From positions 64,001-128,000 of IMG/VR virus record IMGVR_UViG_3300030390_000715: 64,000 nt of DNA; one strand, written 5' to 3'. The notes under the pieces are model-generated. The model ran no database searches. It saw only the letters and a list, made by a program, of their open reading frames with translations, and was not told the origin of the DNA. Made by a program: the position numbers and the translations under genes. Of the stretch, positions 1-64,000 are shown piece by piece. Each line of letters starts with the position of its first letter. The first letter of the stretch is position 1. The stretch is from a virus.

Positions 1-2
1 TT

Positions 3-1286
3 CGCTTCAGAACAGGCGAACCCTATCTAAACTTTATTGATACTGCTAATCGCGATCTACCTCAACCACTGAAAGACTTGGGGCTGAAGATTAATGGTTC
101 AAACCTATGTAACGAAATTCACTTACCTACTGATGCAGAAAGAACCGCTGTTTGTTGTCTCTCTTCATTAAATCTGGAGTACTATGATGAATGGAAAGAT
201 ACCTCTATTGTTCGTGATCTTATCCGTATGCTTGATAACGTCCTGCAATACTTTATCGACAACGCTCCAGATACAATTGAAAGAGCGAAGTTTAGTGCGG
301 GTCGGGAACGAAGCATTGGTCTGGGAGCCATGGGGTTCCACTCCCTACTGCAAAAACAGTCTGTTGCTTGGGAATCACAAACCGCAAAGGAGATTAATCA
401 AGTTGTGTTTCAGCACATTAATTCCGAAGCGCACAAAGAGACTGAACTTCTCGCTCAAGAAAGAGGAGAATATCCAGACGGAATCGGCAGTGGAAAGCGA
501 AACTCACACTTGTTGGCAATCGCGCCCAACGCCAGTAGTGGTGTTATCTTGTCAACGTCACCTTCGATTGAACCCCTAAAAGCATGTGCATATACGCACA
601 GAACCCGCGCAGGTTCTTTCTTAGTTAAAAACATCTATCTTGACAGTCTCTTGACTGAGATTGGGCATAATAATGACGCGATATGGACATCTATTATCAC
701 AAACAAAGGATCTGTTCAACATCTACCTATTCTTAACGAAGGGCAGAAAGCCATATTCAAAACTGCGCAAGAGCTTGATCAGAACTGGGTCATAGAACAT
801 GCCGCTAACAGGCAGAAGTATATTTGCCAAGGGCAATCTGTCAACGTATTCTTTCCAGCCGGTGCTGATAAGGACTATGTCAATTCTGTACACTTGAATG
901 CTTGGATAAAAGGATTAAAAGGATTGTACTATCTACGCACAGAAGCTAAAAATCGTGCGGAGAATGTGTCCGAGAAAGTAGAACGCGTAGCTCTTTCTGG
1001 TGATATGCGAAGCATTGTATACAGCAAGCCTGGGTGCCCGTTCTGTACGTTAGCTGAAGAAGAATTAAAACTTCGAGGTATCTCTTTTGATAAGATATGT
1101 CTAAAAGAAATAGGAAAGACTGCGGCTGAAGTCACAGGCAGAAACGTCAAGACAGTTCCACAAATATATATTGCAGGCGAGTATGTTGGTGGTTATGATG
1201 ATCTTATGGTCCACTTGACAGCCGATCTTGAAGCTGATACAATATCCATAGACGAAGATAATGAGTGCCGAGCCTGCGAAGGGTAG
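3..1286 (+). CDS. nrdA: Ribonucleotide reductase class Ia alpha subunit, 5'-truncated, with a glutaredoxin domain before the C-terminal CxxC tail
   Basis: Frame is open from position 3 (RFRTGEPYLNFID...). Motifs SNLCNEI, AIAPNASS, SIEP and GLKGLYY; then Grx-like CPFC...TVPQIYI..YVGGYDDL; ends ECRACEG. Confidence 0.95.
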   Translation, partial: RFRTGEPYLNFIDTANRDLPQPLKDLGLKINGSNLCNEIHLPTDAERTAVCCLSSLNLEYYDEWKDTSIVRDLIRMLDNVLQYFIDNAPDTIERAKFSAGRERSIGLGAMGFHSLLQKQSVAWESQTAKEINQVVFQHINSEAHKETELLAQERGEYPDGIGSGKRNSHLLAIAPNASSGVILSTSPSIEPLKACAYTHRTRAGSFLVKNIYLDSLLTEIGHNNDAIWTSIITNKGSVQHLPILNEGQKAIFKTAQELDQNWVIEHAANRQKYICQGQSVNVFFPAGADKDYVNSVHLNAWIKGLKGLYYLRTEAKNRAENVSEKVERVALSGDMRSIVYSKPGCPFCTLAEEELKLRGISFDKICLKEIGKTAAEVTGRNVKTVPQIYIAGEYVGGYDDLMVHLTADLEADTISIDEDNECRACEG

Positions 1287-1320
1287 GTCATAAACAACAA
1301 ACAAATTAAAAGGAAACGCC

Positions 1321-2295
1321 GTGTCATTACTAGCATTCAGCAAAACGTACAAGCCATTTTTATATCCATGGGCAGTGGAGTTAACAACGAAGCATGAAGA
1401 GATTCATTGGGTTGAGTCCGAAGCGGAGTTATCCGAAGATATTCAAGATTGGAAAACTAAGCTTTCAGTCGAGGAGAAAGAGTTTATCACTCAAGTACTG
1501 AGACTATTCACGCAGTCTGATGTCCAGGTAGGCGAAAACTACCACGAACTATTGATACCCAAGTTCAAAAATAACGAAATTCGTAACATGTTATCATCGT
1601 TCGCTAACAGGGAAGGCGTTCACCAACGTGCCTATGCGCTCCTGAACGATACTTTGGGGCTACCTGACGAAGAACATTCTGCATTCTTAGAATACCAAGA
1701 AATGGCTGATAAAATCGATTTCATGAAACAGGGCGATATTAATTCACATACAGGACTTGCTCTAGTACTTGCACAGTCGGTGTTCAACGAAGGCATGTCA
1801 TTGTTCGCCTCGTTTGTAATGCTACTTAATTTTCAGCGTTTTGGTAAGATGAAAGGTATGGGCACAATCGTCGAGTGGTCTATTCGAGACGAGACAATAC
1901 ACGTTCAAGGTAACGCAAAACTATTCCGCGAATTCTGTCAAGAACATCCTCGAATCGTGAATGACGAACTGAAGTCGAAGATATACGAGATGGCAAAGAA
2001 CTCTGTTAAGCTAGAAGATCGATTCATTAAGCTTGCATATAAGGGAGCTGAGATCGAAGGTCTAAGTGAAGCTGATGTTAAACAATATATTCGACATATT
2101 GCTGATCGTCGTTTGCTACAGCTAGGAATGAAGCCCAACTTCAAAGCAAAAGATAATCCATTGCCATGGCTCGATTGGGTATTGAACGGTGCTTCTCATG
2201 ACAATTTCTTTGAGAAACGTGTTACAGAATATTCAGTCAACGGCATGGAAGGTGATTGGGGTTGGGAAACACCACTAATGGACGTAACCCAATGA
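1321..2295 (+). CDS. nrdB: Ribonucleotide reductase class Ia beta subunit
   Basis: Di-iron motifs EGVHQRAY, EGMSLFASF and RDETIH; NFFEKRVTEY; directly follows nrdA. Confidence 0.95.
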   Translation: MSLLAFSKTYKPFLYPWAVELTTKHEEIHWVESEAELSEDIQDWKTKLSVEEKEFITQVLRLFTQSDVQVGENYHELLIPKFKNNEIRNMLSSFANREGVHQRAYALLNDTLGLPDEEHSAFLEYQEMADKIDFMKQGDINSHTGLALVLAQSVFNEGMSLFASFVMLLNFQRFGKMKGMGTIVEWSIRDETIHVQGNAKLFREFCQEHPRIVNDELKSKIYEMAKNSVKLEDRFIKLAYKGAEIEGLSEADVKQYIRHIADRRLLQLGMKPNFKAKDNPLPWLDWVLNGASHDNFFEKRVTEYSVNGMEGDWGWETPLMDVTQ

Positions 2296-2483
2296 GTATA
2301 ATCTTAGAAGAACGACGAAGATTCTTTACCGACTGCGGGATTTGCGAAAGCCAAACACTCGTCGAGGTAATCAATGTTGACGAAGAAGTAGTTTTCTGTC
2401 CAATGTGTGGAACTGAAGCTCTAACAACCGAAGTAGATCAAGACGAAATGTCCGAAGTAGATAGAGCCGAAACAGAACTGTAA
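2292..2483 (+). CDS. Small zinc-ribbon protein
   Basis: ATGA overlap with the nrdB stop; CGIC...CPMC; acidic tail. Confidence 0.7.
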   Translation: MSIILEERRRFFTDCGICESQTLVEVINVDEEVVFCPMCGTEALTTEVDQDEMSEVDRAETEL

Positions 2484-2559
2484 AGCTTCTAAGTGCTACC
2501 TTAGGATAGACCTGAGCATGTCGACTGTCAATTACACCTAAACTGCTCACTTTATAACG

Positions 2560-2567
2560 ACTAAATA
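2560..2567 (+). promoter_or_regulatory. T4-type late promoter (ACTAAATA variant)
   Basis: ACTAAATA 25 nt upstream of the carbamoyltransferase; the same variant precedes gp4, gp2 and gp26. Confidence 0.6.
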
Positions 2568-2592
2568 GTTTCATCTTAATAGGTGATACTAC

Positions 2593-4185
2593 ATGAAACC
2601 ATCGATATGCCTCTATGAGGGTCATGACACTAACATAACGGTGTATGACCCCAACACCAATTCTTTCTATATCTATGAGTTTGAACGCGTCTCGGGTGTT
2701 AAACATCATAACGTCAAAGAAATAAAAGACCTACCTACGCAAAAACACACTGATTGTATCAATCAAATTCTAGATCATCTACTCGAAGTCCATGGCATTG
2801 AAAATGATTTCGAAACATTCATATTTAAACCTCTTTTTTGGGATCTATCGTATATCGACCGATCCGCTATAAAAGCTGATACTATCACATTCTCGGCTAT
2901 CGATCATCATGACGCGCATTCGTGGTGTGCCTATGCACAATCACCCTTTGATAAAGCCGCTAGTATTAGTTGGGATGGATGGGGCGATAACACCTCATTC
3001 AAGTATTCTTGTTTCGACGGAATGAATCGTTATGGCGTAGAATCGAAAGCAAGCTATAAATTTTCTAACATATACACCGCAGTGGGGCTATGCATATCAT
3101 ATCTACATGGTACGTATGCACTCGACGTTCCGGGTAAGTTAATGGGGCTAACAGCATACGGAGAAACTAACGACGATTACGTCCGTTTATTCAAGCGAAG
3201 TATGCTAAGTGAATCACACATCGCGCCTTTAGAGGACTTGATACCAAAATTGCCTATCATTAATTATAGAGAAGTATCTGTAAGTGAAAAGGCTGATAAA
3301 CTCCACGCATTCAATATCGCTAAGTCTGTACAGGTCGCGTTCGAAGATGGTATCGTCGAAACTATACGTGACGAATTTATGCCTATGATTTCAAAACATG
3401 GAAATAATCTTATCATGTCAGGCGGCAATGCGTTAAATGTATTAGCTAACGAGAGAATAAAGCGAGAGTTTCCTGAGGTGAATATCTACATACCGCCTAA
3501 CACTCATGACGGAGGGTTAAGCTTTGGTATTCTATACGAGCATTTACAAAGGAACGAATTCAGCCGCTCCTATAAATACGATGTGACTCGATCAGGACCA
3601 AGACTGTTCGACTATCTCGATATACCTCGAATCGTTCAAGAGAGACGAGCCAAGAAAGTTTCTGTAGATGATATCACAACATTATTAAAAGATCAAAAGA
3701 TCATAGGAATGTGTATCGGTAATATGGAAGTTGGTCCTAGAGCGTTGGGCAATCGTTCTATACTATGTGATGCTTCTAATCCCAAGATGAAAGATACCCT
3801 TAATTGTCGGGTCAAGTTTCGAGAGTGGTTTAGACCGTTCGCGCCAATATGCAGAAAAGAGGATGCACACAAATACTTCTACTCACCTAACTTCGAAAAC
3901 ATGGAATGTATGCAATTCGTCGCTGATGTGTTACCTGAACATAGAACGTCTTTGTTCTCGGTAACACACTATGATGACACTGCCAGGCTTCAGGTAGTGA
4001 CGCCTAAGAGCAACAAACCAATACATGACATACTTACTGCATTCGATGGGGTGCTTATAAACACTTCCTTCAATGTCCAGGGCAAACCTATACTTAATAG
4101 ACTATCGGATGCGCTCGATGTGCTGAGAGACACTGGGCTTGATCATGTGGTGGTTGAATACGAACAAGAATACTACTTATTCTAG
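2593..4185 (+). CDS. Carbamoyltransferase, NodU/CmcH/TobZ family
   Basis: GHD, HHDAH, DGWGD, GKLMGLTAYG, SGGNALNV, GPRALGNRS, VKFREWFRPFAP, TARLQ and NTSFN motifs. Confidence 0.92.
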   Translation: MKPSICLYEGHDTNITVYDPNTNSFYIYEFERVSGVKHHNVKEIKDLPTQKHTDCINQILDHLLEVHGIENDFETFIFKPLFWDLSYIDRSAIKADTITFSAIDHHDAHSWCAYAQSPFDKAASISWDGWGDNTSFKYSCFDGMNRYGVESKASYKFSNIYTAVGLCISYLHGTYALDVPGKLMGLTAYGETNDDYVRLFKRSMLSESHIAPLEDLIPKLPIINYREVSVSEKADKLHAFNIAKSVQVAFEDGIVETIRDEFMPMISKHGNNLIMSGGNALNVLANERIKREFPEVNIYIPPNTHDGGLSFGILYEHLQRNEFSRSYKYDVTRSGPRLFDYLDIPRIVQERRAKKVSVDDITTLLKDQKIIGMCIGNMEVGPRALGNRSILCDASNPKMKDTLNCRVKFREWFRPFAPICRKEDAHKYFYSPNFENMECMQFVADVLPEHRTSLFSVTHYDDTARLQVVTPKSNKPIHDILTAFDGVLINTSFNVQGKPILNRLSDALDVLRDTGLDHVVVEYEQEYYLF

Positions 4186-4199
4186 GAGCTATATACTGC

Positions 4200-4613
4200 A
4201 TGTGGAATTATAACGAAGAAGAGTTTGATCCGAGCGAAGAGTTTCTAAAAGACTATGTGGGCTTTGTGTATCGTATCACCGAGAAAGATACTGGTAGAAT
4301 GTATATTGGTAAGAAACTGTTCTGGAGACCCAAGACTCTGCCCGTCAATAAAACGAGAAAGCGTAAAGTTAAATTGAAGGTAATATCAGATTGGCAGAAA
4401 TACTACGGTTCGAGTGAACATCTCAAAGAGTCTATTGCAAGAACTGGTGTCGATAATTACCATCGCGAGATACTAAAATTATGTAGAACAAAGGGCGAAT
4501 GCTCATACTATGAGGCTAAAATGCAGTTTGAGAATGATGTTCTGTTAGACGATATGTATTATAACGCATTCATAGGATGTAAAATTCACGCGAAGCATTT
4601 ACCTAAAGATTAA
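4200..4613 (+). CDS. GIY-YIG-like nuclease domain protein
   Basis: GFVYRIT...MYIGKK, YYGSS, conserved E and YYN. Confidence 0.7.
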   Translation: MWNYNEEEFDPSEEFLKDYVGFVYRITEKDTGRMYIGKKLFWRPKTLPVNKTRKRKVKLKVISDWQKYYGSSEHLKESIARTGVDNYHREILKLCRTKGECSYYEAKMQFENDVLLDDMYYNAFIGCKIHAKHLPKD

Positions 4614-4618
4614 ATAAC

Positions 4619-4626
4619 ACTAAATA
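4619..4626 (+). promoter_or_regulatory. T4-type late promoter (ACTAAATA)
   Basis: ACTAAATA upstream of the kinase gene. Confidence 0.55.
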
Positions 4627-4663
4627 AGAGTATAATTTTAAACTCACATTCACGGAAGCAAAC

Positions 4664-5347
4664 ATGTTAAAGTTCTCTCAATATCTAGACGAAGGCGTAA
4701 ATGATCCTGCTATATTTAAAGCGGTATTTCTAGCGGGTGGACCAGGTTCGGGTAAATCATTTATAGTAGGAAAGACTGGATTAACTTCTATGGGCTATAG
4801 AGTTAGTAATTCCGATGATGCATTCGAAGCGGGCTTAAAGAAAGCAGGATTAGAGATGAATCCCGAAAATATATTCTCTGTCAAAGGGCAAGAGCTTCGA
4901 GGTAAAGCGACCGCTATAACTGGTACTAGACAAACAATGTATATTAAGGGTCGTTTAGGTCTAGTTATCGATGGCACAGGCAAGAACATGGATAAAATGA
5001 AACAGCAAGCGAAGGATCTCAAAAAGCTTGGATATGACGTAGCTATGGTTTTTGTCAATACTGACCTAGAAACTGCTATGACCAGAAATCGTAATAGAGC
5101 GAGAAAGCTTCCTGATGATATGGTTAAATCTTATTGGCAAGAGATTCAAAACAATATAGGCGCATTTCAAGCTTTGTTTGGTAAAAAGAACTTTCTTGTT
5201 GTTGATAATTCAGACGGTAAAGACTACAATAAGGAAACTCTTCGTGCGTACAAAGATGTACGAAAGTTCACTGAACGAGCTCCTGAGAACCGTACAGCGA
5301 TCAAATGGATTAAATCTGAGAAAAAGAAAAGAAATATAAAGAAATAG
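4664..5347 (+). CDS. P-loop kinase (zeta-toxin/AAA_33-like) with a possible capsid-targeting leader
   Basis: Walker A GGPGSGKS, LVIDGT, RNRNRAR lid; N-terminus MLKFSQYLDE. Confidence 0.75.
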   Translation: MLKFSQYLDEGVNDPAIFKAVFLAGGPGSGKSFIVGKTGLTSMGYRVSNSDDAFEAGLKKAGLEMNPENIFSVKGQELRGKATAITGTRQTMYIKGRLGLVIDGTGKNMDKMKQQAKDLKKLGYDVAMVFVNTDLETAMTRNRNRARKLPDDMVKSYWQEIQNNIGAFQALFGKKNFLVVDNSDGKDYNKETLRAYKDVRKFTERAPENRTAIKWIKSEKKKRNIKK

Positions 5348-5348
5348 C

Positions 5349-5377
5349 TTGACAACAATCTAGTGTCCTGATATAAT
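5349..5377 (+). promoter_or_regulatory. sigma70-type early promoter
   Basis: TTGACA-17-TATAAT with extended TG. Confidence 0.8.
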
Positions 5378-5437
5378 GCACTTAGAGAAAAAACAATGAT
5401 TGAACTGATTAACAACTAAAGGAAGTTAAGGTACCCT

Positions 5438-5872
5438 ATGAACAAAAGTAAACGCTTAGAAATCTTTGAGATACTAGAAGTATTCGCTAAAACAAAATCT
5501 AAAGCAGACAAGATTGCGCTCCTCCGTGAACATAATATTATGGCACTTAGAGATGTCCTCCAAGGAACTTTCGATCCCGCTATTCAATGGAATCTGCCCG
5601 AAGGCAAACCCCCATATATAGAGAATGAAAATCATAATGCTCCTTCGACATTACTTAGACAACATAGATATTTTAAATACTTTGTCAAAGGTGTTCATGA
5701 AAGCGAGAAGCTAACGAGAGTTAAACGAGAGAAAATGTTCATTGAATTACTCGAAGCTGTTCACCCCGAAGATTCTAAAATCCTACTAGCTATGGTGTCT
5801 AAGAAAAGCCCTGTTAAAGGTCTTACTCTAAAAATCGTAACAGAGGCATTACCCGATTTGATAAGTAAATAA
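5438..5872 (+). CDS. Conserved hypothetical protein of marine T4-like phages
   Basis: FDPAIQWNLPEG.PPY and REKMFIELLEAVHP pattern; upstream promoter. Confidence 0.7.
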   Translation: MNKSKRLEIFEILEVFAKTKSKADKIALLREHNIMALRDVLQGTFDPAIQWNLPEGKPPYIENENHNAPSTLLRQHRYFKYFVKGVHESEKLTRVKREKMFIELLEAVHPEDSKILLAMVSKKSPVKGLTLKIVTEALPDLISK

Positions 5873-5918
5873 ATTATATTATGTGAATTATAACTAAAAC
5901 CCCCGAAGGAGTACGTCT

Positions 5919-6089
5919 ATGGTAGAAGCATACAGTACAACGAGAATAGGGAAGCGCGATATGCGCGGACTTGGTAATTACATTCACAAACTTAAATCTA
6001 AGGGTAAGACTGACAAAGCCTATAAGATTGCGAGACAACAATTGAAGGCTAATACTCAATTCGAGTATACAACACAGACAAGGGGGTGA
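5919..6089 (+). CDS. Small basic hypothetical protein (56 aa)
   Basis: Translated by hand (MVEAYSTTRIGKRDMRGLGNYIHKLKSKGK...); AAGGAG RBS. Confidence 0.55.
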   Translation: MVEAYSTTRIGKRDMRGLGNYIHKLKSKGKTDKAYKIARQQLKANTQFEYTTQTRG

Positions 6090-6156
6090 TCATCTAGGCT
6101 ACAGGCTCAAGGATGAGTCGTAGTCCCTCTTATACATAATATAAAGGTATAACACT

Positions 6157-6342
6157 ATGGATAATGATACTAACAGAATGATCTTCACCGATACTGGTGG
6201 CGCACAACGCACGTTCCCATTGATTGCTACTAAAAAGCATAAGTATAAAGAGATTAAAGCCTTGCTTGAGAGAGCGAGTGAGCTGTTGGATACGGCATAT
6301 GTCGCGCATTTAGAAAATAGACTTAAAAAGAGAAGAAAATAG
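6157..6342 (+). CDS. Hypothetical protein
   Basis: ORF packed against the next gene. Confidence 0.5.
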   Translation: MDNDTNRMIFTDTGGAQRTFPLIATKKHKYKEIKALLERASELLDTAYVAHLENRLKKRRK

Positions 6343-6343
6343 A

Positions 6344-6574
6344 ATGCCAATCTACACAGTGAAACATAAAGAAACCGGAGTTGAGAAAGATGTTCTTATG
6401 TCGATTTCAGGGATGCAAGACTTTCTAGCTAAAGGTGAATACGCGCAAGTCATAACAGCACCTGCGCTTATTACTCATACTGGTAACATCGTCAATAAAA
6501 CCTCGGGCGACTGGAAAGATCATCTAAAAGCGATCAAGAAAAACTCGACGGATAATAATACGATAAATGTTTAA
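6344..6574 (+). CDS. Conserved small T4-like phage protein (MPxY.. family)
   Basis: MPIYTVKHKETG...GDWKDHLKAIKK...TIN pattern. Confidence 0.6.
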   Translation: MPIYTVKHKETGVEKDVLMSISGMQDFLAKGEYAQVITAPALITHTGNIVNKTSGDWKDHLKAIKKNSTDNNTINV

Positions 6575-7041
6575 GCATCATGGTTATAAACATAGATGCT
6601 TTCAAGGCGTACCATTAAGCGTTCTGCTCTAGCACGAACCTGATCTTTCCACCACCAACTATCGCGACCTTCTATTGCCGCTTGTTTCCAATCACCTTCG
6701 CATAAAGCTTTCTTAAAGTTTACGAACTTTGAAAGATTTGGTCGACCCATGTTAAACATCATGTTCACGCAGACTTCTTGAACCTCGTCGGGCCAGAGAT
6801 TAAACTTAGGTCCATACAATCGAACACATTCCATAGATGCTATATGAACATCATTATCAAACGCTTGTCTCACACGATCTTCTGACACCTCAACACCTAC
6901 AGGTAAACCGTACTCTTCGTCATTCTTTGTGATCAAGTGTCCTATACCAAATGTAGGATATCCTAGATGGTCTTTATAGATATTATAAACCACGCCTTCG
7001 TCAATTTCTAGCTGTTCTCTCAATTTTGTATTATCTTTCAT
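6571..7041 (-). CDS. Lysozyme/endolysin, GH24 (T4 e-like)
   Basis: DEG...YKDHLGYPTFGIGHL keeps the E-D-T triad; NMMFNMG; RAERL; GGAGAG RBS before ATG at 7041. Confidence 0.9.
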   Translation of the reverse strand: MKDNTKLREQLEIDEGVVYNIYKDHLGYPTFGIGHLITKNDEEYGLPVGVEVSEDRVRQAFDNDVHIASMECVRLYGPKFNLWPDEVQEVCVNMMFNMGRPNLSKFVNFKKALCEGDWKQAAIEGRDSWWWKDQVRARAERLMVRLESIYVYNHDA

Positions 7042-7124
7042 TAGTGGCTTCTCTCCGCTTTTCTTGGTGAATAACTTTATTAGACATTTTTTAAACATAC
7101 TTTATCTATAATGAAAATAAAAGC

Positions 7125-7152
7125 TTGACAGGCGCATTGAATCGTATATAAT
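7125..7152 (+). promoter_or_regulatory. sigma70-type early promoter
   Basis: TTGACA-16-TATAAT followed by AG..TTCATTAAC, shared with other early promoters; A-rich upstream element. Confidence 0.8.
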
Positions 7153-7185
7153 AGCAATTCATTAACGAAACAGAGTGAGGAAATT

Positions 7186-7365
7186 ATGAACAACTCTAAC
7201 CTAATTGAATATCGTCTAGTTGAATACCGTTTATCTAACAGCTTCGAGACTAGAACAGTAACAGGCGAAGACTTTATGCGTCATGTATGCGAGTCGGTGA
7301 CTTGCGAGACTATAACACTCGCTAACGGTTTAGGGTGTTTGGTAATAACTAAACACATAAAATAA
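7186..7365 (+). CDS. Small early hypothetical protein
   Basis: Translated by hand (MNNSNLIEYRLVEYRL...); GAGG RBS after the promoter. Confidence 0.55.
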   Translation: MNNSNLIEYRLVEYRLSNSFETRTVTGEDFMRHVCESVTCETITLANGLGCLVITKHIK

Positions 7366-7376
7366 GGAGATACGTA

Positions 7377-7550
7377 ATGAACAGCGATATGAACAGCGAT
7401 GAATTTCACGAAGGCTTTTCAATAGACACTTGGGCTAGATTTGCAAATGCGCGATGTATGACCGAGCGAGACGTTTTTAATCTTGATGGTCTAGAGAACG
7501 CTTCAAGGGAATTCATGGATCGACTTTTAGATAGCATTAACCTTTGGTAA
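7377..7550 (+). CDS. Small early hypothetical protein
   Basis: TAAGGAGA RBS; MNSDMNSDEFHEGF... Confidence 0.55.
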   Translation: MNSDMNSDEFHEGFSIDTWARFANARCMTERDVFNLDGLENASREFMDRLLDSINLW

Positions 7551-7558
7551 ATTAATGC

Positions 7559-7586
7559 TTGACATCCCTTGTGACCTTGATATAAT
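7559..7586 (+). promoter_or_regulatory. sigma70-type early promoter
   Basis: TTGACA-16-TATAAT; 27 bp identical to 27215-27241. Confidence 0.8.
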
Positions 7587-7620
7587 AGTACTTCATTAAC
7601 CAATGTAGAGAGATAAGATT

Positions 7621-8151
7621 ATGGCTAAATCACTAATACTCGTTGTTCAGACTCAACTCGCAGAAAACTATGGCGCACATTGTTGGAACGGTGAAGGTAA
7701 CTGTCCTCAGCGTTGGAAGTTTAAGGGTGGTGACACCTATGTTGTATCTGACGCGAAGGATACTGACAAGTTTCGTGACTTGGTTTCTAGTTCGATAGTC
7801 TCGGCAAATGATTACTATTCAGAAAGCATCCTCGACATTAAGGTGATGGCTGTATCAGATTATGTCGAGAGTGAACATGTAGAACACTGGGAAAGCCCAA
7901 TCTTTCTTCGTTACACTGGTAAACACGGCTCTAATGCGTTTTTCGCGAGAACCGAAAAAAGCAACGATTATATGAAGCATTTTACTGCCAGACGTTCGAG
8001 TTGGGTACAATCTGATGGTGAAAGACGAGACATTTCTTTTTCGTTTCTAGGAAGAAATGGCTCTTGGATGACTAACGAAGAACTTTCAGCAATAGGGGTA
8101 GCTATGATAAGTACATTGCCAGAAGTAACAGAGGGAGTAGGAAATGAGTGA
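7621..8151 (+). CDS. Early hypothetical protein
   Basis: TQ..ENYGAH.W.G.G.CPQ.WKFKGG motif; directly behind the promoter. Confidence 0.7.
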   Translation: MAKSLILVVQTQLAENYGAHCWNGEGNCPQRWKFKGGDTYVVSDAKDTDKFRDLVSSSIVSANDYYSESILDIKVMAVSDYVESEHVEHWESPIFLRYTGKHGSNAFFARTEKSNDYMKHFTARRSSWVQSDGERRDISFSFLGRNGSWMTNEELSAIGVAMISTLPEVTEGVGNE

Positions 8152-8665
8152 ATATAAAAGTAAAGAAAATAATTATTTTTTTGGTCACAAAACTGGAGAT
8201 GGTGATCGAGTTTATATAACAATGCCCCGATGGGAGTGTGGATGGTACTGGAGTTTTGGTAATCTTGTTAGTAACATAGGTAATTCGCCGCAACCAAATG
8301 AGACTTCTAATCTAGCTAACTACCGAGACGCTAGAAAGCTCTGCATGTATGAGACGTTAAAAGCAGATTATGCTTTATGTGAACCTTTGCGAAATGATGA
8401 TAACTTATGGAAGTTTTGCGAGTTGACTTATTCTTGCATAACTCTAAAGAATGCCGCCGAACTTTATTCGCGAGGTAGTAATCACGCGTATTCCCTTTCT
8501 GGTCGTATAAGGAATGAGGCAGAGTCTGTCAGACTCAATAATGTAGTCTTGCCAGCCCTATTCACTGAGATTGAATCGATCTTTATCAAAAAGGACCAGG
8601 CTTTTCTAGATTACGAAGCTGGCAGTAAACTCCTTTTTAATAATAAGCCCCGCAATTATATTTGA
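8144..8665 (+). CDS. Hypothetical protein
   Basis: WECGWYWSFG motif; overlaps the previous gene. Confidence 0.65.
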   Translation: MSEYKSKENNYFFGHKTGDGDRVYITMPRWECGWYWSFGNLVSNIGNSPQPNETSNLANYRDARKLCMYETLKADYALCEPLRNDDNLWKFCELTYSCITLKNAAELYSRGSNHAYSLSGRIRNEAESVRLNNVVLPALFTEIESIFIKKDQAFLDYEAGSKLLFNNKPRNYI

Positions 8666-8690
8666 CAACTACCATTAAACCTGTTACTAT
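8662..8690 (+). promoter_or_regulatory. sigma70-type promoter
   Basis: TTGACA-17-TACTAT with extended TG. Confidence 0.6.
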
Positions 8691-8722
8691 TTAAAAATCA
8701 ACTAAAACAAGGATATTATATT

Positions 8723-9226
8723 ATGACAATTAAAAAAGATGCTAAAATTGAAGCGAAGATTCGCGACCGATTTTGTTCGGAAGTCAAAGACGAGTGGTTA
8801 TATAACCGCAATGCAGTAGTCGAAGGTCGTCTATGCAAGGAAGCTTGTGAAGAGATCGAAAGATTGCGCAAAATTGAGAGTAAGTTTAGTGAACTACAAC
8901 ATAGCATCTGGAAGGCAGATAAGGGTATGATAGACTCGGTGATCAGAGATTTAGGTCAAGTCGAAGTTAATTTTCCGAGTGTAGCACTCGATTTTGAATC
9001 GATTATGCCCTCAAAACCAATGAATAGTTTTCCTACTAAGATGGGACCCGAACTAACCGCCTTATCAGAGTTGTATAAAGTTGTTGCTGTAGAGACAGAA
9101 GAAAGAGCCCGGACTGCCGTGACGAACTACGAGGCGAAAACAGAAGAATCGCGTGAAGCTCTAATTAATACACTGAAACGATTCAAAGAGGCTTTAAAAG
9201 AAGCTGGTGTACGGTACCCGTTTTAA
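8723..9226 (+). CDS. Hypothetical protein (coiled-coil rich)
   Basis: AAGGA RBS; long ORF. Confidence 0.6.
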   Translation: MTIKKDAKIEAKIRDRFCSEVKDEWLYNRNAVVEGRLCKEACEEIERLRKIESKFSELQHSIWKADKGMIDSVIRDLGQVEVNFPSVALDFESIMPSKPMNSFPTKMGPELTALSELYKVVAVETEERARTAVTNYEAKTEESREALINTLKRFKEALKEAGVRYPF

Positions 9227-9249
9227 ACTCACAGTAAGGATATTATATT

Positions 9250-9471
9250 ATGAAAGAAACAGGAACGTGGGTTACTCGCTCATATCAAGATGTTAAAATG
9301 CATAAAAGCGAAGATGTGACATACCATTGCAATGAGAAAGAATTCGCCAATTTAGCCGCCGCGCGACTTTATATGAATAAGAAGAACATTATGTATGGTT
9401 ATGTGAAACACACTATCGAAGAACGGACTGTATCACATATAGAAATATGTTCAAGTCGGTACGTGAGTTAG
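9250..9471 (+). CDS. Hypothetical protein
   Basis: Same AAGGATATTATATTATG leader as the previous gene. Confidence 0.55.
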   Translation: MKETGTWVTRSYQDVKMHKSEDVTYHCNEKEFANLAAARLYMNKKNIMYGYVKHTIEERTVSHIEICSSRYVS

Positions 9472-9485
9472 ATTATATATAGTGT

Positions 9486-10358
9486 ATGCCTTTAAAAGAA
9501 TACATTGAACCATGGAAAAAGTTACCTTTCCTTTTTACTGACACTAATGTCGTAGATTGGAAAGGTACCATTGGCATGGGAGATATTCTTTTCGGGCTAA
9601 ATGCTGTTCATATGCTAACACACTTGGCTAGAAAAGAACGAGATATAGAATTCACTACGATGAATGTCCACTGGGTTCATGGACCAGACCACCTTCACCA
9701 CTTCGAAGACCCCGAAACTATTATAGAGCGAACTGAATACCTTCACTCGTTTTATCATGATCATACCGCAGTGCGTATTAATCACGTATTCGACTCTGAT
9801 GATAAAGAACTTTCAAGACTGAGACATAGAGGATTGCAACGTAAGTCTGGCGCAAGAGATGTGCTTGACGGAGTTCCTTCGTGGATATTTCGTAGAGATT
9901 CCTGGAGAGATTCTAGTGATAGTAACAAGATTACTTTTTGGAGACCCTACGCACTAAATGCTGAGATACCGAAGGGATGGAAAAGGACATTCAGTCCCGC
10001 AGATTGGGAAAGAATGTTGTCTATTCTTAGAGATCAAGGCTATGATCTTGTTGAATTGTCATATAGAACACCTGTACGTGAGGCGATGTATCATATCAAT
10101 ACTTCTAGGTTTTGCATATTCTATGATGGTATGTGGCAGTATATAGCACGAAATTTGTGCAAGCCTGTTATTGCATTAGGTGATAACGGCATTATTAACG
10201 TACATAATCCACAGGGGGTGAACTTTAAGTTTCCCACTACAGATAAACGAGGCGAATCTATATTCACCTATCTAACTGATTTACCGAGAACACAGAAGCA
10301 CATGGATGGTCGAGCAAAGAAGTATCGAGATTTTATCACGAACGAGTTGAATTTGTGA
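9486..10358 (+). CDS. GT-B fold glycosyltransferase-like protein (GT9/heptosyltransferase-like)
   Basis: N-terminal GMGDIL and C-terminal YDGMWQYIARNLCKPVIALG resemble the GT9 xGD and DSG..H.A..L.KP motifs. Confidence 0.55.
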   Translation: MPLKEYIEPWKKLPFLFTDTNVVDWKGTIGMGDILFGLNAVHMLTHLARKERDIEFTTMNVHWVHGPDHLHHFEDPETIIERTEYLHSFYHDHTAVRINHVFDSDDKELSRLRHRGLQRKSGARDVLDGVPSWIFRRDSWRDSSDSNKITFWRPYALNAEIPKGWKRTFSPADWERMLSILRDQGYDLVELSYRTPVREAMYHINTSRFCIFYDGMWQYIARNLCKPVIALGDNGIINVHNPQGVNFKFPTTDKRGESIFTYLTDLPRTQKHMDGRAKKYRDFITNELNL

Positions 10359-10400
10359 TAGGCTTAGCGTATACTACAGAATCCTATATAAGAGAATAAT

Positions 10401-11372
10401 ATGAAAATCGATAGAGCAGTAATAGAGATTGTCGGAGCTTGTAACTTCTCTTGTACGATGTGCCCGCAGGATAAGCGCAACGAACAGGGTGGTCGGCACA
10501 AAAACTTTCTCCGTAAAATGAACTTGCTTGAGTTTGAAAATTACGTTAGTGATTGCGCTAAACATGGTCTACGCGTAGTGAATCTCGACGGTTCGGGAGA
10601 AGCCACTGTTAACAGACAACTTCCTGAATACATTAAGATCGTCAAGAGATATGGCGCTGAGTGCGTGATCTTCTCAAACGGCTTTAAGATGCACGGCAAG
10701 TTTATGCAGGACTGCGTGGACGCTGGATTAGACTTCTTTAGATTTTCGTTTATAGGCTCTGATTCAGCCGAGTATGATAAGTGGATGTATAATACTAGAG
10801 GATCTAACTTCGATTTCATTAAAAAGAACATACGCGAGATGCGAGAATATGTTAAAACGTCTGGATCAAGCTGTACAGTCGCGACCTATCATCTAATCAC
10901 TGATAACGATAACATCGAAGTTCAGCTTGACAAATATAAGAAAATTGTTGAGGAACTAGATGTCAGGACTGAAATCTGGAAGATGCACAACTGGTCAGGC
11001 GTTTATGACATAGAGGATAATGCTAGAGAAGGTAAAACGAAAACCTGTGGTCGACCATTCTCACCTGATGTTGTGATAAGATCGGGTGGCTTAGACGGTA
11101 AAGTGGGAGCGGTAGCTCCTTGCTGTCAAGTATTAGGTCGTGACGAAGAGGCTGTTCTGGGTCATTGTTCAGAGAATACGATTGAAGAGATATGGGATGG
11201 ACCTGCATACACTGAGTTACGCGAACAACACACTTCAGGTAATTATCCAGACTATTGTAAATCGTGCGATTTCTTACTTGATGATCCAGAAGTTCTAGTG
11301 TACAGTAATCACGAAAGAGACTTACATAAAATGTATGGTACTGAATTCAACTTGGATGATTTTAGAGTATGA
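10401..11372 (+). CDS. Radical SAM protein with SPASM/Twitch domain
   Basis: CNFSCTMC; GSGEA; C-terminal CGRPF...PCC...CKSC. Confidence 0.9.
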   Translation: MKIDRAVIEIVGACNFSCTMCPQDKRNEQGGRHKNFLRKMNLLEFENYVSDCAKHGLRVVNLDGSGEATVNRQLPEYIKIVKRYGAECVIFSNGFKMHGKFMQDCVDAGLDFFRFSFIGSDSAEYDKWMYNTRGSNFDFIKKNIREMREYVKTSGSSCTVATYHLITDNDNIEVQLDKYKKIVEELDVRTEIWKMHNWSGVYDIEDNAREGKTKTCGRPFSPDVVIRSGGLDGKVGAVAPCCQVLGRDEEAVLGHCSENTIEEIWDGPAYTELREQHTSGNYPDYCKSCDFLLDDPEVLVYSNHERDLHKMYGTEFNLDDFRV

Positions 11373-11956
11373 GCAAACCCGATGTACACATGATTGCCAT
11401 GTCAGAAAATGCAATTTCTATGCACTATCGCGACTACGTGCTTCCTTCATGGAAAGACGCGGGATATAACGTAGTGGAATTTGAAGCTATTGTTCCTGAT
11501 GATCTGAGTAGTCTCGGGCGTATAATTCCTTTGGGTGATAAGACGCGAAGAAATAAAGTCGTGGGATTTACTGATACCGAAAAAGCAGTTTGGTACAGTC
11601 ACTATAGCACATGGATGCTATGTCGAAAACTCAATAAACCTATCATAGTTATTGAACATGATATATTGTTAGAACATAACGAAATAGACTCTGAGGTATT
11701 TAACTATGACATTGCATGTCTATCTCATGTCACGCGCAAGAATGGTGATCACGCAAAGTTAGCCGGTGGTGCGTACTACATTACTCCGAAAGGCGCAAAG
11801 AGGCTTTGCGCAATTAAAGATCATAGGGATTTGATCACTTATAACTCGGACGCTTGGATTCATAGTCAATGCGACAAATACGGTAAATGGTTTATGATGA
11901 CAACGATACAATATCAAGACCCTAAAATAGGTGTTACAGTGGAGCATTTAAAATGA
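11369..11956 (+). CDS. Glycosyltransferase family 25-like
   Basis: SHYSTW...IIVIEHD, AYYITPKGAKRL, D.W. Confidence 0.75.
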   Translation: MSKPDVHMIAMSENAISMHYRDYVLPSWKDAGYNVVEFEAIVPDDLSSLGRIIPLGDKTRRNKVVGFTDTEKAVWYSHYSTWMLCRKLNKPIIVIEHDILLEHNEIDSEVFNYDIACLSHVTRKNGDHAKLAGGAYYITPKGAKRLCAIKDHRDLITYNSDAWIHSQCDKYGKWFMMTTIQYQDPKIGVTVEHLK

Positions 11957-12777
11957 AGAAAATGATATACCAAGTATCTGTTGGTCCAAGATCGACACTC
12001 TATGATGCGTGTATTAAAAGCGTAGCCGCATATTGTGATCGCCATGGATTCGAACATGTTGTACAAACATCGCCTAAGCTAAGAATCGCACCTGACATAT
12101 TTGATACAATGAGAAGCCCTGAGTCATATGGCAAATACGGTGGATATTTACCCATCTATGAAAAGGAGAATGCATTTAACTATATCAATGACTTTGATCA
12201 GATAGCAATTATCGATGCGGACATATTCATTCGCGAAGATGCTCCGAGTGTGTTCGACGATTTGACACCAGGGTGTGCTTTTGGTGCAGTGATCGAGCGC
12301 GAGATGCCTCTGGTGCCCGCTTATCAAAATAAGATTATCAGTTATAGTCAGATGCAATATGCCACATTACATAACGAAACAGATTTTAAGCCTAATAAAT
12401 TGGGATATGAATTTGCAAACATGGGTATGATTGTGTTAGACTGTAAGCTGTTCAATGGCAATTATCTGAAGAATCGAAGTGCAAGAGAGTTCCTAGAAGC
12501 ACCTGAGTTCAAGCGATTCATCGATGGCATAGGTTGTTGGAAGTGGTCTACGGATCAAACATTACTAAATTTTTATATCAAGAAGAATAAAGTACCGTTC
12601 GCTAACATGTCTCATGTATGGAACGGGCTTTACACTGCTAACGCTAAGATCAGTGAATGTAATTTCATACACTTTTTCTTAAAAGATAAACTGCCTGATA
12701 GAGGTGAATCGCTATTTAATTCAGACTCTTCTCTTTCAGAAAACTATGTTGTTGTTGAGAGACTAATTAATGTCTAA
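11953..12777 (+). CDS. GT-A glycosyltransferase (GT8/GT34-like)
   Basis: IIDAD, ANMGMIV, DQTLLN, WN, FIHF. Confidence 0.75.
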   Translation: MKKMIYQVSVGPRSTLYDACIKSVAAYCDRHGFEHVVQTSPKLRIAPDIFDTMRSPESYGKYGGYLPIYEKENAFNYINDFDQIAIIDADIFIREDAPSVFDDLTPGCAFGAVIEREMPLVPAYQNKIISYSQMQYATLHNETDFKPNKLGYEFANMGMIVLDCKLFNGNYLKNRSAREFLEAPEFKRFIDGIGCWKWSTDQTLLNFYIKKNKVPFANMSHVWNGLYTANAKISECNFIHFFLKDKLPDRGESLFNSDSSLSENYVVVERLINV

Positions 12778-13891
12778 GTCGCAGGCTAAGTCATACGAAG
12801 AAAAGACGCAGAAGTATAGCACCTGGGGAGATAAACTCCTCCAGCATGCCGATCTCTTAGCTTCTATACAAGTCGAAGATAAGTTTAAGCCTGTCACGAT
12901 TCAGCTATCGTTGTGTGAAATGTGTGACAGTGATTGCCCATTCTGTTCGGTCGCGGCTAGACCTCTGAAGAGTTTCATACCTTGGGAGAAAGTTAAGAAG
13001 CTTCTACTTGATTTTAAATCATTAGGTGCTAAGAGTGTAGAGATAACAGGCGGTGGTAATCCATTACTGTATCGAGATAAAGCTGAGAAAAAGAATATCA
13101 ACGATGTGATCAGATTTGCTAGTGAAGAGTGTGGATTCGATATTGGTATTATTACGAACACTGCGAAGTTAGAACGACATTTATCTCCTGAAGTATATCC
13201 GTTTATCAATTGGCTTCGCATTAGCTTGATCAAGATAGACGAGGGTAAGAGTTGGGAACAATATGATTTCGGATCATTCCCTAGACATAAATTAGGATTC
13301 AGTTACATTATCTACGATAGCACAAACGGTATACCCGATGAATTGTCAAGAACTAATAAGGCTTATCTAGGAACTACAGTAGAAAGTATCGAAAGAATAG
13401 CCAGTTTGATAGAAGCTAATCCTGAAGTTAAGTTCTGTCGTATCGCAGGAAATTGCTTAATATCTTCGCACAACACTGAGATACGAGGTAAGTTCGGTAG
13501 TGTTATTGAAGCACTAGATAAACATAACAAGTTTTTTATCAAAGAGATATGGGACCAAGACAAAGCTTTCGGTGACGGTTGTTATGTCGGTCTTGTTCGC
13601 CCGTACGTAGCACCTCATCCACAAGGAGGTGAGTATCAAATTTATATTTGTACTAGTCACGTATTAGAGAATCGCATATATGATATGGATTATTCTCTTG
13701 GATCTATTGACAACGTGGTTGATATATGGTATAATGCTAATCAGCGATATGCAAAGACAGGAAATCCTTATGAGATACGCGGTAACTGTGGTGATGATTG
13801 GGATAAGTCTTGCGTTAAATGTTTTTATTACAACAACAACAAGCTACTGCACACCGTAGCACAACCTATGGAAGACCCGAACTTTCCTTAA
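12770..13891 (+). CDS. Radical SAM protein with C-terminal Cys (SPASM-like) domain
   Basis: CDSDCPFC, EITGGGNP, C-terminal CY...IC...C...CVKC. Confidence 0.88.
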   Translation: MSKSQAKSYEEKTQKYSTWGDKLLQHADLLASIQVEDKFKPVTIQLSLCEMCDSDCPFCSVAARPLKSFIPWEKVKKLLLDFKSLGAKSVEITGGGNPLLYRDKAEKKNINDVIRFASEECGFDIGIITNTAKLERHLSPEVYPFINWLRISLIKIDEGKSWEQYDFGSFPRHKLGFSYIIYDSTNGIPDELSRTNKAYLGTTVESIERIASLIEANPEVKFCRIAGNCLISSHNTEIRGKFGSVIEALDKHNKFFIKEIWDQDKAFGDGCYVGLVRPYVAPHPQGGEYQIYICTSHVLENRIYDMDYSLGSIDNVVDIWYNANQRYAKTGNPYEIRGNCGDDWDKSCVKCFYYNNNKLLHTVAQPMEDPNFP

Positions 13892-13893
13892 AT

Positions 13894-14022
13894 ATGAACA
13901 ATATAGTACACGTAGTTTTTATGTTATGGCTGTCGTTATCGATAGAAGCAGATGACGATTTATATGGAGCATTGCGATCACTGAAATTAGTGGAGCAATC
14001 AAAAAAGGTGATATTATTATGA
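13894..14022 (+). CDS. Tiny hydrophobic hypothetical protein
   Basis: 42-aa ORF filling the gap; ATGA overlap with the next gene. Confidence 0.4.
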   Translation: MNNIVHVVFMLWLSLSIEADDDLYGALRSLKLVEQSKKVILL

Positions 14023-14600
14023 GTGAATTTAGTGAAGATTATTACGCGTCAAATAACTATAGCGATTATATGCAACGAGGTGATCGCTATCTAAGAACAG
14101 CGGATGAAATTGTCCAACAACTAGAAACTCTTGGTCTTAATAAAGAAGGTCTGATCTGCGATTTCGGTTGTGCCGTAGGATTTCTTTCTGCTGGATTAAA
14201 ATCTGTTCAGAAAAACCCTGTTTACGGTGTTGATGTTTCAGAGTATGCGAGAGGAGTGTGCGAGAGAAAGGGCATTACCGCACTCAAAGAGATAACTGAC
14301 AGCCAACACTCGGTAGTATTTTCTCTTGATGTGTTCGAGCATCTATCTAGTTCCGAGCTTCATGATATGTTTTCTAAACTAAAAACAGAGTGTATTGTAT
14401 TTCGTATGCCTGTCGTGGTCAATTCAGGCGAAGATTATCCTCTCGCCGTCTCTCGCGCTGATCCTACCCACAAGATTAGATGGACAAAAGATGAATGGCG
14501 TAGTTTCTTTAAAGAATATGGCTTCATGTCTCTCGACTTAAACCTTCACACAATATATAACTCCGATGGAGTCTTCACAGGAATAGCGATTAAATTATGA
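14019..14600 (+). CDS. Class I SAM-dependent methyltransferase
   Basis: DFGCAVG, GVDVS, DVFEHL, DPTH. Confidence 0.85.
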   Translation: MSEFSEDYYASNNYSDYMQRGDRYLRTADEIVQQLETLGLNKEGLICDFGCAVGFLSAGLKSVQKNPVYGVDVSEYARGVCERKGITALKEITDSQHSVVFSLDVFEHLSSSELHDMFSKLKTECIVFRMPVVVNSGEDYPLAVSRADPTHKIRWTKDEWRSFFKEYGFMSLDLNLHTIYNSDGVFTGIAIKL

Positions 14601-15133
14601 AAAAAATAAAGGATGTAATGGACGATATGTTTTATGACAATAGAATTATTAGAACATTTATGAATAAGTTGCCTGTACCACCAAGATATGAGCATAAACA
14701 TAGACAACTCCAGATTCAGTTGGCTAGATTGGCACAAGATGAAGTTGACTCGTCAAAGGTACATAAAGCACTATTCGCTGAACATCGCCAGTTGACGTTT
14801 AAGTATGAAGCTGTTAAGAATTCTTATGAACAGAACGAATTCGATCTTATTAGTTTATATAAGATGATGTGGAAAAATCGAACCGGGGAGACTCCCAAAA
14901 CTATATCGTATGATCTATACAATAGACTAAAAGAACTTTATGTTATGAGCCCTAGATTGATTAAATACGAAATGCCAGTAATTGGAGTCGACCGTACAAC
15001 GATTCTAATTTCTTCTAAATTGACCCCTATTAAGTGGGATGAAATGCGAATGTTAATTTTTGGTGTGTCTCATGGTAAACTAGTTCTTCCGGACTTTAGT
15101 ATGGAATTGGTTGATGCGTATGACAACTCATAA
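14597..15133 (+). CDS. Hypothetical protein
   Basis: Translationally coupled ORF within the operon. Confidence 0.6.
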   Translation: MKKIKDVMDDMFYDNRIIRTFMNKLPVPPRYEHKHRQLQIQLARLAQDEVDSSKVHKALFAEHRQLTFKYEAVKNSYEQNEFDLISLYKMMWKNRTGETPKTISYDLYNRLKELYVMSPRLIKYEMPVIGVDRTTILISSKLTPIKWDEMRMLIFGVSHGKLVLPDFSMELVDAYDNS

Positions 15134-15671
15134 TTCATTTAGAGTAGAGCGAATCATTACCCCGCACGAAGTTAATATATTAAAAGATAATTTCAATAAA
15201 TTAACACCTCGACTCGCGCACCAAGATTACAACTTGTTTGATGTCGATAAGCGATTGATCGATGACTATAGCCATCCGATTCTTCGAAAGATAGATAGAC
15301 ATGTTGATCTTAAACCTATGTCACATTATTTCGTCAAGTATGGCGAAGAAGGATTCACTAGTCTACACACCGACGATGATGGTGTGGTTAAACTAACAGT
15401 AGTTACTTTGATCGAGGATACTGATCTAGTCGGGGGCGAAACTTTAGTCATTGATCGTTACATGAAATCAGCTAGACCGAAAAATAAGTATGCGAAACGT
15501 GGAAAGATGGTTAATGCACCGATTGGTCAAAGTAAGATACCTGTTATAGCTAAGATGAAAGTTGGCGAATCAGTCATATACGATAACAAAGTCACTCACG
15601 GTGTATGCCAAGTTGAAAGAGGATCACGCTTAGTTCTTGTAAGTTGGTATATGGCACACGATGAAATGTAA
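15120..15671 (+). CDS. 2OG-Fe(II) oxygenase
   Basis: LHTD...GGET...THGV...SRLVLVSW (HxD...H...R). Confidence 0.8.
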   Translation: MTTHNSFRVERIITPHEVNILKDNFNKLTPRLAHQDYNLFDVDKRLIDDYSHPILRKIDRHVDLKPMSHYFVKYGEEGFTSLHTDDDGVVKLTVVTLIEDTDLVGGETLVIDRYMKSARPKNKYAKRGKMVNAPIGQSKIPVIAKMKVGESVIYDNKVTHGVCQVERGSRLVLVSWYMAHDEM

Positions 15672-16347
15672 TATAATATATGTCGCAGGTCATCCTCTAT
15701 CTGAAAAATGTCGAAAATTAACTGAGAATAGTCTTAAACACCACAGATATGATTATGAATCTATAAAGGGTGTCACCCCCGATACGATTATCGCGAGTGA
15801 TTTTCCCTTTCCTAATCTTATACTAGGAAGATTGTACGACTTCTATATTACTGGTCAAGATAGGAAATATGTTGTCAAAAAGAGTTGTTTGTTTAACAAT
15901 CTCAAATTCGCGCAAAGAGTCATTGAAGCTGATGAACCTATGATATTTCTTGAGCATGATACGATAGCTGTATCGCGTCTGCCCGACTTTGACTTTGACG
16001 AGTTCTGTATGCTATCATATGACTATGCATTCAAAGCACCTACCGCATTAGCGAAGGCACCATATGATAGCTATAACTTATACAGTAAAAGAGGGGTTCA
16101 TGATTTTCCGAGCAATTATCCTTTACGATACTATAAGCCCACAAAGTATAAAGGTGAGATCATGACTCCGGGCACCGCAGCCTATGCGCTATCGCCTAAA
16201 GGTGCGAAGAAGTTATTACAAGCCGCTAAAAAAGGCATAGAGCAATCCGACTTTATTATTAATTCTGGTACACTGAGACTTCAGCATTTAAGTCCTAGCC
16301 CGTTTCGTTACCAAAGCGTGAATCCAAATTTATCACATATATTATAA
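15661..16347 (+). CDS. Glycosyltransferase family 25-like
   Basis: SCLFNN, IFLEHD, GTAAYALSPKGAKKLL. Confidence 0.75.
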   Translation: MKCNIIYVAGHPLSEKCRKLTENSLKHHRYDYESIKGVTPDTIIASDFPFPNLILGRLYDFYITGQDRKYVVKKSCLFNNLKFAQRVIEADEPMIFLEHDTIAVSRLPDFDFDEFCMLSYDYAFKAPTALAKAPYDSYNLYSKRGVHDFPSNYPLRYYKPTKYKGEIMTPGTAAYALSPKGAKKLLQAAKKGIEQSDFIINSGTLRLQHLSPSPFRYQSVNPNLSHIL

Positions 16348-16356
16348 GGCAATACA

Positions 16357-17076
16357 ATGACTGGAATTGAAGGATATGTAATTACGATAGATGGACATGA
16401 GCCGTCGGAGAGTGCTTACTCAAGATTAGTTTCGAGTTCTTCCCAGACTTTCGGAAACACGTTCACTCTCCGCAAGTTTTCAGCTATCACACCAAAAGAT
16501 GATGTGTACGCTATAATGGCTAAACATACTATTGGATGGAATTATCCGGATATGGGTCAGGGTAGTCATCTATGCTACGATACAGGATTACTTAAATCTC
16601 CGTATCAATCAGAGGTATTAGAGAAAAGAATAGCTTGTTTTCTATCTCACTACGAACTATGGTGCAAATGTTTTGATACACAGCAGGCTATGCTAATCTT
16701 CGAACATGATGCTATATTCACGAGAAAGCTCCAACTTGACGTTTTGCAACTTTCGCGTTATGATGTCATTGGACTAAATGATCCTCGAGGCGCGACACGA
16801 AGATCCGATATGTATCACAATGCATCCAAAAAGTATAACGGTGTCGGACCTGCACCAAGAATAGACGATATAAATGTGCCTCAAGGAATTGCGGGTAACT
16901 CTGCGTACTATATAAATCCAAAGGGTGCAAGAAGATTGATCTTAAATGTATCGGAATATGGTGCTTGGCCCAACGATGCGATAATGTGTAGACAGCTAAT
17001 GGGTGGTAAACTAGGTCAATTGCATCCTTATGTAACAAAAATTCAACAAGGAATAGTTTCGACTACGGTGTTATGA
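16357..17076 (+). CDS. Glycosyltransferase family 25-like
   Basis: ACFLSHYELW, IFEHDA, AYYINPKGARRL, PNDA. Confidence 0.8.
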   Translation: MTGIEGYVITIDGHEPSESAYSRLVSSSSQTFGNTFTLRKFSAITPKDDVYAIMAKHTIGWNYPDMGQGSHLCYDTGLLKSPYQSEVLEKRIACFLSHYELWCKCFDTQQAMLIFEHDAIFTRKLQLDVLQLSRYDVIGLNDPRGATRRSDMYHNASKKYNGVGPAPRIDDINVPQGIAGNSAYYINPKGARRLILNVSEYGAWPNDAIMCRQLMGGKLGQLHPYVTKIQQGIVSTTVL

Positions 17077-17717
17077 AATCATATGTAATCACGATAAAGG
17101 AATTACCTGAATCAGTTAAAGCCGCAGAGCGCATGATAGCCTCTGCTCCTGAGTATGACATTCAAATGTTCGATGCGATTGTACCATCAAACAATCCAAA
17201 GCAAATTCTTGCTAACAATAATATTCCTGTTGGCTGGTTTAAAGAAAAAGGTTCTTACATTGATAACTGCATAGCCGCTTTTCTTTCTCACTGGACACTC
17301 TGGCAAATGTGTGTACGAGATGGTGAAGAGTATCAGATTTTCGAACATGATGCTGTAGCAGTAGTGCCTATTCCTCGACATATAAATTATCAAGGATGTA
17401 TTAATCTAGGCGCACCAAGTTACGGTTCACAAAACCAATGTAGAATTCTTGGTGTTAATCCTCTAACAACTAAGCGGTATTTTCCTGGCGCACATGCATA
17501 TAGATTAAAGCCTCGTGCGGCTGAGTCGTTAGTAGAGATGGCATATGAATATGCACAACCAACTGACCTTTTTCTAAACTTATCCTTCTTCCCATGGCTC
17601 GAGGAGTTCTATCCTCATCCTGTAGAGGCTAAAGATACGTTCACGACTATACAGAAAGTTGATGGTTGTACTGCAAAGCATAATTATGGAGAATCATATG
17701 AAATCATCGAATTTTGA
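17073..17717 (+). CDS. Glycosyltransferase family 25-like
   Basis: AAFLSHWTLW, IFEHDA, GAHAYRLKP, PTDLFL. Confidence 0.8.
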   Translation: MKSYVITIKELPESVKAAERMIASAPEYDIQMFDAIVPSNNPKQILANNNIPVGWFKEKGSYIDNCIAAFLSHWTLWQMCVRDGEEYQIFEHDAVAVVPIPRHINYQGCINLGAPSYGSQNQCRILGVNPLTTKRYFPGAHAYRLKPRAAESLVEMAYEYAQPTDLFLNLSFFPWLEEFYPHPVEAKDTFTTIQKVDGCTAKHNYGESYEIIEF

Positions 17718-18378
17718 TAGATGTTTTATAACAGGATGCGATGCTAATACGGAGTGGATGCTTCCTTGGTTCTTAAAGCACTATCTAAAGCATAACGACA
17801 CCCCCATAGTTTTCGCTGATTTCGGTGTTAGTGATGCTACTCGTGCATGGATAATGCAGGTGAGTGAATTTTCTGATTACATTCCAATGGAGAAACAGCG
17901 AACAAACGGTTGGTTCTTAAAGCCTGCGGCTATGCTTAACTATCGAGTGACAGAATTGTGTTGGCTTGATACTGACATTCATGTTCTTGGTGATCTATCA
18001 GGCGTGTGGAATCATGTTGGTCATAACAAGTTGGGTATGGTTCAAGATCATCCGTGGTCATTACGAAGAAAAGAAACTTGGCATAACTCTGGTGTTGTTG
18101 CGATAAAGGGTAAGCCTGAGATACTTCGAAAATGGGCTATTGAATGTCAGAAAAACGAAAGAGAAGCGGCTCTTGGTATGGGTGATCAAGAAATACTTCA
18201 TGACATGATAGGAAATGACCCACTATCACGCCTCTCATTTATCGATGATATTCCAAACATATATAATTGGTTACGTATACAACTGATAGACGGGCAAGAC
18301 AATGCTAACAAACTAGCGATGCATTGGACTGGTGCTAAAGGTAATGATCAAATTAGGAAGATAATGTATAATGAGTAA
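17698..18378 (+). CDS. GT-A glycosyltransferase (GT8-like)
   Basis: WFLKP, WLDTD, HNSGV, GDQEIL, HWTG; GGAG RBS before ATG at 17698. Confidence 0.75.
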   Translation: MKSSNFDRCFITGCDANTEWMLPWFLKHYLKHNDTPIVFADFGVSDATRAWIMQVSEFSDYIPMEKQRTNGWFLKPAAMLNYRVTELCWLDTDIHVLGDLSGVWNHVGHNKLGMVQDHPWSLRRKETWHNSGVVAIKGKPEILRKWAIECQKNEREAALGMGDQEILHDMIGNDPLSRLSFIDDIPNIYNWLRIQLIDGQDNANKLAMHWTGAKGNDQIRKIMYNE

Positions 18379-19090
18379 GAAAGTATTCCATGTTTTAGGC
18401 AATGGTGATAAAGCGAGTTACTATCTTGAGGAAAATCGAGTAGGAACAAAACTTCTCTGTAATATGCCTCCATTCGAAATGCCGCCAGATGACGTTTACG
18501 GCACATGTATGGTCGATTTTAAAATGATGATGGCACTCACAGAAGGTTCTGTTAGACTTGATCAATATATGTGGATTCTAGGCACTCGTCCTCGCGAATG
18601 GATGTATCAACGATCTGACTTTCACATGAAGTATGCAACAAACATTAAAGAGTTCTATACTCACGTGCCTAAATATGCAGGCAACGCAACCAACTTTAAT
18701 TGCGGTCACATGGCAGTTCACTATGCCGCGAGTAAAGGTGCTGAAGAGATTAACATGTATGGATTCGATACCATATTCGATTTCAATATGAGAAGCGTAA
18801 CCGATCTAGTTTTATCGAGCGATAGAACACAGCAAAACAACTATAGATTGCTAAACAACTGGAGACCTGTTTGGCGTGATATCATGCGAGAGTTTCCTAA
18901 CACTAAGTTTATTCTACACCACAACCATGACGGCTTGAAGATCCCTTTGCTTGACAATGTAGAGGTAAAGGTGTATAATGATGCACTTAGCAACCCACAA
19001 CAAAGAGAGGACAAAAGTGATATATCTGATGGTCGCGGTATGGATCAACAAGCTATCGAACCCGGTGTTTCGATCAAAAGCACGAAATAA
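18371..19090 (+). CDS. Sialyltransferase/Maf(DUF115)-like fold protein
   Basis: VLGNG, LCN and NCGHMAVHYA..GAEEINMYGFD pattern. Confidence 0.55.
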   Translation: MSKKVFHVLGNGDKASYYLEENRVGTKLLCNMPPFEMPPDDVYGTCMVDFKMMMALTEGSVRLDQYMWILGTRPREWMYQRSDFHMKYATNIKEFYTHVPKYAGNATNFNCGHMAVHYAASKGAEEINMYGFDTIFDFNMRSVTDLVLSSDRTQQNNYRLLNNWRPVWRDIMREFPNTKFILHHNHDGLKIPLLDNVEVKVYNDALSNPQQREDKSDISDGRGMDQQAIEPGVSIKSTK

Positions 19091-19094
19091 ACTA

Positions 19095-19123
19095 TTGCGT
19101 TTTTCTCGCGTTTGTGTTATAAT
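19095..19123 (+). promoter_or_regulatory. sigma70-type promoter
   Basis: TTGCGT-17-TATAAT with extended TG. Confidence 0.65.
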
Positions 19124-19155
19124 GGCTATATGCTAATAAACTATGGAAATATATT

Positions 19156-19905
19156 ATGATTGAAGACAAGCTCGACACGATGGGCGAAGCTTTGGTAGCT
19201 ATCGCAAAAATTCAGGATAAATTTGAACATGTTACAGATTTTAAATTGGACTATGGCGACCTCGAATGCGAAACTCTTCCTACAGGTCGTACATACAAAA
19301 CACCAGACGGTGAGAAATACCCTTCAATAACAACTGTACTGAGTGTTAATTCTGGCGACTCTATCGCTAAATGGCGCGCTCGTGTTGGTAACGAAGAAGC
19401 TGATAAGATTTCATTTAGAGCCTCAACGCGTGGTACACTCGTCCACGAAATCATCGAAGACTATATTAACAACAAAGAAGACTACGCTAAAAAGTATATG
19501 CCTAATATCGTTGCTAATTTTCTTGATGTTAAGGATATCCTAGATAGTCGTATAGGTAAAGTTTACGCGCAAGAAGTACCTTTGTATTCTGATCATTTAG
19601 GCATAGCGGGTCGTGTTGACTGCGTGGCTGAGTTTGACGGCAAGTTGTCGATCATCGATTTCAAAACATCTACGCGCACAAAGCTCCGTAAGTATGTTTT
19701 GAATTATTTTCAGCAAGAAGCCTTCTATGCAATTGCTTGGGAAGAACGTACTAAGTTACCTATCACGCAACTGGTTACTATTATCGCTGTAGACAACGAA
19801 GCACCTCAAGTCTTTATTGAACACCGTGATGTACATGCGCCAGAGTTAATTAAAACAATAGCCAAATATAGAGAGAAGAAAGATGCCGAACAAAGAAGTT
19901 TCTGA
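19156..19905 (+). CDS. PD-(D/E)XK exonuclease (Cas4/MGME1-like)
   Basis: YPSITTVL, RGTLVH, E, AGRVD, IIDFKTS, Q..Y. Confidence 0.85.
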   Translation: MIEDKLDTMGEALVAIAKIQDKFEHVTDFKLDYGDLECETLPTGRTYKTPDGEKYPSITTVLSVNSGDSIAKWRARVGNEEADKISFRASTRGTLVHEIIEDYINNKEDYAKKYMPNIVANFLDVKDILDSRIGKVYAQEVPLYSDHLGIAGRVDCVAEFDGKLSIIDFKTSTRTKLRKYVLNYFQQEAFYAIAWEERTKLPITQLVTIIAVDNEAPQVFIEHRDVHAPELIKTIAKYREKKDAEQRSF

Positions 19906-20215
19906 ATCAGCCGAGTACGAGAATTTCGTGGGTCAGACAGAAGTACCCGTAGATAATGAGCCTGCCAGTCTCGCAGAATTTGCTGGCATGGAAGATCCTA
20001 AGAAAGAATGGAAGAAAGAATGGGTCGGTATGCCCGAATTTGTACAGGAAGATAATCCTACATATAAGACTATATCAATGCACTTTCGCAACCAAGAAGA
20101 CTACGAGGAGTTCGCTAAGTTGATAGGGCAACCTCTGACTAAGAAGACAAAGAGTACATGGTATCCTAGATTAGATCGAAGCGCAAATTCGCTACTGCGA
20201 TGGGTTGAAGATTAA
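19883..20215 (+). CDS. Small protein coupled to the GREB1/TAGT-like glycosyltransferases
   Basis: WVGMPEF, HFRNQED, LT.KTKSTWYP; operonic position. Confidence 0.6.
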   Translation: MPNKEVSESAEYENFVGQTEVPVDNEPASLAEFAGMEDPKKEWKKEWVGMPEFVQEDNPTYKTISMHFRNQEDYEEFAKLIGQPLTKKTKSTWYPRLDRSANSLLRWVED

Positions 20216-21073
20216 ATGATCGAAAGAATATACATACCGACTGTTCGAAGATGCGACAATCAAATTACGTTCGAGAATCTTCCTAGAGATTTGCAGAAAC
20301 GAGTTGTGATGGTTGTTGAGTCTGGTGAGCGACACCTGTATGAATATGATTGTGAGTACCTAGAAATACCCGAAAGCATAGTAGGTACTTGGACACAGTT
20401 AGCACAGACTAGATTGTTCATTCATAAACATGCAGGAGCAATTAAGTATTGTGTAGCCGACGATGATATAAAAATTCGAAGAAGAAACGCTAAGTATTGG
20501 ACTGGTCAGTCTAACATGGAAAAGTCTAAACAAGATGCGACCTCAGAAGAAATACTTGATATGTATGAAACTGTGGATAAATGGCTCGACGAAGAGCCTA
20601 TAGGAGTTGTTGGTCTTTCTGATAGTTTGAGTCCACCTGCGACCAATGTTTATCAGGATACGAAAGGCGTGTTCTCTTATGTATTTTATGATGGTAGAAT
20701 GCTTTCAGAGATTATCGATGATCTGGACATATGCTCATTGAGAGTAGCAGAGGATCTCCTGTTTCTCTTTGAGGTACTATCTAGAGGAATAAATACTAGG
20801 CAGTCTACCGAGTGGCTGTATGATAACAAAAGCATGACTGATAAAAAACTTGCGGAATCTAGAATAGTCTGGTCAGAAATGTATAAAGATGGTGACGAAA
20901 AGCCGGTCAACTACTTTCAAGGTGAAGAGCATTATGACGCTATGAGATTCATTCAAAGCAAGTATCCCCACTGCATGAAAATTTTCGAAAAGGATGGAAA
21001 GATGAAAAACGTCAAATATTGGAAAAGAGTATACCAACCTCGGGATACATCTAACTTAATGGAGTTCTTTTAA
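20216..21073 (+). CDS. TET-associated/GREB1-like glycosyltransferase (putative DNA base modification)
   Basis: IYIPTVRR, TR, ADDD, AED motifs. Confidence 0.65.
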   Translation: MIERIYIPTVRRCDNQITFENLPRDLQKRVVMVVESGERHLYEYDCEYLEIPESIVGTWTQLAQTRLFIHKHAGAIKYCVADDDIKIRRRNAKYWTGQSNMEKSKQDATSEEILDMYETVDKWLDEEPIGVVGLSDSLSPPATNVYQDTKGVFSYVFYDGRMLSEIIDDLDICSLRVAEDLLFLFEVLSRGINTRQSTEWLYDNKSMTDKKLAESRIVWSEMYKDGDEKPVNYFQGEEHYDAMRFIQSKYPHCMKIFEKDGKMKNVKYWKRVYQPRDTSNLMEFF

Positions 21074-22005
21074 TGACTGATGCACGTTACCCGATATACA
21101 TTATTTCGAAGGGTAGATCAGATTCGATGGTATCTTCAAACTCATTAGCGAGAATGAAGATACCTCACTACATATCAATAGAACCTCAAGATTGGGATGA
21201 TTATGAGAAAGCACTTGATAAATTTGGTACTCGCGATTTTGTTACTCTTCTATTACTTCCCTTTAGCAACCACGGAGATGGTCCGGGTCGCGCTAGGAAT
21301 TGGTGTTGGGATCATTCTATTACTTTGGGTGCTAAACGCCATTGGGTTCTGGACGATAATATCGCTGACTTTTATCGTCTACATAATAACCAAAGAATAC
21401 GAATAGAGAGTTCTGCATTCTTTAGACCTATGGAAGATTTTGTTGATCGCTACACTAACGTAAAGATTGCAGGTCCACAATATAGATTCTTCTGCGCCTC
21501 TAATCAATCGTATCCTGCTTATGTAAAGAACACCCGAATCTATTCATGTCTGCTTATTGAGAATGATTGTAAACACAGATGGCGTGGTCGTTACAACGAA
21601 GATACTGATCTTAGTCTTCGAGTGATGAAAGATGGTGACTGTACGATCCAGTTCAATGCGTTCCTTCAAGGTAAAATGCCTACGCAAGCTTTGAAGGGTG
21701 GTAATACTGCTGAGTTTTATCATAAAGAAACTGGGCTAGATGAAAATGGTGTTGCTATTCAATCTGGTGAGCTTGTTAAATTCGAAGGTAAATACAATGC
21801 CGCAGGTACTGTAGCAAAGTCGCAGATGTTGGTTGACATGCACCCAGATGTAGCTACAATGGTATGGAGATATGATCGTTGGCATCACCATGTCAACTAT
21901 GATTCTTTCAAGAAGAATACGCTAAGGAAAGTTGATGGTCTTGTAGTACCGAAGGGTATCAATAATTACGGAATGAAATTAATTAATAATTATGGAGGAA
22001 AGTAG
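21073..22005 (+). CDS. GREB1-like glycosyltransferase (putative DNA base modification)
   Basis: YPIYIISKGR, ARN, LDDNI, IYSCLLI, WRGRYNEDTDLS, KGGN, HHHVNY. Confidence 0.75.
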   Translation: MTDARYPIYIISKGRSDSMVSSNSLARMKIPHYISIEPQDWDDYEKALDKFGTRDFVTLLLLPFSNHGDGPGRARNWCWDHSITLGAKRHWVLDDNIADFYRLHNNQRIRIESSAFFRPMEDFVDRYTNVKIAGPQYRFFCASNQSYPAYVKNTRIYSCLLIENDCKHRWRGRYNEDTDLSLRVMKDGDCTIQFNAFLQGKMPTQALKGGNTAEFYHKETGLDENGVAIQSGELVKFEGKYNAAGTVAKSQMLVDMHPDVATMVWRYDRWHHHVNYDSFKKNTLRKVDGLVVPKGINNYGMKLINNYGGK

Positions 22006-22011
22006 AGTTAT

Positions 22012-22566
22012 ATGAATATACGAGACGCGACAAAGGCGATGCATGATAAGGTAGAGGAAACACCCTTTGCTATAAAACTGATGACCGGTAAATTGTCGAG
22101 GCAGGAATACTTCAATTATCTTAAAGTACAGCGACACATTTTCTCTGATATGGAATATCGTTGGAGCTATGACATTTTGAATGGACTGGCTCGAACGACC
22201 AAGATAGATGCCGATATTGATGAAATGTTACGAGGTGACCAACCTCTCGAAAACAATAATTTTGATGCTACACTCATGCTTGAGATATGCGAATATAGCC
22301 GCTTCATGGGCAGATGCCGTGATCCAGTAACAAAACTTTATACAAAAGACTATGAGATCGCGAACATATATCTAAACTATATGGGTTTAATGTTCGGTGG
22401 TGGTATTGCGGCGAAGCTAGGATACACCACTGAAGGTAACATTTATAACTTCGAGAGCCGAAATGAATTGATAAGATACATTCGTAGCTTAGACGTAAAC
22501 GCTGATATTGTTAATGAAGCTTTTCAATACCATATAAACATTTTTGAGGCTTTGGATAACCAATGA
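22012..22566 (+). CDS. hemO: Heme oxygenase
   Basis: IRDATKAMHDKVE (proximal His), YLNYMGLMFGG distal helix, EA..AF..I.IF. Confidence 0.85.
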   Translation: MNIRDATKAMHDKVEETPFAIKLMTGKLSRQEYFNYLKVQRHIFSDMEYRWSYDILNGLARTTKIDADIDEMLRGDQPLENNNFDATLMLEICEYSRFMGRCRDPVTKLYTKDYEIANIYLNYMGLMFGGGIAAKLGYTTEGNIYNFESRNELIRYIRSLDVNADIVNEAFQYHINIFEALDNQ

Positions 22567-23249
22567 GTGTACTCTGGAACAAACTGCACGAATTTTCACA
22601 TTCACTTGAGACCATCATTCATGACGGCTTAGGTGATTGTGACGAGTTTACAGCGACTTACGATAACACCGTTGTTGAGAATGGCATTCATAAAAATGTT
22701 ATGTTTCAGAGCGAGAAGTTGGATTTAGGTCATATCTCTATTATTGATATGCGAGAGAAGCGCGGTATGTGGATGATGCACTTCGCATGTTTCGCTGACG
22801 GTGATTATCCTATGCCTATATTCGGCTTTGATATTATTTGTGGAAAGAACAAGGTCACTGGTTGTTTTCATGATGTATCACCTGTTGGAGTTAAGAGTCA
22901 AGCAGAACAGGATTTTCGCGAGAACGTGAAAGAGTATGTTCCGGAAAGGACTAGAGAGTTGCCTCCTTGGGCAAAAGAAATCTTCTCTGACAGTATGCTC
23001 GTTCAAGGTGTCACTAAGAATGAAGATGACATAGACAATCTAACAAGAATAGGATTAGCCAATCTAACGTCTTGGATAAGTGAGTTGTCAAGTAGAGATG
23101 AAATGCAAAATTGCATGACCTATCGAAATGCCTTATCGAAGTATTGTTATAATCAGCTTCAGAATACTAACTCAAAGAATGTAATGATATCATTAGGATT
23201 AGAAGAAAGTTATGTCGATAAATTTAAACGTGTCCAGTTCCCCTATTAA
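22563..23249 (+). CDS. pcyX: Ferredoxin-dependent bilin reductase, PcyX-like
   Basis: MMH, PIFGFDII, FHDVSP, RELPPWAKEIFS, YC.NQ..N; coupled to the heme oxygenase. Confidence 0.8.
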   Translation: MSVLWNKLHEFSHSLETIIHDGLGDCDEFTATYDNTVVENGIHKNVMFQSEKLDLGHISIIDMREKRGMWMMHFACFADGDYPMPIFGFDIICGKNKVTGCFHDVSPVGVKSQAEQDFRENVKEYVPERTRELPPWAKEIFSDSMLVQGVTKNEDDIDNLTRIGLANLTSWISELSSRDEMQNCMTYRNALSKYCYNQLQNTNSKNVMISLGLEESYVDKFKRVQFPY

Positions 23250-23637
23250 AAAAGCTCTATGGTATATCACAGGAATGGCTAGTCTAGTACTAGCCTATAT
23301 CGGCTTTATCACTCCTGGTATTCCATTCTCTTGCTTCCTAGTATTCTCTGCATATTGCTTCAGTAAGTCTTCGAAGAAAATGCACGACTGGCTATACAAT
23401 CACAGGTGGTTCGGTCCCTTTCTCACAAACTGGACGGAATATAAAATATTTCCCACACCCATGAAATACTCGATGGTCATTGTCATGTCTTCGAGTGTAA
23501 TCATTCTCTGGCTCACTACTGAGAGTTTAAAAGCTGTACTCTGGAGTGGTGGTTTTATGTTTCTTGTCGCTTGTTGGGCATGGACATATCCAGGATCAAA
23601 AAAGGAATGGGACAAAAGAAATTCAAAAAAAGCTTGA
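23212..23637 (+). CDS. ybaN: YbaN/DUF454 family inner-membrane protein
   Basis: LAYIGFITPGIP...F.KSS.KMHDWL..H..FGP...NW; several hydrophobic helices. Confidence 0.8.
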   Translation: MSINLNVSSSPIKKALWYITGMASLVLAYIGFITPGIPFSCFLVFSAYCFSKSSKKMHDWLYNHRWFGPFLTNWTEYKIFPTPMKYSMVIVMSSSVIILWLTTESLKAVLWSGGFMFLVACWAWTYPGSKKEWDKRNSKKA

Positions 23638-23663
23638 CAATATCTCCCAGTGTGTTGTATAAT
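23634..23663 (+). promoter_or_regulatory. sigma70-type early promoter
   Basis: TTGACA-18-TATAAT followed by AGTACTTCATT...AGAGAGATAAGATTATG, as at 7581-7623. Confidence 0.75.
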
Positions 23664-23692
23664 AGTACTTCATTGATTAGAGAGATAAGATT

Positions 23693-23983
23693 ATGAAACG
23701 ACAACTAACTAACGCAGAAGCCGTTACTAAATTCCGTAGTGCTAAGGTGATGGGTGACTTTAATACAGAACTGGCACTAGCGAATGATAACTCACGTATT
23801 ACGAAAAGAGAGTTAGACGAAATCATATGTCAGTTTCAGGATTCAGGCGTAGCTGATTGGTCCGATAGTATGCTTGCGTCAAAGCTCGAAACATTCCAGA
23901 AGCGGACGCTCGATTATGCCACTGACATGCGCACACTTAAAGTTTTGGAAAAGAAACGTGACGAGATTTTATGGGGTCTTTAA
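23693..23983 (+). CDS. Early hypothetical protein
   Basis: First ORF after the early promoter. Confidence 0.65.
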   Translation: MKRQLTNAEAVTKFRSAKVMGDFNTELALANDNSRITKRELDEIICQFQDSGVADWSDSMLASKLETFQKRTLDYATDMRTLKVLEKKRDEILWGL

Positions 23984-24004
23984 AAGCTTGACAGGGAGAG
24001 TGAT

Positions 24005-24208
24005 ATGACGATAAAAAGAGAAGATTTTGAAATATTTGACCAATCTTACATGATGTACGCAGAAGGTTGTCAATATGATAAACCTACTGAGGTTGATGTA
24101 TCACTGGCCGTGTCCCATGCTTACTATTATGCATACAATATAGAGATATTTTTTGATAGTCTTCAGAAATTCTGGCGATGGACTTGTGACATTAAGAGAT
24201 CCAATTGA
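24005..24208 (+). CDS. Hypothetical protein
   Basis: GGGAGAG RBS. Confidence 0.55.
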   Translation: MTIKREDFEIFDQSYMMYAEGCQYDKPTEVDVSLAVSHAYYYAYNIEIFFDSLQKFWRWTCDIKRSN

Positions 24209-24223
24209 AAAGAGAGATACAAA

Positions 24224-24682
24224 ATGACAAACTTAGAACAGCTAAAAAACGAGAAACAATTTACGGATATAGAAATATTAGATTTTGCTAAGAAAAATCT
24301 CAGGTTTACTACCGATGGTTCTGGAAAGACTCAACTGCATGTGCTATGTGATGTTAATACTGTTGACGGTAATGCTGTTCTTGTCGGCGGTAATGTTGGT
24401 AGTGTTGACGGTAATGTTGGTAGTGTTGACGGTAATGTTGATGTTGTTCGCGGTGATGTTGATATTGTCGGCGGTAATGTTGATCTTGTATTCGGCTGGG
24501 GGGGTGATGTTCGCGGTAATGTTCGCAAGGTTGGCGGTGATGTTGAAGATGTTGTCGGTAGTGTTGATACTGTTAGCGGCAATGTTCGCAAGGTTTACGG
24601 TGTTGTTGAAGATGTTGTCAGTAATTCTTATGCTGTTAGCGGTGGTGTTGTTCTTGTCGGCGGTGTTCCTTATGATAGTTAA
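24224..24682 (+). CDS. Short-repeat (V-x-G-[ND]-V) beta-helix-like protein
   Basis: Imperfect 21-nt tandem repeats encoding VDGNVGS/VRGDVDI. Confidence 0.6.
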   Translation: MTNLEQLKNEKQFTDIEILDFAKKNLRFTTDGSGKTQLHVLCDVNTVDGNAVLVGGNVGSVDGNVGSVDGNVDVVRGDVDIVGGNVDLVFGWGGDVRGNVRKVGGDVEDVVGSVDTVSGNVRKVYGVVEDVVSNSYAVSGGVVLVGGVPYDS

Positions 24683-24968
24683 ATATCGAAAAAAACCAGT
24701 AACAATCGAGGCGATGCTATATATCTATCCCGCCTGTGATATATTAAAAGTATGGCTAGGCAATTCTTGTGGCACAGAATCGTTGCCGCGAGTTGGAGCG
24801 AAAGGTGAGCTTGAGATAGTTACTTTAGAAGACGGCTTTGACGCTAGAGTCTGTCACGTTGCTACTGAGGGCGATTACATCATTAAGGGTGTTCAAGGGG
24901 AATTTTATTCCTGCAAACCCGATATTTTTGATATGACTTATGAACTGGAATATTTGGTATCAAATTGA
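24672..24968 (+). CDS. Conserved phage protein (KKPV.IEA...GDYIIKGV.GEFY.CKPDIF..TY)
   Basis: Recognisable widespread phage motif; true start is ATG 24672, not 24285. Confidence 0.75.
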   Translation: MIVKYRKKPVTIEAMLYIYPACDILKVWLGNSCGTESLPRVGAKGELEIVTLEDGFDARVCHVATEGDYIIKGVQGEFYSCKPDIFDMTYELEYLVSN

Positions 24969-24987
24969 CTAGGCAGGGAGAGCATGA

Positions 24988-25194
24988 ATGAACCACAAAG
25001 AGCGTAGCTATCTAATCAAACAGGTTATTGACGCGGCAAAGTCTCATGCAAAGTGTGGAAACCTACACCACAAAAAATCCCATCAGCATTTAGATGGATG
25101 GATCTGTCCGGCTGAGACCGAGCTAGAAGCGGCTATTTATAAAGTGGAACTAATGTTACAGAAGGGAGAGCATAAAAGTAATGAGCATTTATAA
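24988..25194 (+). CDS. Hypothetical protein
   Basis: GGGAGAG RBS. Confidence 0.55.
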   Translation: MNHKERSYLIKQVIDAAKSHAKCGNLHHKKSHQHLDGWICPAETELEAAIYKVELMLQKGEHKSNEHL

Positions 25195-25363
25195 GGTAAA
25201 ACTTACATATAGGTATTTTGATGTTGTTGATTTTTATGTTTTTGATGTTGTTGAGGTTGAAGCCGATAATGAGAAAGATGCGCTAAAAAAAGCGACTGAG
25301 CTTTTAGATGACGCGGATTACGAGAGTCTTGAAGATAGCAAAATACTTGAAGTCAACAACTAG
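25181..25363 (+). CDS. Hypothetical protein (VEVEA.NE..A motif)
   Basis: Overlapping small early gene. Confidence 0.55.
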   Translation: MSIYKVKLTYRYFDVVDFYVFDVVEVEADNEKDALKKATELLDDADYESLEDSKILEVNN

Positions 25364-25372
25364 GAGAAAGTC

Positions 25373-25594
25373 ATGAGTAATACTAATACACCACAAGAAT
25401 TCATGGCCGCTTACGATATAAACAATAGTGACGGGTCTGCTACCCTTAATTTAATGAAGGCAGCTTTACTTCCAAGCTGGCGCGAAACCTTTAAAAAATT
25501 AGAAGCATCTAGCCAGTTAGAAAACAAAAAACGCCGAGTCAGAGCGGCAACAACAGGAGAAAGTTATGATACTAATTCTAAGTCCGAAAGATAG
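25373..25594 (+). CDS. Hypothetical protein
   Basis: AGGAGAAAGTCATG junction. Confidence 0.55.
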   Translation: MSNTNTPQEFMAAYDINNSDGSATLNLMKAALLPSWRETFKKLEASSQLENKKRRVRAATTGESYDTNSKSER

Positions 25595-25760
25595 TCTGTC
25601 TAAGTTGACGCTAGAGAACGTCGAGTCTTTTGCTCAAGAGGGTAATACGCTTTTAGTAGTGTTTGAAGACGGTCGGGCACGAAACTATCCTCTCGTACAT
25701 TTGTGGTATTACCAAAGCACCACCAAGCTACTAGGAGAAAGTGGTGAAAATAACAGATGA
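25566..25760 (+). CDS. Hypothetical protein
   Basis: AGGAGAAAGTTATG junction. Confidence 0.55.
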   Translation: MILILSPKDSLSKLTLENVESFAQEGNTLLVVFEDGRARNYPLVHLWYYQSTTKLLGESGENNR

Positions 25761-25914
25761 CGAAACTTTGCAGGAATTTATCAGCAATCATTTAGACGTA
25801 CAAGATTTTGGTTTTTTAGTTATAGCCAATGATGACTCGTTAAACCATCAGGCTTTAAGCCTTATACGTAGCAAGCTAAAAGCGTTCCTTGAAGGAGAAA
25901 ATGATGAAAGATAA
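25744..25914 (+). CDS. Hypothetical protein (56 aa)
   Basis: Translated by hand (MKITDDETLQEF...); AGGAGAAAGTGGTG junction. Confidence 0.5.
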   Translation: MKITDDETLQEFISNHLDVQDFGFLVIANDDSLNHQALSLIRSKLKAFLEGENDER

Positions 25915-26089
25915 AAAACTTATAAAAGCGGCAAAGAAGTTAGAGGATGCGGCACAAGAGTATAGGTACTTGCATCAGAAAGGGAGTGAAAGGGACGCTC
26001 TTATCTGGATACAAAACAACACAACTGGCGAGGGTGTTTTTATAGCTGACAATTTAAACATGGAACTTATAAAGGCAAGGTATTGTTAA
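25901..26089 (+). CDS. Hypothetical protein
   Basis: AGGAGAAAATGATG junction. Confidence 0.55.
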   Translation: MMKDKKLIKAAKKLEDAAQEYRYLHQKGSERDALIWIQNNTTGEGVFIADNLNMELIKARYC

Positions 26090-26109
26090 TCAACAACTAG
26101 GAGAAAGTG

Positions 26110-26568
26110 ATGGAAATTGATTTGATTGAACTGATTTTCTGGACGATATGCGTATCTGTAGTGGTAATGTGTATTGTGGAAATGATTAATAGCCCTAACA
26201 ACCCTAATGGGTATAAACATGATGATGCGCTACGCAAGTTATGCGGGGCTAACGTCCGTATAAGCTATGGTTTCAGATTTGTTACTTACGAAAGTTTGTG
26301 CGGTAAAAATAGAGTCGATTTTCCACTAGATAAAGACCTATTACGCCATATGAATAAAGACCTATTAGACTGTATGGAAACGATGCCCTGCTGTCCTTCA
26401 AAAGAATTTTCTCCACTTTATATAGAGTGGCAAGGAGAGAGATTTGTGTATGTGGGTTATTACGATGTGAATAATTTAGGTAGGGGTTCTGGAGATAAGG
26501 TAGTTGGAGAAAGGTATGGCAAACATTTTGGAGAGTATGGATATATGTCAGGAGAAAGTGATGAATAA
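26110..26568 (+). CDS. Hypothetical protein with an N-terminal membrane anchor
   Basis: AGGAGAAAGTGATG junction; hydrophobic LIFWTICVSVVVMCIV. Confidence 0.6.
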   Translation: MEIDLIELIFWTICVSVVVMCIVEMINSPNNPNGYKHDDALRKLCGANVRISYGFRFVTYESLCGKNRVDFPLDKDLLRHMNKDLLDCMETMPCCPSKEFSPLYIEWQGERFVYVGYYDVNNLGRGSGDKVVGERYGKHFGEYGYMSGESDE

Positions 26569-26758
26569 GGAAAACAGCATAAAAAATGAATGGGACAGAC
26601 TCAAAAAAGAACACCCCGCGATTGTATCTGACGATGAAATGCAAGAAGCGCACGACTGCATTGAGCAACAAGCGCACGACTGCATTGAGCAACAAGTCAT
26701 TGATTACTGTAACCAGACTAATGTTAGCGATGGCAGTACGGCAAGCTACTATGAATAA
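26561..26758 (+). CDS. Hypothetical protein with a 24-bp tandem duplication
   Basis: AGGAGAAAGTGATG junction; AHDCIEQQ occurs twice. Confidence 0.55.
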   Translation: MNKENSIKNEWDRLKKEHPAIVSDDEMQEAHDCIEQQAHDCIEQQVIDYCNQTNVSDGSTASYYE

Positions 26759-26915
26759 ATTAATAATAGCTAAAATATTTTTGGGGTTAGCTTTAGGGCT
26801 TGTGGTAGCTGGTGTTACATTTCCTGATTTTGGGTTGGTAGAGCTTATTGTTTTTAGTGCATTTACTCTGGGGCAATTTGCTGTATACCTAAAACTGAAA
26901 AGGTGGAAACGATGA
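26751..26915 (+). CDS. Small two-TM membrane protein
   Basis: MNKLIIAKIFLGLALGLVVAG...; overlaps the previous stop. Confidence 0.5.
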   Translation: MNKLIIAKIFLGLALGLVVAGVTFPDFGLVELIVFSAFTLGQFAVYLKLKRWKR

Positions 26916-26960
26916 TAATGGATGATGATTTTGGCTGGCGATAACAGCAGGAGAAAAGTG

Positions 26961-27203
26961 ATGGATAAATGCAAAAAATGCCCTGATGGAGAGATGGTGC
27001 TCAAAATAGAAGATTACGAATTTCAGCATGAGGGAAAGCCGTTAGTGGTGCCGAGTCCTTACCATGAGTGTAATTCGTGTGGCTTCGACATGGTTTCTTA
27101 TGAGCTATCGGTACTGAACGATGCACTAGTCCATCACGCCAAAAACAAATCGTCTAACAGAACACCATTCTCAAACTGCATTGGAGATAAAAAATGGATA
27201 TAA
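26961..27203 (+). CDS. YgiT/MqsA-type zinc-finger protein without HTH
   Basis: CKKC.DGEMV....Y.F...G..LV......ECNSCG; AGGAGAAAAGTGATG junction. Confidence 0.65.
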   Translation: MDKCKKCPDGEMVLKIEDYEFQHEGKPLVVPSPYHECNSCGFDMVSYELSVLNDALVHHAKNKSSNRTPFSNCIGDKKWI

Positions 27204-27215
27204 TAGCGAAAAATC

Positions 27216-27243
27216 TTGACATCCCTTGTGACCTTGATATACT
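27216..27243 (+). promoter_or_regulatory. sigma70-type promoter, duplicate of 7559-7586
   Basis: TTGACA-16-TATACT. Confidence 0.65.
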
Positions 27244-27276
27244 AGAGACTGCACCATAAAACGATCACTCACAACC

Positions 27277-27301
27277 AGCCTTCTTTCGAGAAGGCTTTTT
27301 T
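27277..27301 (+). terminator. Rho-independent terminator
   Basis: AGCCTTCT-TTCG-AGAAGGCT followed by a T run. Confidence 0.85.
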
Positions 27302-27309
27302 AATTCCAC

Positions 27310-27338
27310 TTGACAAATGGTAGAAGACCTGCTATAAT
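27310..27338 (+). promoter_or_regulatory. sigma70-type promoter for thyX
   Basis: TTGACA-17-TATAAT with extended TG. Confidence 0.8.
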
Positions 27339-27412
27339 ACAACCTGATCGACAATCTCGTAAATTGGTGAATTCCTAGGTGGTGCGTCGATCTTATTTTA
27401 ACTTAACTGGAG

Positions 27413-28075
27413 ATGTGTGTGGTAAATTTAATTGCGCTAAGTAAACCGAGCGCGTATAGTGAATGCAGAACAGCCGAAGAATTAGTAGCGTATACTGCGC
27501 GAGTAAGTAATCCGGCTAATCAAAATAACACTGGGACAGCAAGCAAGCTCCTCTCGTATCTCATTAGAGAAAATCATTGGTCGCCTCTAGAGATGGTTCA
27601 TATGACAATGGAAATTAAAACGACTAGAGATATTAGTCGCCAGATTTTACGTCATCGATCCTTCTCGTTTCAAGAGTTTAGTCAACGATATGCGGTGAGT
27701 GAGAATATAGACGTAGTTAGAGAAACACGATTACAAGATAAATCGAATCGTCAAAACTCTATAGAGACGGATGATAAACATGTACATCATGAATGGCTTG
27801 ACGCGCAGACTAAAGTTAGAACACTAGCAAAAGAGCAGTATCATAGGGCTCTTGATCTAGGTGTCGCGAAAGAGCAAGCGAGGTCATTGTTACCCGAAGG
27901 TCTTACCGAGACTACGCTATATATGTCGGGTAGTCTAAGATCGTGGGTACACTATTGCGATCTTAGAATGTCAAACGGTACACAGAAAGAACATATGGAA
28001 ATCGCTAAGTCCTGTTGGGAAATTATAGGACAGCACTTTCCTAGTGTAATTAATTCAATTGAAGATAAGGAATAA
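27413..28075 (+). CDS. thyX: Flavin-dependent thymidylate synthase
   Basis: HWSPLE, RQILRHRSFSFQEFSQRY, EQARSLLP, TQKEH. Confidence 0.95.
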   Translation: MCVVNLIALSKPSAYSECRTAEELVAYTARVSNPANQNNTGTASKLLSYLIRENHWSPLEMVHMTMEIKTTRDISRQILRHRSFSFQEFSQRYAVSENIDVVRETRLQDKSNRQNSIETDDKHVHHEWLDAQTKVRTLAKEQYHRALDLGVAKEQARSLLPEGLTETTLYMSGSLRSWVHYCDLRMSNGTQKEHMEIAKSCWEIIGQHFPSVINSIEDKE

Positions 28076-28079
28076 AGAA

Positions 28080-28382
28080 ATGGGTATAGGAATATTGACG
28101 GGCCTAAGTAATTTAATAGGAGAAGTGGTATCGGTCGTAACAGTTTCTGGTGAGTATGTTGGCGTTTTTGAAGGTGAAGGCAAAGATGGCGAGATCGTCG
28201 TTAAAAATCCTCGAATGTTAATCGCAACTGAAGAAGGTGTAGGATTTGCGAGAGGTCTATGTATGACTGGTATGGCTGATGCGAAGATGGTACGGTTTAA
28301 AGACTATGTTTTTCTTACAGCCACTAATGATGATTTCGCAAATTCCTACAGAGAAGCGACCTCATTGATACAACGAGTGTGA
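28080..28382 (+). CDS. Hypothetical protein (Sm-like beta barrel)
   Basis: GEVVSVVTVSGEYVG...NPR pattern. Confidence 0.55.
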   Translation: MGIGILTGLSNLIGEVVSVVTVSGEYVGVFEGEGKDGEIVVKNPRMLIATEEGVGFARGLCMTGMADAKMVRFKDYVFLTATNDDFANSYREATSLIQRV

Positions 28383-28525
28383 ATAGCAAAAAAGCCAAGC
28401 TCTTCCGTAAAGTAGGAAAGGTTGACAAAAGGTCTAAGAAACTGTACAATACTTTAGATCACAAAGAGCGTGAAGTTCTTGGCGAAATATATGCTATTCT
28501 AAAAACTAAACAAAAGGTGAAATAA
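28379..28525 (+). CDS. Small basic hypothetical protein
   Basis: Translated by hand (MNSKKAKLFRK...); GTGA overlap with the previous stop. Confidence 0.45.
   Translation: MNSKKAKLFRKVGKVDKRSKKLYNTLDHKEREVLGEIYAILKTKQKVK
28422..28450 (+). promoter_or_regulatory. sigma70-type promoter
   Basis: TTGACA-17-TACAAT upstream of the denV-like gene. Confidence 0.6.
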
Positions 28526-28526
28526 G

Positions 28527-29075
28527 ATGAACGTGTTCTACTTAGATAAAGACCCAGTAGTATGTGCTGAAATGCATAACGACAAGCACGTGGTAAAGAT
28601 GCTTGTAGAATACGCGCAACTTATGTCGACGGCTCATAGAATTATTGATGGTGAACACTGGGAGGGAAGAACTACAAACGGTCGCAGAATCGCAAGGTTC
28701 TTCCACCCAGACGCCGCTATGCAACATACTCTATATAAGGCTACTCACATGAATCATCCATCTGCGGTGTGGCTCCGAGAATCAGCACAGAATTATACGT
28801 GGTTGTACGATATGTGGACAGCATTACATCATGAGTTTGAACACAGATATGGCAAGTCTCACCTTTCATTCACTAAGCTAGAGTATTACTTGATATCCCC
28901 TCCCGAGGGTTTAACTGGTGTATCCGGCTTTACAGATCCACCTCCTGCTATGGGTCAATTCCCTGATTGTATCGTTCCGGGCGATTCAATAAAATCTTAT
29001 CGCAACTACTATCAAGTAGCTAAGAAGAGTTTTGCAGTGTGGACAAAACGCGACACACCCTATTGGTGGAAATAA
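28527..29075 (+). CDS. denV: Pyrimidine-dimer DNA glycosylase/endonuclease V family protein
   Basis: MNVFYLD...DKHVVKM..EYAQL.STAH, H.NHPSA.W, EF..RYGK.H, YR.YY. Confidence 0.75.
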   Translation: MNVFYLDKDPVVCAEMHNDKHVVKMLVEYAQLMSTAHRIIDGEHWEGRTTNGRRIARFFHPDAAMQHTLYKATHMNHPSAVWLRESAQNYTWLYDMWTALHHEFEHRYGKSHLSFTKLEYYLISPPEGLTGVSGFTDPPPAMGQFPDCIVPGDSIKSYRNYYQVAKKSFAVWTKRDTPYWWK

Positions 29076-29242
29076 TGGCAACAAAAAATGACGTAACTGG
29101 AGATAGTATCCAGAGTAAGAAAAGCAGTAAGAACTATCGTGATAATTATGGAAACATATGGAAGAAACCCGATGAATCGCCAGTACCACATCGCGAGGAT
29201 ACGGATACAGATAATGAAACATATCGAAGAGGATACGATTGA
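29075..29242 (+). CDS. Small conserved phage protein
   Basis: MATKNDVTGD.I.SK....YRDNY..IW. Confidence 0.55.
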   Translation: MATKNDVTGDSIQSKKSSKNYRDNYGNIWKKPDESPVPHREDTDTDNETYRRGYD

Positions 29243-30012
29243 TGGCTAAAAAAGTGACTGCTAAAAGAGTTAAACGTGCCAAGTTTGTGCCTAAACCCAA
29301 GAAGACGTTGATACCTCAACCTAATTGGAGTAAACTTGAAAAGGCTACGACCGAAGATCAGCGTATGCAAGCTTGGTTAGATTGTGATATGTTCGTGCAT
29401 TGTGAAGTGACTGATAAAGAATATCTTCACTCTATGAAGAAGTGGCTTAGAAAAGAAAGCGGTTGGGGTGTAAATGACGAGGTGCTTTTAATACCAGATA
29501 CGTTCTTAGTAGCTTGCGCAAAGCATGGTTGGAAAGCGATACGTCTGGGCTACATGCCGGTTGCAGTTCGAACGTCTTTATATAAGATACTAATGCCGTT
29601 ACTGAAAAATGCGCAGGCACTTAAAGATAAGGTCACGGGCGATCCATTGATTCACCCCACCGTATCTGATAAAGATGAAGATCATGCGCTATATCTGCCC
29701 AAAGTGAAAGAGTGGATTGTTTCGATTAAGCAATACCTCAAAGCGAGTAAGCATTACGAAGAATCGTCTGATGCGAAGTTAAGAATGCAATACCAAACAG
29801 CAACGACCTATCTGTATAATCTATCTGCTTATATGCGAACAGGCGTGTGGCTAGATTCGCATTACGGTGAGAAGCGAGAGTATAAGCAAGTATCTGTTTG
29901 CATAGCTCCCTCATATCGCCCAGACGGTACTATGAATAGAACGATAGGTGTCCACTATCCTGATGTTGGGGCTGTATGGACACGAGAAATGGAGTATCCG
30001 AATGAAGCTTGA
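29242..30012 (+). CDS. Hypothetical protein upstream of gp33
   Basis: Y..N...Y.RTG.WLD..YGE pattern; coupled to gp33. Confidence 0.65.
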   Translation: MAKKVTAKRVKRAKFVPKPKKTLIPQPNWSKLEKATTEDQRMQAWLDCDMFVHCEVTDKEYLHSMKKWLRKESGWGVNDEVLLIPDTFLVACAKHGWKAIRLGYMPVAVRTSLYKILMPLLKNAQALKDKVTGDPLIHPTVSDKDEDHALYLPKVKEWIVSIKQYLKASKHYEESSDAKLRMQYQTATTYLYNLSAYMRTGVWLDSHYGEKREYKQVSVCIAPSYRPDGTMNRTIGVHYPDVGAVWTREMEYPNEA

Positions 30013-30232
30013 TGGAATGATGATGACGAAGAGTAGGTTCACTAAGATGGTCGAAGACTGGGTGCGTGAAAAGCGAATGCCCTACATGGATGCAGTCTGC
30101 GCTATATGTGAACAACACAAGATGGAGATCGAAGATGTTAAGAAGTACATATCTCCTGTTATAAAGAATAAGATAGAAGCTGAAGCAATGAGCCTAAACT
30201 ATCTTCCTCGCCAAAACACTTTACCAATTTAG
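30002..30232 (+). CDS. gp33: Late transcription co-activator gp33
   Basis: F...VE......YMDAV..IC.....E.EDV.K.IS..IK.KIEAEA..LNYL; next to gp32. Confidence 0.85.
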   Translation: MKLDGMMMTKSRFTKMVEDWVREKRMPYMDAVCAICEQHKMEIEDVKKYISPVIKNKIEAEAMSLNYLPRQNTLPI

Positions 30233-30258
30233 CTATATACTAATGCGTAATAAAATGA

Positions 30259-30287
30259 TTGACTTTGGTTGATCATTATGTTACAAT
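30259..30287 (+). promoter_or_regulatory. sigma70-type promoter for gp32
   Basis: TTGACT-17-TACAAT with extended TG. Confidence 0.65.
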
Positions 30288-30338
30288 ACTCGAAGTACCA
30301 TAAACTGAAATACACTGTTAATAATAGGAACAAGAAAT

Positions 30339-31247
30339 ATGTCTTTTGCAAATTTAAAACGTAACCGCAATTCAATCGCAGACCTCGTATCTGCGGGCGC
30401 CACAAACACTGAAAAGAAAAACTATGACGATGATCGTCAATGGAAAGCGACGGTCGATAAAGCTGGTAATGGCTATGCCGTTCTCCGTTTCTTGCCTGCA
30501 CCAGAAGGTAATGAGACTCCATGGGCTAGATATTGGGACCATGGCTTTAAAGGACCTACCGGTCAATGGATGATCGAACGATCATTGACTAGTATCGGGC
30601 AACCATGTCCAATATCAGAAGCAAATAGTGCGCTCTGGAATTCGGGCAACGAAGATGATAAAGCTATCGTGCGTGATCGTAAGCGTAGGCTTCATTATGT
30701 ATCGAATGTATTGGTCGTAAGTGATCCGAGCAACCCTTCTAATGAAGGTAAAGTAATGCTCTATACTTTCGGTAAGAAGATTCATGATAAGATCATGGAT
30801 GTTATGCAACCTCAGTTTCAAGATGAAGCTCCACTTAACCCATATGATATGTGGGAAGGCGCAGACTTCAAATTGAAAATCAGAAATTGGGAGGGTTATC
30901 GCAACTATGATAAGTCAGAGTTCGCCAGTCAATCAGCCTTATTAGGTGGTGATGACGAGAAGCTTGAAGCATTGTATGCCAAGACATATGATTTACATGA
31001 GTACACAGATCCTGCTAATTACAAAACTTACGCAGAATTATCTGCTCGTCTAGCTCTTGTATTGGGTCAATCTAGTCCTCAAACTCTGGCTCATTCTGCA
31101 TCACTTGATGCTCAATCTCCTGCTCCTGCTCCTGCAAGCGCACCTCAACCCAGCATCCCAGCCGCTGATGCCGCAGTTCCATCATCCGCAGCCTCTGATG
31201 ATGATGATACTATGGCATACTTCAGTTCTCTAGCGGCTGAAGACTAA
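30339..31247 (+). CDS. gp32: Single-stranded DNA-binding protein gp32
   Basis: DKAGNGYAVLRFLPAP, HGFKG, FGKKI, GADFKLKI, YRNYDKSEF; acidic C-tail. Confidence 0.95.
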   Translation: MSFANLKRNRNSIADLVSAGATNTEKKNYDDDRQWKATVDKAGNGYAVLRFLPAPEGNETPWARYWDHGFKGPTGQWMIERSLTSIGQPCPISEANSALWNSGNEDDKAIVRDRKRRLHYVSNVLVVSDPSNPSNEGKVMLYTFGKKIHDKIMDVMQPQFQDEAPLNPYDMWEGADFKLKIRNWEGYRNYDKSEFASQSALLGGDDEKLEALYAKTYDLHEYTDPANYKTYAELSARLALVLGQSSPQTLAHSASLDAQSPAPAPASAPQPSIPAADAAVPSSAASDDDDTMAYFSSLAAED

Positions 31248-31254
31248 ACTAATC

Positions 31255-31282
31255 GGGGTTGGCATTCGTCAACCCCTTTTTT
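31255..31282 (+). terminator. Rho-independent terminator
   Basis: GGGGTTGGC-ATTC-GTCAACCCC followed by T6. Confidence 0.85.
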
Positions 31283-31301
31283 AATTTGAAGGACTTATAT
31301 T

Positions 31302-32006
31302 ATGGATTACTCAACAATTCTCCAACTTTATTCACCATCGATTTTAGAATATATCTTTCTAGGAATTATATTATTAAGTTTCATTCTATATCTTTATAAT
31401 CCTAAGGAACATTGGTCGATAGAGATGCAGAAGCGATTCGAATACCAGAACATGCCCGTATTAATACCAGTCCCTATCATAACTAAAGATATGGGATTCT
31501 GGAGTGCAATGAGAACTTGGCTATTCACTCGAAGGACCTTTGAGCTAGGTGAAGATTTTAATTTTTCATTAAGAAGATATGGCACAGATTTTATTATACC
31601 AAAAGGATTTCGTACAGACTGCGCCTCTATACCTAGATTTCTTGGCGCATTCTTATCTCCGACTGGTCTTCTTTTGATTCCAGGAATCGTTCACGATTAT
31701 TGCTATCGAACAGGATACTATCCACCCGCGCCGGGTAGTGAGTTTTTCTATGTAGACGCTATTTCGCGAAAGGAATCAGATATTTGGTTTCGTGAAATCG
31801 CTACTTCGGTCAACGGTTTTGTTGTATTGAACCATATCGCGTATGTAGCACTAAGACTAACCGGATGGTGGGGATGGAAAGGGAGTGCTAGTGAACAAAC
31901 AAAATGGTGGCTTAAACCAGGCTTTATCTTTTGGATTCTTGCCGCAGTCGTGTTGACCCTTTACTCTTGTAACGTACCTAGGTATGATATAATATATACA
32001 TATTGA
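31302..32006 (+). CDS. DUF1353 family membrane protein
   Basis: IPKGFRTD.ASIPR, VHDY.Y, R.ESD..F; TM segments. Confidence 0.75.
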   Translation: MDYSTILQLYSPSILEYIFLGIILLSFILYLYNPKEHWSIEMQKRFEYQNMPVLIPVPIITKDMGFWSAMRTWLFTRRTFELGEDFNFSLRRYGTDFIIPKGFRTDCASIPRFLGAFLSPTGLLLIPGIVHDYCYRTGYYPPAPGSEFFYVDAISRKESDIWFREIATSVNGFVVLNHIAYVALRLTGWWGWKGSASEQTKWWLKPGFIFWILAAVVLTLYSCNVPRYDIIYTY

Positions 32007-32021
32007 CAGAGGATGCAATAA

Positions 32022-32453
32022 ATGTTTGAATATAGATGTAAAGTAGTGAGAGTCATTGACGGAGATACAGTGGTTGTAGATATCGACTTAGGTTTCGGTA
32101 TCGAAATGAGGAATCAGACCATAAGATTGCGTGGTGTAGATACTCCGGAAGTTCGTACACGAGATGACATAGAAAAGATGTACGGTAATATAGCCAAAGA
32201 CTATGTGGAACATATGCTACTTTCGCAAGAAGAAACACATGGGTATGTTGTTTTGAAATCATATTCGTTTTCAGGAAAGTACGGTAGAACGCTCGGTGAT
32301 TTTATAGTAGAAGGATCTTCACTCGCTTCGATGATAATAGAAGAGCATGTTGGTGTAGAATACATCATCACGGAATCAAAAGAAGATCGAGCAAAAAAGC
32401 ATGTTCTCAATAGAACCTTAATAAGTGAAGAGATGACAGAGGGCTATATTTGA
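32022..32453 (+). CDS. Thermonuclease (SNase) family nuclease
   Basis: VIDGDT, IRLRGVDTPE, GKYGRTLG. Confidence 0.85.
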   Translation: MFEYRCKVVRVIDGDTVVVDIDLGFGIEMRNQTIRLRGVDTPEVRTRDDIEKMYGNIAKDYVEHMLLSQEETHGYVVLKSYSFSGKYGRTLGDFIVEGSSLASMIIEEHVGVEYIITESKEDRAKKHVLNRTLISEEMTEGYI

Positions 32454-32750
32454 ATGGCTAAACACATCGAAGATAAAACGCATAGCGGAAATGAACTAAG
32501 AACCATATGTGAAATGCATCGTGAGTTATACGATATAGTGTATGAGGTTGATGGCATGGAAGAAGCTTGTAGAATTCTTCAAGAAGCTTACACCGCGGCA
32601 AAGAAGATGGACGCAAAGCTTCGCCAATATGCGGGTGACTATGATAACGAATGGTGGGAGCTTGAACGTGAGATAGTCATATCAGAAAAGATACAAAACA
32701 GAACAGCCCGATCAATAGAACGGAAAGAAATAAAAAAACGAGAGATGTAA
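32454..32750 (+). CDS. Hypothetical protein
   Basis: TICE.HR.LYD...AKKM..KLRQY pattern. Confidence 0.6.
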   Translation: MAKHIEDKTHSGNELRTICEMHRELYDIVYEVDGMEEACRILQEAYTAAKKMDAKLRQYAGDYDNEWWELEREIVISEKIQNRTARSIERKEIKKREM

Positions 32751-32774
32751 TGTACGAGAGATGTAATTGATCTC

Positions 32775-32899
32775 TAGTGGGCTCCCCACGACGAGAAGCG
32801 AGATAATTACTCGTAGGAGACGAGCTATCAATAGACTAGCCGTTATGGTAAAGCGTCACACGATTATGAATGGCTTGGCCGCTAGTAATCGTTCCACTA
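32775..32899. ncRNA. Candidate structured RNA in a convergent intergenic gap
   Basis: Nested inverted repeats TAGTGG/CCACTA, GCTC/GAGC, ACGAG/CTCGT, ACTAGC/GCTAGT, AGCCGTT/AATGGCT. Confidence 0.4.
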
Positions 32900-32909
32900 A
32901 ATTTTTAAT

Positions 32910-34301
32910 TTACCAAGAGTAAGCGTTTGATCGTGTTCCGTTGTTTGTTGTAGGACTAGTCATAACAAACGGGCTACTAGTATTAGAAACATTGTTTTGT
33001 GTAGTAGTCGGTGCTGATACTTGGGTTGTCTGTACAATGGTCACATTAGCGTCACCAGACGCACTGGATGTCTGTCTCCCGATCTCTTCGCTAACACTCT
33101 GTCGAGACTCGTCACCTTTTATCATTTCCGCAGTAACAGTTTTTGTTACAAACTCAACGCGCTCTTGCGCGTCTGTACGTTGTTCAGCTTTCCATCTAGA
33201 AAGATCACCATACTTCTCACTTTCGTTTACGCCAGTAATCGAAGCTATATCAGCCATAGTACTGGCAGAAAAGGTGGGCTGAGGTATGGGTGGCTTTTCA
33301 CCCTTACCAGAGTTGTCGTTGAATCCATTATCGAATTCGCGCATGAATGCTTCTATCGGAGAATCGCCTTTAGTGAAGATAGCTTTAATTGCGGCTGTCG
33401 CACCTCTACCTACACCTTCGACGAAATTCAAGATAGTGTCAACAATACTACCGAAGCTGTCTGCCATTGAAAACCCGTCGAGTAGTTTAGAGAAATTATC
33501 AAAGCCTAGTTTACTAGACAACCAAGAGATTCCATCTTTGAGTAGATCAAGGGGTAGGGTAACTAGGCTACCGATTCCTTTAAGAACACCTTTCGCAACG
33601 GCTGTAAACTTAGCGAACAGATCAGAGCCATCACCTAGACTAGTCAACTCTTCGAATATTGCCATTCCGGTTTCTATTGCTAATGTGATAGGCAAGAATG
33701 CTCTACCAATAATTCTGAAAAAACCAAATACCTTAGAGAACGAAGCTCCGAACTTTGATATGAATCTCGTAACAGGCTCAAAGAAGCTTGTAATCTTTGC
33801 GAATGTTTTACCTATAACGCCCTTTGTGCCTATAAATGAATTCAATCTACCGAAGAAGTCTGTCATAGGTTTGAAGGACGATCCAATCTTTGTGAGTATT
33901 GCTCCCACCTTTCCGTTTGCGCTAAAGATAGCTTTAAAGCTATTTGACCATTTTGTTAGTCTAGCTCCGACATCGAAATTCATCTTCTTCAGAATAGCAT
34001 TCAAGGTGTCGCCTAGCCCCAAAGTGAAGCCTGCTATGGAGCCTGCTATTCCTGCTACTAAAGCCGCGAATCCAAAGTTTAGACCTTCGGTATTCTTAAC
34101 AGTAGGCACTTCAGGTTGGACGCTCGAATCATCTTTACCAGAAATACGCTCACGCATATTCTCAGCCTCGTCCATCTTGTTACTAGCCCAGAGAGTGATA
34201 AAGTTGTCGATGTTGCGATCAAGCCTAGTGAGAACGTCATTATTCGCACGTTGCTCCATGACAACATCATTTAGAGTCTTACCTTTAGCTTTCTTAGCCA
34301 C
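32910..34301 (-). CDS. Tape-measure/gp29-like tail protein
   Basis: Ala/Gly/Phe amphipathic helical repeats and hydrophobic segments; lies downstream of gp26/gp51. Confidence 0.6.
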   Translation of the reverse strand: MAKKAKGKTLNDVVMEQRANNDVLTRLDRNIDNFITLWASNKMDEAENMRERISGKDDSSVQPEVPTVKNTEGLNFGFAALVAGIAGSIAGFTLGLGDTLNAILKKMNFDVGARLTKWSNSFKAIFSANGKVGAILTKIGSSFKPMTDFFGRLNSFIGTKGVIGKTFAKITSFFEPVTRFISKFGASFSKVFGFFRIIGRAFLPITLAIETGMAIFEELTSLGDGSDLFAKFTAVAKGVLKGIGSLVTLPLDLLKDGISWLSSKLGFDNFSKLLDGFSMADSFGSIVDTILNFVEGVGRGATAAIKAIFTKGDSPIEAFMREFDNGFNDNSGKGEKPPIPQPTFSASTMADIASITGVNESEKYGDLSRWKAEQRTDAQERVEFVTKTVTAEMIKGDESRQSVSEEIGRQTSSASGDANVTIVQTTQVSAPTTTQNNVSNTSSPFVMTSPTTNNGTRSNAYSW

Positions 34302-34485
34302 CGTTTTCTTGCTCCTTTCGTTGGGCTTCTTCTTCTTCTAGAGCTTGCATTAACATGATCATATGTACCTCTCTCTCCCATGGCATCATTTCATCTAACT
34401 CTGTTAAAGAGTATTTATGATACCTAAGTAGCATAAAGTTCGATTTAAAATAATTTGTAAGGGACTCATGAGAGAGGCATACTAA
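34294..34485 (-). CDS. gp51: gp51-like baseplate/tail assembly protein, probably made as a -1 frameshift extension of gp26
   Basis: Translated by hand: LVCLSHESLTNYFKSNFMLLRYHKYSLTELDEMMPWEREVH...; open in the -1 frame across the gp26 stop. Confidence 0.7.
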   Translation of the reverse strand, partial: LVCLSHESLTNYFKSNFMLLRYHKYSLTELDEMMPWEREVHMIMLMQALEEEEAQRKEQENGG

Positions 34486-35180
34486 AAAAACGACTGCATG
34501 CCCTCAAGTTTTAATTTATTTGCATGCCCGCAATCCGAACACTCAAACTCTATAGTATGCTTAACTGCTGGCATATTCTCAAGATAATCGGATAGCTTTG
34601 AGAACTGGCTTTGAGTCATTGAGTCAATGAATTCTCCCATACTCTCTTCGCTCTCCTCACTAGCGTTTATTCTATTTTCGCCATTATCTGTTATTATTGT
34701 CTTAATACATTTACCTAGTACACTGAATCCTTGCGTTCTACTATCACCGTCGAAGTCAAGCATCGTGTAATTAGGGTAATCCATCTCCACGCTAATATCG
34801 TCAGTAAGTTCTATGATCGATGACGAAGCGGTCTTCTCGCATTTAATCGAGCTAATGTCAATACTATTCTTGTTAGGAGTCTTACACTCAGAACAATCTA
34901 GTTTTACGTCTATCTTATCTCCTACAGACTTAGATCGAATTTGCAAGAACATATATTCGATGTCAAATGTTTTGAGATCATCGTTCTTTATATTACCGTC
35001 GATACAAGCAATAACGGTATCTACAACCGCAGACATTATTTGTCCAGGGTCTTGCTGTTCTGATGCCATTAACAATATCTTTTCTTCTTTAACTAAGTAA
35101 GGTCTGTACTTGACTTTCTTGCCTGTAGATGGTATAGTTAGTGTATATTTTGGAACACTATTTAACTGTGGTAATGCCAT
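34482..35180 (-). CDS. gp26: Baseplate hub assembly protein gp26
   Basis: MALP...P.Y.L.IPSTG..V.YRPYLVKEEKILL, FDIEY.FL.IRSKSVG, two CxxC, LEG.QSFF. Confidence 0.9.
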   Translation of the reverse strand: MALPQLNSVPKYTLTIPSTGKKVKYRPYLVKEEKILLMASEQQDPGQIMSAVVDTVIACIDGNIKNDDLKTFDIEYMFLQIRSKSVGDKIDVKLDCSECKTPNKNSIDISSIKCEKTASSSIIELTDDISVEMDYPNYTMLDFDGDSRTQGFSVLGKCIKTIITDNGENRINASEESEESMGEFIDSMTQSQFSKLSDYLENMPAVKHTIEFECSDCGHANKLKLEGMQSFF

Positions 35181-35196
35181 GATTTATTCTCAGTTG

Positions 35197-35925
35197 TTAT
35201 ATTGAATTATATAGTGAGTTTGTTAACTTATTTAGTATGCCCGTAGTAGCCGCTCCAGTAGCTGTAATTCCTACCTTACCCTTATCTTTGTTCTGGAGTA
35301 CTTCGCCCTGCCAAGACTTGTATGTAAACTCTACAGTGAATTGACTTATCTCATTAGAAGCACCGTCCGAAAATGTTTCGTATGATACAGACTTAGGATA
35401 TGCACGATCTAATAGCCAATGGTAGTTAGCAAAGCCCGAAGTACCTGCGTCAATATCTAAGTCGAGATTTATATTGATTGGTCCTAATCTTACGTCTTTA
35501 CTCTTGTTGAGAATAGGTATGCTGAATCCTTTCTCTAATTGATAGATGTGTAAAGGAAAGCAGTAGTTGTCGGCATACTCAGAAACATACCTACCTTCTA
35601 GATCGTCAGTACGAACGATAATGCTATCCATCCAACCTTCGAAATATCGTCGGGTACTCTGATCATTCATTACACGAAAGGTCATAGAGACTTCAGGATT
35701 CTGAAACCCGTACGCGACTTGTTGTTGATCAACACCCATATCACGAGCCGCAGTAAGAATTTGCCTCGAAGGTAATGTCACACTCGTACAGAGAAACGAC
35801 ATGTTCCTAGGAGAATCAGCTCCTTGAATCGCAGGCAATTGAACATGATATAAATTCGTCTTTGCGGCTCCACGTTTTGAACCTACAAGACTTTTAAATT
35901 CATCTATGCTACTTGGTCTAAACAT
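35197..35925 (-). CDS. Tail tube-like/gp54 baseplate-tube initiator
   Basis: G.AK.NLY.V, LC.SV.LP, FE.W...I, AYP.SV, F.V.F.Y..W. Confidence 0.7.
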   Translation of the reverse strand: MFRPSSIDEFKSLVGSKRGAAKTNLYHVQLPAIQGADSPRNMSFLCTSVTLPSRQILTAARDMGVDQQQVAYGFQNPEVSMTFRVMNDQSTRRYFEGWMDSIIVRTDDLEGRYVSEYADNYCFPLHIYQLEKGFSIPILNKSKDVRLGPININLDLDIDAGTSGFANYHWLLDRAYPKSVSYETFSDGASNEISQFTVEFTYKSWQGEVLQNKDKGKVGITATGAATTGILNKLTNSLYNSI

Positions 35926-36524
35926 TAGATCATGCTCCTTGAATCTTTATAAACAGCACCTTTATTACCCTGAAATTGTTGCGTCGGTAAAAATGTCGCT
36001 ATTTCCCATTCTGGTGGTGGTACGTATGCCATCTGCCCTTCAATTTGAGAAGTCAGGTAATGCTTTAAACACGGCTTGAACCATTTAAACTTTGAACTAG
36101 CAGTAAGAAATTTGTATGAGGCTTGAAACTTAGTAGTTTCATCCCACGCTTTATTGTTTGTAACTTTCATTAGTTCGTCCAGTAACTTGGCACGAAGTGG
36201 TATAGGCAAGTAGTGAAGATTCAGCCCTAGAAACCCACCCTTTGCAGGACCAACAATGATCACTAAAGGAAATGCGTCCCAGTACGGAAGCGTATCTCGG
36301 TGCTTGGCATCGTAGAAGTACATGTACATATCACCAATGCCTTTGCTACTACGAGCGCCACGCGTACTGCGTAACTCTAGCTCTTGTTCTCGCATAAGAG
36401 CGCGACGATTAATGCCTCGCATTTTTTGCACTTTCTTTCTAAACCATGCAGTCGCCTCTTTACTACGTGGCGTTATGCCCGCACGAAACGCTTCTTGTTC
36501 TACTTTTTTAAAGATTTCACTCAT
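35925..36524 (-). CDS. gp2: DNA end protector protein gp2
   Basis: MY.Y.YDAKH..TLPYWD.FPL, GFLGLNLHYL, K.YL, W..A.FLP. Confidence 0.9.
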   Translation of the reverse strand: MSEIFKKVEQEAFRAGITPRSKEATAWFRKKVQKMRGINRRALMREQELELRSTRGARSSKGIGDMYMYFYDAKHRDTLPYWDAFPLVIIVGPAKGGFLGLNLHYLPIPLRAKLLDELMKVTNNKAWDETTKFQASYKFLTASSKFKWFKPCLKHYLTSQIEGQMAYVPPPEWEIATFLPTQQFQGNKGAVYKDSRSMI

Positions 36525-36528
36525 ACGT

Positions 36529-37023
36529 TTATTTAGTCTTTTTCTTAGTGGATTTTAATTTCTTTAGTGGTTTTAGTTTCTTCAGTGGCTTAGGCATTAT
36601 TCCTTTCGCAGTCAACTCAACCTCTGTCCATATTTCAAACGACCAACCGTTATCTTTTGCGAAGTTAGAGGCGGCTTTCCATTTATTCTGGTTTTTAACA
36701 TACGTCAATCCCTCGTTTAAATATCGTCGGGTGCGCTTATCACCTTTTGGTGGCATCGTCTCTTTCTTCGGCTTGATCTCAATAAGAACAGTTCGACGAT
36801 CAGCATATGTCACTTTCAAGTCCATGAAGTATCGATGATATCGTTTATCGATGTCATAGTAATAGGGTATCACAACCTCTTCGCTTGACCATCCTATAAC
36901 ATTAGGGTCATCGTCGCACCATGTAAAGGCGTATTTCTCCCACATTGATCGATACACCACTTTAGAATAGTCACCCTTATACTTGGATGGGTTTTTAACT
37001 TTATATCTGCCAGAATAAGCCAC
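36529..37023 (-). CDS. gp4: Head completion nuclease gp4
   Basis: AYSG.Y..KNP.KYKGD...VYRS.WE, WSSEE, HRYF.D, EIKP, N..KW.AA. Confidence 0.92.
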   Translation of the reverse strand: MAYSGRYKVKNPSKYKGDYSKVVYRSMWEKYAFTWCDDDPNVIGWSSEEVVIPYYYDIDKRYHRYFMDLKVTYADRRTVLIEIKPKKETMPPKGDKRTRRYLNEGLTYVKNQNKWKAASNFAKDNGWSFEIWTEVELTAKGIMPKPLKKLKPLKKLKSTKKKTK

Positions 37024-37032
37024 TAGTTCCCT

Positions 37033-37065
37033 TATAAATAAAGATTATTAGAAACTATATTTAGT
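37033..37065. promoter_or_regulatory. Late promoter pair serving divergent genes
   Basis: TATAAATA (+) at 37033-37040 for gp48; ACTAAATA (-) at 37058-37065 for gp4. Confidence 0.75.
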
Positions 37066-37078
37066 AAGGTTTAAAAAT

Positions 37079-38251
37079 ATGAATCCTAGTCAAATTAAGA
37101 AAGCGGAGCAGGATGCGCGTAACACAGCACAGTCTATAAGTCAAGACGCGACCAATGTTATTTTTGACAAAAAGATGGAGGGACTTGATGGTACTGAATC
37201 GACTCGTTCTGAAGTCTCGGCTCTTAATGCTAAAACTCGTGAATTCAGATATCCTCTGTCTATGCCTATGTCGGGTAAAGGCTACCCCGGAACAATTACA
37301 TTTACTGCATACAAGATTGATGGTAAACTTGACCTTGGTGCATCTCTAGGATCAGCATTCGATAGAGCTACGAAATTCTTATCAGGTACTGATACAGACA
37401 TTAGTGAGGCTGAAATAGATGCAAGGGCAACCGAAAGCGCGTTGGTCCTTGCAGAACAGAAAGCTAATGCAGGTAAAAAGAATCGATCAACTACGTCTTA
37501 TGAGAATACTTCGCGAGGTGAACCAGTAGGTAAAGTGGTGATGCCCCTCCAAAGAGACTTACGCTTTTCTGACAATGTTACATACGATTCACCACCTCTT
37601 GGAGCATTAGGAGCTGGTCTCGAAGCGATAGGTGGTGGTAGAAATCCATTCGCCGGAGCTACTAACGGTGACGGAACATTCACAACTACTGCGGCTGCCT
37701 TAGCCGCGCAAGCTGTAGCAAAAGCTTCGGGTGCTGGTATTGGTGCTATAGTCGGTAAGTTAGCAGGAAGCGCATTAGGTGGTGCTGTCATAGGATCTGG
37801 AGCGACCGAAGGATTAGGTGATGCTGTTCGAAGTTCGACACGTATATCCTCCGCACCTAATCACAGAACATTATTCAAAGAAGTTCAGCTTCGACAATTC
37901 TCTTTCACATTTAAGATGATAGCAAATAGCGAACGAGAAGCGTTTGAGATAAAGCAGATCATAAAGTTCTTTAGGCAAGAGTTGTATCCTGAAAAGATCA
38001 CAGTAGGTGACGAGAACATACCTATTGCATACAAGTTTCCTAATGTATTTGAACTTCAGGTGAAGAATCAAACAGGTGGTAATCCCGCTTCAAAAATTCA
38101 GCGGTGCTATCTTAAAGATGTGCAAACATCATATAACTCAACGGGTAACGGTCTACATACAGACGGATCGTTTGTAGAATGTGATTTAACGATTAACTTC
38201 CAAGAGATATCAGCACTCGATAAAAACATGATAAGGGACAGAGGATACTAA
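37079..38251 (+). CDS. gp48: Baseplate tail-tube cap gp48
   Basis: RYP, PN...LF..V.LR.FSF.FKM....EREA..I..II.FF...YP, C.L..V..Y, L...F.E. Confidence 0.85.
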   Translation: MNPSQIKKAEQDARNTAQSISQDATNVIFDKKMEGLDGTESTRSEVSALNAKTREFRYPLSMPMSGKGYPGTITFTAYKIDGKLDLGASLGSAFDRATKFLSGTDTDISEAEIDARATESALVLAEQKANAGKKNRSTTSYENTSRGEPVGKVVMPLQRDLRFSDNVTYDSPPLGALGAGLEAIGGGRNPFAGATNGDGTFTTTAAALAAQAVAKASGAGIGAIVGKLAGSALGGAVIGSGATEGLGDAVRSSTRISSAPNHRTLFKEVQLRQFSFTFKMIANSEREAFEIKQIIKFFRQELYPEKITVGDENIPIAYKFPNVFELQVKNQTGGNPASKIQRCYLKDVQTSYNSTGNGLHTDGSFVECDLTINFQEISALDKNMIRDRGY

Positions 38252-39171
38252 TGTCAAATTATTTCGAAAACTTTCCGAGACAACTCTATAAGTTCGGTGA
38301 TGCGGAAGATCCTGTTTACTTTCAAAAGTTAGCCCAATACGTCGATCTAGTCGATAGGGTTGGCGATGATGCAAGTACATATATTGAATATGAGATACTA
38401 GATTTTGATAGACCGGATACCCTAGCACATAAGCTATATGGCACCAGCGAGTATGAGTGGACATTCTTTTCGATGAACCCCCGACTTCGCGAGTCTGGCT
38501 GGCCCATGACTCTTCAAGATGTCAGTGACTATGCGATCAAGAAAGCGTATCCAAATTATGTTTGTCAACTAGGTATTTCTATACCAACAGCCATCGTAGG
38601 CGACTCTGCTGAACTTGGATATGCAGATAGTGCTACAGCAAGAGTTGATGTGTTAGCAAAACATATCGCTATCGCATTTCCTGTCGGGCAGACTGTTACT
38701 ATTGGTAATTTCTACGGTGAAGTACTCGACCTCAATATACAAAATGCTGAAGTGACTATTGGTAATGTCAAAGATAGTGCGAGAAGTACTACGTTCGCTA
38801 CGGGTGATTCTGTAGCAGGTCAAGCCGCTTATTTAGCTCCTACTACTATAACATACGGAACGGCTGATAGCGCAACAATCGCAGTCAATTATCCTATCGT
38901 TTATCAAGACACGATTCCTACTGTCGACTCCGCTATCTCTTTGAATGAAATGCTTTCGGTAAGTACAAAGTATGAATATGAAGGAACACACCATTTCACG
39001 GATTCTGTTGGTGAAGTTGTTGACTATCTATTCTTCGATGGAACGATAACTGCGGTATCGAACATCGATTGGTTGATTGCAGAGAATGACAAGACAAAAA
39101 GAATACGCGTGATCAAGAACCAATTCATTGATAAGATTGTCGGTGAACATAAACGCCTTACTGCGAGATAA
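38251..39171 (+). CDS. gp53: Baseplate wedge protein gp53 with an insertion
   Basis: MS.YF.NFP, DRPD.LA..LYG...Y.W, WP, EN..KR.IRVIK. Confidence 0.85.
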   Translation: MSNYFENFPRQLYKFGDAEDPVYFQKLAQYVDLVDRVGDDASTYIEYEILDFDRPDTLAHKLYGTSEYEWTFFSMNPRLRESGWPMTLQDVSDYAIKKAYPNYVCQLGISIPTAIVGDSAELGYADSATARVDVLAKHIAIAFPVGQTVTIGNFYGEVLDLNIQNAEVTIGNVKDSARSTTFATGDSVAGQAAYLAPTTITYGTADSATIAVNYPIVYQDTIPTVDSAISLNEMLSVSTKYEYEGTHHFTDSVGEVVDYLFFDGTITAVSNIDWLIAENDKTKRIRVIKNQFIDKIVGEHKRLTAR

Positions 39172-39174
39172 TTA

Positions 39175-40530
39175 ATGCCTTCGACTCAATCACAATTTAG
39201 TATACTAGAAGCCTCGATAATATCTACGTCCACATATGATGACGAAAGTGTTGTTGATGTAAAAAGTAATGTTCTTGAATTACAATTCTTCGAGCATATT
39301 GGTAAACCTTTTGTCGATGCTAAGATAGTGCTTATCGATGATATGGGTTTAAAAGATGCGCTAGGAATTCAAGGCACAGAGAAGTTTCGAATTGTTATTG
39401 GTGATCCATCGGGTCTCGAAGAACCTTCGATTGTCAAGTATTTTTACATATCAAATATTACACAGACAAAGAAGCTCAATGATCGAAGCGAAATGTTAGC
39501 GATTGATCTAGTAGAGGAGCAAGTGTTCGTTGACGCGGTAAAGCAGTTTAGTAGGTCTTACACCTCAACACTCGAAGATATGATCACTAGTATTTGTGAA
39601 CGTGATCTAGGAAAGACTGTAGATAAAGAAGATTTCGAAGGTAGCGTACAGGGCGTTAGAAAAGTCATTATACCTTTCATGAGCCCTTTGAGCGCAATTC
39701 AGTGGCTGAAGAATCGGGCTACGAGCAAAATTGGTGCACCCATCTATCTGTACTCAAGTCTATATCAAGACGAATTGAAGATGGCTAACTTAGACAAACT
39801 ATTGCAAGCTGATGTAATCAATGATAAACTGCCCCTTAGATTTTCGAAGGCTGTTCAAGGAACAGACGATCCTCTTAGACCTTATTTTGAAGTTTTAGAG
39901 TTAAACGAGATCGGGGGTGATAACGCACTAGAACTTTACGAAGATGGTGCGATCGGCTCTTTCTACTCAAACCTCGATGCAGGTACAGGAAACTCAGTTG
40001 ACAACCACATAACGATTCGTGATATCATTGACGAGTTCTATACGAACGACTTAATCTCTGCTGATACAATTCAATCGATATATGACGATGCTTTGCTGAT
40101 TGGAGGCAAGCTGTCAGATACGTACAACTCTTTACATATTCACCAAGTGACTTCGAGCGGAACTTACAACCAATTCCTCAGTTATCACGACGAATCGACT
40201 CTTCTTGACGATAAAAATAATATAATCGAATCGAGATTAAAGGTTAAAAATAAAATCATTCGTGCTATAATGAAAAAGAATATGATTGATATTGGCATAG
40301 ATGGAAGTATGCTTATTCGAGGTGAAGTTACTGTCGGTAATAAACTCCGCGTGTTATTCTTAAAATCTGATGCTAACGGAGACGAGAAGGATTTAAGCGA
40401 ACAGGTAGACATGAGCAAGTCTGGTGATTATTTTATTGTTGCGATAAATAATAAAATGTCAAGCGAGAGTCATGTAGCACAATTAAGACTGTCTAAACTA
40501 GGTGACCTACCGGATAACTTCACACTATGA
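39175..40530 (+). CDS. Baseplate hub protein (gp27-like)
   Basis: Position between gp53 and gp5; IQG.E, IIP..SPL.AI.WL, D...SG.Y.I. Confidence 0.6.
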   Translation: MPSTQSQFSILEASIISTSTYDDESVVDVKSNVLELQFFEHIGKPFVDAKIVLIDDMGLKDALGIQGTEKFRIVIGDPSGLEEPSIVKYFYISNITQTKKLNDRSEMLAIDLVEEQVFVDAVKQFSRSYTSTLEDMITSICERDLGKTVDKEDFEGSVQGVRKVIIPFMSPLSAIQWLKNRATSKIGAPIYLYSSLYQDELKMANLDKLLQADVINDKLPLRFSKAVQGTDDPLRPYFEVLELNEIGGDNALELYEDGAIGSFYSNLDAGTGNSVDNHITIRDIIDEFYTNDLISADTIQSIYDDALLIGGKLSDTYNSLHIHQVTSSGTYNQFLSYHDESTLLDDKNNIIESRLKVKNKIIRAIMKKNMIDIGIDGSMLIRGEVTVGNKLRVLFLKSDANGDEKDLSEQVDMSKSGDYFIVAINNKMSSESHVAQLRLSKLGDLPDNFTL

Positions 40531-41408
40531 ATATTCTAACTCCTATTCAAAAAGAATTTTACGGTGATGACCTTCGTTGGTTCTTAGGCACATGTATTAA
40601 TGCACACCCACCTGCAGGACTAGAGGGGCGCGTAAAAGTTCGAATCAACGGAGTTCATAGCGCAAGTACCGCTGATATTCCGGAGAGGGATTTACCTTGG
40701 GCTCAAGTTCTATTGCCAACTACTGAAGGTGGTTCTTCAGGTATTGGTCGTATTCCTCAGATAGTACAAGGCTCGTTCGTCTTTGGTATGTTCATGGACG
40801 GAGTATCTTCGCAATTGCCCTTAGTACTAGGAACATTACCTAGAATAGAATTACCTTCTTCTGTACAGACTGATCGACGTACTTCAAACGAGAGTGCAAC
40901 GGACTATACAAAACGCAGATTACAGAATGTTACTACTCAAAAATTCAAAGATGATGGTGTACGAAACGCCTCTGTTGGATTACGTAGACAACAATCGATG
41001 AAGTTCTTTATTGATAATGGATATGATTTAATTCAAGCCTCAGCTATTACAGGTGCGCTTCAGGCTGAATCGCGATTCATTTTATACGACGAGCAGTGGT
41101 ATGATTCACTAACTACTCCTAAACTTGGCATTGCTAACTGGAGAAAAGTAGCTACGCTTGGTAGTCGATATACTAATCTATTGAATTTTGCTTCTCAATT
41201 CTCACCCAACGCTGACTGGAAATTATTCTCTATTCAGTTGCAGTTCGTGTTGTATGAATTGAGGAACGATTTCAATCAAGTCAATAGTCGTTTAATAGCA
41301 ACCACTAATGTCAAGGATGCGAGTGAAGTTGTCAATAGATACTATCTCAAGAACACGAATGAAAGCTACAAGTTGGCTCAACAAGCCTACGAAGAGGTCT
41401 TATCATAA
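40527..41408 (+). CDS. gp5 N-terminal OB-fold fused to a phage tail lysozyme-like domain
   Basis: WF.G, GRVKVRI.G.H, LPWA, VFG.F.DG..SQ.P.VLG; then A.AI.G.L..ES, GIA.W, QL.F..YEL. Confidence 0.8.
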   Translation: MNILTPIQKEFYGDDLRWFLGTCINAHPPAGLEGRVKVRINGVHSASTADIPERDLPWAQVLLPTTEGGSSGIGRIPQIVQGSFVFGMFMDGVSSQLPLVLGTLPRIELPSSVQTDRRTSNESATDYTKRRLQNVTTQKFKDDGVRNASVGLRRQQSMKFFIDNGYDLIQASAITGALQAESRFILYDEQWYDSLTTPKLGIANWRKVATLGSRYTNLLNFASQFSPNADWKLFSIQLQFVLYELRNDFNQVNSRLIATTNVKDASEVVNRYYLKNTNESYKLAQQAYEEVLS

Positions 41409-43318
41409 TGAGCAATGACGTATTAAAGAGTGAAGTCGAAGCAAGTTTTAAATCAATCGACGAAACTCCTATTATCGAAAACTCTAAAAGAGCGATTGAA
41501 AGCCAAAAGAATACTGCTGAAACAATAGCGGGTTCTATCGCAGGTCAAGTAGAAGGTGGCATTCAATCCATCACCTCTAAAATAGACGAATATAGCGATA
41601 AAGTAAACACTGTATCTACAGAAGGATTACTCGACGATGGACTTCAAAGTCTCAAGGGTATGGGTACCGATGCAGTCAATACAGCAATATCAGGCTTTTT
41701 AGGTTCAAGCGGATCTTCTGTTAAAGTTGTATTTACTGATCCAGATTCTAACGGTATGGTATACCCACTATCATCATCGCTCGAAGCGTCCGGTGGTGCG
41801 AGTGCTACGGTATCAGCGATACTTCAGTTGATCACAGGACTAGGAGTAGGACCAGGCAGTCTTCAGAAAGTAGTTGCTGATGCAAGCCCCGCTGGACTAA
41901 TCAGCGCAACAAAATCCATTACTGGTAAATTAGGCGCATTCGATGGGGCTGAAGCTATCGCTTCGCTCACAGAAAATGCTATCAACTCAGTCAAGATCGA
42001 TCTAGAAAATGCCACAACGGGCAGTCTGGCTAACATCAAAGATAATAGCGGTAATGTTCTTAATACACTTAATAAGACAATAACGAATATTCCTTCGACT
42101 TGGGATTCTGACGGCATTGTCACTTCAGTAACATCTATTACGGGTGTCGCTAAAAATAACGATAGCGCATTCAATCTGTCTATGACTGATCTTGATAATT
42201 CTATTGTCGACCTTAAAGGTGCAGTGACTAAGAGCCAAGACATCTCAGCTAATTCCGCAGGACAAGTTTCTGATCTAACTAATCTATCAGGTGGCAAAGA
42301 CGGCACGTCCGTAAAGTCTGATCTTGATAATGGCGCGAATTACTATAGAGCTAATTTCTCAAAGAGTGGCGACGAGTATAGAAGTGTTGTTAAAAGAAGA
42401 GTGGCTAAAGATTCTAAGAGAGGAATTATACAAGGTATTAGTCAAGACGCTCTCAGCGACATTAGGAGTCGTTTCACAGCATTCAATTCACCCTTCACGC
42501 TGTCTGATGTTGTTATCAACGAAGTAATCAATTTATCGCAAGGAGATGTCGCTGATTTTTCGCAAGCAGTTAAACTCCTACATGATCAAACTGGTAAAGA
42601 GTATGATGTTGTTAAATCATTCTTACAGACAATCGATACGACAATCCATGCGGCAACAAGACCCGTATTATCTGATATAGTCTTTGCGGAGCCTTATGTT
42701 ATTGGTTCATATCAAAAGAATTGGAATAAAGGCGCAGGCGATCCAGTCTTTCCGTACATATCTTCGCTCGAAGAATTACGGGCTGAAATCAAGAATATAC
42801 AGCGAGAAGTTACTGAAGTTGTTGTGCATTGGACCGAGACCCATACAGATAAGAATATAGGTTCTGAAGAAGTCAATAAATATCATTTAGTCGCTGGGTT
42901 AGATGGAATTGGCTATCACTACATTATTCGTCGCGATGGTTCTCTTCAGAGAGGTCGACCCATTAATATACAAGGTCAACACTCACCAAAGAACTTTCAC
43001 GATCTCCGTAGTTTATCGATAGCGTTTGTTGGTGGAATTAACGTACCGAGCGGTACACCCAATAGTGAAAACTTCTTGTCCGCACAGTCGTTGACCCGTA
43101 GTCAGTTTAACACATTCGATCATGTCTGTCGAGCAATATATAATGCTATTCCTGGTATTCAAATTGTAGGTCATATCGATATAGATGATGATGAATTAGA
43201 TCCAGGCTTTGATGTTATATCCTACGCACAATCGAACTTTGGATTAAAGAGCGAGTTCAAGACTCCGCTCAAGCAACAACCCTTTACAGCTAAAGAGTTA
43301 TTAACAAATGACGAATAA
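41408..43318 (+). CDS. Baseplate-associated protein with a C-terminal N-acetylmuramoyl-L-alanine amidase (T7-lysozyme-like) domain
   Basis: VVHWTET, IGYHYIIRRDG.LQRGRP, H, FVGG, IVGH, PGFDV. Confidence 0.8.
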   Translation: MSNDVLKSEVEASFKSIDETPIIENSKRAIESQKNTAETIAGSIAGQVEGGIQSITSKIDEYSDKVNTVSTEGLLDDGLQSLKGMGTDAVNTAISGFLGSSGSSVKVVFTDPDSNGMVYPLSSSLEASGGASATVSAILQLITGLGVGPGSLQKVVADASPAGLISATKSITGKLGAFDGAEAIASLTENAINSVKIDLENATTGSLANIKDNSGNVLNTLNKTITNIPSTWDSDGIVTSVTSITGVAKNNDSAFNLSMTDLDNSIVDLKGAVTKSQDISANSAGQVSDLTNLSGGKDGTSVKSDLDNGANYYRANFSKSGDEYRSVVKRRVAKDSKRGIIQGISQDALSDIRSRFTAFNSPFTLSDVVINEVINLSQGDVADFSQAVKLLHDQTGKEYDVVKSFLQTIDTTIHAATRPVLSDIVFAEPYVIGSYQKNWNKGAGDPVFPYISSLEELRAEIKNIQREVTEVVVHWTETHTDKNIGSEEVNKYHLVAGLDGIGYHYIIRRDGSLQRGRPINIQGQHSPKNFHDLRSLSIAFVGGINVPSGTPNSENFLSAQSLTRSQFNTFDHVCRAIYNAIPGIQIVGHIDIDDDELDPGFDVISYAQSNFGLKSEFKTPLKQQPFTAKELLTNDE

Positions 43319-44762
43319 AGTAGATAATTTAGACGCACGAGAAAAAAATCTAGGTGTTGGTCAAGAAGATACCGTCGGTGTGCCAAAGGATGGATTCAGT
43401 GATCCGTCAGGCGAATTTCCTAAGCGAGAATATTTCTTTAGCTCAAGTGTAAACAAAGCCGCTAAAGGCGAGAAAGTTAATAATCTTGATATTGGTGGTG
43501 GTGATCTAGGTGTATCGATTGATATGCCTAGCCAAGAGCCTTCGATGTATCCTCACAACGATACTAACGAAACTCCTTCGGGTCATGTTATCGAGTATGA
43601 CGATACGCCCGGGGGTGAAAGAATATTATTAAAGCACAGAACAGGCGCTGGTGTAGAAATGAGGGCTGACGGCACAGTAGTTGTCGTGTCTAAAAATAAA
43701 AGAATTGAAGTGACAGGCGGTGATCATACCGCAATTATTGAAGGGGATGGTGATCTTGTTTATAAAGGTAGTCTTAATTTACGTGTTAGTGGTGATTATA
43801 ATGTCGACGTGGGTGGCGATTATAAAGTCACTGTCGCCGGTGACACCAAAGAAAGTATAAAAGGTCGGCACAACAAAACTGTCGGTAAAGATCAGAACTA
43901 TACGATACGAGGTTCGAGAGGAGCGCAAGTGGTAGGTATGAACACCGAAACACTATTAGGCTCTACTAATGTATTAGTTAAAGGTGATCAGAAAAATTAT
44001 GTTGAAGGTGATATTGAGATGTTATCGTCTAACAATATTACACAAACTGCTGTCAACGAGTGGGTCGTCGCGTCGAGCGTGGCAGGTATTAGCGCAAGAC
44101 ATATTAGCGTTATCGGTCATAAAGGAACAATAGGTGGTTCAACAATTGACTATTACGGCAAGACGTATGGTGGTATGCCAGGAGGTCTAACTAATCTTGC
44201 GACATTCTACGGAACATTGGTCGGTAAAGCTACAGAAGCGAATCATGCAGATTATGCTATTAAATCATCTATCGCAGAATATGCAAGTGGTGCGGCTAAG
44301 GCGTTAGTAGCCGCTAAAGAAAAGCCAACTACAATTTCATCCCCTAATCCAATACCCGGAATTATGACATATCTTCCTTTAGCACCCACAGCACCTTTAC
44401 CAAACCCCGCTATAGTAGAGATGCAGTTATCGACAAGCAACTACGGAATCAGAAATGTTGAGGTCGACCCTTTACTTAAAGAAAAGATAAGTAAGTCGGA
44501 TGACTACAAAGAATTGTTTAATGAAGATCCTTCGATTCATGAGATAAGATCGAAGCTAAGAGATACAGCGCATTTTAACAATAATGCATTTACGAGCTTT
44601 CTTGTAAGTGAAAATAAACTTAACAGAGATTTTAAAAAGAACATTCCTAGAAACATTGGTAGATCAGCAAATAAGAAAGGAACAATTCATTTCGGAACTA
44701 CTACATTAGGAAACAATCCCGCTGACACGAGAAGCAAAAGATTTAAGGTGAACACAAAATGA
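43308..44762 (+). CDS. gp5 C-terminal beta-helix spike protein
   Basis: F.DP.G.FP, YPHN...T.SGHVIEYDDTPG.ERI..KHRTG, V.GD repeats. Confidence 0.85.
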   Translation: MTNKVDNLDAREKNLGVGQEDTVGVPKDGFSDPSGEFPKREYFFSSSVNKAAKGEKVNNLDIGGGDLGVSIDMPSQEPSMYPHNDTNETPSGHVIEYDDTPGGERILLKHRTGAGVEMRADGTVVVVSKNKRIEVTGGDHTAIIEGDGDLVYKGSLNLRVSGDYNVDVGGDYKVTVAGDTKESIKGRHNKTVGKDQNYTIRGSRGAQVVGMNTETLLGSTNVLVKGDQKNYVEGDIEMLSSNNITQTAVNEWVVASSVAGISARHISVIGHKGTIGGSTIDYYGKTYGGMPGGLTNLATFYGTLVGKATEANHADYAIKSSIAEYASGAAKALVAAKEKPTTISSPNPIPGIMTYLPLAPTAPLPNPAIVEMQLSTSNYGIRNVEVDPLLKEKISKSDDYKELFNEDPSIHEIRSKLRDTAHFNNNAFTSFLVSENKLNRDFKKNIPRNIGRSANKKGTIHFGTTTLGNNPADTRSKRFKVNTK

Positions 44763-45517
44763 TACTACTGGTTAATCCACAATATAATCCTGACTTCGAA
44801 GATGATATAACGTCTACGACTAAACTAGGTCCTGGCATATCTCTTGCGAAGTTCTTAGGTGCTAAAGGATCGCGTACACAACTTGATACGCTATATGCGG
44901 AAGACTTCTTTGGTGCACCTGATAAAAGACAGATTGCTCGTAATCTAGTCCTACACACTCAAGTCATCCAGTCAGTAATAGCAAACTCGTTTTTCTCTAG
45001 GCATCGCTTAGTTGTGAGCGAAGGAATATACGAACCTAATCCAAAGTTCACAGTAGAAGAACGCGCTGTCGGGAGTGAAGCGCAAGCTAAGAAACTAGCG
45101 AGTGAAAATAAAGGATCGTTTGGTAAAGGTCCGGACGGATGGATAGCTCGTATTCCAACTTATATCGGTGAGAGACCCACCGCTGGCAGTATCAATGATT
45201 TAAGAAGAACCGGTAGAGCCGTAGCGTATCAGCTTGTCGACAAGAAAGGTAAGTCAGACCCACAAATGTCGTTTGACCTAGCAGTGTACTTAAAAGACTA
45301 TTGCAATTATGATAAACTGACACTTGACTACGATACGTTCGATCCGTCGGGTGATCTCACATGCTCGATTATATTAGAGATGCCAAAAGTTCCAACAACA
45401 TACGACCTTTCATTTAAATATGATCTTGAAACGACATACAATGGTGAGCTTCAAGCAAAAGACGAACTACTCGAAATACTTCCTGAAGTAGAAAGTATAT
45501 TTGATTTCTTCTCTTGA
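44759..45517 (+). CDS. Hypothetical baseplate-region protein
   Basis: Coupled to the gp5 spike gene; no clear catalytic motif. Confidence 0.55.
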   Translation: MILLVNPQYNPDFEDDITSTTKLGPGISLAKFLGAKGSRTQLDTLYAEDFFGAPDKRQIARNLVLHTQVIQSVIANSFFSRHRLVVSEGIYEPNPKFTVEERAVGSEAQAKKLASENKGSFGKGPDGWIARIPTYIGERPTAGSINDLRRTGRAVAYQLVDKKGKSDPQMSFDLAVYLKDYCNYDKLTLDYDTFDPSGDLTCSIILEMPKVPTTYDLSFKYDLETTYNGELQAKDELLEILPEVESIFDFFS

Positions 45518-45523
45518 AAAGAC

Positions 45524-45531
45524 TATAAATA
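45524..45531 (+). promoter_or_regulatory. T4 late promoter
   Basis: TATAAATA upstream of gp25. Confidence 0.8.
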
Positions 45532-45551
45532 AAAGAAAAGGGCGATAATGC

Positions 45552-46214
45552 ATGGCTAAGATTTTCTCTACAGAGGACGGTAAACTTAACACTAGTGTTA
45601 GGCTTACGAGCGAACGACTGTATACTGACTTCGATCTAGTCTTCGAGAAAAAGACATCTACGGATGGCGATATCTTTAAAAAGACCGATGCGGGTGCAGT
45701 AAAGCAGGCTATTAAAACTCTGCTATTAACTAATCGTTTCGAGAAGCCTTATAGACCACAATTCGGTGCTGACCTATATTCACTATTGTTTAGTCTAGCT
45801 GACGAAGAATCGGGCGAAGAAATATCTTCGGCTATCACAGAAGCGATTGAACGATACGAGCCAAGGGTTGCAGTACAGAGACTTCAAGTATCAGCCACAC
45901 CTGATTACAATACGGTCGATGTTACAATAGAATTTCGTGTTATCAATACACAATTAATTGATACACTGCGATTAAGTATCACTGATCAAATAGCCGGACC
46001 AGATAGAGGCGTGGTTGTTCCTGTCACTGTAGCTGATATACCTCAACAAGTAATTAAGACTGAATACGATAATCGCATATTATCAGAGTTTGGACTTTAC
46101 TTGTCAAGAGATATAGGTAAAACTATTGACGGTGCAATTCTAACTCAAGACGGTGACGAAATAGCATTCGCAGATACTTCTGGCAATGTACTTATCATAT
46201 CTACCCCATCTTAA
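45552..46214 (+). CDS. gp25: Baseplate wedge protein gp25 with a C-terminal extension
   Basis: Y.D.DL.F, AVKQAIK.LLLT...EKP..P.FG, I..YEPRV. Confidence 0.88.
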   Translation: MAKIFSTEDGKLNTSVRLTSERLYTDFDLVFEKKTSTDGDIFKKTDAGAVKQAIKTLLLTNRFEKPYRPQFGADLYSLLFSLADEESGEEISSAITEAIERYEPRVAVQRLQVSATPDYNTVDVTIEFRVINTQLIDTLRLSITDQIAGPDRGVVVPVTVADIPQQVIKTEYDNRILSEFGLYLSRDIGKTIDGAILTQDGDEIAFADTSGNVLIISTPS

Positions 46215-46229
46215 CGGAGAGAAAGCGTA

Positions 46230-48026
46230 ATGGCTACAACCATTAAATCTACTGATCTAGATTTTAACGAAATAAAGAATAGTCTAAAAGTGCATCTACA
46301 GAACAGTGCGGAATTTAGTGACTATAACTTTGAGGCTTCGGCTCTATCGAGTCTTCTTGACGTTCTAGCCTATAACACACACCAAAATAGTTTGGTCGCT
46401 AACTACGCTTTGAACGAATCGTTTTTAAGTACCGCACAGCTTAGATCGTCTCTTGTTGGTCTTGCAAGTAGCTTGGGCTACACTGTCAATTCAAGAACAG
46501 CTTCATATGCTGTCGTGAATCTATTCACAACAATCGATGTTAATCCTCCGTCGAGCGTAACATTACCTGCGGGCAGTACATTTTCATCTACTGTCGATAA
46601 CAAGACTTATACGTTCCAAACACGAAATACCCTTATCGCAAGAAACAATGGAAGCGATCAGTACTTCTTCGCGATTGATGGTAATCAGAATGTTCCTATC
46701 TATGAAGGTGTTGTCAAAACAAAATCATTCATTGCTGGTCAAGGCAGTGATCTCGACTCATATGTTATACCAGTAACAAACTTAGACCTAGATACAGTCA
46801 AAGTCACAGTGTTTGATTCACCATCTTCTATAAACGGAAAGACGTTTATCAACATTAACGGTGCGACTTCAATTAACGAAAAAACGCGCTTGTTCGTGTG
46901 TAAAGAGACACCCAACGGATTCTATGAGTTGTCGTTTGGTAATGGTGTTCGTCTAGGTTCTCAAGCACCCGTTGCAGGCAATAAAATTCTTGTCGAATAC
47001 ACTGCTGTATCTGGAGCTGAAGCGAACGGTGCAAGAACATTTAGCCCTGATGCACAGATTGCAGGCGGCTATGATATTACTGTAACGACTATCGCACAAT
47101 CTGGTGGTGGTAACGCAAAAGAATCAATTGAGTCGATTCGTAAAAACGCGCCTTACATATACGCTTCGCAGAACAGAATGGTCACTGCTGAAGACTATGC
47201 CGCTTTGACACTCAGAAGCTATGCTAATGTTATAAAGGACATCAAAGCTTGGGGCGGTGAAGATAATTTTCCTGCGACATACGGATCAGTCTTTCTATCA
47301 ATCGAATTCTCTACGACCGACGCTACTGTTATAACTAACACTAAAGAAGCCATAACGAATCTTGCAAAAGACTTATCGGTCGCTTCATTCGACATTAAAT
47401 TTTCTGATCCAGTAGACACGTTCCTTGAAGTGAAAACATTCTTTCAATTCAATCCTAACTTGACTTCATCCTCTCGTTCGCAAGTCGAGACGAATGTGGC
47501 TAGTGCTATGGAAACATACTTCGAGAATAATCTTGGTGCGTTCGACAAGTCTTTCCGAAGATCGAATATGCTAAGTGCTATTGATGCGGTCGATGGTTCT
47601 GTATTGTCCAGTCGCGCAGAAATTAGTATGCAGTCAAGATTCGATCCTAAACTCGGTGCGGTTGATTACATCATTAATTATCCAACTTCAATAAGTCCTC
47701 CTGATGATACGCTATATGTTATTAGTTCAGGCAACTTCTTTATTAACGGTAAGATATGTTTTCTCCGGAATGTTCTTGATTCAAATGTCATTCAAGCTAT
47801 TAGTGTCGCTACCGGCATTGCGGAAGTCGATGACATTGGTTCTTATGATGCAGGCGCAGGAACAGTAACATTAAACTCGTTTGGCGGCACACTCATTAAT
47901 GGTGAATTTGTCAAGATTAATGCCACTCCGGCTAACCAGTCAGTGATCAATCCTTTCAGAAATAACATTCTGAAATTCGATGCTACAGCTTCAACGGCTC
48001 TAGCAGTACTCACAGATACAGTATAA
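46230..48026 (+). CDS. gp6: Baseplate wedge protein gp6
   Basis: LDF..IK..L, DYNFE.S.LS.LLDVLAYNTH, NESFL.TAQLRSS, FGNG, QNRMVTAEDY, WGGE. Confidence 0.93.
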   Translation: MATTIKSTDLDFNEIKNSLKVHLQNSAEFSDYNFEASALSSLLDVLAYNTHQNSLVANYALNESFLSTAQLRSSLVGLASSLGYTVNSRTASYAVVNLFTTIDVNPPSSVTLPAGSTFSSTVDNKTYTFQTRNTLIARNNGSDQYFFAIDGNQNVPIYEGVVKTKSFIAGQGSDLDSYVIPVTNLDLDTVKVTVFDSPSSINGKTFININGATSINEKTRLFVCKETPNGFYELSFGNGVRLGSQAPVAGNKILVEYTAVSGAEANGARTFSPDAQIAGGYDITVTTIAQSGGGNAKESIESIRKNAPYIYASQNRMVTAEDYAALTLRSYANVIKDIKAWGGEDNFPATYGSVFLSIEFSTTDATVITNTKEAITNLAKDLSVASFDIKFSDPVDTFLEVKTFFQFNPNLTSSSRSQVETNVASAMETYFENNLGAFDKSFRRSNMLSAIDAVDGSVLSSRAEISMQSRFDPKLGAVDYIINYPTSISPPDDTLYVISSGNFFINGKICFLRNVLDSNVIQAISVATGIAEVDDIGSYDAGAGTVTLNSFGGTLINGEFVKINATPANQSVINPFRNNILKFDATASTALAVLTDTV

Positions 48027-48029
48027 ATA
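48022..48029 (+). promoter_or_regulatory. T4 late promoter
   Basis: TATAAATA overlapping the gp6 stop. Confidence 0.75.
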
Positions 48030-48055
48030 GATACATATTAATAAGAGAACTAATC

Positions 48056-49438
48056 ATGACCTCAGCGATTACTAATCAATTTCGAATGTCTCTGCTAGAC
48101 GAGTTAAAAGCCGACATTGACGGATCCGTATCAAACTACTATGTGGGTCTAGCAAAGGGAGACGCGTATAATATCTCGGGTCTCGTTAACATTGCTCCTT
48201 CTGATGTTGGCTCAAACTACGCGCAATCTCAAATTAGACAAACCCTCCAGTCAGTCAAAACACTTGCGAATACTTCGTATGTTGTGCCTACTGTTAATTG
48301 GGTGAGTGGTACAATTTATAATCATTGGGATGACAACAACCACGCATTAACAAACTTCTATGCTATAAACTCATTCAATGATGTGTTTATTTGCGTAGGT
48401 GTTGGTAAATTATCTGACGGTACTATTAACACTTCTGTAGACGAACCCACCCAAACATTTCAACGAAGTTCTGCTCTAGGTGGGGGCTACGCTTCTGACG
48501 GAAAGACGTTCGAGCTTGGTGATGGATATAGATGGAGATTCATGTATAGAATATCCAACGTAGCTTATGCGACATACAGAACAGCAAACTGGACACCGGT
48601 TAAAAAAGTATCTGCTCTTGGATTAATTGCAGAAGAGAACGCACAAAAGAATCTTCAAGATGCTTCTATAGGCGGTGAAATAATAGGAGTTGAGATTGTA
48701 AGTGGTGGAACTACAGTAACAAGTGTCCCTACTATAACAGTTACAGGCAACGGAAGTCTAGCCGCATTCACTGTCGATATTTCTAACGGAGCAGTGACAC
48801 GAGTATTAGTAGATACAGATGCCAACACAGGTGAATATCGACATGGAAGTGGCTATGATTATGCTGATCTAAAACTCAGTGTAGGCGATGCCGTTCTGCG
48901 CCCTATACTATCACCAAAATTGGGCGTTCATGCTGATATCGCCAAAACATTAAAGTCGAACGCGCTGATGCTTCAGACTGACTTTATTGCGAACGAGAAC
49001 GAAAGTATTAGAATAGAGAACGACTTTAATCAGATCGCCCTATTCAAAAATGTAAACGCCTTTGGCACTTCGACTGCTTTCTCTGCTAACACAGGAAGTG
49101 CCTTGAAGGGTCTATCTGTTACTGTATCAAATGGCACGTTTGAAATCGACGATCTATTCAAAAATGATGCAGGAACAGCTACAGCTAAGGTCTATTACCA
49201 CGATACAGTAGATAGTAAATTATATTACTGGCAAGACGAACAAACAGGATTTGGTGAATTCAATGCTACAGACGGGCTATCTAACTTAATTCGTACAGGC
49301 ATTGCAGGAACAAGCGCATTATTATCACCCGACATTGATGCATATTCGGGTGATATAATGTATATAAATAATGTAGACGAGATTACTAGAGCAAGTAATC
49401 AAACCGAAGATATTCGAATCGTAATTCAGCTAAGATAA
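48056..49438 (+). CDS. gp8: Baseplate wedge protein gp8
   Basis: M.AIT..FR, W.SGT.Y, V..C, S..EP, DGY.W.FMY, YSGDIMYINN..I.R..Q.EDI.IVI. Confidence 0.8.
   Translation: MTSAITNQFRMSLLDELKADIDGSVSNYYVGLAKGDAYNISGLVNIAPSDVGSNYAQSQIRQTLQSVKTLANTSYVVPTVNWVSGTIYNHWDDNNHALTNFYAINSFNDVFICVGVGKLSDGTINTSVDEPTQTFQRSSALGGGYASDGKTFELGDGYRWRFMYRISNVAYATYRTANWTPVKKVSALGLIAEENAQKNLQDASIGGEIIGVEIVSGGTTVTSVPTITVTGNGSLAAFTVDISNGAVTRVLVDTDANTGEYRHGSGYDYADLKLSVGDAVLRPILSPKLGVHADIAKTLKSNALMLQTDFIANENESIRIENDFNQIALFKNVNAFGTSTAFSANTGSALKGLSVTVSNGTFEIDDLFKNDAGTATAKVYYHDTVDSKLYYWQDEQTGFGEFNATDGLSNLIRTGIAGTSALLSPDIDAYSGDIMYINNVDEITRASNQTEDIRIVIQLR
49363..49370 (+). promoter_or_regulatory. T4 late promoter
   Basis: TATAAATA near the gp8 3' end. 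Confidence 0.6.
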
Positions 49439-49452
49439 TAAGAGACTAAAAA

Positions 49453-52400
49453 ATGGCAAACCAATATACTTCCGCTACGTTACCAGGTACTTACGCAGAC
49501 GATTTTGACCCAACAAACAATTATCATCAAATATTGTTTAATAGTGGTCGCGCATTGCAAGCCCGAGAACTTACTCAATTGCAGAGTATCATCTTTGCTG
49601 AAATGAGCAGGATGGGCGGCAATTTATACAAAGAAGGTGCGGCTATCTCAGGTGCTGGCACTAGTATCAATAGCGCATACGATTATGTCAAGATCGCTTC
49701 GACAAATGCAGGTGGCGAATTCTCTGCTATACCCGTCGGAACAATATTCTCTGATCCTATTACTAATATCAAAGCACAAGTCCTAGAAGTATCGCAAGCA
49801 AAAACAGGGCAGTTATTTGATACGTTGTTCATTGAATATATCAATAACGGAAGCGCAGTCTCAGGAAACACTCCTACTAGATTTGGTGATCAGGTCACAC
49901 TCTTCGATCAGTCAGGTGGTGGTTATGAATTAATCACAGAAACACCTAACGCTACTGGTAAAGGTGTTAAGTTTACTGTCGCAGAAGGCGAGTTCTTTGC
50001 TCTAGGTAGATTCGTTAATACTATTGAACAATCTATCATATTATCTCCTTACGAAAATTCTGCGATTGATACTGTCGTAGGATTTAGAGTCGTTCAAGAT
50101 ATTGTTACTGTCAATGACACTGAAGCATTATATGACAACACAAACGGTGTCGTTAATACAGCTTCTCCTGGTGCTGATCGCTATCGTATCAGCCTAGTTC
50201 TAACTACCGAAGATCAAGTTACTGACTCGCAAACATTCTTGTTCTTAGCGCGAGTTGAAAACTCAAAGATCAGCGAAGAAATACAAATTCAAGACTCGTT
50301 CAATAAAATTAATGATCTACTTTCTATACGCACTAAAGAAGAGTCAGGCGATTATGTAGTTAATCCTTTTACTGTTAACGTCGACGATTTTGATAACGGT
50401 CTTGATTCTAACCTCGATCTTATTGTATCAGAAGGCACAGCATATATCAATGGGTACAGAGTAGAAAATCAAAGTTCTGCTAAGTTTAAATTGCCGAGAC
50501 CCACTGCTACTGAATTAGTTAATAACGATACTATCGGTATTCAGTTAGGCAACTATTTCCTATGTAATGTCAACAAAGATATTCCTATTCTTGATTATAC
50601 AGAAGTGAATCTATACTCTGCTGTCACTGCGGGCGGTTCTGTAGTCGGTACAGCGAGAGTCCGAGGAATTCAACACTTCAGCGACACCGTACAAAAAGTA
50701 TTTGTCTATGATGTTACTATGCAACCCGGTCAATCTATTGCCCAGATAAGAAGTCTAGGTACGGCTTCTACTAATTATTTTGACATAGTTGTCGCCACAA
50801 ACGGTATTAAATTATACGAGACTGATAATAACGATCTATTATTTGCTACTAACAACGCACGACCTTCAGACTTTGATGATATTACAGTAACAGTTCAGAA
50901 GTACCAGACGAAAACTGCTGTTGGTAATGCGGTCACATTAGATCAATTACCTGTTGGTCAATCTTACACACAATCTTCTGAGTGGATATTAAGTACTGCT
51001 CAAACCAGTGGTGTGGAATTACCAAGTACTTATGTTGTTACTATAACTAACAGTGGTCGCGATGCTTCTGTAACGAGTCTCGCGCAAGCTACTGACGATT
51101 ATAAAATTATCGCGTTTGTGCAAAAGACTGCTACGATAAAGCCTAAGACTGCTACTACTTCGGGCACGACTTCATTCACCTCTTCTGTAGATGCGGTATC
51201 TGGTGTTACGTATTTTAATCTTGGTCTTCCTGATATCTACTCTGTCGATTCTGTCAGACAAAACAATAGTGCTGGTAATGATTTATCGTCTATCTTTACA
51301 ATAGATGATGGTCAACGCGACAATTATTACGGTGACGGTCGCCTAGTACTTAAAGACGGCTTCGCAGATCCAGGCACAATCTATGTAAACTTCAAGTCGT
51401 TCACTCGTGGTGCAGGCGATTTCTATGCGGTCAATTCATACAACGTACCATATAGTGATATTCCTAAGCACATAACGAATACTGGTGAAGAGATATCGTT
51501 GCATGATGTTATCGACTTTAGACCTGATCAAAATACTGCGGGCACAGTGTCGAATATACCTGCGCTTCCTCTCAACGGTTCTTTAATCACTGCTGACGTT
51601 AATTATTATTTGCCTCGTGCTGATAAAGTTATCATGACTCATGACGGTGAGATCAACATTCTAATGGGGCAACAAGCCCGCGATCCACAATTCAAAGAGA
51701 CACCTGATAACTCTATGGAATTGTATAAGATCATATTGAATGCAAACACCAAGGATGAAAATGATCTTGTTGTCGTGCCTACTGCTCAACAACGTGGCTA
51801 CACGATGAAAGATATCGGTGATCTAGAAAATAAGATCGATGCTATAGAAGAGTCTACTTCACTTAGTATTTTTGAATTAGAAGCGCGTCTTGATAACGTA
51901 CTTGACAGTGATGGCGTAATTCGTATCATTAGTGGTCTTCAAGTCAACGAAGCGACTGATCATACTGGCACCGACACGGGTTCACCTGATCATAGAGCTT
52001 CGATAGATCCTGAGAATCGTTTGATTAGACCATCATTCGAAGAAGGTAATACTAGACTAGTCTACGTACCAAACAATACTGCTGATGCTTTCACAACATC
52101 ACATTCAAGTACGGGTGTTGTCAAGAAGGGCGATAACATCTATCTTGCGCACGATTCCGCAGAATGGACATTCCAGAAACTCGCTTCACGTACTACAAAG
52201 ATTAATCCTTTTGGATTGATCGACAATGTTGGTACATTAAAACTTTCTCCTTCTACTGATGAATGGAAAGAGTCTATTCAAGATGCTGTTAAGGTTCTAG
52301 CTGGTACTAATAAGCTGTCCGCAAAACAAGCGCATTGCTGGAATAACTGGCAGTGGAATTGGGGTGGTCGAACTAACGGATCTAATTTCACGGCTAATGT

Positions 52401-54759
52401 TAGACGAGTAGTAGCCTCCGAAAGTCTACGTAGAGTGATTGGTGATAGAACAGTCGATCTTGCCCTTGTACCATGGATTCGATCACGAAAGATTTTCTTC
52501 AAGGCGCAAGGCTTAACTCCGAACACTAAGTTTACTCCATTCTTTGACGGTAAAGATGTCTCTGCATGGTGTCGAGAAGAAGTTGCATTCGTTCAGTGGT
52601 CAGATCGAGTAGATGATATTGGTAATAAGAATACATACTCAACAATGTCTGGTCACCCTGACGGAACTACTGATCTTATTGCTGATGCCAACGGTGAAGT
52701 CATTGGGTCATTCTTCATACCTAATATTACACCTAAGTATGCGCTACAACACACAAAATATCGTGGAAGATATAATAGATATTATCTACGATTTAGAGCC
52801 GGTGCAAGAGAATTTAAACTTCTTGATATCAACGTGAACGACTGGGCTAGTGCAAACAGTAAAGCATTTACGCATTATACTGCTAAGGGCTTGTTGCCAT
52901 GGGTATGGTGGAATCCTCTTACGCGCTCAAGAGGCAATAAATATCTTTATCCTTACAACTACACACGTAAACTTTACTCTGCTAAAGAATTGAAACGTGT
53001 ACTCGATAGAGTACCTGCGGCTTCTGTTAAGCTAATCGATCCTCAGTTATCTGGTTTATATGGACCTGATGGTGTTGCACTAGATGGTGCGGCTCTACAG
53101 ACATTAGCAAACAATACTCAAATGTCGAAAGTTTTGTCCGATTATATTAACATTAACTTTAATCAGTTTGCAGACATTTTACCTGCTACAGTCCAAGCGG
53201 CTACGATGAATCCATTAGCGCAGACTTTTCATGTTAGTAACGATGTTGGTGTTACATTGACTAAGATTGATTTATTCTTCAAGTCAAAGCCAACGACTAC
53301 TGGCTTACCTGTATCTGTTCATATTCGTCCGGTAGAGAATGGCAAGCCGTCAACTTCAGACATTATACCTGATTCACATGTATATGTTAATAGTGCTGAT
53401 GTTGTCGCAACATCTAATACGAATCAATTGGTTACTATTCAGGGTGCACCAACACCTTTCGTATTTGAAGAGCCACTTTACTTATCGCCTGGGCAAGACT
53501 ACGCTATTGTGGTCACTTCGCAATCTACAGAGTACGAGCTTTACACTGCAAAGACTCGCGAACCAGTAATCAATTCGAAGGCTAGATCGATCACAACACA
53601 GTCTGCGCCAGGAGCAATGTTCTTACCTCAGAATGGTGTTAACTGGACTGATTCGAAAGATCAAGACTTAATGTTCAAGCTAACACGCGCTAAGTTTGGT
53701 ACGAACGGTGGAGCTAACGGCAGTCTTGTATTGAAAAATGCTGATGTTCCTGCTAGACTATTGAGTGAGAACCCATTACAAACTACAATTAGTGATCATA
53801 AAATATATGTTCGTCACGCCAATCACGGTCTACAGCCAGGAGATGGTGCTAGACTAGATAGTTGTGCCGAAATAGGTGGATTCAGTTCTGCGCAGTTAAG
53901 CGGTAGTTTCGAAGTTATTGATGTCGATGCATACGGATATCGTTTCGAGATTGATCCAAGTAATAGAGTCACAGCGACTACTACTGAAGTTGGTGGTGGT
54001 GAGAAATGTCTTTCTTTAGGAAACACTAACTTTTCTGTCGCTAATCCTCATATCGAATCGATAATACCTAACACGACTTCGATTGATGTCTCTGCACAAT
54101 TTACTTCTGGTAAGTCTGTATCTGGTTCTGAAACACGATTCGTAAGAGATACGAAGTATACGAGAATCACGCCTAAGACAAACACTGATTTTGAGAAGGT
54201 CAATACGTTATATAACTCTTATTCTCAAGACTCAGATATTGGTGCGGGCATTGCCTCTGCTTACTTCAAGGTTGATATGAAATCAGCAAGCGATTTTGTT
54301 TCTCCTATCATTGATTTACAGCGTTCTTCGTTAATAACTGTTAACAACTTGATCGATGATCCGTCAGTTACACCGCATATCTATCCTGTCGCTGAAACAT
54401 CTGCAACGGGTAGTACTACAGTAGCGTCTCATATTAATAGCCCTGTAGTATTGCAAGAGACTGCTGTTGGTATTCAAATAAAGACTGACGCGTCCGTTCA
54501 CTCGGAATGCAACTTTAGATTAGCCTATCGTGTTTGTTCTTCTGATCAAGATATTCAGAACACACCGTGGGTAGTTCAAAATCCTACTGACGCTATCGTA
54601 AAGGATGGAAGTGTGCGCTCCGTTGAATTCTTAGTCGGTGATAAGAATGGCACAATACCTCCATTTAGTCAAGTTCAGACTAAGTTCATTCTAGAAAGTA
54701 AGAATAGTGGTAAGCCAGTAACCATAGGCAATAGTGTGGTCAAGTACTTAGCGGTATGA
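49453..54759 (+). CDS. Large virion structural protein, VrlC/DUF4815-like
   Basis: Y.DDFD..N.YH.ILF..GRALQARELTQLQS, PGADR, RT.EESGDY.V, DGQRDNYY, DFRP, YTMKDIG.LE, PLAQTF, SPIID. Confidence 0.85.
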   Translation: MANQYTSATLPGTYADDFDPTNNYHQILFNSGRALQARELTQLQSIIFAEMSRMGGNLYKEGAAISGAGTSINSAYDYVKIASTNAGGEFSAIPVGTIFSDPITNIKAQVLEVSQAKTGQLFDTLFIEYINNGSAVSGNTPTRFGDQVTLFDQSGGGYELITETPNATGKGVKFTVAEGEFFALGRFVNTIEQSIILSPYENSAIDTVVGFRVVQDIVTVNDTEALYDNTNGVVNTASPGADRYRISLVLTTEDQVTDSQTFLFLARVENSKISEEIQIQDSFNKINDLLSIRTKEESGDYVVNPFTVNVDDFDNGLDSNLDLIVSEGTAYINGYRVENQSSAKFKLPRPTATELVNNDTIGIQLGNYFLCNVNKDIPILDYTEVNLYSAVTAGGSVVGTARVRGIQHFSDTVQKVFVYDVTMQPGQSIAQIRSLGTASTNYFDIVVATNGIKLYETDNNDLLFATNNARPSDFDDITVTVQKYQTKTAVGNAVTLDQLPVGQSYTQSSEWILSTAQTSGVELPSTYVVTITNSGRDASVTSLAQATDDYKIIAFVQKTATIKPKTATTSGTTSFTSSVDAVSGVTYFNLGLPDIYSVDSVRQNNSAGNDLSSIFTIDDGQRDNYYGDGRLVLKDGFADPGTIYVNFKSFTRGAGDFYAVNSYNVPYSDIPKHITNTGEEISLHDVIDFRPDQNTAGTVSNIPALPLNGSLITADVNYYLPRADKVIMTHDGEINILMGQQARDPQFKETPDNSMELYKIILNANTKDENDLVVVPTAQQRGYTMKDIGDLENKIDAIEESTSLSIFELEARLDNVLDSDGVIRIISGLQVNEATDHTGTDTGSPDHRASIDPENRLIRPSFEEGNTRLVYVPNNTADAFTTSHSSTGVVKKGDNIYLAHDSAEWTFQKLASRTTKINPFGLIDNVGTLKLSPSTDEWKESIQDAVKVLAGTNKLSAKQAHCWNNWQWNWGGRTNGSNFTANVRRVVASESLRRVIGDRTVDLALVPWIRSRKIFFKAQGLTPNTKFTPFFDGKDVSAWCREEVAFVQWSDRVDDIGNKNTYSTMSGHPDGTTDLIADANGEVIGSFFIPNITPKYALQHTKYRGRYNRYYLRFRAGAREFKLLDINVNDWASANSKAFTHYTAKGLLPWVWWNPLTRSRGNKYLYPYNYTRKLYSAKELKRVLDRVPAASVKLIDPQLSGLYGPDGVALDGAALQTLANNTQMSKVLSDYININFNQFADILPATVQAATMNPLAQTFHVSNDVGVTLTKIDLFFKSKPTTTGLPVSVHIRPVENGKPSTSDIIPDSHVYVNSADVVATSNTNQLVTIQGAPTPFVFEEPLYLSPGQDYAIVVTSQSTEYELYTAKTREPVINSKARSITTQSAPGAMFLPQNGVNWTDSKDQDLMFKLTRAKFGTNGGANGSLVLKNADVPARLLSENPLQTTISDHKIYVRHANHGLQPGDGARLDSCAEIGGFSSAQLSGSFEVIDVDAYGYRFEIDPSNRVTATTTEVGGGEKCLSLGNTNFSVANPHIESIIPNTTSIDVSAQFTSGKSVSGSETRFVRDTKYTRITPKTNTDFEKVNTLYNSYSQDSDIGAGIASAYFKVDMKSASDFVSPIIDLQRSSLITVNNLIDDPSVTPHIYPVAETSATGSTTVASHINSPVVLQETAVGIQIKTDASVHSECNFRLAYRVCSSDQDIQNTPWVVQNPTDAIVKDGSVRSVEFLVGDKNGTIPPFSQVQTKFILESKNSGKPVTIGNSVVKYLAV

Positions 54760-54992
54760 TCAATTATCGTCACATAAAAGTCGAGGGGGTTCCTAGTTTA
54801 GTTCGAGATGTTGAAACAAACGCTATACTAAGTGTAGATGCAAAAGCAATCGAACTAGCTAGAACCCAAAAAAGAATACGAGCCGCAAAGAAAATTGAAC
54901 ATACAGCCTTAGAGAATAAGGTCGATAGTCTCCAAAAAGACATAGAGGATATTAAAAAAATACTAGAATTGTTAGTCTCTGATAACGTATAA
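54756..54992 (+). CDS. Small conserved coiled-coil virion-associated protein
   Basis: KVEG..LVRD..T.AI...D, C-terminal L..DI..IK..L. Confidence 0.7.
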   Translation: MINYRHIKVEGVPSLVRDVETNAILSVDAKAIELARTQKRIRAAKKIEHTALENKVDSLQKDIEDIKKILELLVSDNV

Positions 54993-54995
54993 ATA
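54988..54995 (+). promoter_or_regulatory. T4 late promoter
   Basis: TATAAATA upstream of the giant repeat gene. Confidence 0.8.
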
Positions 54996-55030
54996 ACTGT
55001 AACTCTTGACGAATAAGAAGACTGACACCT

Positions 55031-58000
55031 ATGTCTCTACCCTTAAAACATCTTGGCAATGGCGCGCTTCAAGAATTAGCTTCCGTTGATCTTGATTCCA
55101 TTGCTTATAGGGCGGGTGTTCATCTAGGTAAAATGGGCGCAGAAGATGCTTCGGCTCTAACTACAACCTCTACTGCTAACACTCTAGTCGGTTCAATCGA
55201 TGATACGTTTTACGAAACCACTATAGGTTCTACTCCAGGAACAACATGGACAGTTAATCTAGCTGTCGATCATATATCGGACACAACTACCGGTGTTCAT
55301 ACTGCGACATTCACACAATTAAACGAATTTCCCTCTCCTATCTTTGTTGGCGATACTGTAAGAGTTATTGTTACAGGTGATGCTCAGACAGGTTTTGAAG
55401 AGATCGCTCACGAATTGTCCGAGTCTGGTACAGCACTCTTCAGTACAGAAAGTGTAACAACAACACCGTCCGCGTCTATCATCGAAGATACTCGCGTCGA
55501 ATGGGAAGATTTTGTTTATGGTCTGACAGGCACATTTATCTCACAGTTTGAGGTTAAGGTGACTCAACCTGGAGTAATAAACTTTTCGTTGAATGTGAGT
55601 ACCACTGACTTAAACAACACAACTAATAATACCGCTAACGCGTCTATATCGTTTGCGACTGTCGATGTTGAAGAAACATTACCGCCAGAAGCGACTAGCG
55701 TTCAATATGACTTATATCAATCCAATGCTGGTATTGTTACGCAAAGCGTACACAAAAAGAACCCTGTTTTCTGGACCAGATATCTAACGCCAAATGGTAT
55801 CAAAGAAATGTCTGATGCAGAACTTGATTCGTTCTGCGAAAAATTAGTCATACGAATTATGGCAAACGAATTGCCAGGCACATACAGATTAAATGCTAAC
55901 AGCCCAGGCTCTGATTGGGTTCAATTTGTTAGCAACGTATTTACAGATACACGCGCAGACGGATCGACTACTGACTACTCGATATGGCTAAGACAGTCAG
56001 GTACTGCGCCTACTCAAGTTAATCTTGTATATCCGAAGCGCGTCTTGGGTGAATACGCAGGATTAAATGAGTATACAGACAATCAAGTCGAATTTACTTT
56101 TGGCGAAAGAGTTAAGAAAGCCATTGCCACTACCGGTATTGGTAAATATGTACTAAGATCATCTACTCAAGGTGCGCCTACTGAAACAGGAACGTGGGTT
56201 GCTCGTGGTAGTGCGATTGATACTAGACTAGAATATTATTATGACCCAGGTTATGTTTCAACACCTGCATATTCAAGTCAATATGTAGAAGATTATGCAA
56301 CCGACTATGTTGACACGTATGAAGGTAATTATGAGCCTACATATACTGGCGATTTCACTGCTGACTTTGAAGGTACATACGAAGCGGAATATCTAGGCAA
56401 CTATACGCCAGATTATGACACAGGATATGATGCCGAATACACTCAAAACTTTGAAGCTGATTATCAAAGCCAGTATGAGCAAGAATATCTTGGGGACTAC
56501 GTTAGCCAATATGTACCCACATACGACGGTGCTATTTTTAACGAACAGTACAGTACGGATTATCTAGCCGCTGATTTTATAGGCGACTACATTAGCGATT
56601 ATACAGCCGACGCATACGATTCAGGATATACTTCGGACTATCAAATTGATTACATTGGTTCATACACTGGTCAATACACTAGTAACTATGACAGCGTATA
56701 TGAAGATATCAATTACGCTACAGATTACAGCGTAGATTATACAGGGCAATATGAGTCTGTATATGCGACCACGTATGAGAATGACTACACTAGTAATTAT
56801 AGTTCCCAGTACACTTCTCAATATTCGGATGAATACGAGTCTGTATATGAAGATATAGAATACTTGACCGATTACATCTCGGTCTATAATAGCGACTATA
56901 CTACTGACTATCTAAGCGATTATGATAATACAGCATATAGTACGATTTTCGAAACTACCTACGCCACAAATTATTCTACTGGCTTTGAATCTACCTTTAT
57001 AGGCACGTATGATGACACTGACTATGCGGCTACCTTTTCTGGCGATTATGTCTCTAATTATGATAACTCATTCGTAAGTCCGGAGTATCAGAGTGTTTAC
57101 GAGGGTAGCCCATACTCTGTAGACTTTGTTGGAGATTACACATCCACTTATGATTCTTCGTTCGTACAGGATTTTGTAGGCACGTATGATGACACTGACT
57201 ATGTGACTAACTTCGTCGGTGATTATGCTAGTCAATATATCAGTCAGTTTAGCCAAGACTTTGCTGTCGATTATAATACAGACGATTACGTGGTAGACTT
57301 TGTTGGTGATTATACGTCATCTTACGATGCTTCGTTCGCACAGGACTTCGTTGGAAATTATAGTGACACTGACTATGCGACTACCTTCGTCGGTGATTAT
57401 GCTAGTCAATATATCAATCAGTTTAGTCAGAACTTTGCGGCAGTGTTTGATGGTTCTCAATATACTACTGTTTTTGAATCGAACTATGTGGGTGATTATG
57501 CAGGATCATTCGAAGGCAACTTCAACAACATATTCGAAGGTGCAAGTTATGTTTCTACCTTTGCCAACTCTTATGCTAGTCAATATACGTCACAGTTCAG
57601 TCAAGCATTCTCGGCTAACTATGATAACACAACATACACTGGTGACTTTAATGAGACTTATTCTGGCGATTACATTGGTCTGTATAGCGCGTCTTTCGCA
57701 GGCAATTATGAGCGAACTACATATGAAACGCAATTTAGCGCGTCATACACCGGCAACTATGTGGGTCTTTTCTCACAGACTTTCTTAGGAACATATGACA
57801 GTCAAGGATACACTGCTGACTTTACAGCAAACTATACTGGCGACTACAGCGGTACGTTCGGAACTACGTTTCTTGGAAATTATGATAGTCAACAATTTAA
57901 CGCTATCTTCGAGAGTACTTACACTGGTGATTATGACGGACAATTTAGTGCTACGTTTATCGGTGAATACGATAGAGTAAACTACAACACAAACTTCGTA

Positions 58001-61000
58001 GGCGATTACGTCGGTGATTATAGCGGAGCATTTAGTGCTACGTTTGTAGGCAATTACGAAAGATTGACGTACCAAGGCGAGTATGTTTCTACGTACACTG
58101 GTGATTATACCGGAACATTTAATGCCAACTTTAACGCTACTTACGATGGAGCTAATTACGCCTCTCAATATACTGGCGGTTATACTGGCGCTCCGTCTGA
58201 AACCTTTAGTGCTAACTTTATAGGCGAATACCAGCGAATTGATTACACTAGCCAATATACTGGTCAATACGTATCACAGATAAGCGAATCGTTCGGTGCT
58301 TCATATACGGGTGTCTACGAAAGAACCAATTACACTTCTGTTTACACTGGTGGTTATACTGGACAAGTAAACGAAAACGAGGATAGCACTAACGAAGAGT
58401 CGTTCGCTCGTGACACTTACGTCTCACAATACACTGGCGGATACACTGGTGGTTATGCAGGGCTATACGAACGCGCAGTGAATGAATCGTTTTCAGGTGC
58501 CTCATTCACTGGTGATTATACAGGGCAGTATGTTGGTCAAGTTGGCGAAACCATAATTGATAATATCGATGAATCGTTCAATGTGAACTATACAGGCGAA
58601 TATACAGGTCAGTATGTTGGTCAAGTTGGCGAAACCATAGGCGATGCTATCAACGAATCATTCAATGTAAATTACACTGGTGATTATACAGGGCAGTATG
58701 TTGGTCAAGTTGGTGAAACCGAGCAACAAACATTTACAGCAACTTTTAACTCTGCTAATAACTACAATACGCAATATACAGGGCAGTATATTGGTCAAGT
58801 AACCGAGAATGAAAGTACAACGGAACAACAATCTTATACAGGCGCATATACAGGCGATTACACAGGTCAGTATGTTGGTCAAGTAAGTGAGACAGAACAA
58901 ACAGCTATCAACGAAGGTTTTGTTACCACATATATTGGAACATATACTGGTGGTTATGAACGCGCACAAACAGAAAATGAAGACCAAACACAATCGACCA
59001 CATACACGGGCGGTTATGTACGCGCACAAAACACTACTAATCAAGATACGGTGACTGATGCCGTAGGGGAAGTTTTCAATGGAAACTTCCAAGGAAACTA
59101 CGTTAGTACCTCTACAACTTTTTACAATGGACCAAATGCTCATACAACAAGTACGATGGTTGCTGACGAATATGCTGATCTAAATGATTACAACCTTTCG
59201 GGTACAGCCGGTTATTCCTCTGTTTCTTCTACCCTTGGTGGTAGTTTCAGCCCAACTTCACTTAATCTTGGCATGGGATCTGTAAGGGCTCTATTTCACA
59301 ACTGGACTACGATTTTTACTTCTGGTGTTGGTGTTAAAACATCGCAAGGTTTAACGCTTCAACTCAACGCTGGTAGTAATCCCACAAACTGGCAATCGAT
59401 GCACCTTGTAGCACCCGGTGGCGCGGTTACGATTGTCAATAGAACGTCTATGTCTTATACGCTGTCAGGTGGAATTGCGACTTTCTCTATATCTTCCTCG
59501 GTTGCCCCCGGACCCGTCTTCTTTGGTCAAAATGAATCTTGGACTGTTAAGTTTATTAATCCCTTTGGCAACACAGCGGGATATGCCGGTGGAGGTGGCA
59601 GTTCAACTTTCATAGGAGATTACGTAAGTTCATACATAGGCTCTTATTTAGGCGCATACACGGGCTCATACACAGGGCAATATACAGGAACAGTGAACGA
59701 GAATTTCACGGGTGATTATGTCGGGCAGTATTCGGGTCAATATGTTGGTGTTGTTCAAGAGGGCATAGATGAAGGCTTTGCGTCTACATACACTGGTCAA
59801 TACACTGGTGGCTATACAGGTTTATACGAACGAGCGCAGAACCAGTCGTTTGCTACGGTTCAATCATCGACATATACCGGTGGCTATACAGGGCAATATA
59901 CAGGCTTATACGAACGAGCGCAGAATGAAAACTTCGCGGTCAACTATAACAGTTCATACATAGGCAACTACACTGGTGGTTATGCAGGGCTATATGAACG
60001 AGCGCAGAGTGAAACTTTCGCGGCTGTTTATGCTGGAACGTACACAGGTCAATACACTGGTGGCTATTCAGGATTATATGAACGAGCGCAGAGTGAAACT
60101 TTCGCGGCTGTCTATGCCGGCACATACACTGGACAATACTCTGGTGGTTATGCAGGGCTATATGAACGCGCAGTGAATGAAACTTTCAGTGTTGCTTACG
60201 CGGCTGATTATATTGGTCAGTATGTTGGTCAAATAGCTGAAGTAGAACAGACTACAGAACAAGAAACATTCTCCGCGTCTTATATTGGAAATTACATTGG
60301 TGGTTATACTGGTCAGTACTTAGGGCAATATGAGCGTACACAACAACAAAACTTTTCCGCTAACTACTTAGCCTCGTTTGAAGGTGCATTTAACGCAACA
60401 TATGTGGGGCTATACGAACGCGCTATTGATGAAACATTTAGTGCTAACTACCTCGGAACATTCGCGGGCGATTATGTCTCACAATATACTGGAGCATACG
60501 AATCTGTAGATAGCGAAACATTTACGGCTAACTTCACTGGCTCTTATAATAGCACATATTTGTCATCGTATGACGGTACCTTTGTTGCTAACTTTAATCA
60601 AACATTCATTGACCAATACACCGGAACATTCCTTGGTGATTATCTTTCGCAGTATACAGGCGGATTCTCAGAGTCCTTCGCCGGAGACTACGCTTCTGAT
60701 TATCTCGGAACATTCGCGGGCGATTATCTTTCGCAGTACACGGGCGTCTTTACACAAAACTTTGTAGGCACATACACTTCGGGCTATACAAGAACATTCG
60801 ACGGCGACTACGTTTCACAATACGAAGGTAACTTCTCGGCTGTATACACAGGAAACTTTACTGCACAATACACCGGAACATTCGACGGCAACTACGTTTC
60901 ACAATATGAAGGTAACTTCTCGGCTAATTTTGGAGCGCAGTTTAGCGCACAGTATCTTGGAACATTCATAGGTGATTATGCTTCGAGCTACGAAGGTGCG

Positions 61001-62473
61001 TTTGGTGTCTCATATTCTGGAAACTTTACTGAAGACTACGTTGACACGTATACATCCCAGTATACATCCCAGTATACATCTGATTTTGAAGCCATTTACG
61101 TCGGTGATTTTGAAGGAGCTTATCAAGCTTCCTTTGAAGGTAACTTTGCGGCTCAATACGAAGGATCTTTTGCGCAGACCTTCACAGGATCATACGATAC
61201 ACAGTACACTGGATCTTACATATCACAGTATTTGTCGACATACGAATCAGCTTTCACAGCTATATTCGGTAGTGATTACACGTCCGAGTATCTAGGAACA
61301 TTCGACGGTAACTATGTCTCAGCCTATGCCAATGTGTTCAGCCAGACATTCTCGGGCAATTATGTTTCTAGTTATCTCGGAACATTCACTGGTCAATATA
61401 CGGGTGAGTACGAGTCAGACTATACAAGCTCATTCGCAGGAGATTATGCATCCGAGTATCTTGGAACATTCGACGGTAACTATGTCTCAGCCTATGCCAA
61501 TGTGTTCAGCCAGACATTCTCGGGCAATTATGTAACTGATTATATTGATTCTTATCAGTCTGCTTATATTACTACCTATGACAGTACATTCACATCTAAC
61601 TTTAGTGGTGAATACACGTCCGAGTATCTCGGAACATTCGATGGTGATTATACTTCGGAATATGCTAGTATATACCTGAACGAATATGTCGGTACTTACA
61701 CATCTGAATACACTGACACTTACACTGGCAACTTCTTAGATACATACGAAGGAACTTTCGCTGATGCGTATGAAACTGGTTATACTGGCACATATGCTTC
61801 CGAGTATCAAACCAATTACGGATCGGAGTTTATAAGTGAATATGCTAGTGATTATACCACTGATTACAATACCGATTATGCTACGCAATTCGAAGGCACG
61901 TTCATTGGTCAATATGAGAATGAGTACCTAGGCACTTACGAAAGCACCTTCATAGAGAATTACGAGTCGACTGAATCATACATTGCATATGGTACTTCCT
62001 ATGCGTCCGAATATGTCTCTGACTACAATCCTACATACGAAGGTGATTTCTTAGGAAGCTATGAGCCTAGCTACGAGACAACTTACAATTCAGAATATAC
62101 AGGCACATATGACGCTGACGCTGTGGATGAAAGTTACGATTCATTGTATGTTCGTGATCTTTATTCTTCTGATTATACGACTGATTATATCGAACAAGTT
62201 TACGTGTCTGGTTATGTGACTAGCTACGAAGGTCTTGATAGCGAAGAGTCATACGATACGACATATGATGGCGCTGTTTACACCTCGAGCTATGCCTCTG
62301 ACTATCAAGATGATGACATTATCGAGAGTTACGATGACACGGCTTACACCGCACTCTATAATACCGATTACTCGATTGACTATATAACTGATACAGCATA
62401 CGGTACTGGAGGACACTTACGAGACATTCCTGTATCGATTGAAACTTATACATTATACGTGAGGGTAGCATGA
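55031..62473 (+). CDS. Giant acidic Tyr/Phe tetrad-repeat protein, putative virion fibre
   Basis: 2480 aa; ~400-aa N-terminal domain, two ~950-aa arms of [YF]-x-[GS]-x repeats flanking a ~160-aa non-repetitive domain; late promoter. Confidence 0.8.
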   Translation: MSLPLKHLGNGALQELASVDLDSIAYRAGVHLGKMGAEDASALTTTSTANTLVGSIDDTFYETTIGSTPGTTWTVNLAVDHISDTTTGVHTATFTQLNEFPSPIFVGDTVRVIVTGDAQTGFEEIAHELSESGTALFSTESVTTTPSASIIEDTRVEWEDFVYGLTGTFISQFEVKVTQPGVINFSLNVSTTDLNNTTNNTANASISFATVDVEETLPPEATSVQYDLYQSNAGIVTQSVHKKNPVFWTRYLTPNGIKEMSDAELDSFCEKLVIRIMANELPGTYRLNANSPGSDWVQFVSNVFTDTRADGSTTDYSIWLRQSGTAPTQVNLVYPKRVLGEYAGLNEYTDNQVEFTFGERVKKAIATTGIGKYVLRSSTQGAPTETGTWVARGSAIDTRLEYYYDPGYVSTPAYSSQYVEDYATDYVDTYEGNYEPTYTGDFTADFEGTYEAEYLGNYTPDYDTGYDAEYTQNFEADYQSQYEQEYLGDYVSQYVPTYDGAIFNEQYSTDYLAADFIGDYISDYTADAYDSGYTSDYQIDYIGSYTGQYTSNYDSVYEDINYATDYSVDYTGQYESVYATTYENDYTSNYSSQYTSQYSDEYESVYEDIEYLTDYISVYNSDYTTDYLSDYDNTAYSTIFETTYATNYSTGFESTFIGTYDDTDYAATFSGDYVSNYDNSFVSPEYQSVYEGSPYSVDFVGDYTSTYDSSFVQDFVGTYDDTDYVTNFVGDYASQYISQFSQDFAVDYNTDDYVVDFVGDYTSSYDASFAQDFVGNYSDTDYATTFVGDYASQYINQFSQNFAAVFDGSQYTTVFESNYVGDYAGSFEGNFNNIFEGASYVSTFANSYASQYTSQFSQAFSANYDNTTYTGDFNETYSGDYIGLYSASFAGNYERTTYETQFSASYTGNYVGLFSQTFLGTYDSQGYTADFTANYTGDYSGTFGTTFLGNYDSQQFNAIFESTYTGDYDGQFSATFIGEYDRVNYNTNFVGDYVGDYSGAFSATFVGNYERLTYQGEYVSTYTGDYTGTFNANFNATYDGANYASQYTGGYTGAPSETFSANFIGEYQRIDYTSQYTGQYVSQISESFGASYTGVYERTNYTSVYTGGYTGQVNENEDSTNEESFARDTYVSQYTGGYTGGYAGLYERAVNESFSGASFTGDYTGQYVGQVGETIIDNIDESFNVNYTGEYTGQYVGQVGETIGDAINESFNVNYTGDYTGQYVGQVGETEQQTFTATFNSANNYNTQYTGQYIGQVTENESTTEQQSYTGAYTGDYTGQYVGQVSETEQTAINEGFVTTYIGTYTGGYERAQTENEDQTQSTTYTGGYVRAQNTTNQDTVTDAVGEVFNGNFQGNYVSTSTTFYNGPNAHTTSTMVADEYADLNDYNLSGTAGYSSVSSTLGGSFSPTSLNLGMGSVRALFHNWTTIFTSGVGVKTSQGLTLQLNAGSNPTNWQSMHLVAPGGAVTIVNRTSMSYTLSGGIATFSISSSVAPGPVFFGQNESWTVKFINPFGNTAGYAGGGGSSTFIGDYVSSYIGSYLGAYTGSYTGQYTGTVNENFTGDYVGQYSGQYVGVVQEGIDEGFASTYTGQYTGGYTGLYERAQNQSFATVQSSTYTGGYTGQYTGLYERAQNENFAVNYNSSYIGNYTGGYAGLYERAQSETFAAVYAGTYTGQYTGGYSGLYERAQSETFAAVYAGTYTGQYSGGYAGLYERAVNETFSVAYAADYIGQYVGQIAEVEQTTEQETFSASYIGNYIGGYTGQYLGQYERTQQQNFSANYLASFEGAFNATYVGLYERAIDETFSANYLGTFAGDYVSQYTGAYESVDSETFTANFTGSYNSTYLSSYDGTFVANFNQTFIDQYTGTFLGDYLSQYTGGFSESFAGDYASDYLGTFAGDYLSQYTGVFTQNFVGTYTSGYTRTFDGDYVSQYEGNFSAVYTGNFTAQYTGTFDGNYVSQYEGNFSANFGAQFSAQYLGTFIGDYASSYEGAFGVSYSGNFTEDYVDTYTSQYTSQYTSDFEAIYVGDFEGAYQASFEGNFAAQYEGSFAQTFTGSYDTQYTGSYISQYLSTYESAFTAIFGSDYTSEYLGTFDGNYVSAYANVFSQTFSGNYVSSYLGTFTGQYTGEYESDYTSSFAGDYASEYLGTFDGNYVSAYANVFSQTFSGNYVTDYIDSYQSAYITTYDSTFTSNFSGEYTSEYLGTFDGDYTSEYASIYLNEYVGTYTSEYTDTYTGNFLDTYEGTFADAYETGYTGTYASEYQTNYGSEFISEYASDYTTDYNTDYATQFEGTFIGQYENEYLGTYESTFIENYESTESYIAYGTSYASEYVSDYNPTYEGDFLGSYEPSYETTYNSEYTGTYDADAVDESYDSLYVRDLYSSDYTTDYIEQVYVSGYVTSYEGLDSEESYDTTYDGAVYTSSYASDYQDDDIIESYDDTAYTALYNTDYSIDYITDTAYGTGGHLRDIPVSIETYTLYVRVA
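56230..62400 (+). repeat. 12-nt-period coding repeats with 84-, 168- and 174-bp higher-order duplications
   Basis: Near-identical units at 58526/58610/58694, 59991/60075, 57119/57293 and 61283/61451/61619. Confidence 0.85.
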
Positions 62474-62919
62474 GTTTACAAGTAGAATATTTAGATAACG
62501 CATACTGGGAAAATAAAGATAAGACCCAGCTAAAATGCATTCGATTGAAGCCCGTTGAAGGCGGAAAGGGTGGTCGCAAGAAAGATGTCTTATTATTAAA
62601 TAAAGGTGATCCAGAATATGACATTGTAGTGTCTAGGTGGGGTGTTCCTCATATCGATAAAAACACTCAAGAACGCGCTGACTCTAAGGATAAAAAAGAT
62701 CGAGAGAATCGCGCAGTCCACGAACAGCGCAAAAAATCTGCTGAGTTAGAGCAACTATTCAATGCTAAACTTCAGACGAGTGAAATACCTGAAATCAAAA
62801 ATTCTACAAACAAAGCTATGAGATCGAAGATAAGACGCGCAAAGAGTGTGATCGAAATGCAAGCCCTAGCCGCTCTGCTGATTGGAATGGAATTAGGCTA
62901 CATTGAGGTTAAAAAATGA
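62470..62919 (+). CDS. Hypothetical basic protein coupled to the fibre gene (possible chaperone)
   Basis: ATGA overlap; LF..KL...EIPEIK.S.N...RS.IR.AKS motif. Confidence 0.65.
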   Translation: MSLQVEYLDNAYWENKDKTQLKCIRLKPVEGGKGGRKKDVLLLNKGDPEYDIVVSRWGVPHIDKNTQERADSKDKKDRENRAVHEQRKKSAELEQLFNAKLQTSEIPEIKNSTNKAMRSKIRRAKSVIEMQALAALLIGMELGYIEVKK

Positions 62920-63722
62920 GAGATGTGATTGACACAGTAAAAAAATGGCTACGCATTACTCCACCTACGACCCCACCTACGATTGGATATGTTATTGTTG
63001 CATCTCGAAAGAAGTTCTTTTATGTTTCTGCAATTAATCTTATGGAATCAATCAAAGATCATTATCCCGAAGCTAAGATCACTCTAGTCGTTGAAGAAAG
63101 ATTCCTTGATGGTAACGAGAAGATAGCGGATAACATTATTTTCTGCGATGATCATGCACGAGCTAAGTTGATAGGAATGGCTAAATCACCTTATGATATT
63201 ACGTTTTATGTCGATGCAGATATAGAATGCGAACACGAAGATATCTCTACAATCTTTGATAAACTCGATGGACATGATATCATGTTCACTGGTCTACCTG
63301 CTGATAGACATTACTGTTACGCAGAAGTATTCTTTGACGGTGCAACAAAGGCTGACGGTACTAAAGCAGGGTTCGAACTTTGCGGAGGTGTCTGTCTTTA
63401 TGATATGAGAAAGCCACTTGTTCGTGAATTCATGAACGATTGGTATAATCTAACTGTAGCTCAGTATGCTAGACTCTGGTGGCCAAGGAACGAAGATGGC
63501 ACTGAAGACCTCAAAAATTATCCTGCTACACTAAAAAGATGGGACCAATTCTCACTTTGGTGGTTAACTAACAAAGAGCCAAAATACAAAGACCTCAAAG
63601 TAGGTATATTAGAAGATGATGCTCGATGGAATTACTACTCTAAGTATAAGTACGACCATAATAAAGAGCCTGTAGTATTGAGACACTACTCCTCTTCAGG
63701 CGCTAAATCTCTGGAGTTTTAA
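62916..63722 (+). CDS. GT-A glycosyltransferase (GT8-like)
   Basis: RAKL...SPYD.T.YVDAD, CGGV..Y, WDQF, RWN, HY. Confidence 0.75.
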   Translation: MRDVIDTVKKWLRITPPTTPPTIGYVIVASRKKFFYVSAINLMESIKDHYPEAKITLVVEERFLDGNEKIADNIIFCDDHARAKLIGMAKSPYDITFYVDADIECEHEDISTIFDKLDGHDIMFTGLPADRHYCYAEVFFDGATKADGTKAGFELCGGVCLYDMRKPLVREFMNDWYNLTVAQYARLWWPRNEDGTEDLKNYPATLKRWDQFSLWWLTNKEPKYKDLKVGILEDDARWNYYSKYKYDHNKEPVVLRHYSSSGAKSLEF

Positions 63723-63725
63723 ACT

Positions 63726-64000
63726 ATGATGAAAAATATACCTTTAAACGACTTTGCAATAGAATTGTTAGACGAAGCATTGTGGTTTACAAAAGAAGAA
63801 AATTACACCGCTGTAATACCTACGAAGATGAACGATCTCGATAAAGCTGATTATTATACGGGTGATGAATATTTCGAGAAAATAAAAGCGATGGGTAGTT
63901 CTCATGATGGATTTCCAGAATTCATCGCCTGTTATTCTTTTGGTCAAGGTATTAGATTCGATAATCATAATCCAAAAATTCAAAGGAAGATCGCTGAAGT
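63726..64000 (+). CDS. Hypothetical protein, 3'-truncated
   Basis: Open to the window end: MMKNIPLNDF...HDGFPE... Confidence 0.6.
   Translation, partial: MMKNIPLNDFAIELLDEALWFTKEENYTAVIPTKMNDLDKADYYTGDEYFEKIKAMGSSHDGFPEFIACYSFGQGIRFDNHNPKIQRKIAE

What the first reader, a model, noticed from the sequence alone, without database searches (positions are those of the whole stretch)
55031..62473. Giant mirror-symmetric repeat protein: candidate single-chain fold-back (hairpin) fibre with complementary arms
Seen: two ~950-aa arms of [YF]xxx tetrads flank a ~160-aa globular domain (~59120-59600). Composition mirrors outward from that domain: E/Q-rich, then F/G-rich, then D/Y-rich. Reading outward, the left arm has units R,R,Q,Q,Q,Q,Q,R,Q (R = Y[EV]R[AT]x, Q = G[QTV][VI]x) and the right arm has Q,Q,R,R,R,R,R,Q,R, an exact complement. 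Duplications are matched too: 84-bp units at 58526-58700 versus 59990-60170, and a 174-bp duplication (57119/57293) versus a 168-bp one (61283/61451), each pair about equidistant from the centre. The final residues (TYTLYVR) resemble strands in the N-terminal domain (QYDLYQ, DYSIWLR). Inference: the chain runs out and back as an antiparallel zipper, with both termini at the virion and the central domain as a distal receptor-binding tip. Length could approach ~300 nm if extended, and length changes would need paired duplications in both arms. This differs from the N-to-C trimeric fibres of T4.
Basis: partly seen in the sequence, partly recalled or inferred. Interest (0 to 1): 0.92.

Follow-up and report, generated by a model that had tools for sequence, protein, structure and literature searches.

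The report
Giant fold-back phage fibre protein
A 2480-residue protein of an uncultured marine T4-like phage seems to leave a small base domain, run out to a tip and return, with two equal, rung-matched arms of four-residue tyrosine repeats; this fibre design has no solved structure.

Summary
ORF 55031-62473 (+) encodes 2480 aa: base domain (1-400), arm 1 (401-1355), orphan central domain (1356-1519), arm 2 (1520-2459) and a C-terminal strand ending ETYTLYVRVA.

The fold-back reading is largely borne out by comparison, not by any structure.
- The C-terminal 21 residues are predicted to dock into the N-domain (ipSAE 0.86, best control 0.00).
- Both arms hold the same number of tetrad rungs (232/232 or 233/233, by counting rule).
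- Rung-by-rung complementarity peaks at offset 0: no rung lacks an aromatic, and Gly faces charged residues.
- Close relatives differ by mirrored, often equal-sized indels, such as 288,48,116 | 116,48,288. The 95%-identical orthologue lacks 166 aa in arm 1 and 189 aa in arm 2.

The family is large and unnamed: 288 clusters, 185 IMG/VR stretches, one GenBank phage. It lies just downstream of a DUF4815 baseplate-region giant.

Against: a low-confidence single-sequence AlphaFold2 model makes arm 2 a beta-solenoid, and the orthologue's arms differ by 8 rungs.

Still open: ribbon geometry, oligomeric state, virion location and receptor binding. This scan noted the same family earlier on other DNA.

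The parts
55031..62473 (+). Whole gene, 2480 aa plus stop (protein P0001)
55031..56230 (+). Base domain, residues 1-400. It holds pseudo-repeat units; residues ~60-225 are an insert seen only in the nearest relatives. Units 2 (252-325) and 3 (341-399) are homologous.
   Evidence: most family hits cover only residues ~222-401; hhalign unit 2 vs unit 3: Prob 95%, E 3.8e-8; column frequencies; model of a short homologue; beta-prism-like matches, Z 5.2-7.3
56231..59095 (+). Arm 1, residues 401-1355: [YF]xxx tetrads, 232-233 rungs, including 12 consecutive 29-aa units (seven aromatics at spacing 4, then one spacing of 5) at residues 695-1042
56531..57028 (+). Arm 1 segment (residues 501-666, 166 aa) absent from the 95%-identical orthologue in L003
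59096..59587 (+). Central non-repeat domain, residues 1356-1519; putative distal tip; no relative found
   Evidence: not folded (pLDDT 23-30)
59588..62407 (+). Arm 2, residues 1520-2459: tetrads, 232-233 rungs, including 121 aromatics at unbroken spacing 4 (residues 1831-2311)
61499..62065 (+). Arm 2 segment (residues 2157-2345, 189 aa) absent from the L003 orthologue; mirror partner of the arm 1 segment
62408..62470 (+). C-terminal closing strand, residues 2460-2480 (...ETYTLYVRVA), predicted to insert between strands 369-379 and 387-406 of the base domain
   Evidence: family conservation
49453..54759 (+). Upstream 1768-aa DUF4815 protein of the baseplate region. Context only: it accompanies the fibre gene in 60 of 80 related loci.
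62470..63722 (+). Two downstream genes that travel with the fibre gene: a 149-aa basic protein (62470-62919) and a 268-aa glycosyltransferase-like protein (62916-63722). Their function was not tested.
   Evidence: each in 69 of 80 loci; one weak HpnI glycosyltransferase hit, E 0.0023, far below its cut-off

Best explanation
P0001 is a fold-back fibre protein of an uncultured marine T4-like phage.

Proposed path of the chain:
- Residues 1-400 form a compact base domain.
- The chain leaves the domain's last hairpin after the invariant G-x-A-x-D-T-R motif (residue 399).
- It runs outward as arm 1, about 233 four-residue rungs.
- It forms a 164-aa variable tip domain.
- It returns as arm 2, also about 233 rungs, paired antiparallel with arm 1 rung for rung.
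- Its last 21 residues (ETYTLYVRVA) insert as the missing strand of the base domain.

The rung register is written in the sequence:
- Every rung carries at least one aromatic.
- Phe tends to face Tyr.
- On the aromatic face, Gly in one arm faces a charged residue in the other.
- The extra residue every 29 aa of arm 1 would act as a bulge that keeps the tyrosines on one face.

Because the arms must stay matched, the family changes length by mirrored, compensating indels. Globular knobs, in contrast, come and go singly.

By gene position, immediately after the DUF4815 giant of the baseplate region, it is most likely a host-recognition fibre anchored by the base domain, with the mid-chain domain as its distal tip.

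Supported by computation or comparison: closure of the chain, equal rung counts, rung complementarity, and paired indels in relatives.

Inferred only: extended two-stranded geometry (about 233 x 4 x 0.33 nm, roughly 300 nm), oligomeric state, virion location and receptor binding.
For: CLOSURE OF THE CHAIN
- Complex prediction, residues 1-440 against 2420-2480: ipSAE 0.86, 0.88, 0.86, with a best control of 0.00 over 3 controls.
- The tool's calibration: this mark was reached by 58 of 80 solved complexes and by 2 of 110 mismatched pairs. These counts hold only roughly here because my own alignment was used.
- The runs agree in at least 41% of their contacts, and the partner's pLDDT is at least 39.
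- The interface joins residues 2460-2480 to 369-379 and 387-406.
- No solved relative exists that could explain the pass from memory.
- AlphaFold2 of the 420-aa homologue P0079 with 34 aligned sequences gives the base domain pLDDT >90. It shows long strands 256-285 and 387-418, and the C-terminal end scores 91-97.
- Units 2 and 3 of the base domain are homologous (hhalign Prob 95%, E 3.8e-8). Unit 2 ends DTR + short loop + DYSIWLR. Unit 3 ends DTR + about 2070 aa + TYTLYVR.

FAMILY-WIDE CONSERVATION
- 103 of the 153 proteins in hand have both the N-domain motif and the C-terminal motif.
- The centre of P0001 has no relative.

ARM COUPLING IN P0001 ITSELF
- 232 rungs in each arm by one count and 233 in each by another, although the aromatic spans measure 951 and 930 aa.
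- Mutual information between rung words is highest at offset 0: rank 1 of 49 offsets, z 3.1.
- At offset 0: blank-blank rungs 0 of 233 (none lower among 61 offsets); Gly-charged pairs 52 of 233 against a mean of 11.7% (rank 1 of 61); F-F 9 (second lowest); F-Y 102 (third highest).

NATURAL EXPERIMENTS IN RELATIVES
- L003 orthologue, 95.2% identical: just two large indels, 166 aa in arm 1 and 189 aa in arm 2, at 103 and 126 aa from the two base anchors.
- L015 vs L027: 288, 48, 116 | 116, 48, 288, at 89/102, 477/486 and 585/592 aa from the anchors.
- L025 vs L050: 124 | 124. L020 vs L072: 84 | 84, and 26+50 against 76. L020 vs L025: 12|12, 28|28, 16|16.
- A Pro/Gly-rich turn sits at the exact midpoint of the body in L015 and in L027, although the two differ by 871 aa.
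- Residue-level mutual information singles out one register, K-(a+b) between -8 and -4, in 11 of 22 proteins scanned (z 2.7-5.7). It coincides with the register of the docked base strands.

FAMILY STATISTICS
- Arm lengths correlate: Spearman 0.57, Pearson 0.78, in the 92 of 103 proteins where a centre could be defined.
- Mirror correlation is positive in 79 of 102 proteins.

CONTEXT
- T4-type gp6 and gp8 baseplate genes and the DUF4815 giant lie just upstream.
- In passages of PMC7029224, pelagimyophage and cyanomyophage tail fibres are said to lie downstream of the VrlC gene in most genomes.
Against: - No structure prediction shows arm-arm pairing beyond the first ~20 residues.
- In the P0079 model, the middle (residues 280-393) has pLDDT 29-40.
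- The single-sequence AlphaFold2 model of P0001 residues 1151-1730 has mean pLDDT 43 and leaves the central domain unfolded. It builds arm 2 (residues 1550-1730, pLDDT 51-85 by 10-residue block) as two strands per 28-aa unit.
- That part matches beta-helix proteins (4dn7_B: Z 14.6, rmsd 3.5, 205 aligned). This is a local solenoid, not a long zipper.
- The strict 28/29-aa super-period of P0001 fits a solenoid coil.
- The L003 orthologue has 193 vs 185 rungs, and its offset 0 is not favoured (rank 25 of 49). Offset -8 comes second, so exact matching is not obligatory.
- The residue-level register of P0001 is not resolved.
- In 10 of the 22 proteins scanned, the mutual-information peak is not near the base register, and in L052 it lies at +6.
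- A composition-only search for the fold point was noisy: median |offset| 0.088 against 0.125 for a uniform null. It missed L015 and L027.
- Unit 1 of the base domain is not significantly related to units 2 and 3 (Prob 6-7%).
- The docking test used two separate chains, so it cannot tell closure within one chain from a swap between chains.
- Family members are related, so counts over them are not independent.
- No data bear on expression, virion presence or host.
Confidence: 0.65

Rival explanations
1. Fold-back topology, but each arm is a beta-solenoid of about 28-29 aa per coil. The two roughly 34-coil solenoids lie side by side or stack as layers, giving a short rod of about 16-35 nm rather than a 300 nm ribbon.
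For: - The AlphaFold2 single-sequence model gives arm 2 residues 1550-1730 a pLDDT of 51-85 (10-residue blocks), with strands of 6-15 aa and two strands per 28-aa unit.
- VIA-align matches that part to beta-helices: 4dn7_B Z 14.6, 9h78_B 14.4, 1vh4_A 13.4, and tailspikes and pectate lyases at Z 8-10.
- Arm 1 has twelve exact 29-aa units, and arm 2 has 28-aa DNA and protein units.
- Equal coil counts would also explain equal rung counts.
Against: - The model is a single-sequence prediction with mean pLDDT 43, so the partner arm may simply have been missed.
- Relatives show paired indels of 12, 14 and 16 aa, about half of P0001's 28-aa unit. Such indels would barely change a solenoid's length, yet they are matched exactly.
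- One residue-level register stands out in 11 of 22 relatives scanned.
- Arm 2 has 121 unbroken tetrads with no coil-level signature, and relatives have unbroken runs of up to 27 aromatics with no common super-period.
- In the shortest members (arms of 27-53 aa by the measure), a solenoid would have only one or two coils.
- The arms carry 268 Asp+Glu against 19 Lys+Arg. Stacking these in register should be unfavourable; that is my inference.
Confidence: 0.2
2. The arms pair between chains rather than within one. Two or more chains lie antiparallel, and each C-terminal strand docks into the base domain of another chain, giving a rod with base domains at both ends.
For: - Mirror symmetry, equal arms, paired indels and rung complementarity are all equally expected for antiparallel pairing between chains.
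- The docking test used separate chains and cannot tell within-chain from between-chain docking.
Against: - The monomer model of the short homologue closes on itself with high confidence at the base.
- A short Pro/Gly-rich turn sits at the exact midpoint in L015 and L027, which suits a chain reversal.
- A variable domain placed mid-rod with anchors at both ends is an odd design for a host-recognition fibre; that is my inference.
Confidence: 0.1
3. It is an ordinary linear N-to-C fibre. The arms are independent repeats, the mirror pattern is a by-product of repeat evolution, and the conserved C-terminus serves a chaperone or trimerisation role.
For: - This is the default design of solved tail fibres.
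- The arms are made of tandem duplications.
- A 149-aa protein of unknown role is conserved just downstream.
Against: - DNA duplication or inversion cannot produce protein-level mirror order.
- The paired inserts differ in sequence type but are equal in length.
- Rung counts are equal and complementarity peaks at offset 0.
- The C-terminus is predicted to dock in the N-domain.
- The most variable part is the middle, not the C-terminus.
Confidence: 0.04

Closest known systems
Distal tip of the phage T4 long tail fibre, gp37 domains D10 (collar) and D11 (needle)
   Same: - An elongated domain is an insertion into a small base domain, so the chain runs out to the tip and back and its C-terminus completes the base. 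D10 is residues 811-881 plus 1010-1026. The D11 stem is 882-931 plus 960-1009 (PMC6957217, introduction passage).
- The receptor-contacting part lies mid-sequence, at the far end.
   Different: - The gp37 stem uses about 50 residues per direction, against about 950 here.
- It is stabilised by iron bound to His residues of a trimer (same paper). P0001 has no HxH and only one His in its arms.
- Its collar shares a fold with gp10, gp11 and gp12. The base domain here gave only beta-prism-like matches.
- There is no sequence similarity to any PDB chain.
- The oligomeric state here is unknown.
MABP / perforin-2 P2-type beta-prism domains (3tow_A, 6sb1_A; C-terminal domains of 2qp2_A and 8b6v_A)
   Same: These are the best structural matches of the modelled base domain of homologue P0079. 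8b6v_A: Z 7.3, rmsd 3.6, 121 aligned. 2qp2_A: Z 6.7, rmsd 3.8, 118 aligned. 3tow_A: Z 5.9, rmsd 3.6, 114 aligned. 6sb1_A: Z 5.2, rmsd 5.6, 120 aligned. The aligned range runs to the last residue, so the C-terminal strand is part of the domain. The fold is internally repeated, which fits the unit 2/unit 3 homology.
   Different: The Z values are in the range the tool calls common for unrelated models. Sequence identity is 6-10%. Only two of the three supposed units are demonstrably homologous. None of these domains carries a hairpin of hundreds of residues.
Beta-solenoid / beta-helix proteins (SufD-type helices, pectate-lyase-like tailspikes, curli CsgA)
   Same: The single-sequence model of arm 2 matches them (Z 14.6 down to 8). 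Both have a short repeat with a regular super-period.
   Different: The model is of low overall confidence. The paired small indels and single register in relatives argue for pairing between the arms rather than between successive coils. There is no sequence relationship (2-14% identity).
Hypothetical protein WJE88074.1 of Phage C48C1 (GenBank OQ984149.1, Kyanoviridae), 3347 aa
   Same: A true homologue. It has the same N-domain and the same last ten residues, ETYTLYVRVA, and the same downstream genes.
   Different: Its tetrads are Arg-rich, and several globular domains are inserted along the body. It is annotated only as hypothetical. A search for the phage name found no paper on it.
Tyr-Gly 'aromatic rescue' / mortise-tenon motif of beta-barrels
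   Same: An aromatic side chain lies over a neighbouring-strand glycine. Figure legends in bioRxiv 10.1101/2020.10.22.346965 name the motif. The Y-x-G-x tetrad places Tyr and Gly alternately on one face of each strand.
   Different: At the rung register found here, aromatics mostly face aromatics, and Gly faces charged residues. The analogy is therefore only a lead. The original description (Merkel and Regan) is recalled, not read.

Membership tests
Unnamed 'ETYTLYVR' fold-back fibre family (no Pfam, PHROG or NCBIfam model) | N-terminal base domain ending G-x-W...G-x-A-x-D-T-[RK] | tested here: met
   phmmer with residues 1-410 found 288 cluster representatives at E<=1e-3 and 222 at E<=1e-10. 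Invariant G387, W389, G393, A395 and T398 in the 76-row alignment.
Unnamed 'ETYTLYVR' fold-back fibre family (no Pfam, PHROG or NCBIfam model) | Chain ends with ...E-T-Y-T-L-Y-V-R-x-A | tested here: met
   P0001 ends ETYTLYVRVA. 103 of the 153 proteins in hand carry both end motifs. 185 of 201 IMG/VR stretches with the motif encode relatives.
Unnamed 'ETYTLYVR' fold-back fibre family (no Pfam, PHROG or NCBIfam model) | Two tetrad-repeat arms of matched length around a variable centre | tested here: met
   232/232 (or 233/233) rungs. Family arm lengths: Spearman 0.57 over 92 proteins.
T4 gp37 needle (D10 collar + D11) | Elongated part is an out-and-back insertion into a base domain | tested here: met
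   By prediction only.
T4 gp37 needle (D10 collar + D11) | His-x-His metal-binding repeats along the stem | tested here: not met
   No HxH in P0001. It has 10 His in all, of which one (H2462) lies in the stretch counted as arms, next to the closing strand.
T4 gp37 needle (D10 collar + D11) | Collar fold shared with gp10, gp11 and gp12 | tested here: inconclusive
   Foldseek found no match at E<=0.001. The VIA-align wide search listed beta-prism-like domains only. A family that is not listed is not excluded.
T4 gp37 needle (D10 collar + D11) | Homotrimer | not tested
MABP-type beta-prism | Three-fold pseudo-symmetric prism of beta-sheets | tested here: inconclusive
   Z 5.2-7.3. Units 2 and 3 are homologous. 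Unit 1 is not significantly related.
Parallel beta-helix / beta-solenoid | Successive ~28-aa coils stacked in register within one arm | tested here: inconclusive
   For. Against.
Known Pfam or PHROG tail-fibre families | Significant profile match | tested here: not met
   No Pfam family at E<=0.01 and no PHROG at E<=0.001 for P0001. No PHROG for six short members. No NCBIfam match for the N-domain or P0079.

The most novel reading that the evidence does not exclude
A protein that behaves like an RNA stem. One 2480-residue chain would form a two-stranded beta-ribbon about 0.3 micrometre long, with a base domain at one end and a variable knob at the other. Its register would be set by a rung-by-rung side-chain code: at least one aromatic per rung, Phe opposite Tyr, and Gly opposite a charged residue. 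It would evolve by compensatory indels in the two arms. That would make it a fibre of programmable length and a new architectural class beside the parallel trimeric fibres.
Probability: 0.4. Interest if true: 0.95.

Novelty: new variant of a known kind. Interest (0 to 1): 0.85.

Why it matters
If the reading holds, this large marine phage protein family builds host-recognition fibres on a new principle.
- The receptor-binding tip lies in the middle of the gene.
- Both ends of the chain are locked in one base domain.
- Length is set by two arms that must change together.

Consequences:
- Host-range determinants in these abundant uncultured T4-like phages should be sought mid-gene, not at the C-terminus.
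- Compensatory indels in a protein would be a rare, clean parallel to compensatory change in RNA stems. They give a sequence-only way to read a protein's register.
- A single-chain beta-ribbon whose length can be tuned in 4-residue steps would interest protein designers.

The principle itself has a small precedent in the T4 gp37 needle, which is why I file it as a new variant. The scale, the base fold and the repeat code have no described counterpart in the searches I ran.

Tried and rejected
DATABASE SEARCHES THAT GAVE NOTHING
- Megablast of the gene against 50,697 GenBank phage records: no match.
- tblastn of P0001 matched 2 records. One is C48C1. The other is Enterococcus phage Riverwalk: 7% of the query, E 2e-4, no annotated feature under the match. 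I took it for a compositional match and did not follow it up.
- tblastn of the short member P0020 matched C48C1 only.
- Pfam, PHROGs and NCBIfam gave nothing for the fibre protein.
- PDB sequence search: one hit at E 0.46, disregarded.
- Foldseek of the P0079 model against the PDB: nothing at E<=0.001.
- Central domain: no relative among the 152 other proteins (best E 3.0), none among shorter proteins of the 5.8-billion-sequence set, and ESM Atlas scores of only 0.80-0.81.
- A word-index search with residues 220-410 found only one protein, P0153.

ANALYSES THAT WERE WEAK OR UNINFORMATIVE
- Composition-only search for the fold point in 147 proteins. 20% fell within 0.02 of the midpoint (null 8%) and 41% within 0.05 (null 20%). 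It missed clear cases (L015, L027), so it carries no weight.
- Aromatic-opposite-aromatic scan. It fixes the register only modulo 4, because the lattices are so regular.
- Residue-level mutual-information scan of P0001 and of its zones. No register stood out near the base value. The inner zone peaked at -62, which I cannot interpret.
- In six relatives (L010, L012, L021, L036, L079, L081) the mutual-information peak lay at +59 to +79. This may reflect a lateral insert, but I did not follow it up.
- Unit 1 against units 2 and 3 of the base domain: Prob 6-7%. The 'thrice-repeated' base is therefore only two-thirds supported by sequence.

LITERATURE
- Searches found no description of this family. 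'C48C1' gave 9 unrelated papers. 'DUF4815' gave 3 papers, none on this protein by their titles and abstract openings. 'tail fiber / tyrosine-rich / repeat / metagenom' gave 883 papers holding at least 3 of the 4 terms; I saw the 10 listed, and none of them contains 'tyrosine-rich'.
- I did not open any supplementary files, so virion proteomics tables that might list such proteins were not seen.
No call tested it.

REJECTED IDEA
- The mirror order cannot come from DNA inversion. The arms are on one strand, and the paired inserts differ in sequence.


Full report
WHAT IS THERE

The window is bases 64001-128000 of a 152,753-base IMG/VR virus record estimated to be 91% complete. Positions 55031-62473 (+) are one open frame of 2480 aa. 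The ORFs listed inside it on other frames are short, and I treat them as chance.

Aromatic residues (Y/F) follow each other at a spacing of exactly 4 residues 359 times. The layout is:
- a non-repeat N-domain, residues 1-400;
- arm 1, residues 401-1355;
- a non-repeat centre, residues 1356-1519;
- arm 2, residues 1520-2465;
- a C-terminal end reading ...IETYTLYVRVA.

The arms contain no Lys, Cys, Met or Trp. They carry 268 Asp+Glu against 19 Arg and have no HxH motif.

CHECK OF THE OBSERVATION

Composition is mirrored about the centre. In 56-aa windows, mirror r=0.25 against forward r=-0.15. Only 1 of 5000 permutations reached the observed value, and it ranked first of 16 circular shifts. For 67 windows of 28 aa, the distance from the centre of the best match in the other arm follows the window's own distance (Spearman 0.67).

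The R/Q unit strings are exact complements for nine units, and their markers sit at nearly the same distances (27-245 aa against 34-248 aa). The tenth pair is R/R. Label shuffling gives a full complement 1.2% of the time.

The 84-nt, 174-nt and 168-nt duplications exist at or near the stated coordinates. Matched pairs lie at equal distances from the centre.

THE FAMILY AND ITS SETTING

A full HMMER scan with residues 1-410 found 288 cluster representatives at E<=1e-3 and 222 at E<=1e-10. Their lengths run from about 200 to 2503 aa.
- Of the 153 proteins then in hand, 103 have both the N-domain end motif and, within the last 45 residues, the C-terminal motif.
- In the 76-row alignment, E2471 to R2478 are at least 90% conserved.
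- A scan of IMG/VR for the C-terminal heptad found 201 stretches, of which 185 encode relatives. The best 80 loci were kept.
- Among 50,697 GenBank phage records, only Phage C48C1 (Kyanoviridae) has a homologue. It is a 3347-aa 'hypothetical protein' with the same last ten residues and the same downstream genes.
- No Pfam, PHROG or NCBIfam model and no PDB sequence matches.

The gene follows T4-type gp6-like and gp8-like baseplate genes and a 1768-aa DUF4815 protein. That protein is present in 60 of the 80 related loci. The downstream 149-aa and 268-aa genes are each present in 69 of 80.

Passages of PMC7029224 describe a 'host recognition cluster' in pelagimyophages and cyanomyophages.

THE CHAIN RETURNS TO ITS START

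Four lines of evidence agree.
1. Family profiles of base-domain unit 2 (residues 252-325) and unit 3 (341-399) are homologous (hhalign Prob 95%, E 3.8e-8, 37 columns). Unit 2 ends F-T-D-T-R, a short loop, then D-Y-S-I-W-L-R. Unit 3 ends A-I-D-T-R, and the matching Y-T-L-Y-V-R strand comes about 2070 residues later, at the very end of the protein.
2. AlphaFold2 of the 420-aa member P0079 with 34 aligned sequences gives a mean pLDDT of 75.8. The base domain is above 90. The model has two long strands, 256-285 and 387-418, and the C-terminal 20 residues score 91-97. The repeat part between them (280-393) is at 29-40.
3. For P0001 itself, a complex prediction of residues 1-440 against 2420-2480 scored ipSAE 0.86, 0.88 and 0.86, against 0.00 for all three controls.
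   - The tool's calibration: this mark was reached by 58 of 80 solved complexes and by 2 of 110 mismatched pairs. These counts are only rough here because my own alignment was used.
   - The runs agree in at least 41% of contacts, and the partner's pLDDT is at least 39.
   - Residues 2460-2480 lie against 369-379 and 387-406. Y2473-R2478 sits between the strands around residues 370-376 and 388-395.
   - No solved relative exists, so a pass from memory is unlikely.
4. The best structural matches of the P0079 model are beta-prism-like domains: 8b6v_A Z 7.3, 2qp2_A 6.7, 3tow_A 5.9 and 6sb1_A 5.2. Their aligned ranges include the last residue. These Z values are middling and show no kinship.

THE TWO ARMS ARE COUPLED

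Across the family:
- In the 92 of 103 complete proteins where my crude rule found a centre, the arm lengths correlate (Spearman 0.57, Pearson 0.78). Many are nearly equal, for example 333/340, 358/353 and 264/246.
- The mirror correlation is positive in 79 of 102 proteins. It exceeds 0.5 in 23 and is below -0.5 in 2.
- These proteins are related to one another, so the counts are not independent.

Natural experiments among close relatives are more telling.
- The orthologue in L003 is 95.2% identical over 2123 aligned columns. It differs from P0001 by just two large indels. One removes residues 501-666 of arm 1 (166 aa, starting 103 aa from the base). The other removes residues 2157-2345 of arm 2 (189 aa, ending 126 aa from the C-terminal anchor).
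- L015 (1948 aa) against L027 (1077 aa), 77% identical: the extra segments of L015 measure 288, 48, 116 | 116, 48, 288 aa. They lie 89/102, 477/486 and 585/592 aa from the two anchors.
- L025 against L050: 124 | 124, at 123/117 aa from the anchors.
- L020 against L072: 84 | 84, at 299/315 aa, and 26+50 against 76.
- L020 against L025: 12|12, 28|28 and 16|16.
- The paired inserts differ in sequence type but not in length, so they are not copies of each other.
- L015 and L027 have no globular centre. They have a Pro/Gly-rich turn at residues 1033-1043 and 596-608, where the body midpoints are 1039.5 and 604.
- Unpaired indels were globular pieces: a 118-aa knob in L060 against L071, and a 78-aa central piece in L048 against L078.
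- L028 against L043 has 14+14 aa on either side of what looks like a local turn near residue 900. Placing the fold point there is my reading. It balances the arms at about 660 aa each once a 230-aa globular insert is set aside.

Register:
- In 11 of 22 proteins scanned, mutual information between residue i and residue K-i peaks at one register, K-(a+b) between -8 and -4 (z 2.7-5.7).
- That is the register implied by the docked base strands, for example 390 with 2476.

In P0001 itself:
- A constant residue register cannot hold. Arm 1 has an extra residue in most units, including twelve consecutive 29-aa units at residues 695-1042. Arm 2 runs through 121 aromatics at unbroken spacing 4.
- Counted in tetrad rungs, the arms are equal: 232 and 232 by one routine and 233 and 233 by another. 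The aromatic spans measure 951 and 930 aa.
- Mutual information between the rung words of the two arms, counted from the base, is highest at offset 0 (rank 1 of 49, z 3.1).
- At offset 0 no rung lacks an aromatic (0 of 233, although 29 and 20 rungs are blank in the single arms). Gly at the position two after the aromatic faces Asp, Glu, Arg or Lys in 52 of 233 rungs, against a mean of 11.7% (rank 1 of 61). F-F pairs are rare (9, second lowest), and F-Y pairs are frequent (102, third highest).
Units with three blank rungs face units with one.

WHAT SPEAKS AGAINST, AND WHAT STAYS OPEN

- No model shows the arms paired along their length.
- The single-sequence AlphaFold2 model of residues 1151-1730 has a mean pLDDT of 43 and leaves the centre unfolded. 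It makes arm 2 (pLDDT 51-85 by 10-residue block) a stack of two strands per 28 aa. That part matches beta-helices (Z 14.6, 14.4, 13.4). I weigh it low because the model is of low overall confidence and was made without an alignment. The matched 12-16 aa indels and the single register in relatives are also hard to reconcile with independent solenoids.
- The L003 orthologue has 193 against 185 rungs, and its offset 0 is not favoured. Offset -8 comes second. That fits an unpaired loop of about 8 rungs and shows that exact balance is not obligatory.
- The composition-only fold-point search was noisy.
- In 10 of 22 proteins the mutual-information peak lies away from the base register, and in one more it lies at +6.
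- Unit 1 of the base is not demonstrably homologous to units 2 and 3.
- The docking test cannot separate closure within one chain from a swap between chains.
- Whether the ribbon is straight or supercoiled, monomeric or bundled, is unknown. The one-sided extra residue every 29 aa hints at regular bulges.
- A length of about 300 nm (233 rungs x 4 residues x 0.33 nm) is arithmetic, not a measurement.

FUNCTION

I infer from the following that this is a host-recognition fibre anchored by the base domain, with the mid-chain domain at the distal end:
- its position directly after the baseplate genes;
- the conserved ends;
- the orphan, exchangeable centre;
- globular knobs that come and go in relatives.

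Nothing here tests expression, virion presence or binding.

COMPARISON WITH WHAT IS KNOWN

The closest principle is the T4 gp37 tip. Its needle D11 is an insertion into collar domain D10, with the stem made of residues 882-931 and 960-1009 (PMC6957217, passages). The present protein works like that in topology but is not a member:
- it has no HxH metal sites;
- no collar-fold match was listed (inconclusive);
- its scale is about 20 times larger;
- its oligomeric state is untested.

This scan has met the same family on other DNA. Earlier notes proposed the base-loop insertion, a pairing rule with Arg opposite Gly, and a beta-prism base. I used them as leads and tested them here.

VERDICT

The fold-back with matched, complementary arms is well supported by comparative and predictive evidence. 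The extended-zipper geometry and the function remain to be shown.

Noticed in passing
window 62470-63722 and related loci L003-L082: A 149-aa basic protein and a 268-aa glycosyltransferase-like protein follow the fibre gene. Each recurs in 69 of 80 related loci (the 149-aa gene lies within 3 kb downstream on the same strand in 48 of 73 loci with enough flank). They also recur in Phage C48C1 (34% and 58% identity). They may be an assembly or modification module for the fibre.
   Followed up: partly
window 56231-59095 and 59588-62428 (arms, residues 401-1355 and 1520-2466): The 1902 arm residues contain no Lys, Cys, Met or Trp. They carry 268 Asp+Glu against 19 Arg, so the arms are extremely acidic. 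C48C1-like relatives instead have Arg-rich arms.
   Followed up: no
L003:8001-14372: The 95%-identical orthologue has 193 rungs in arm 1 and 185 in arm 2. Its second-best rung offset is -8, as if about 32 aa of arm 1 loop out unpaired near the deletion site.
   Followed up: partly
relatives P0005, P0006, P0007, P0002, L060 (residues 581-698): To my eye, a small globular 'knob' of about 90-120 aa recurs at the centre or along one arm in several relatives. In L060 it reads roughly Y-W-x-I ... I-x-W-N-G. It is present in L060 and absent from the 94%-identical L071.
   Followed up: no
relatives P0004, P0005, P0017: In a few members the YTLYVR strand is not the end of the protein. P0004 and P0005 continue for about 27 aa, and P0017 for about 270 aa of non-repeat sequence.
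   Followed up: no
relatives L010, L012, L021, L036, L079, L081: In this subgroup, mutual information between the arms peaks at a register shifted by +59 to +79 residues from the base register. A lateral insert of about 60-80 aa in one arm might explain it.
   Followed up: no
window 55208-55705 (residues ~60-225): The first hairpin of the base domain carries an insert of about 165 aa. It is found only in the nearest relatives (P0003-P0016); most family members match only residues ~222-401.
   Followed up: no
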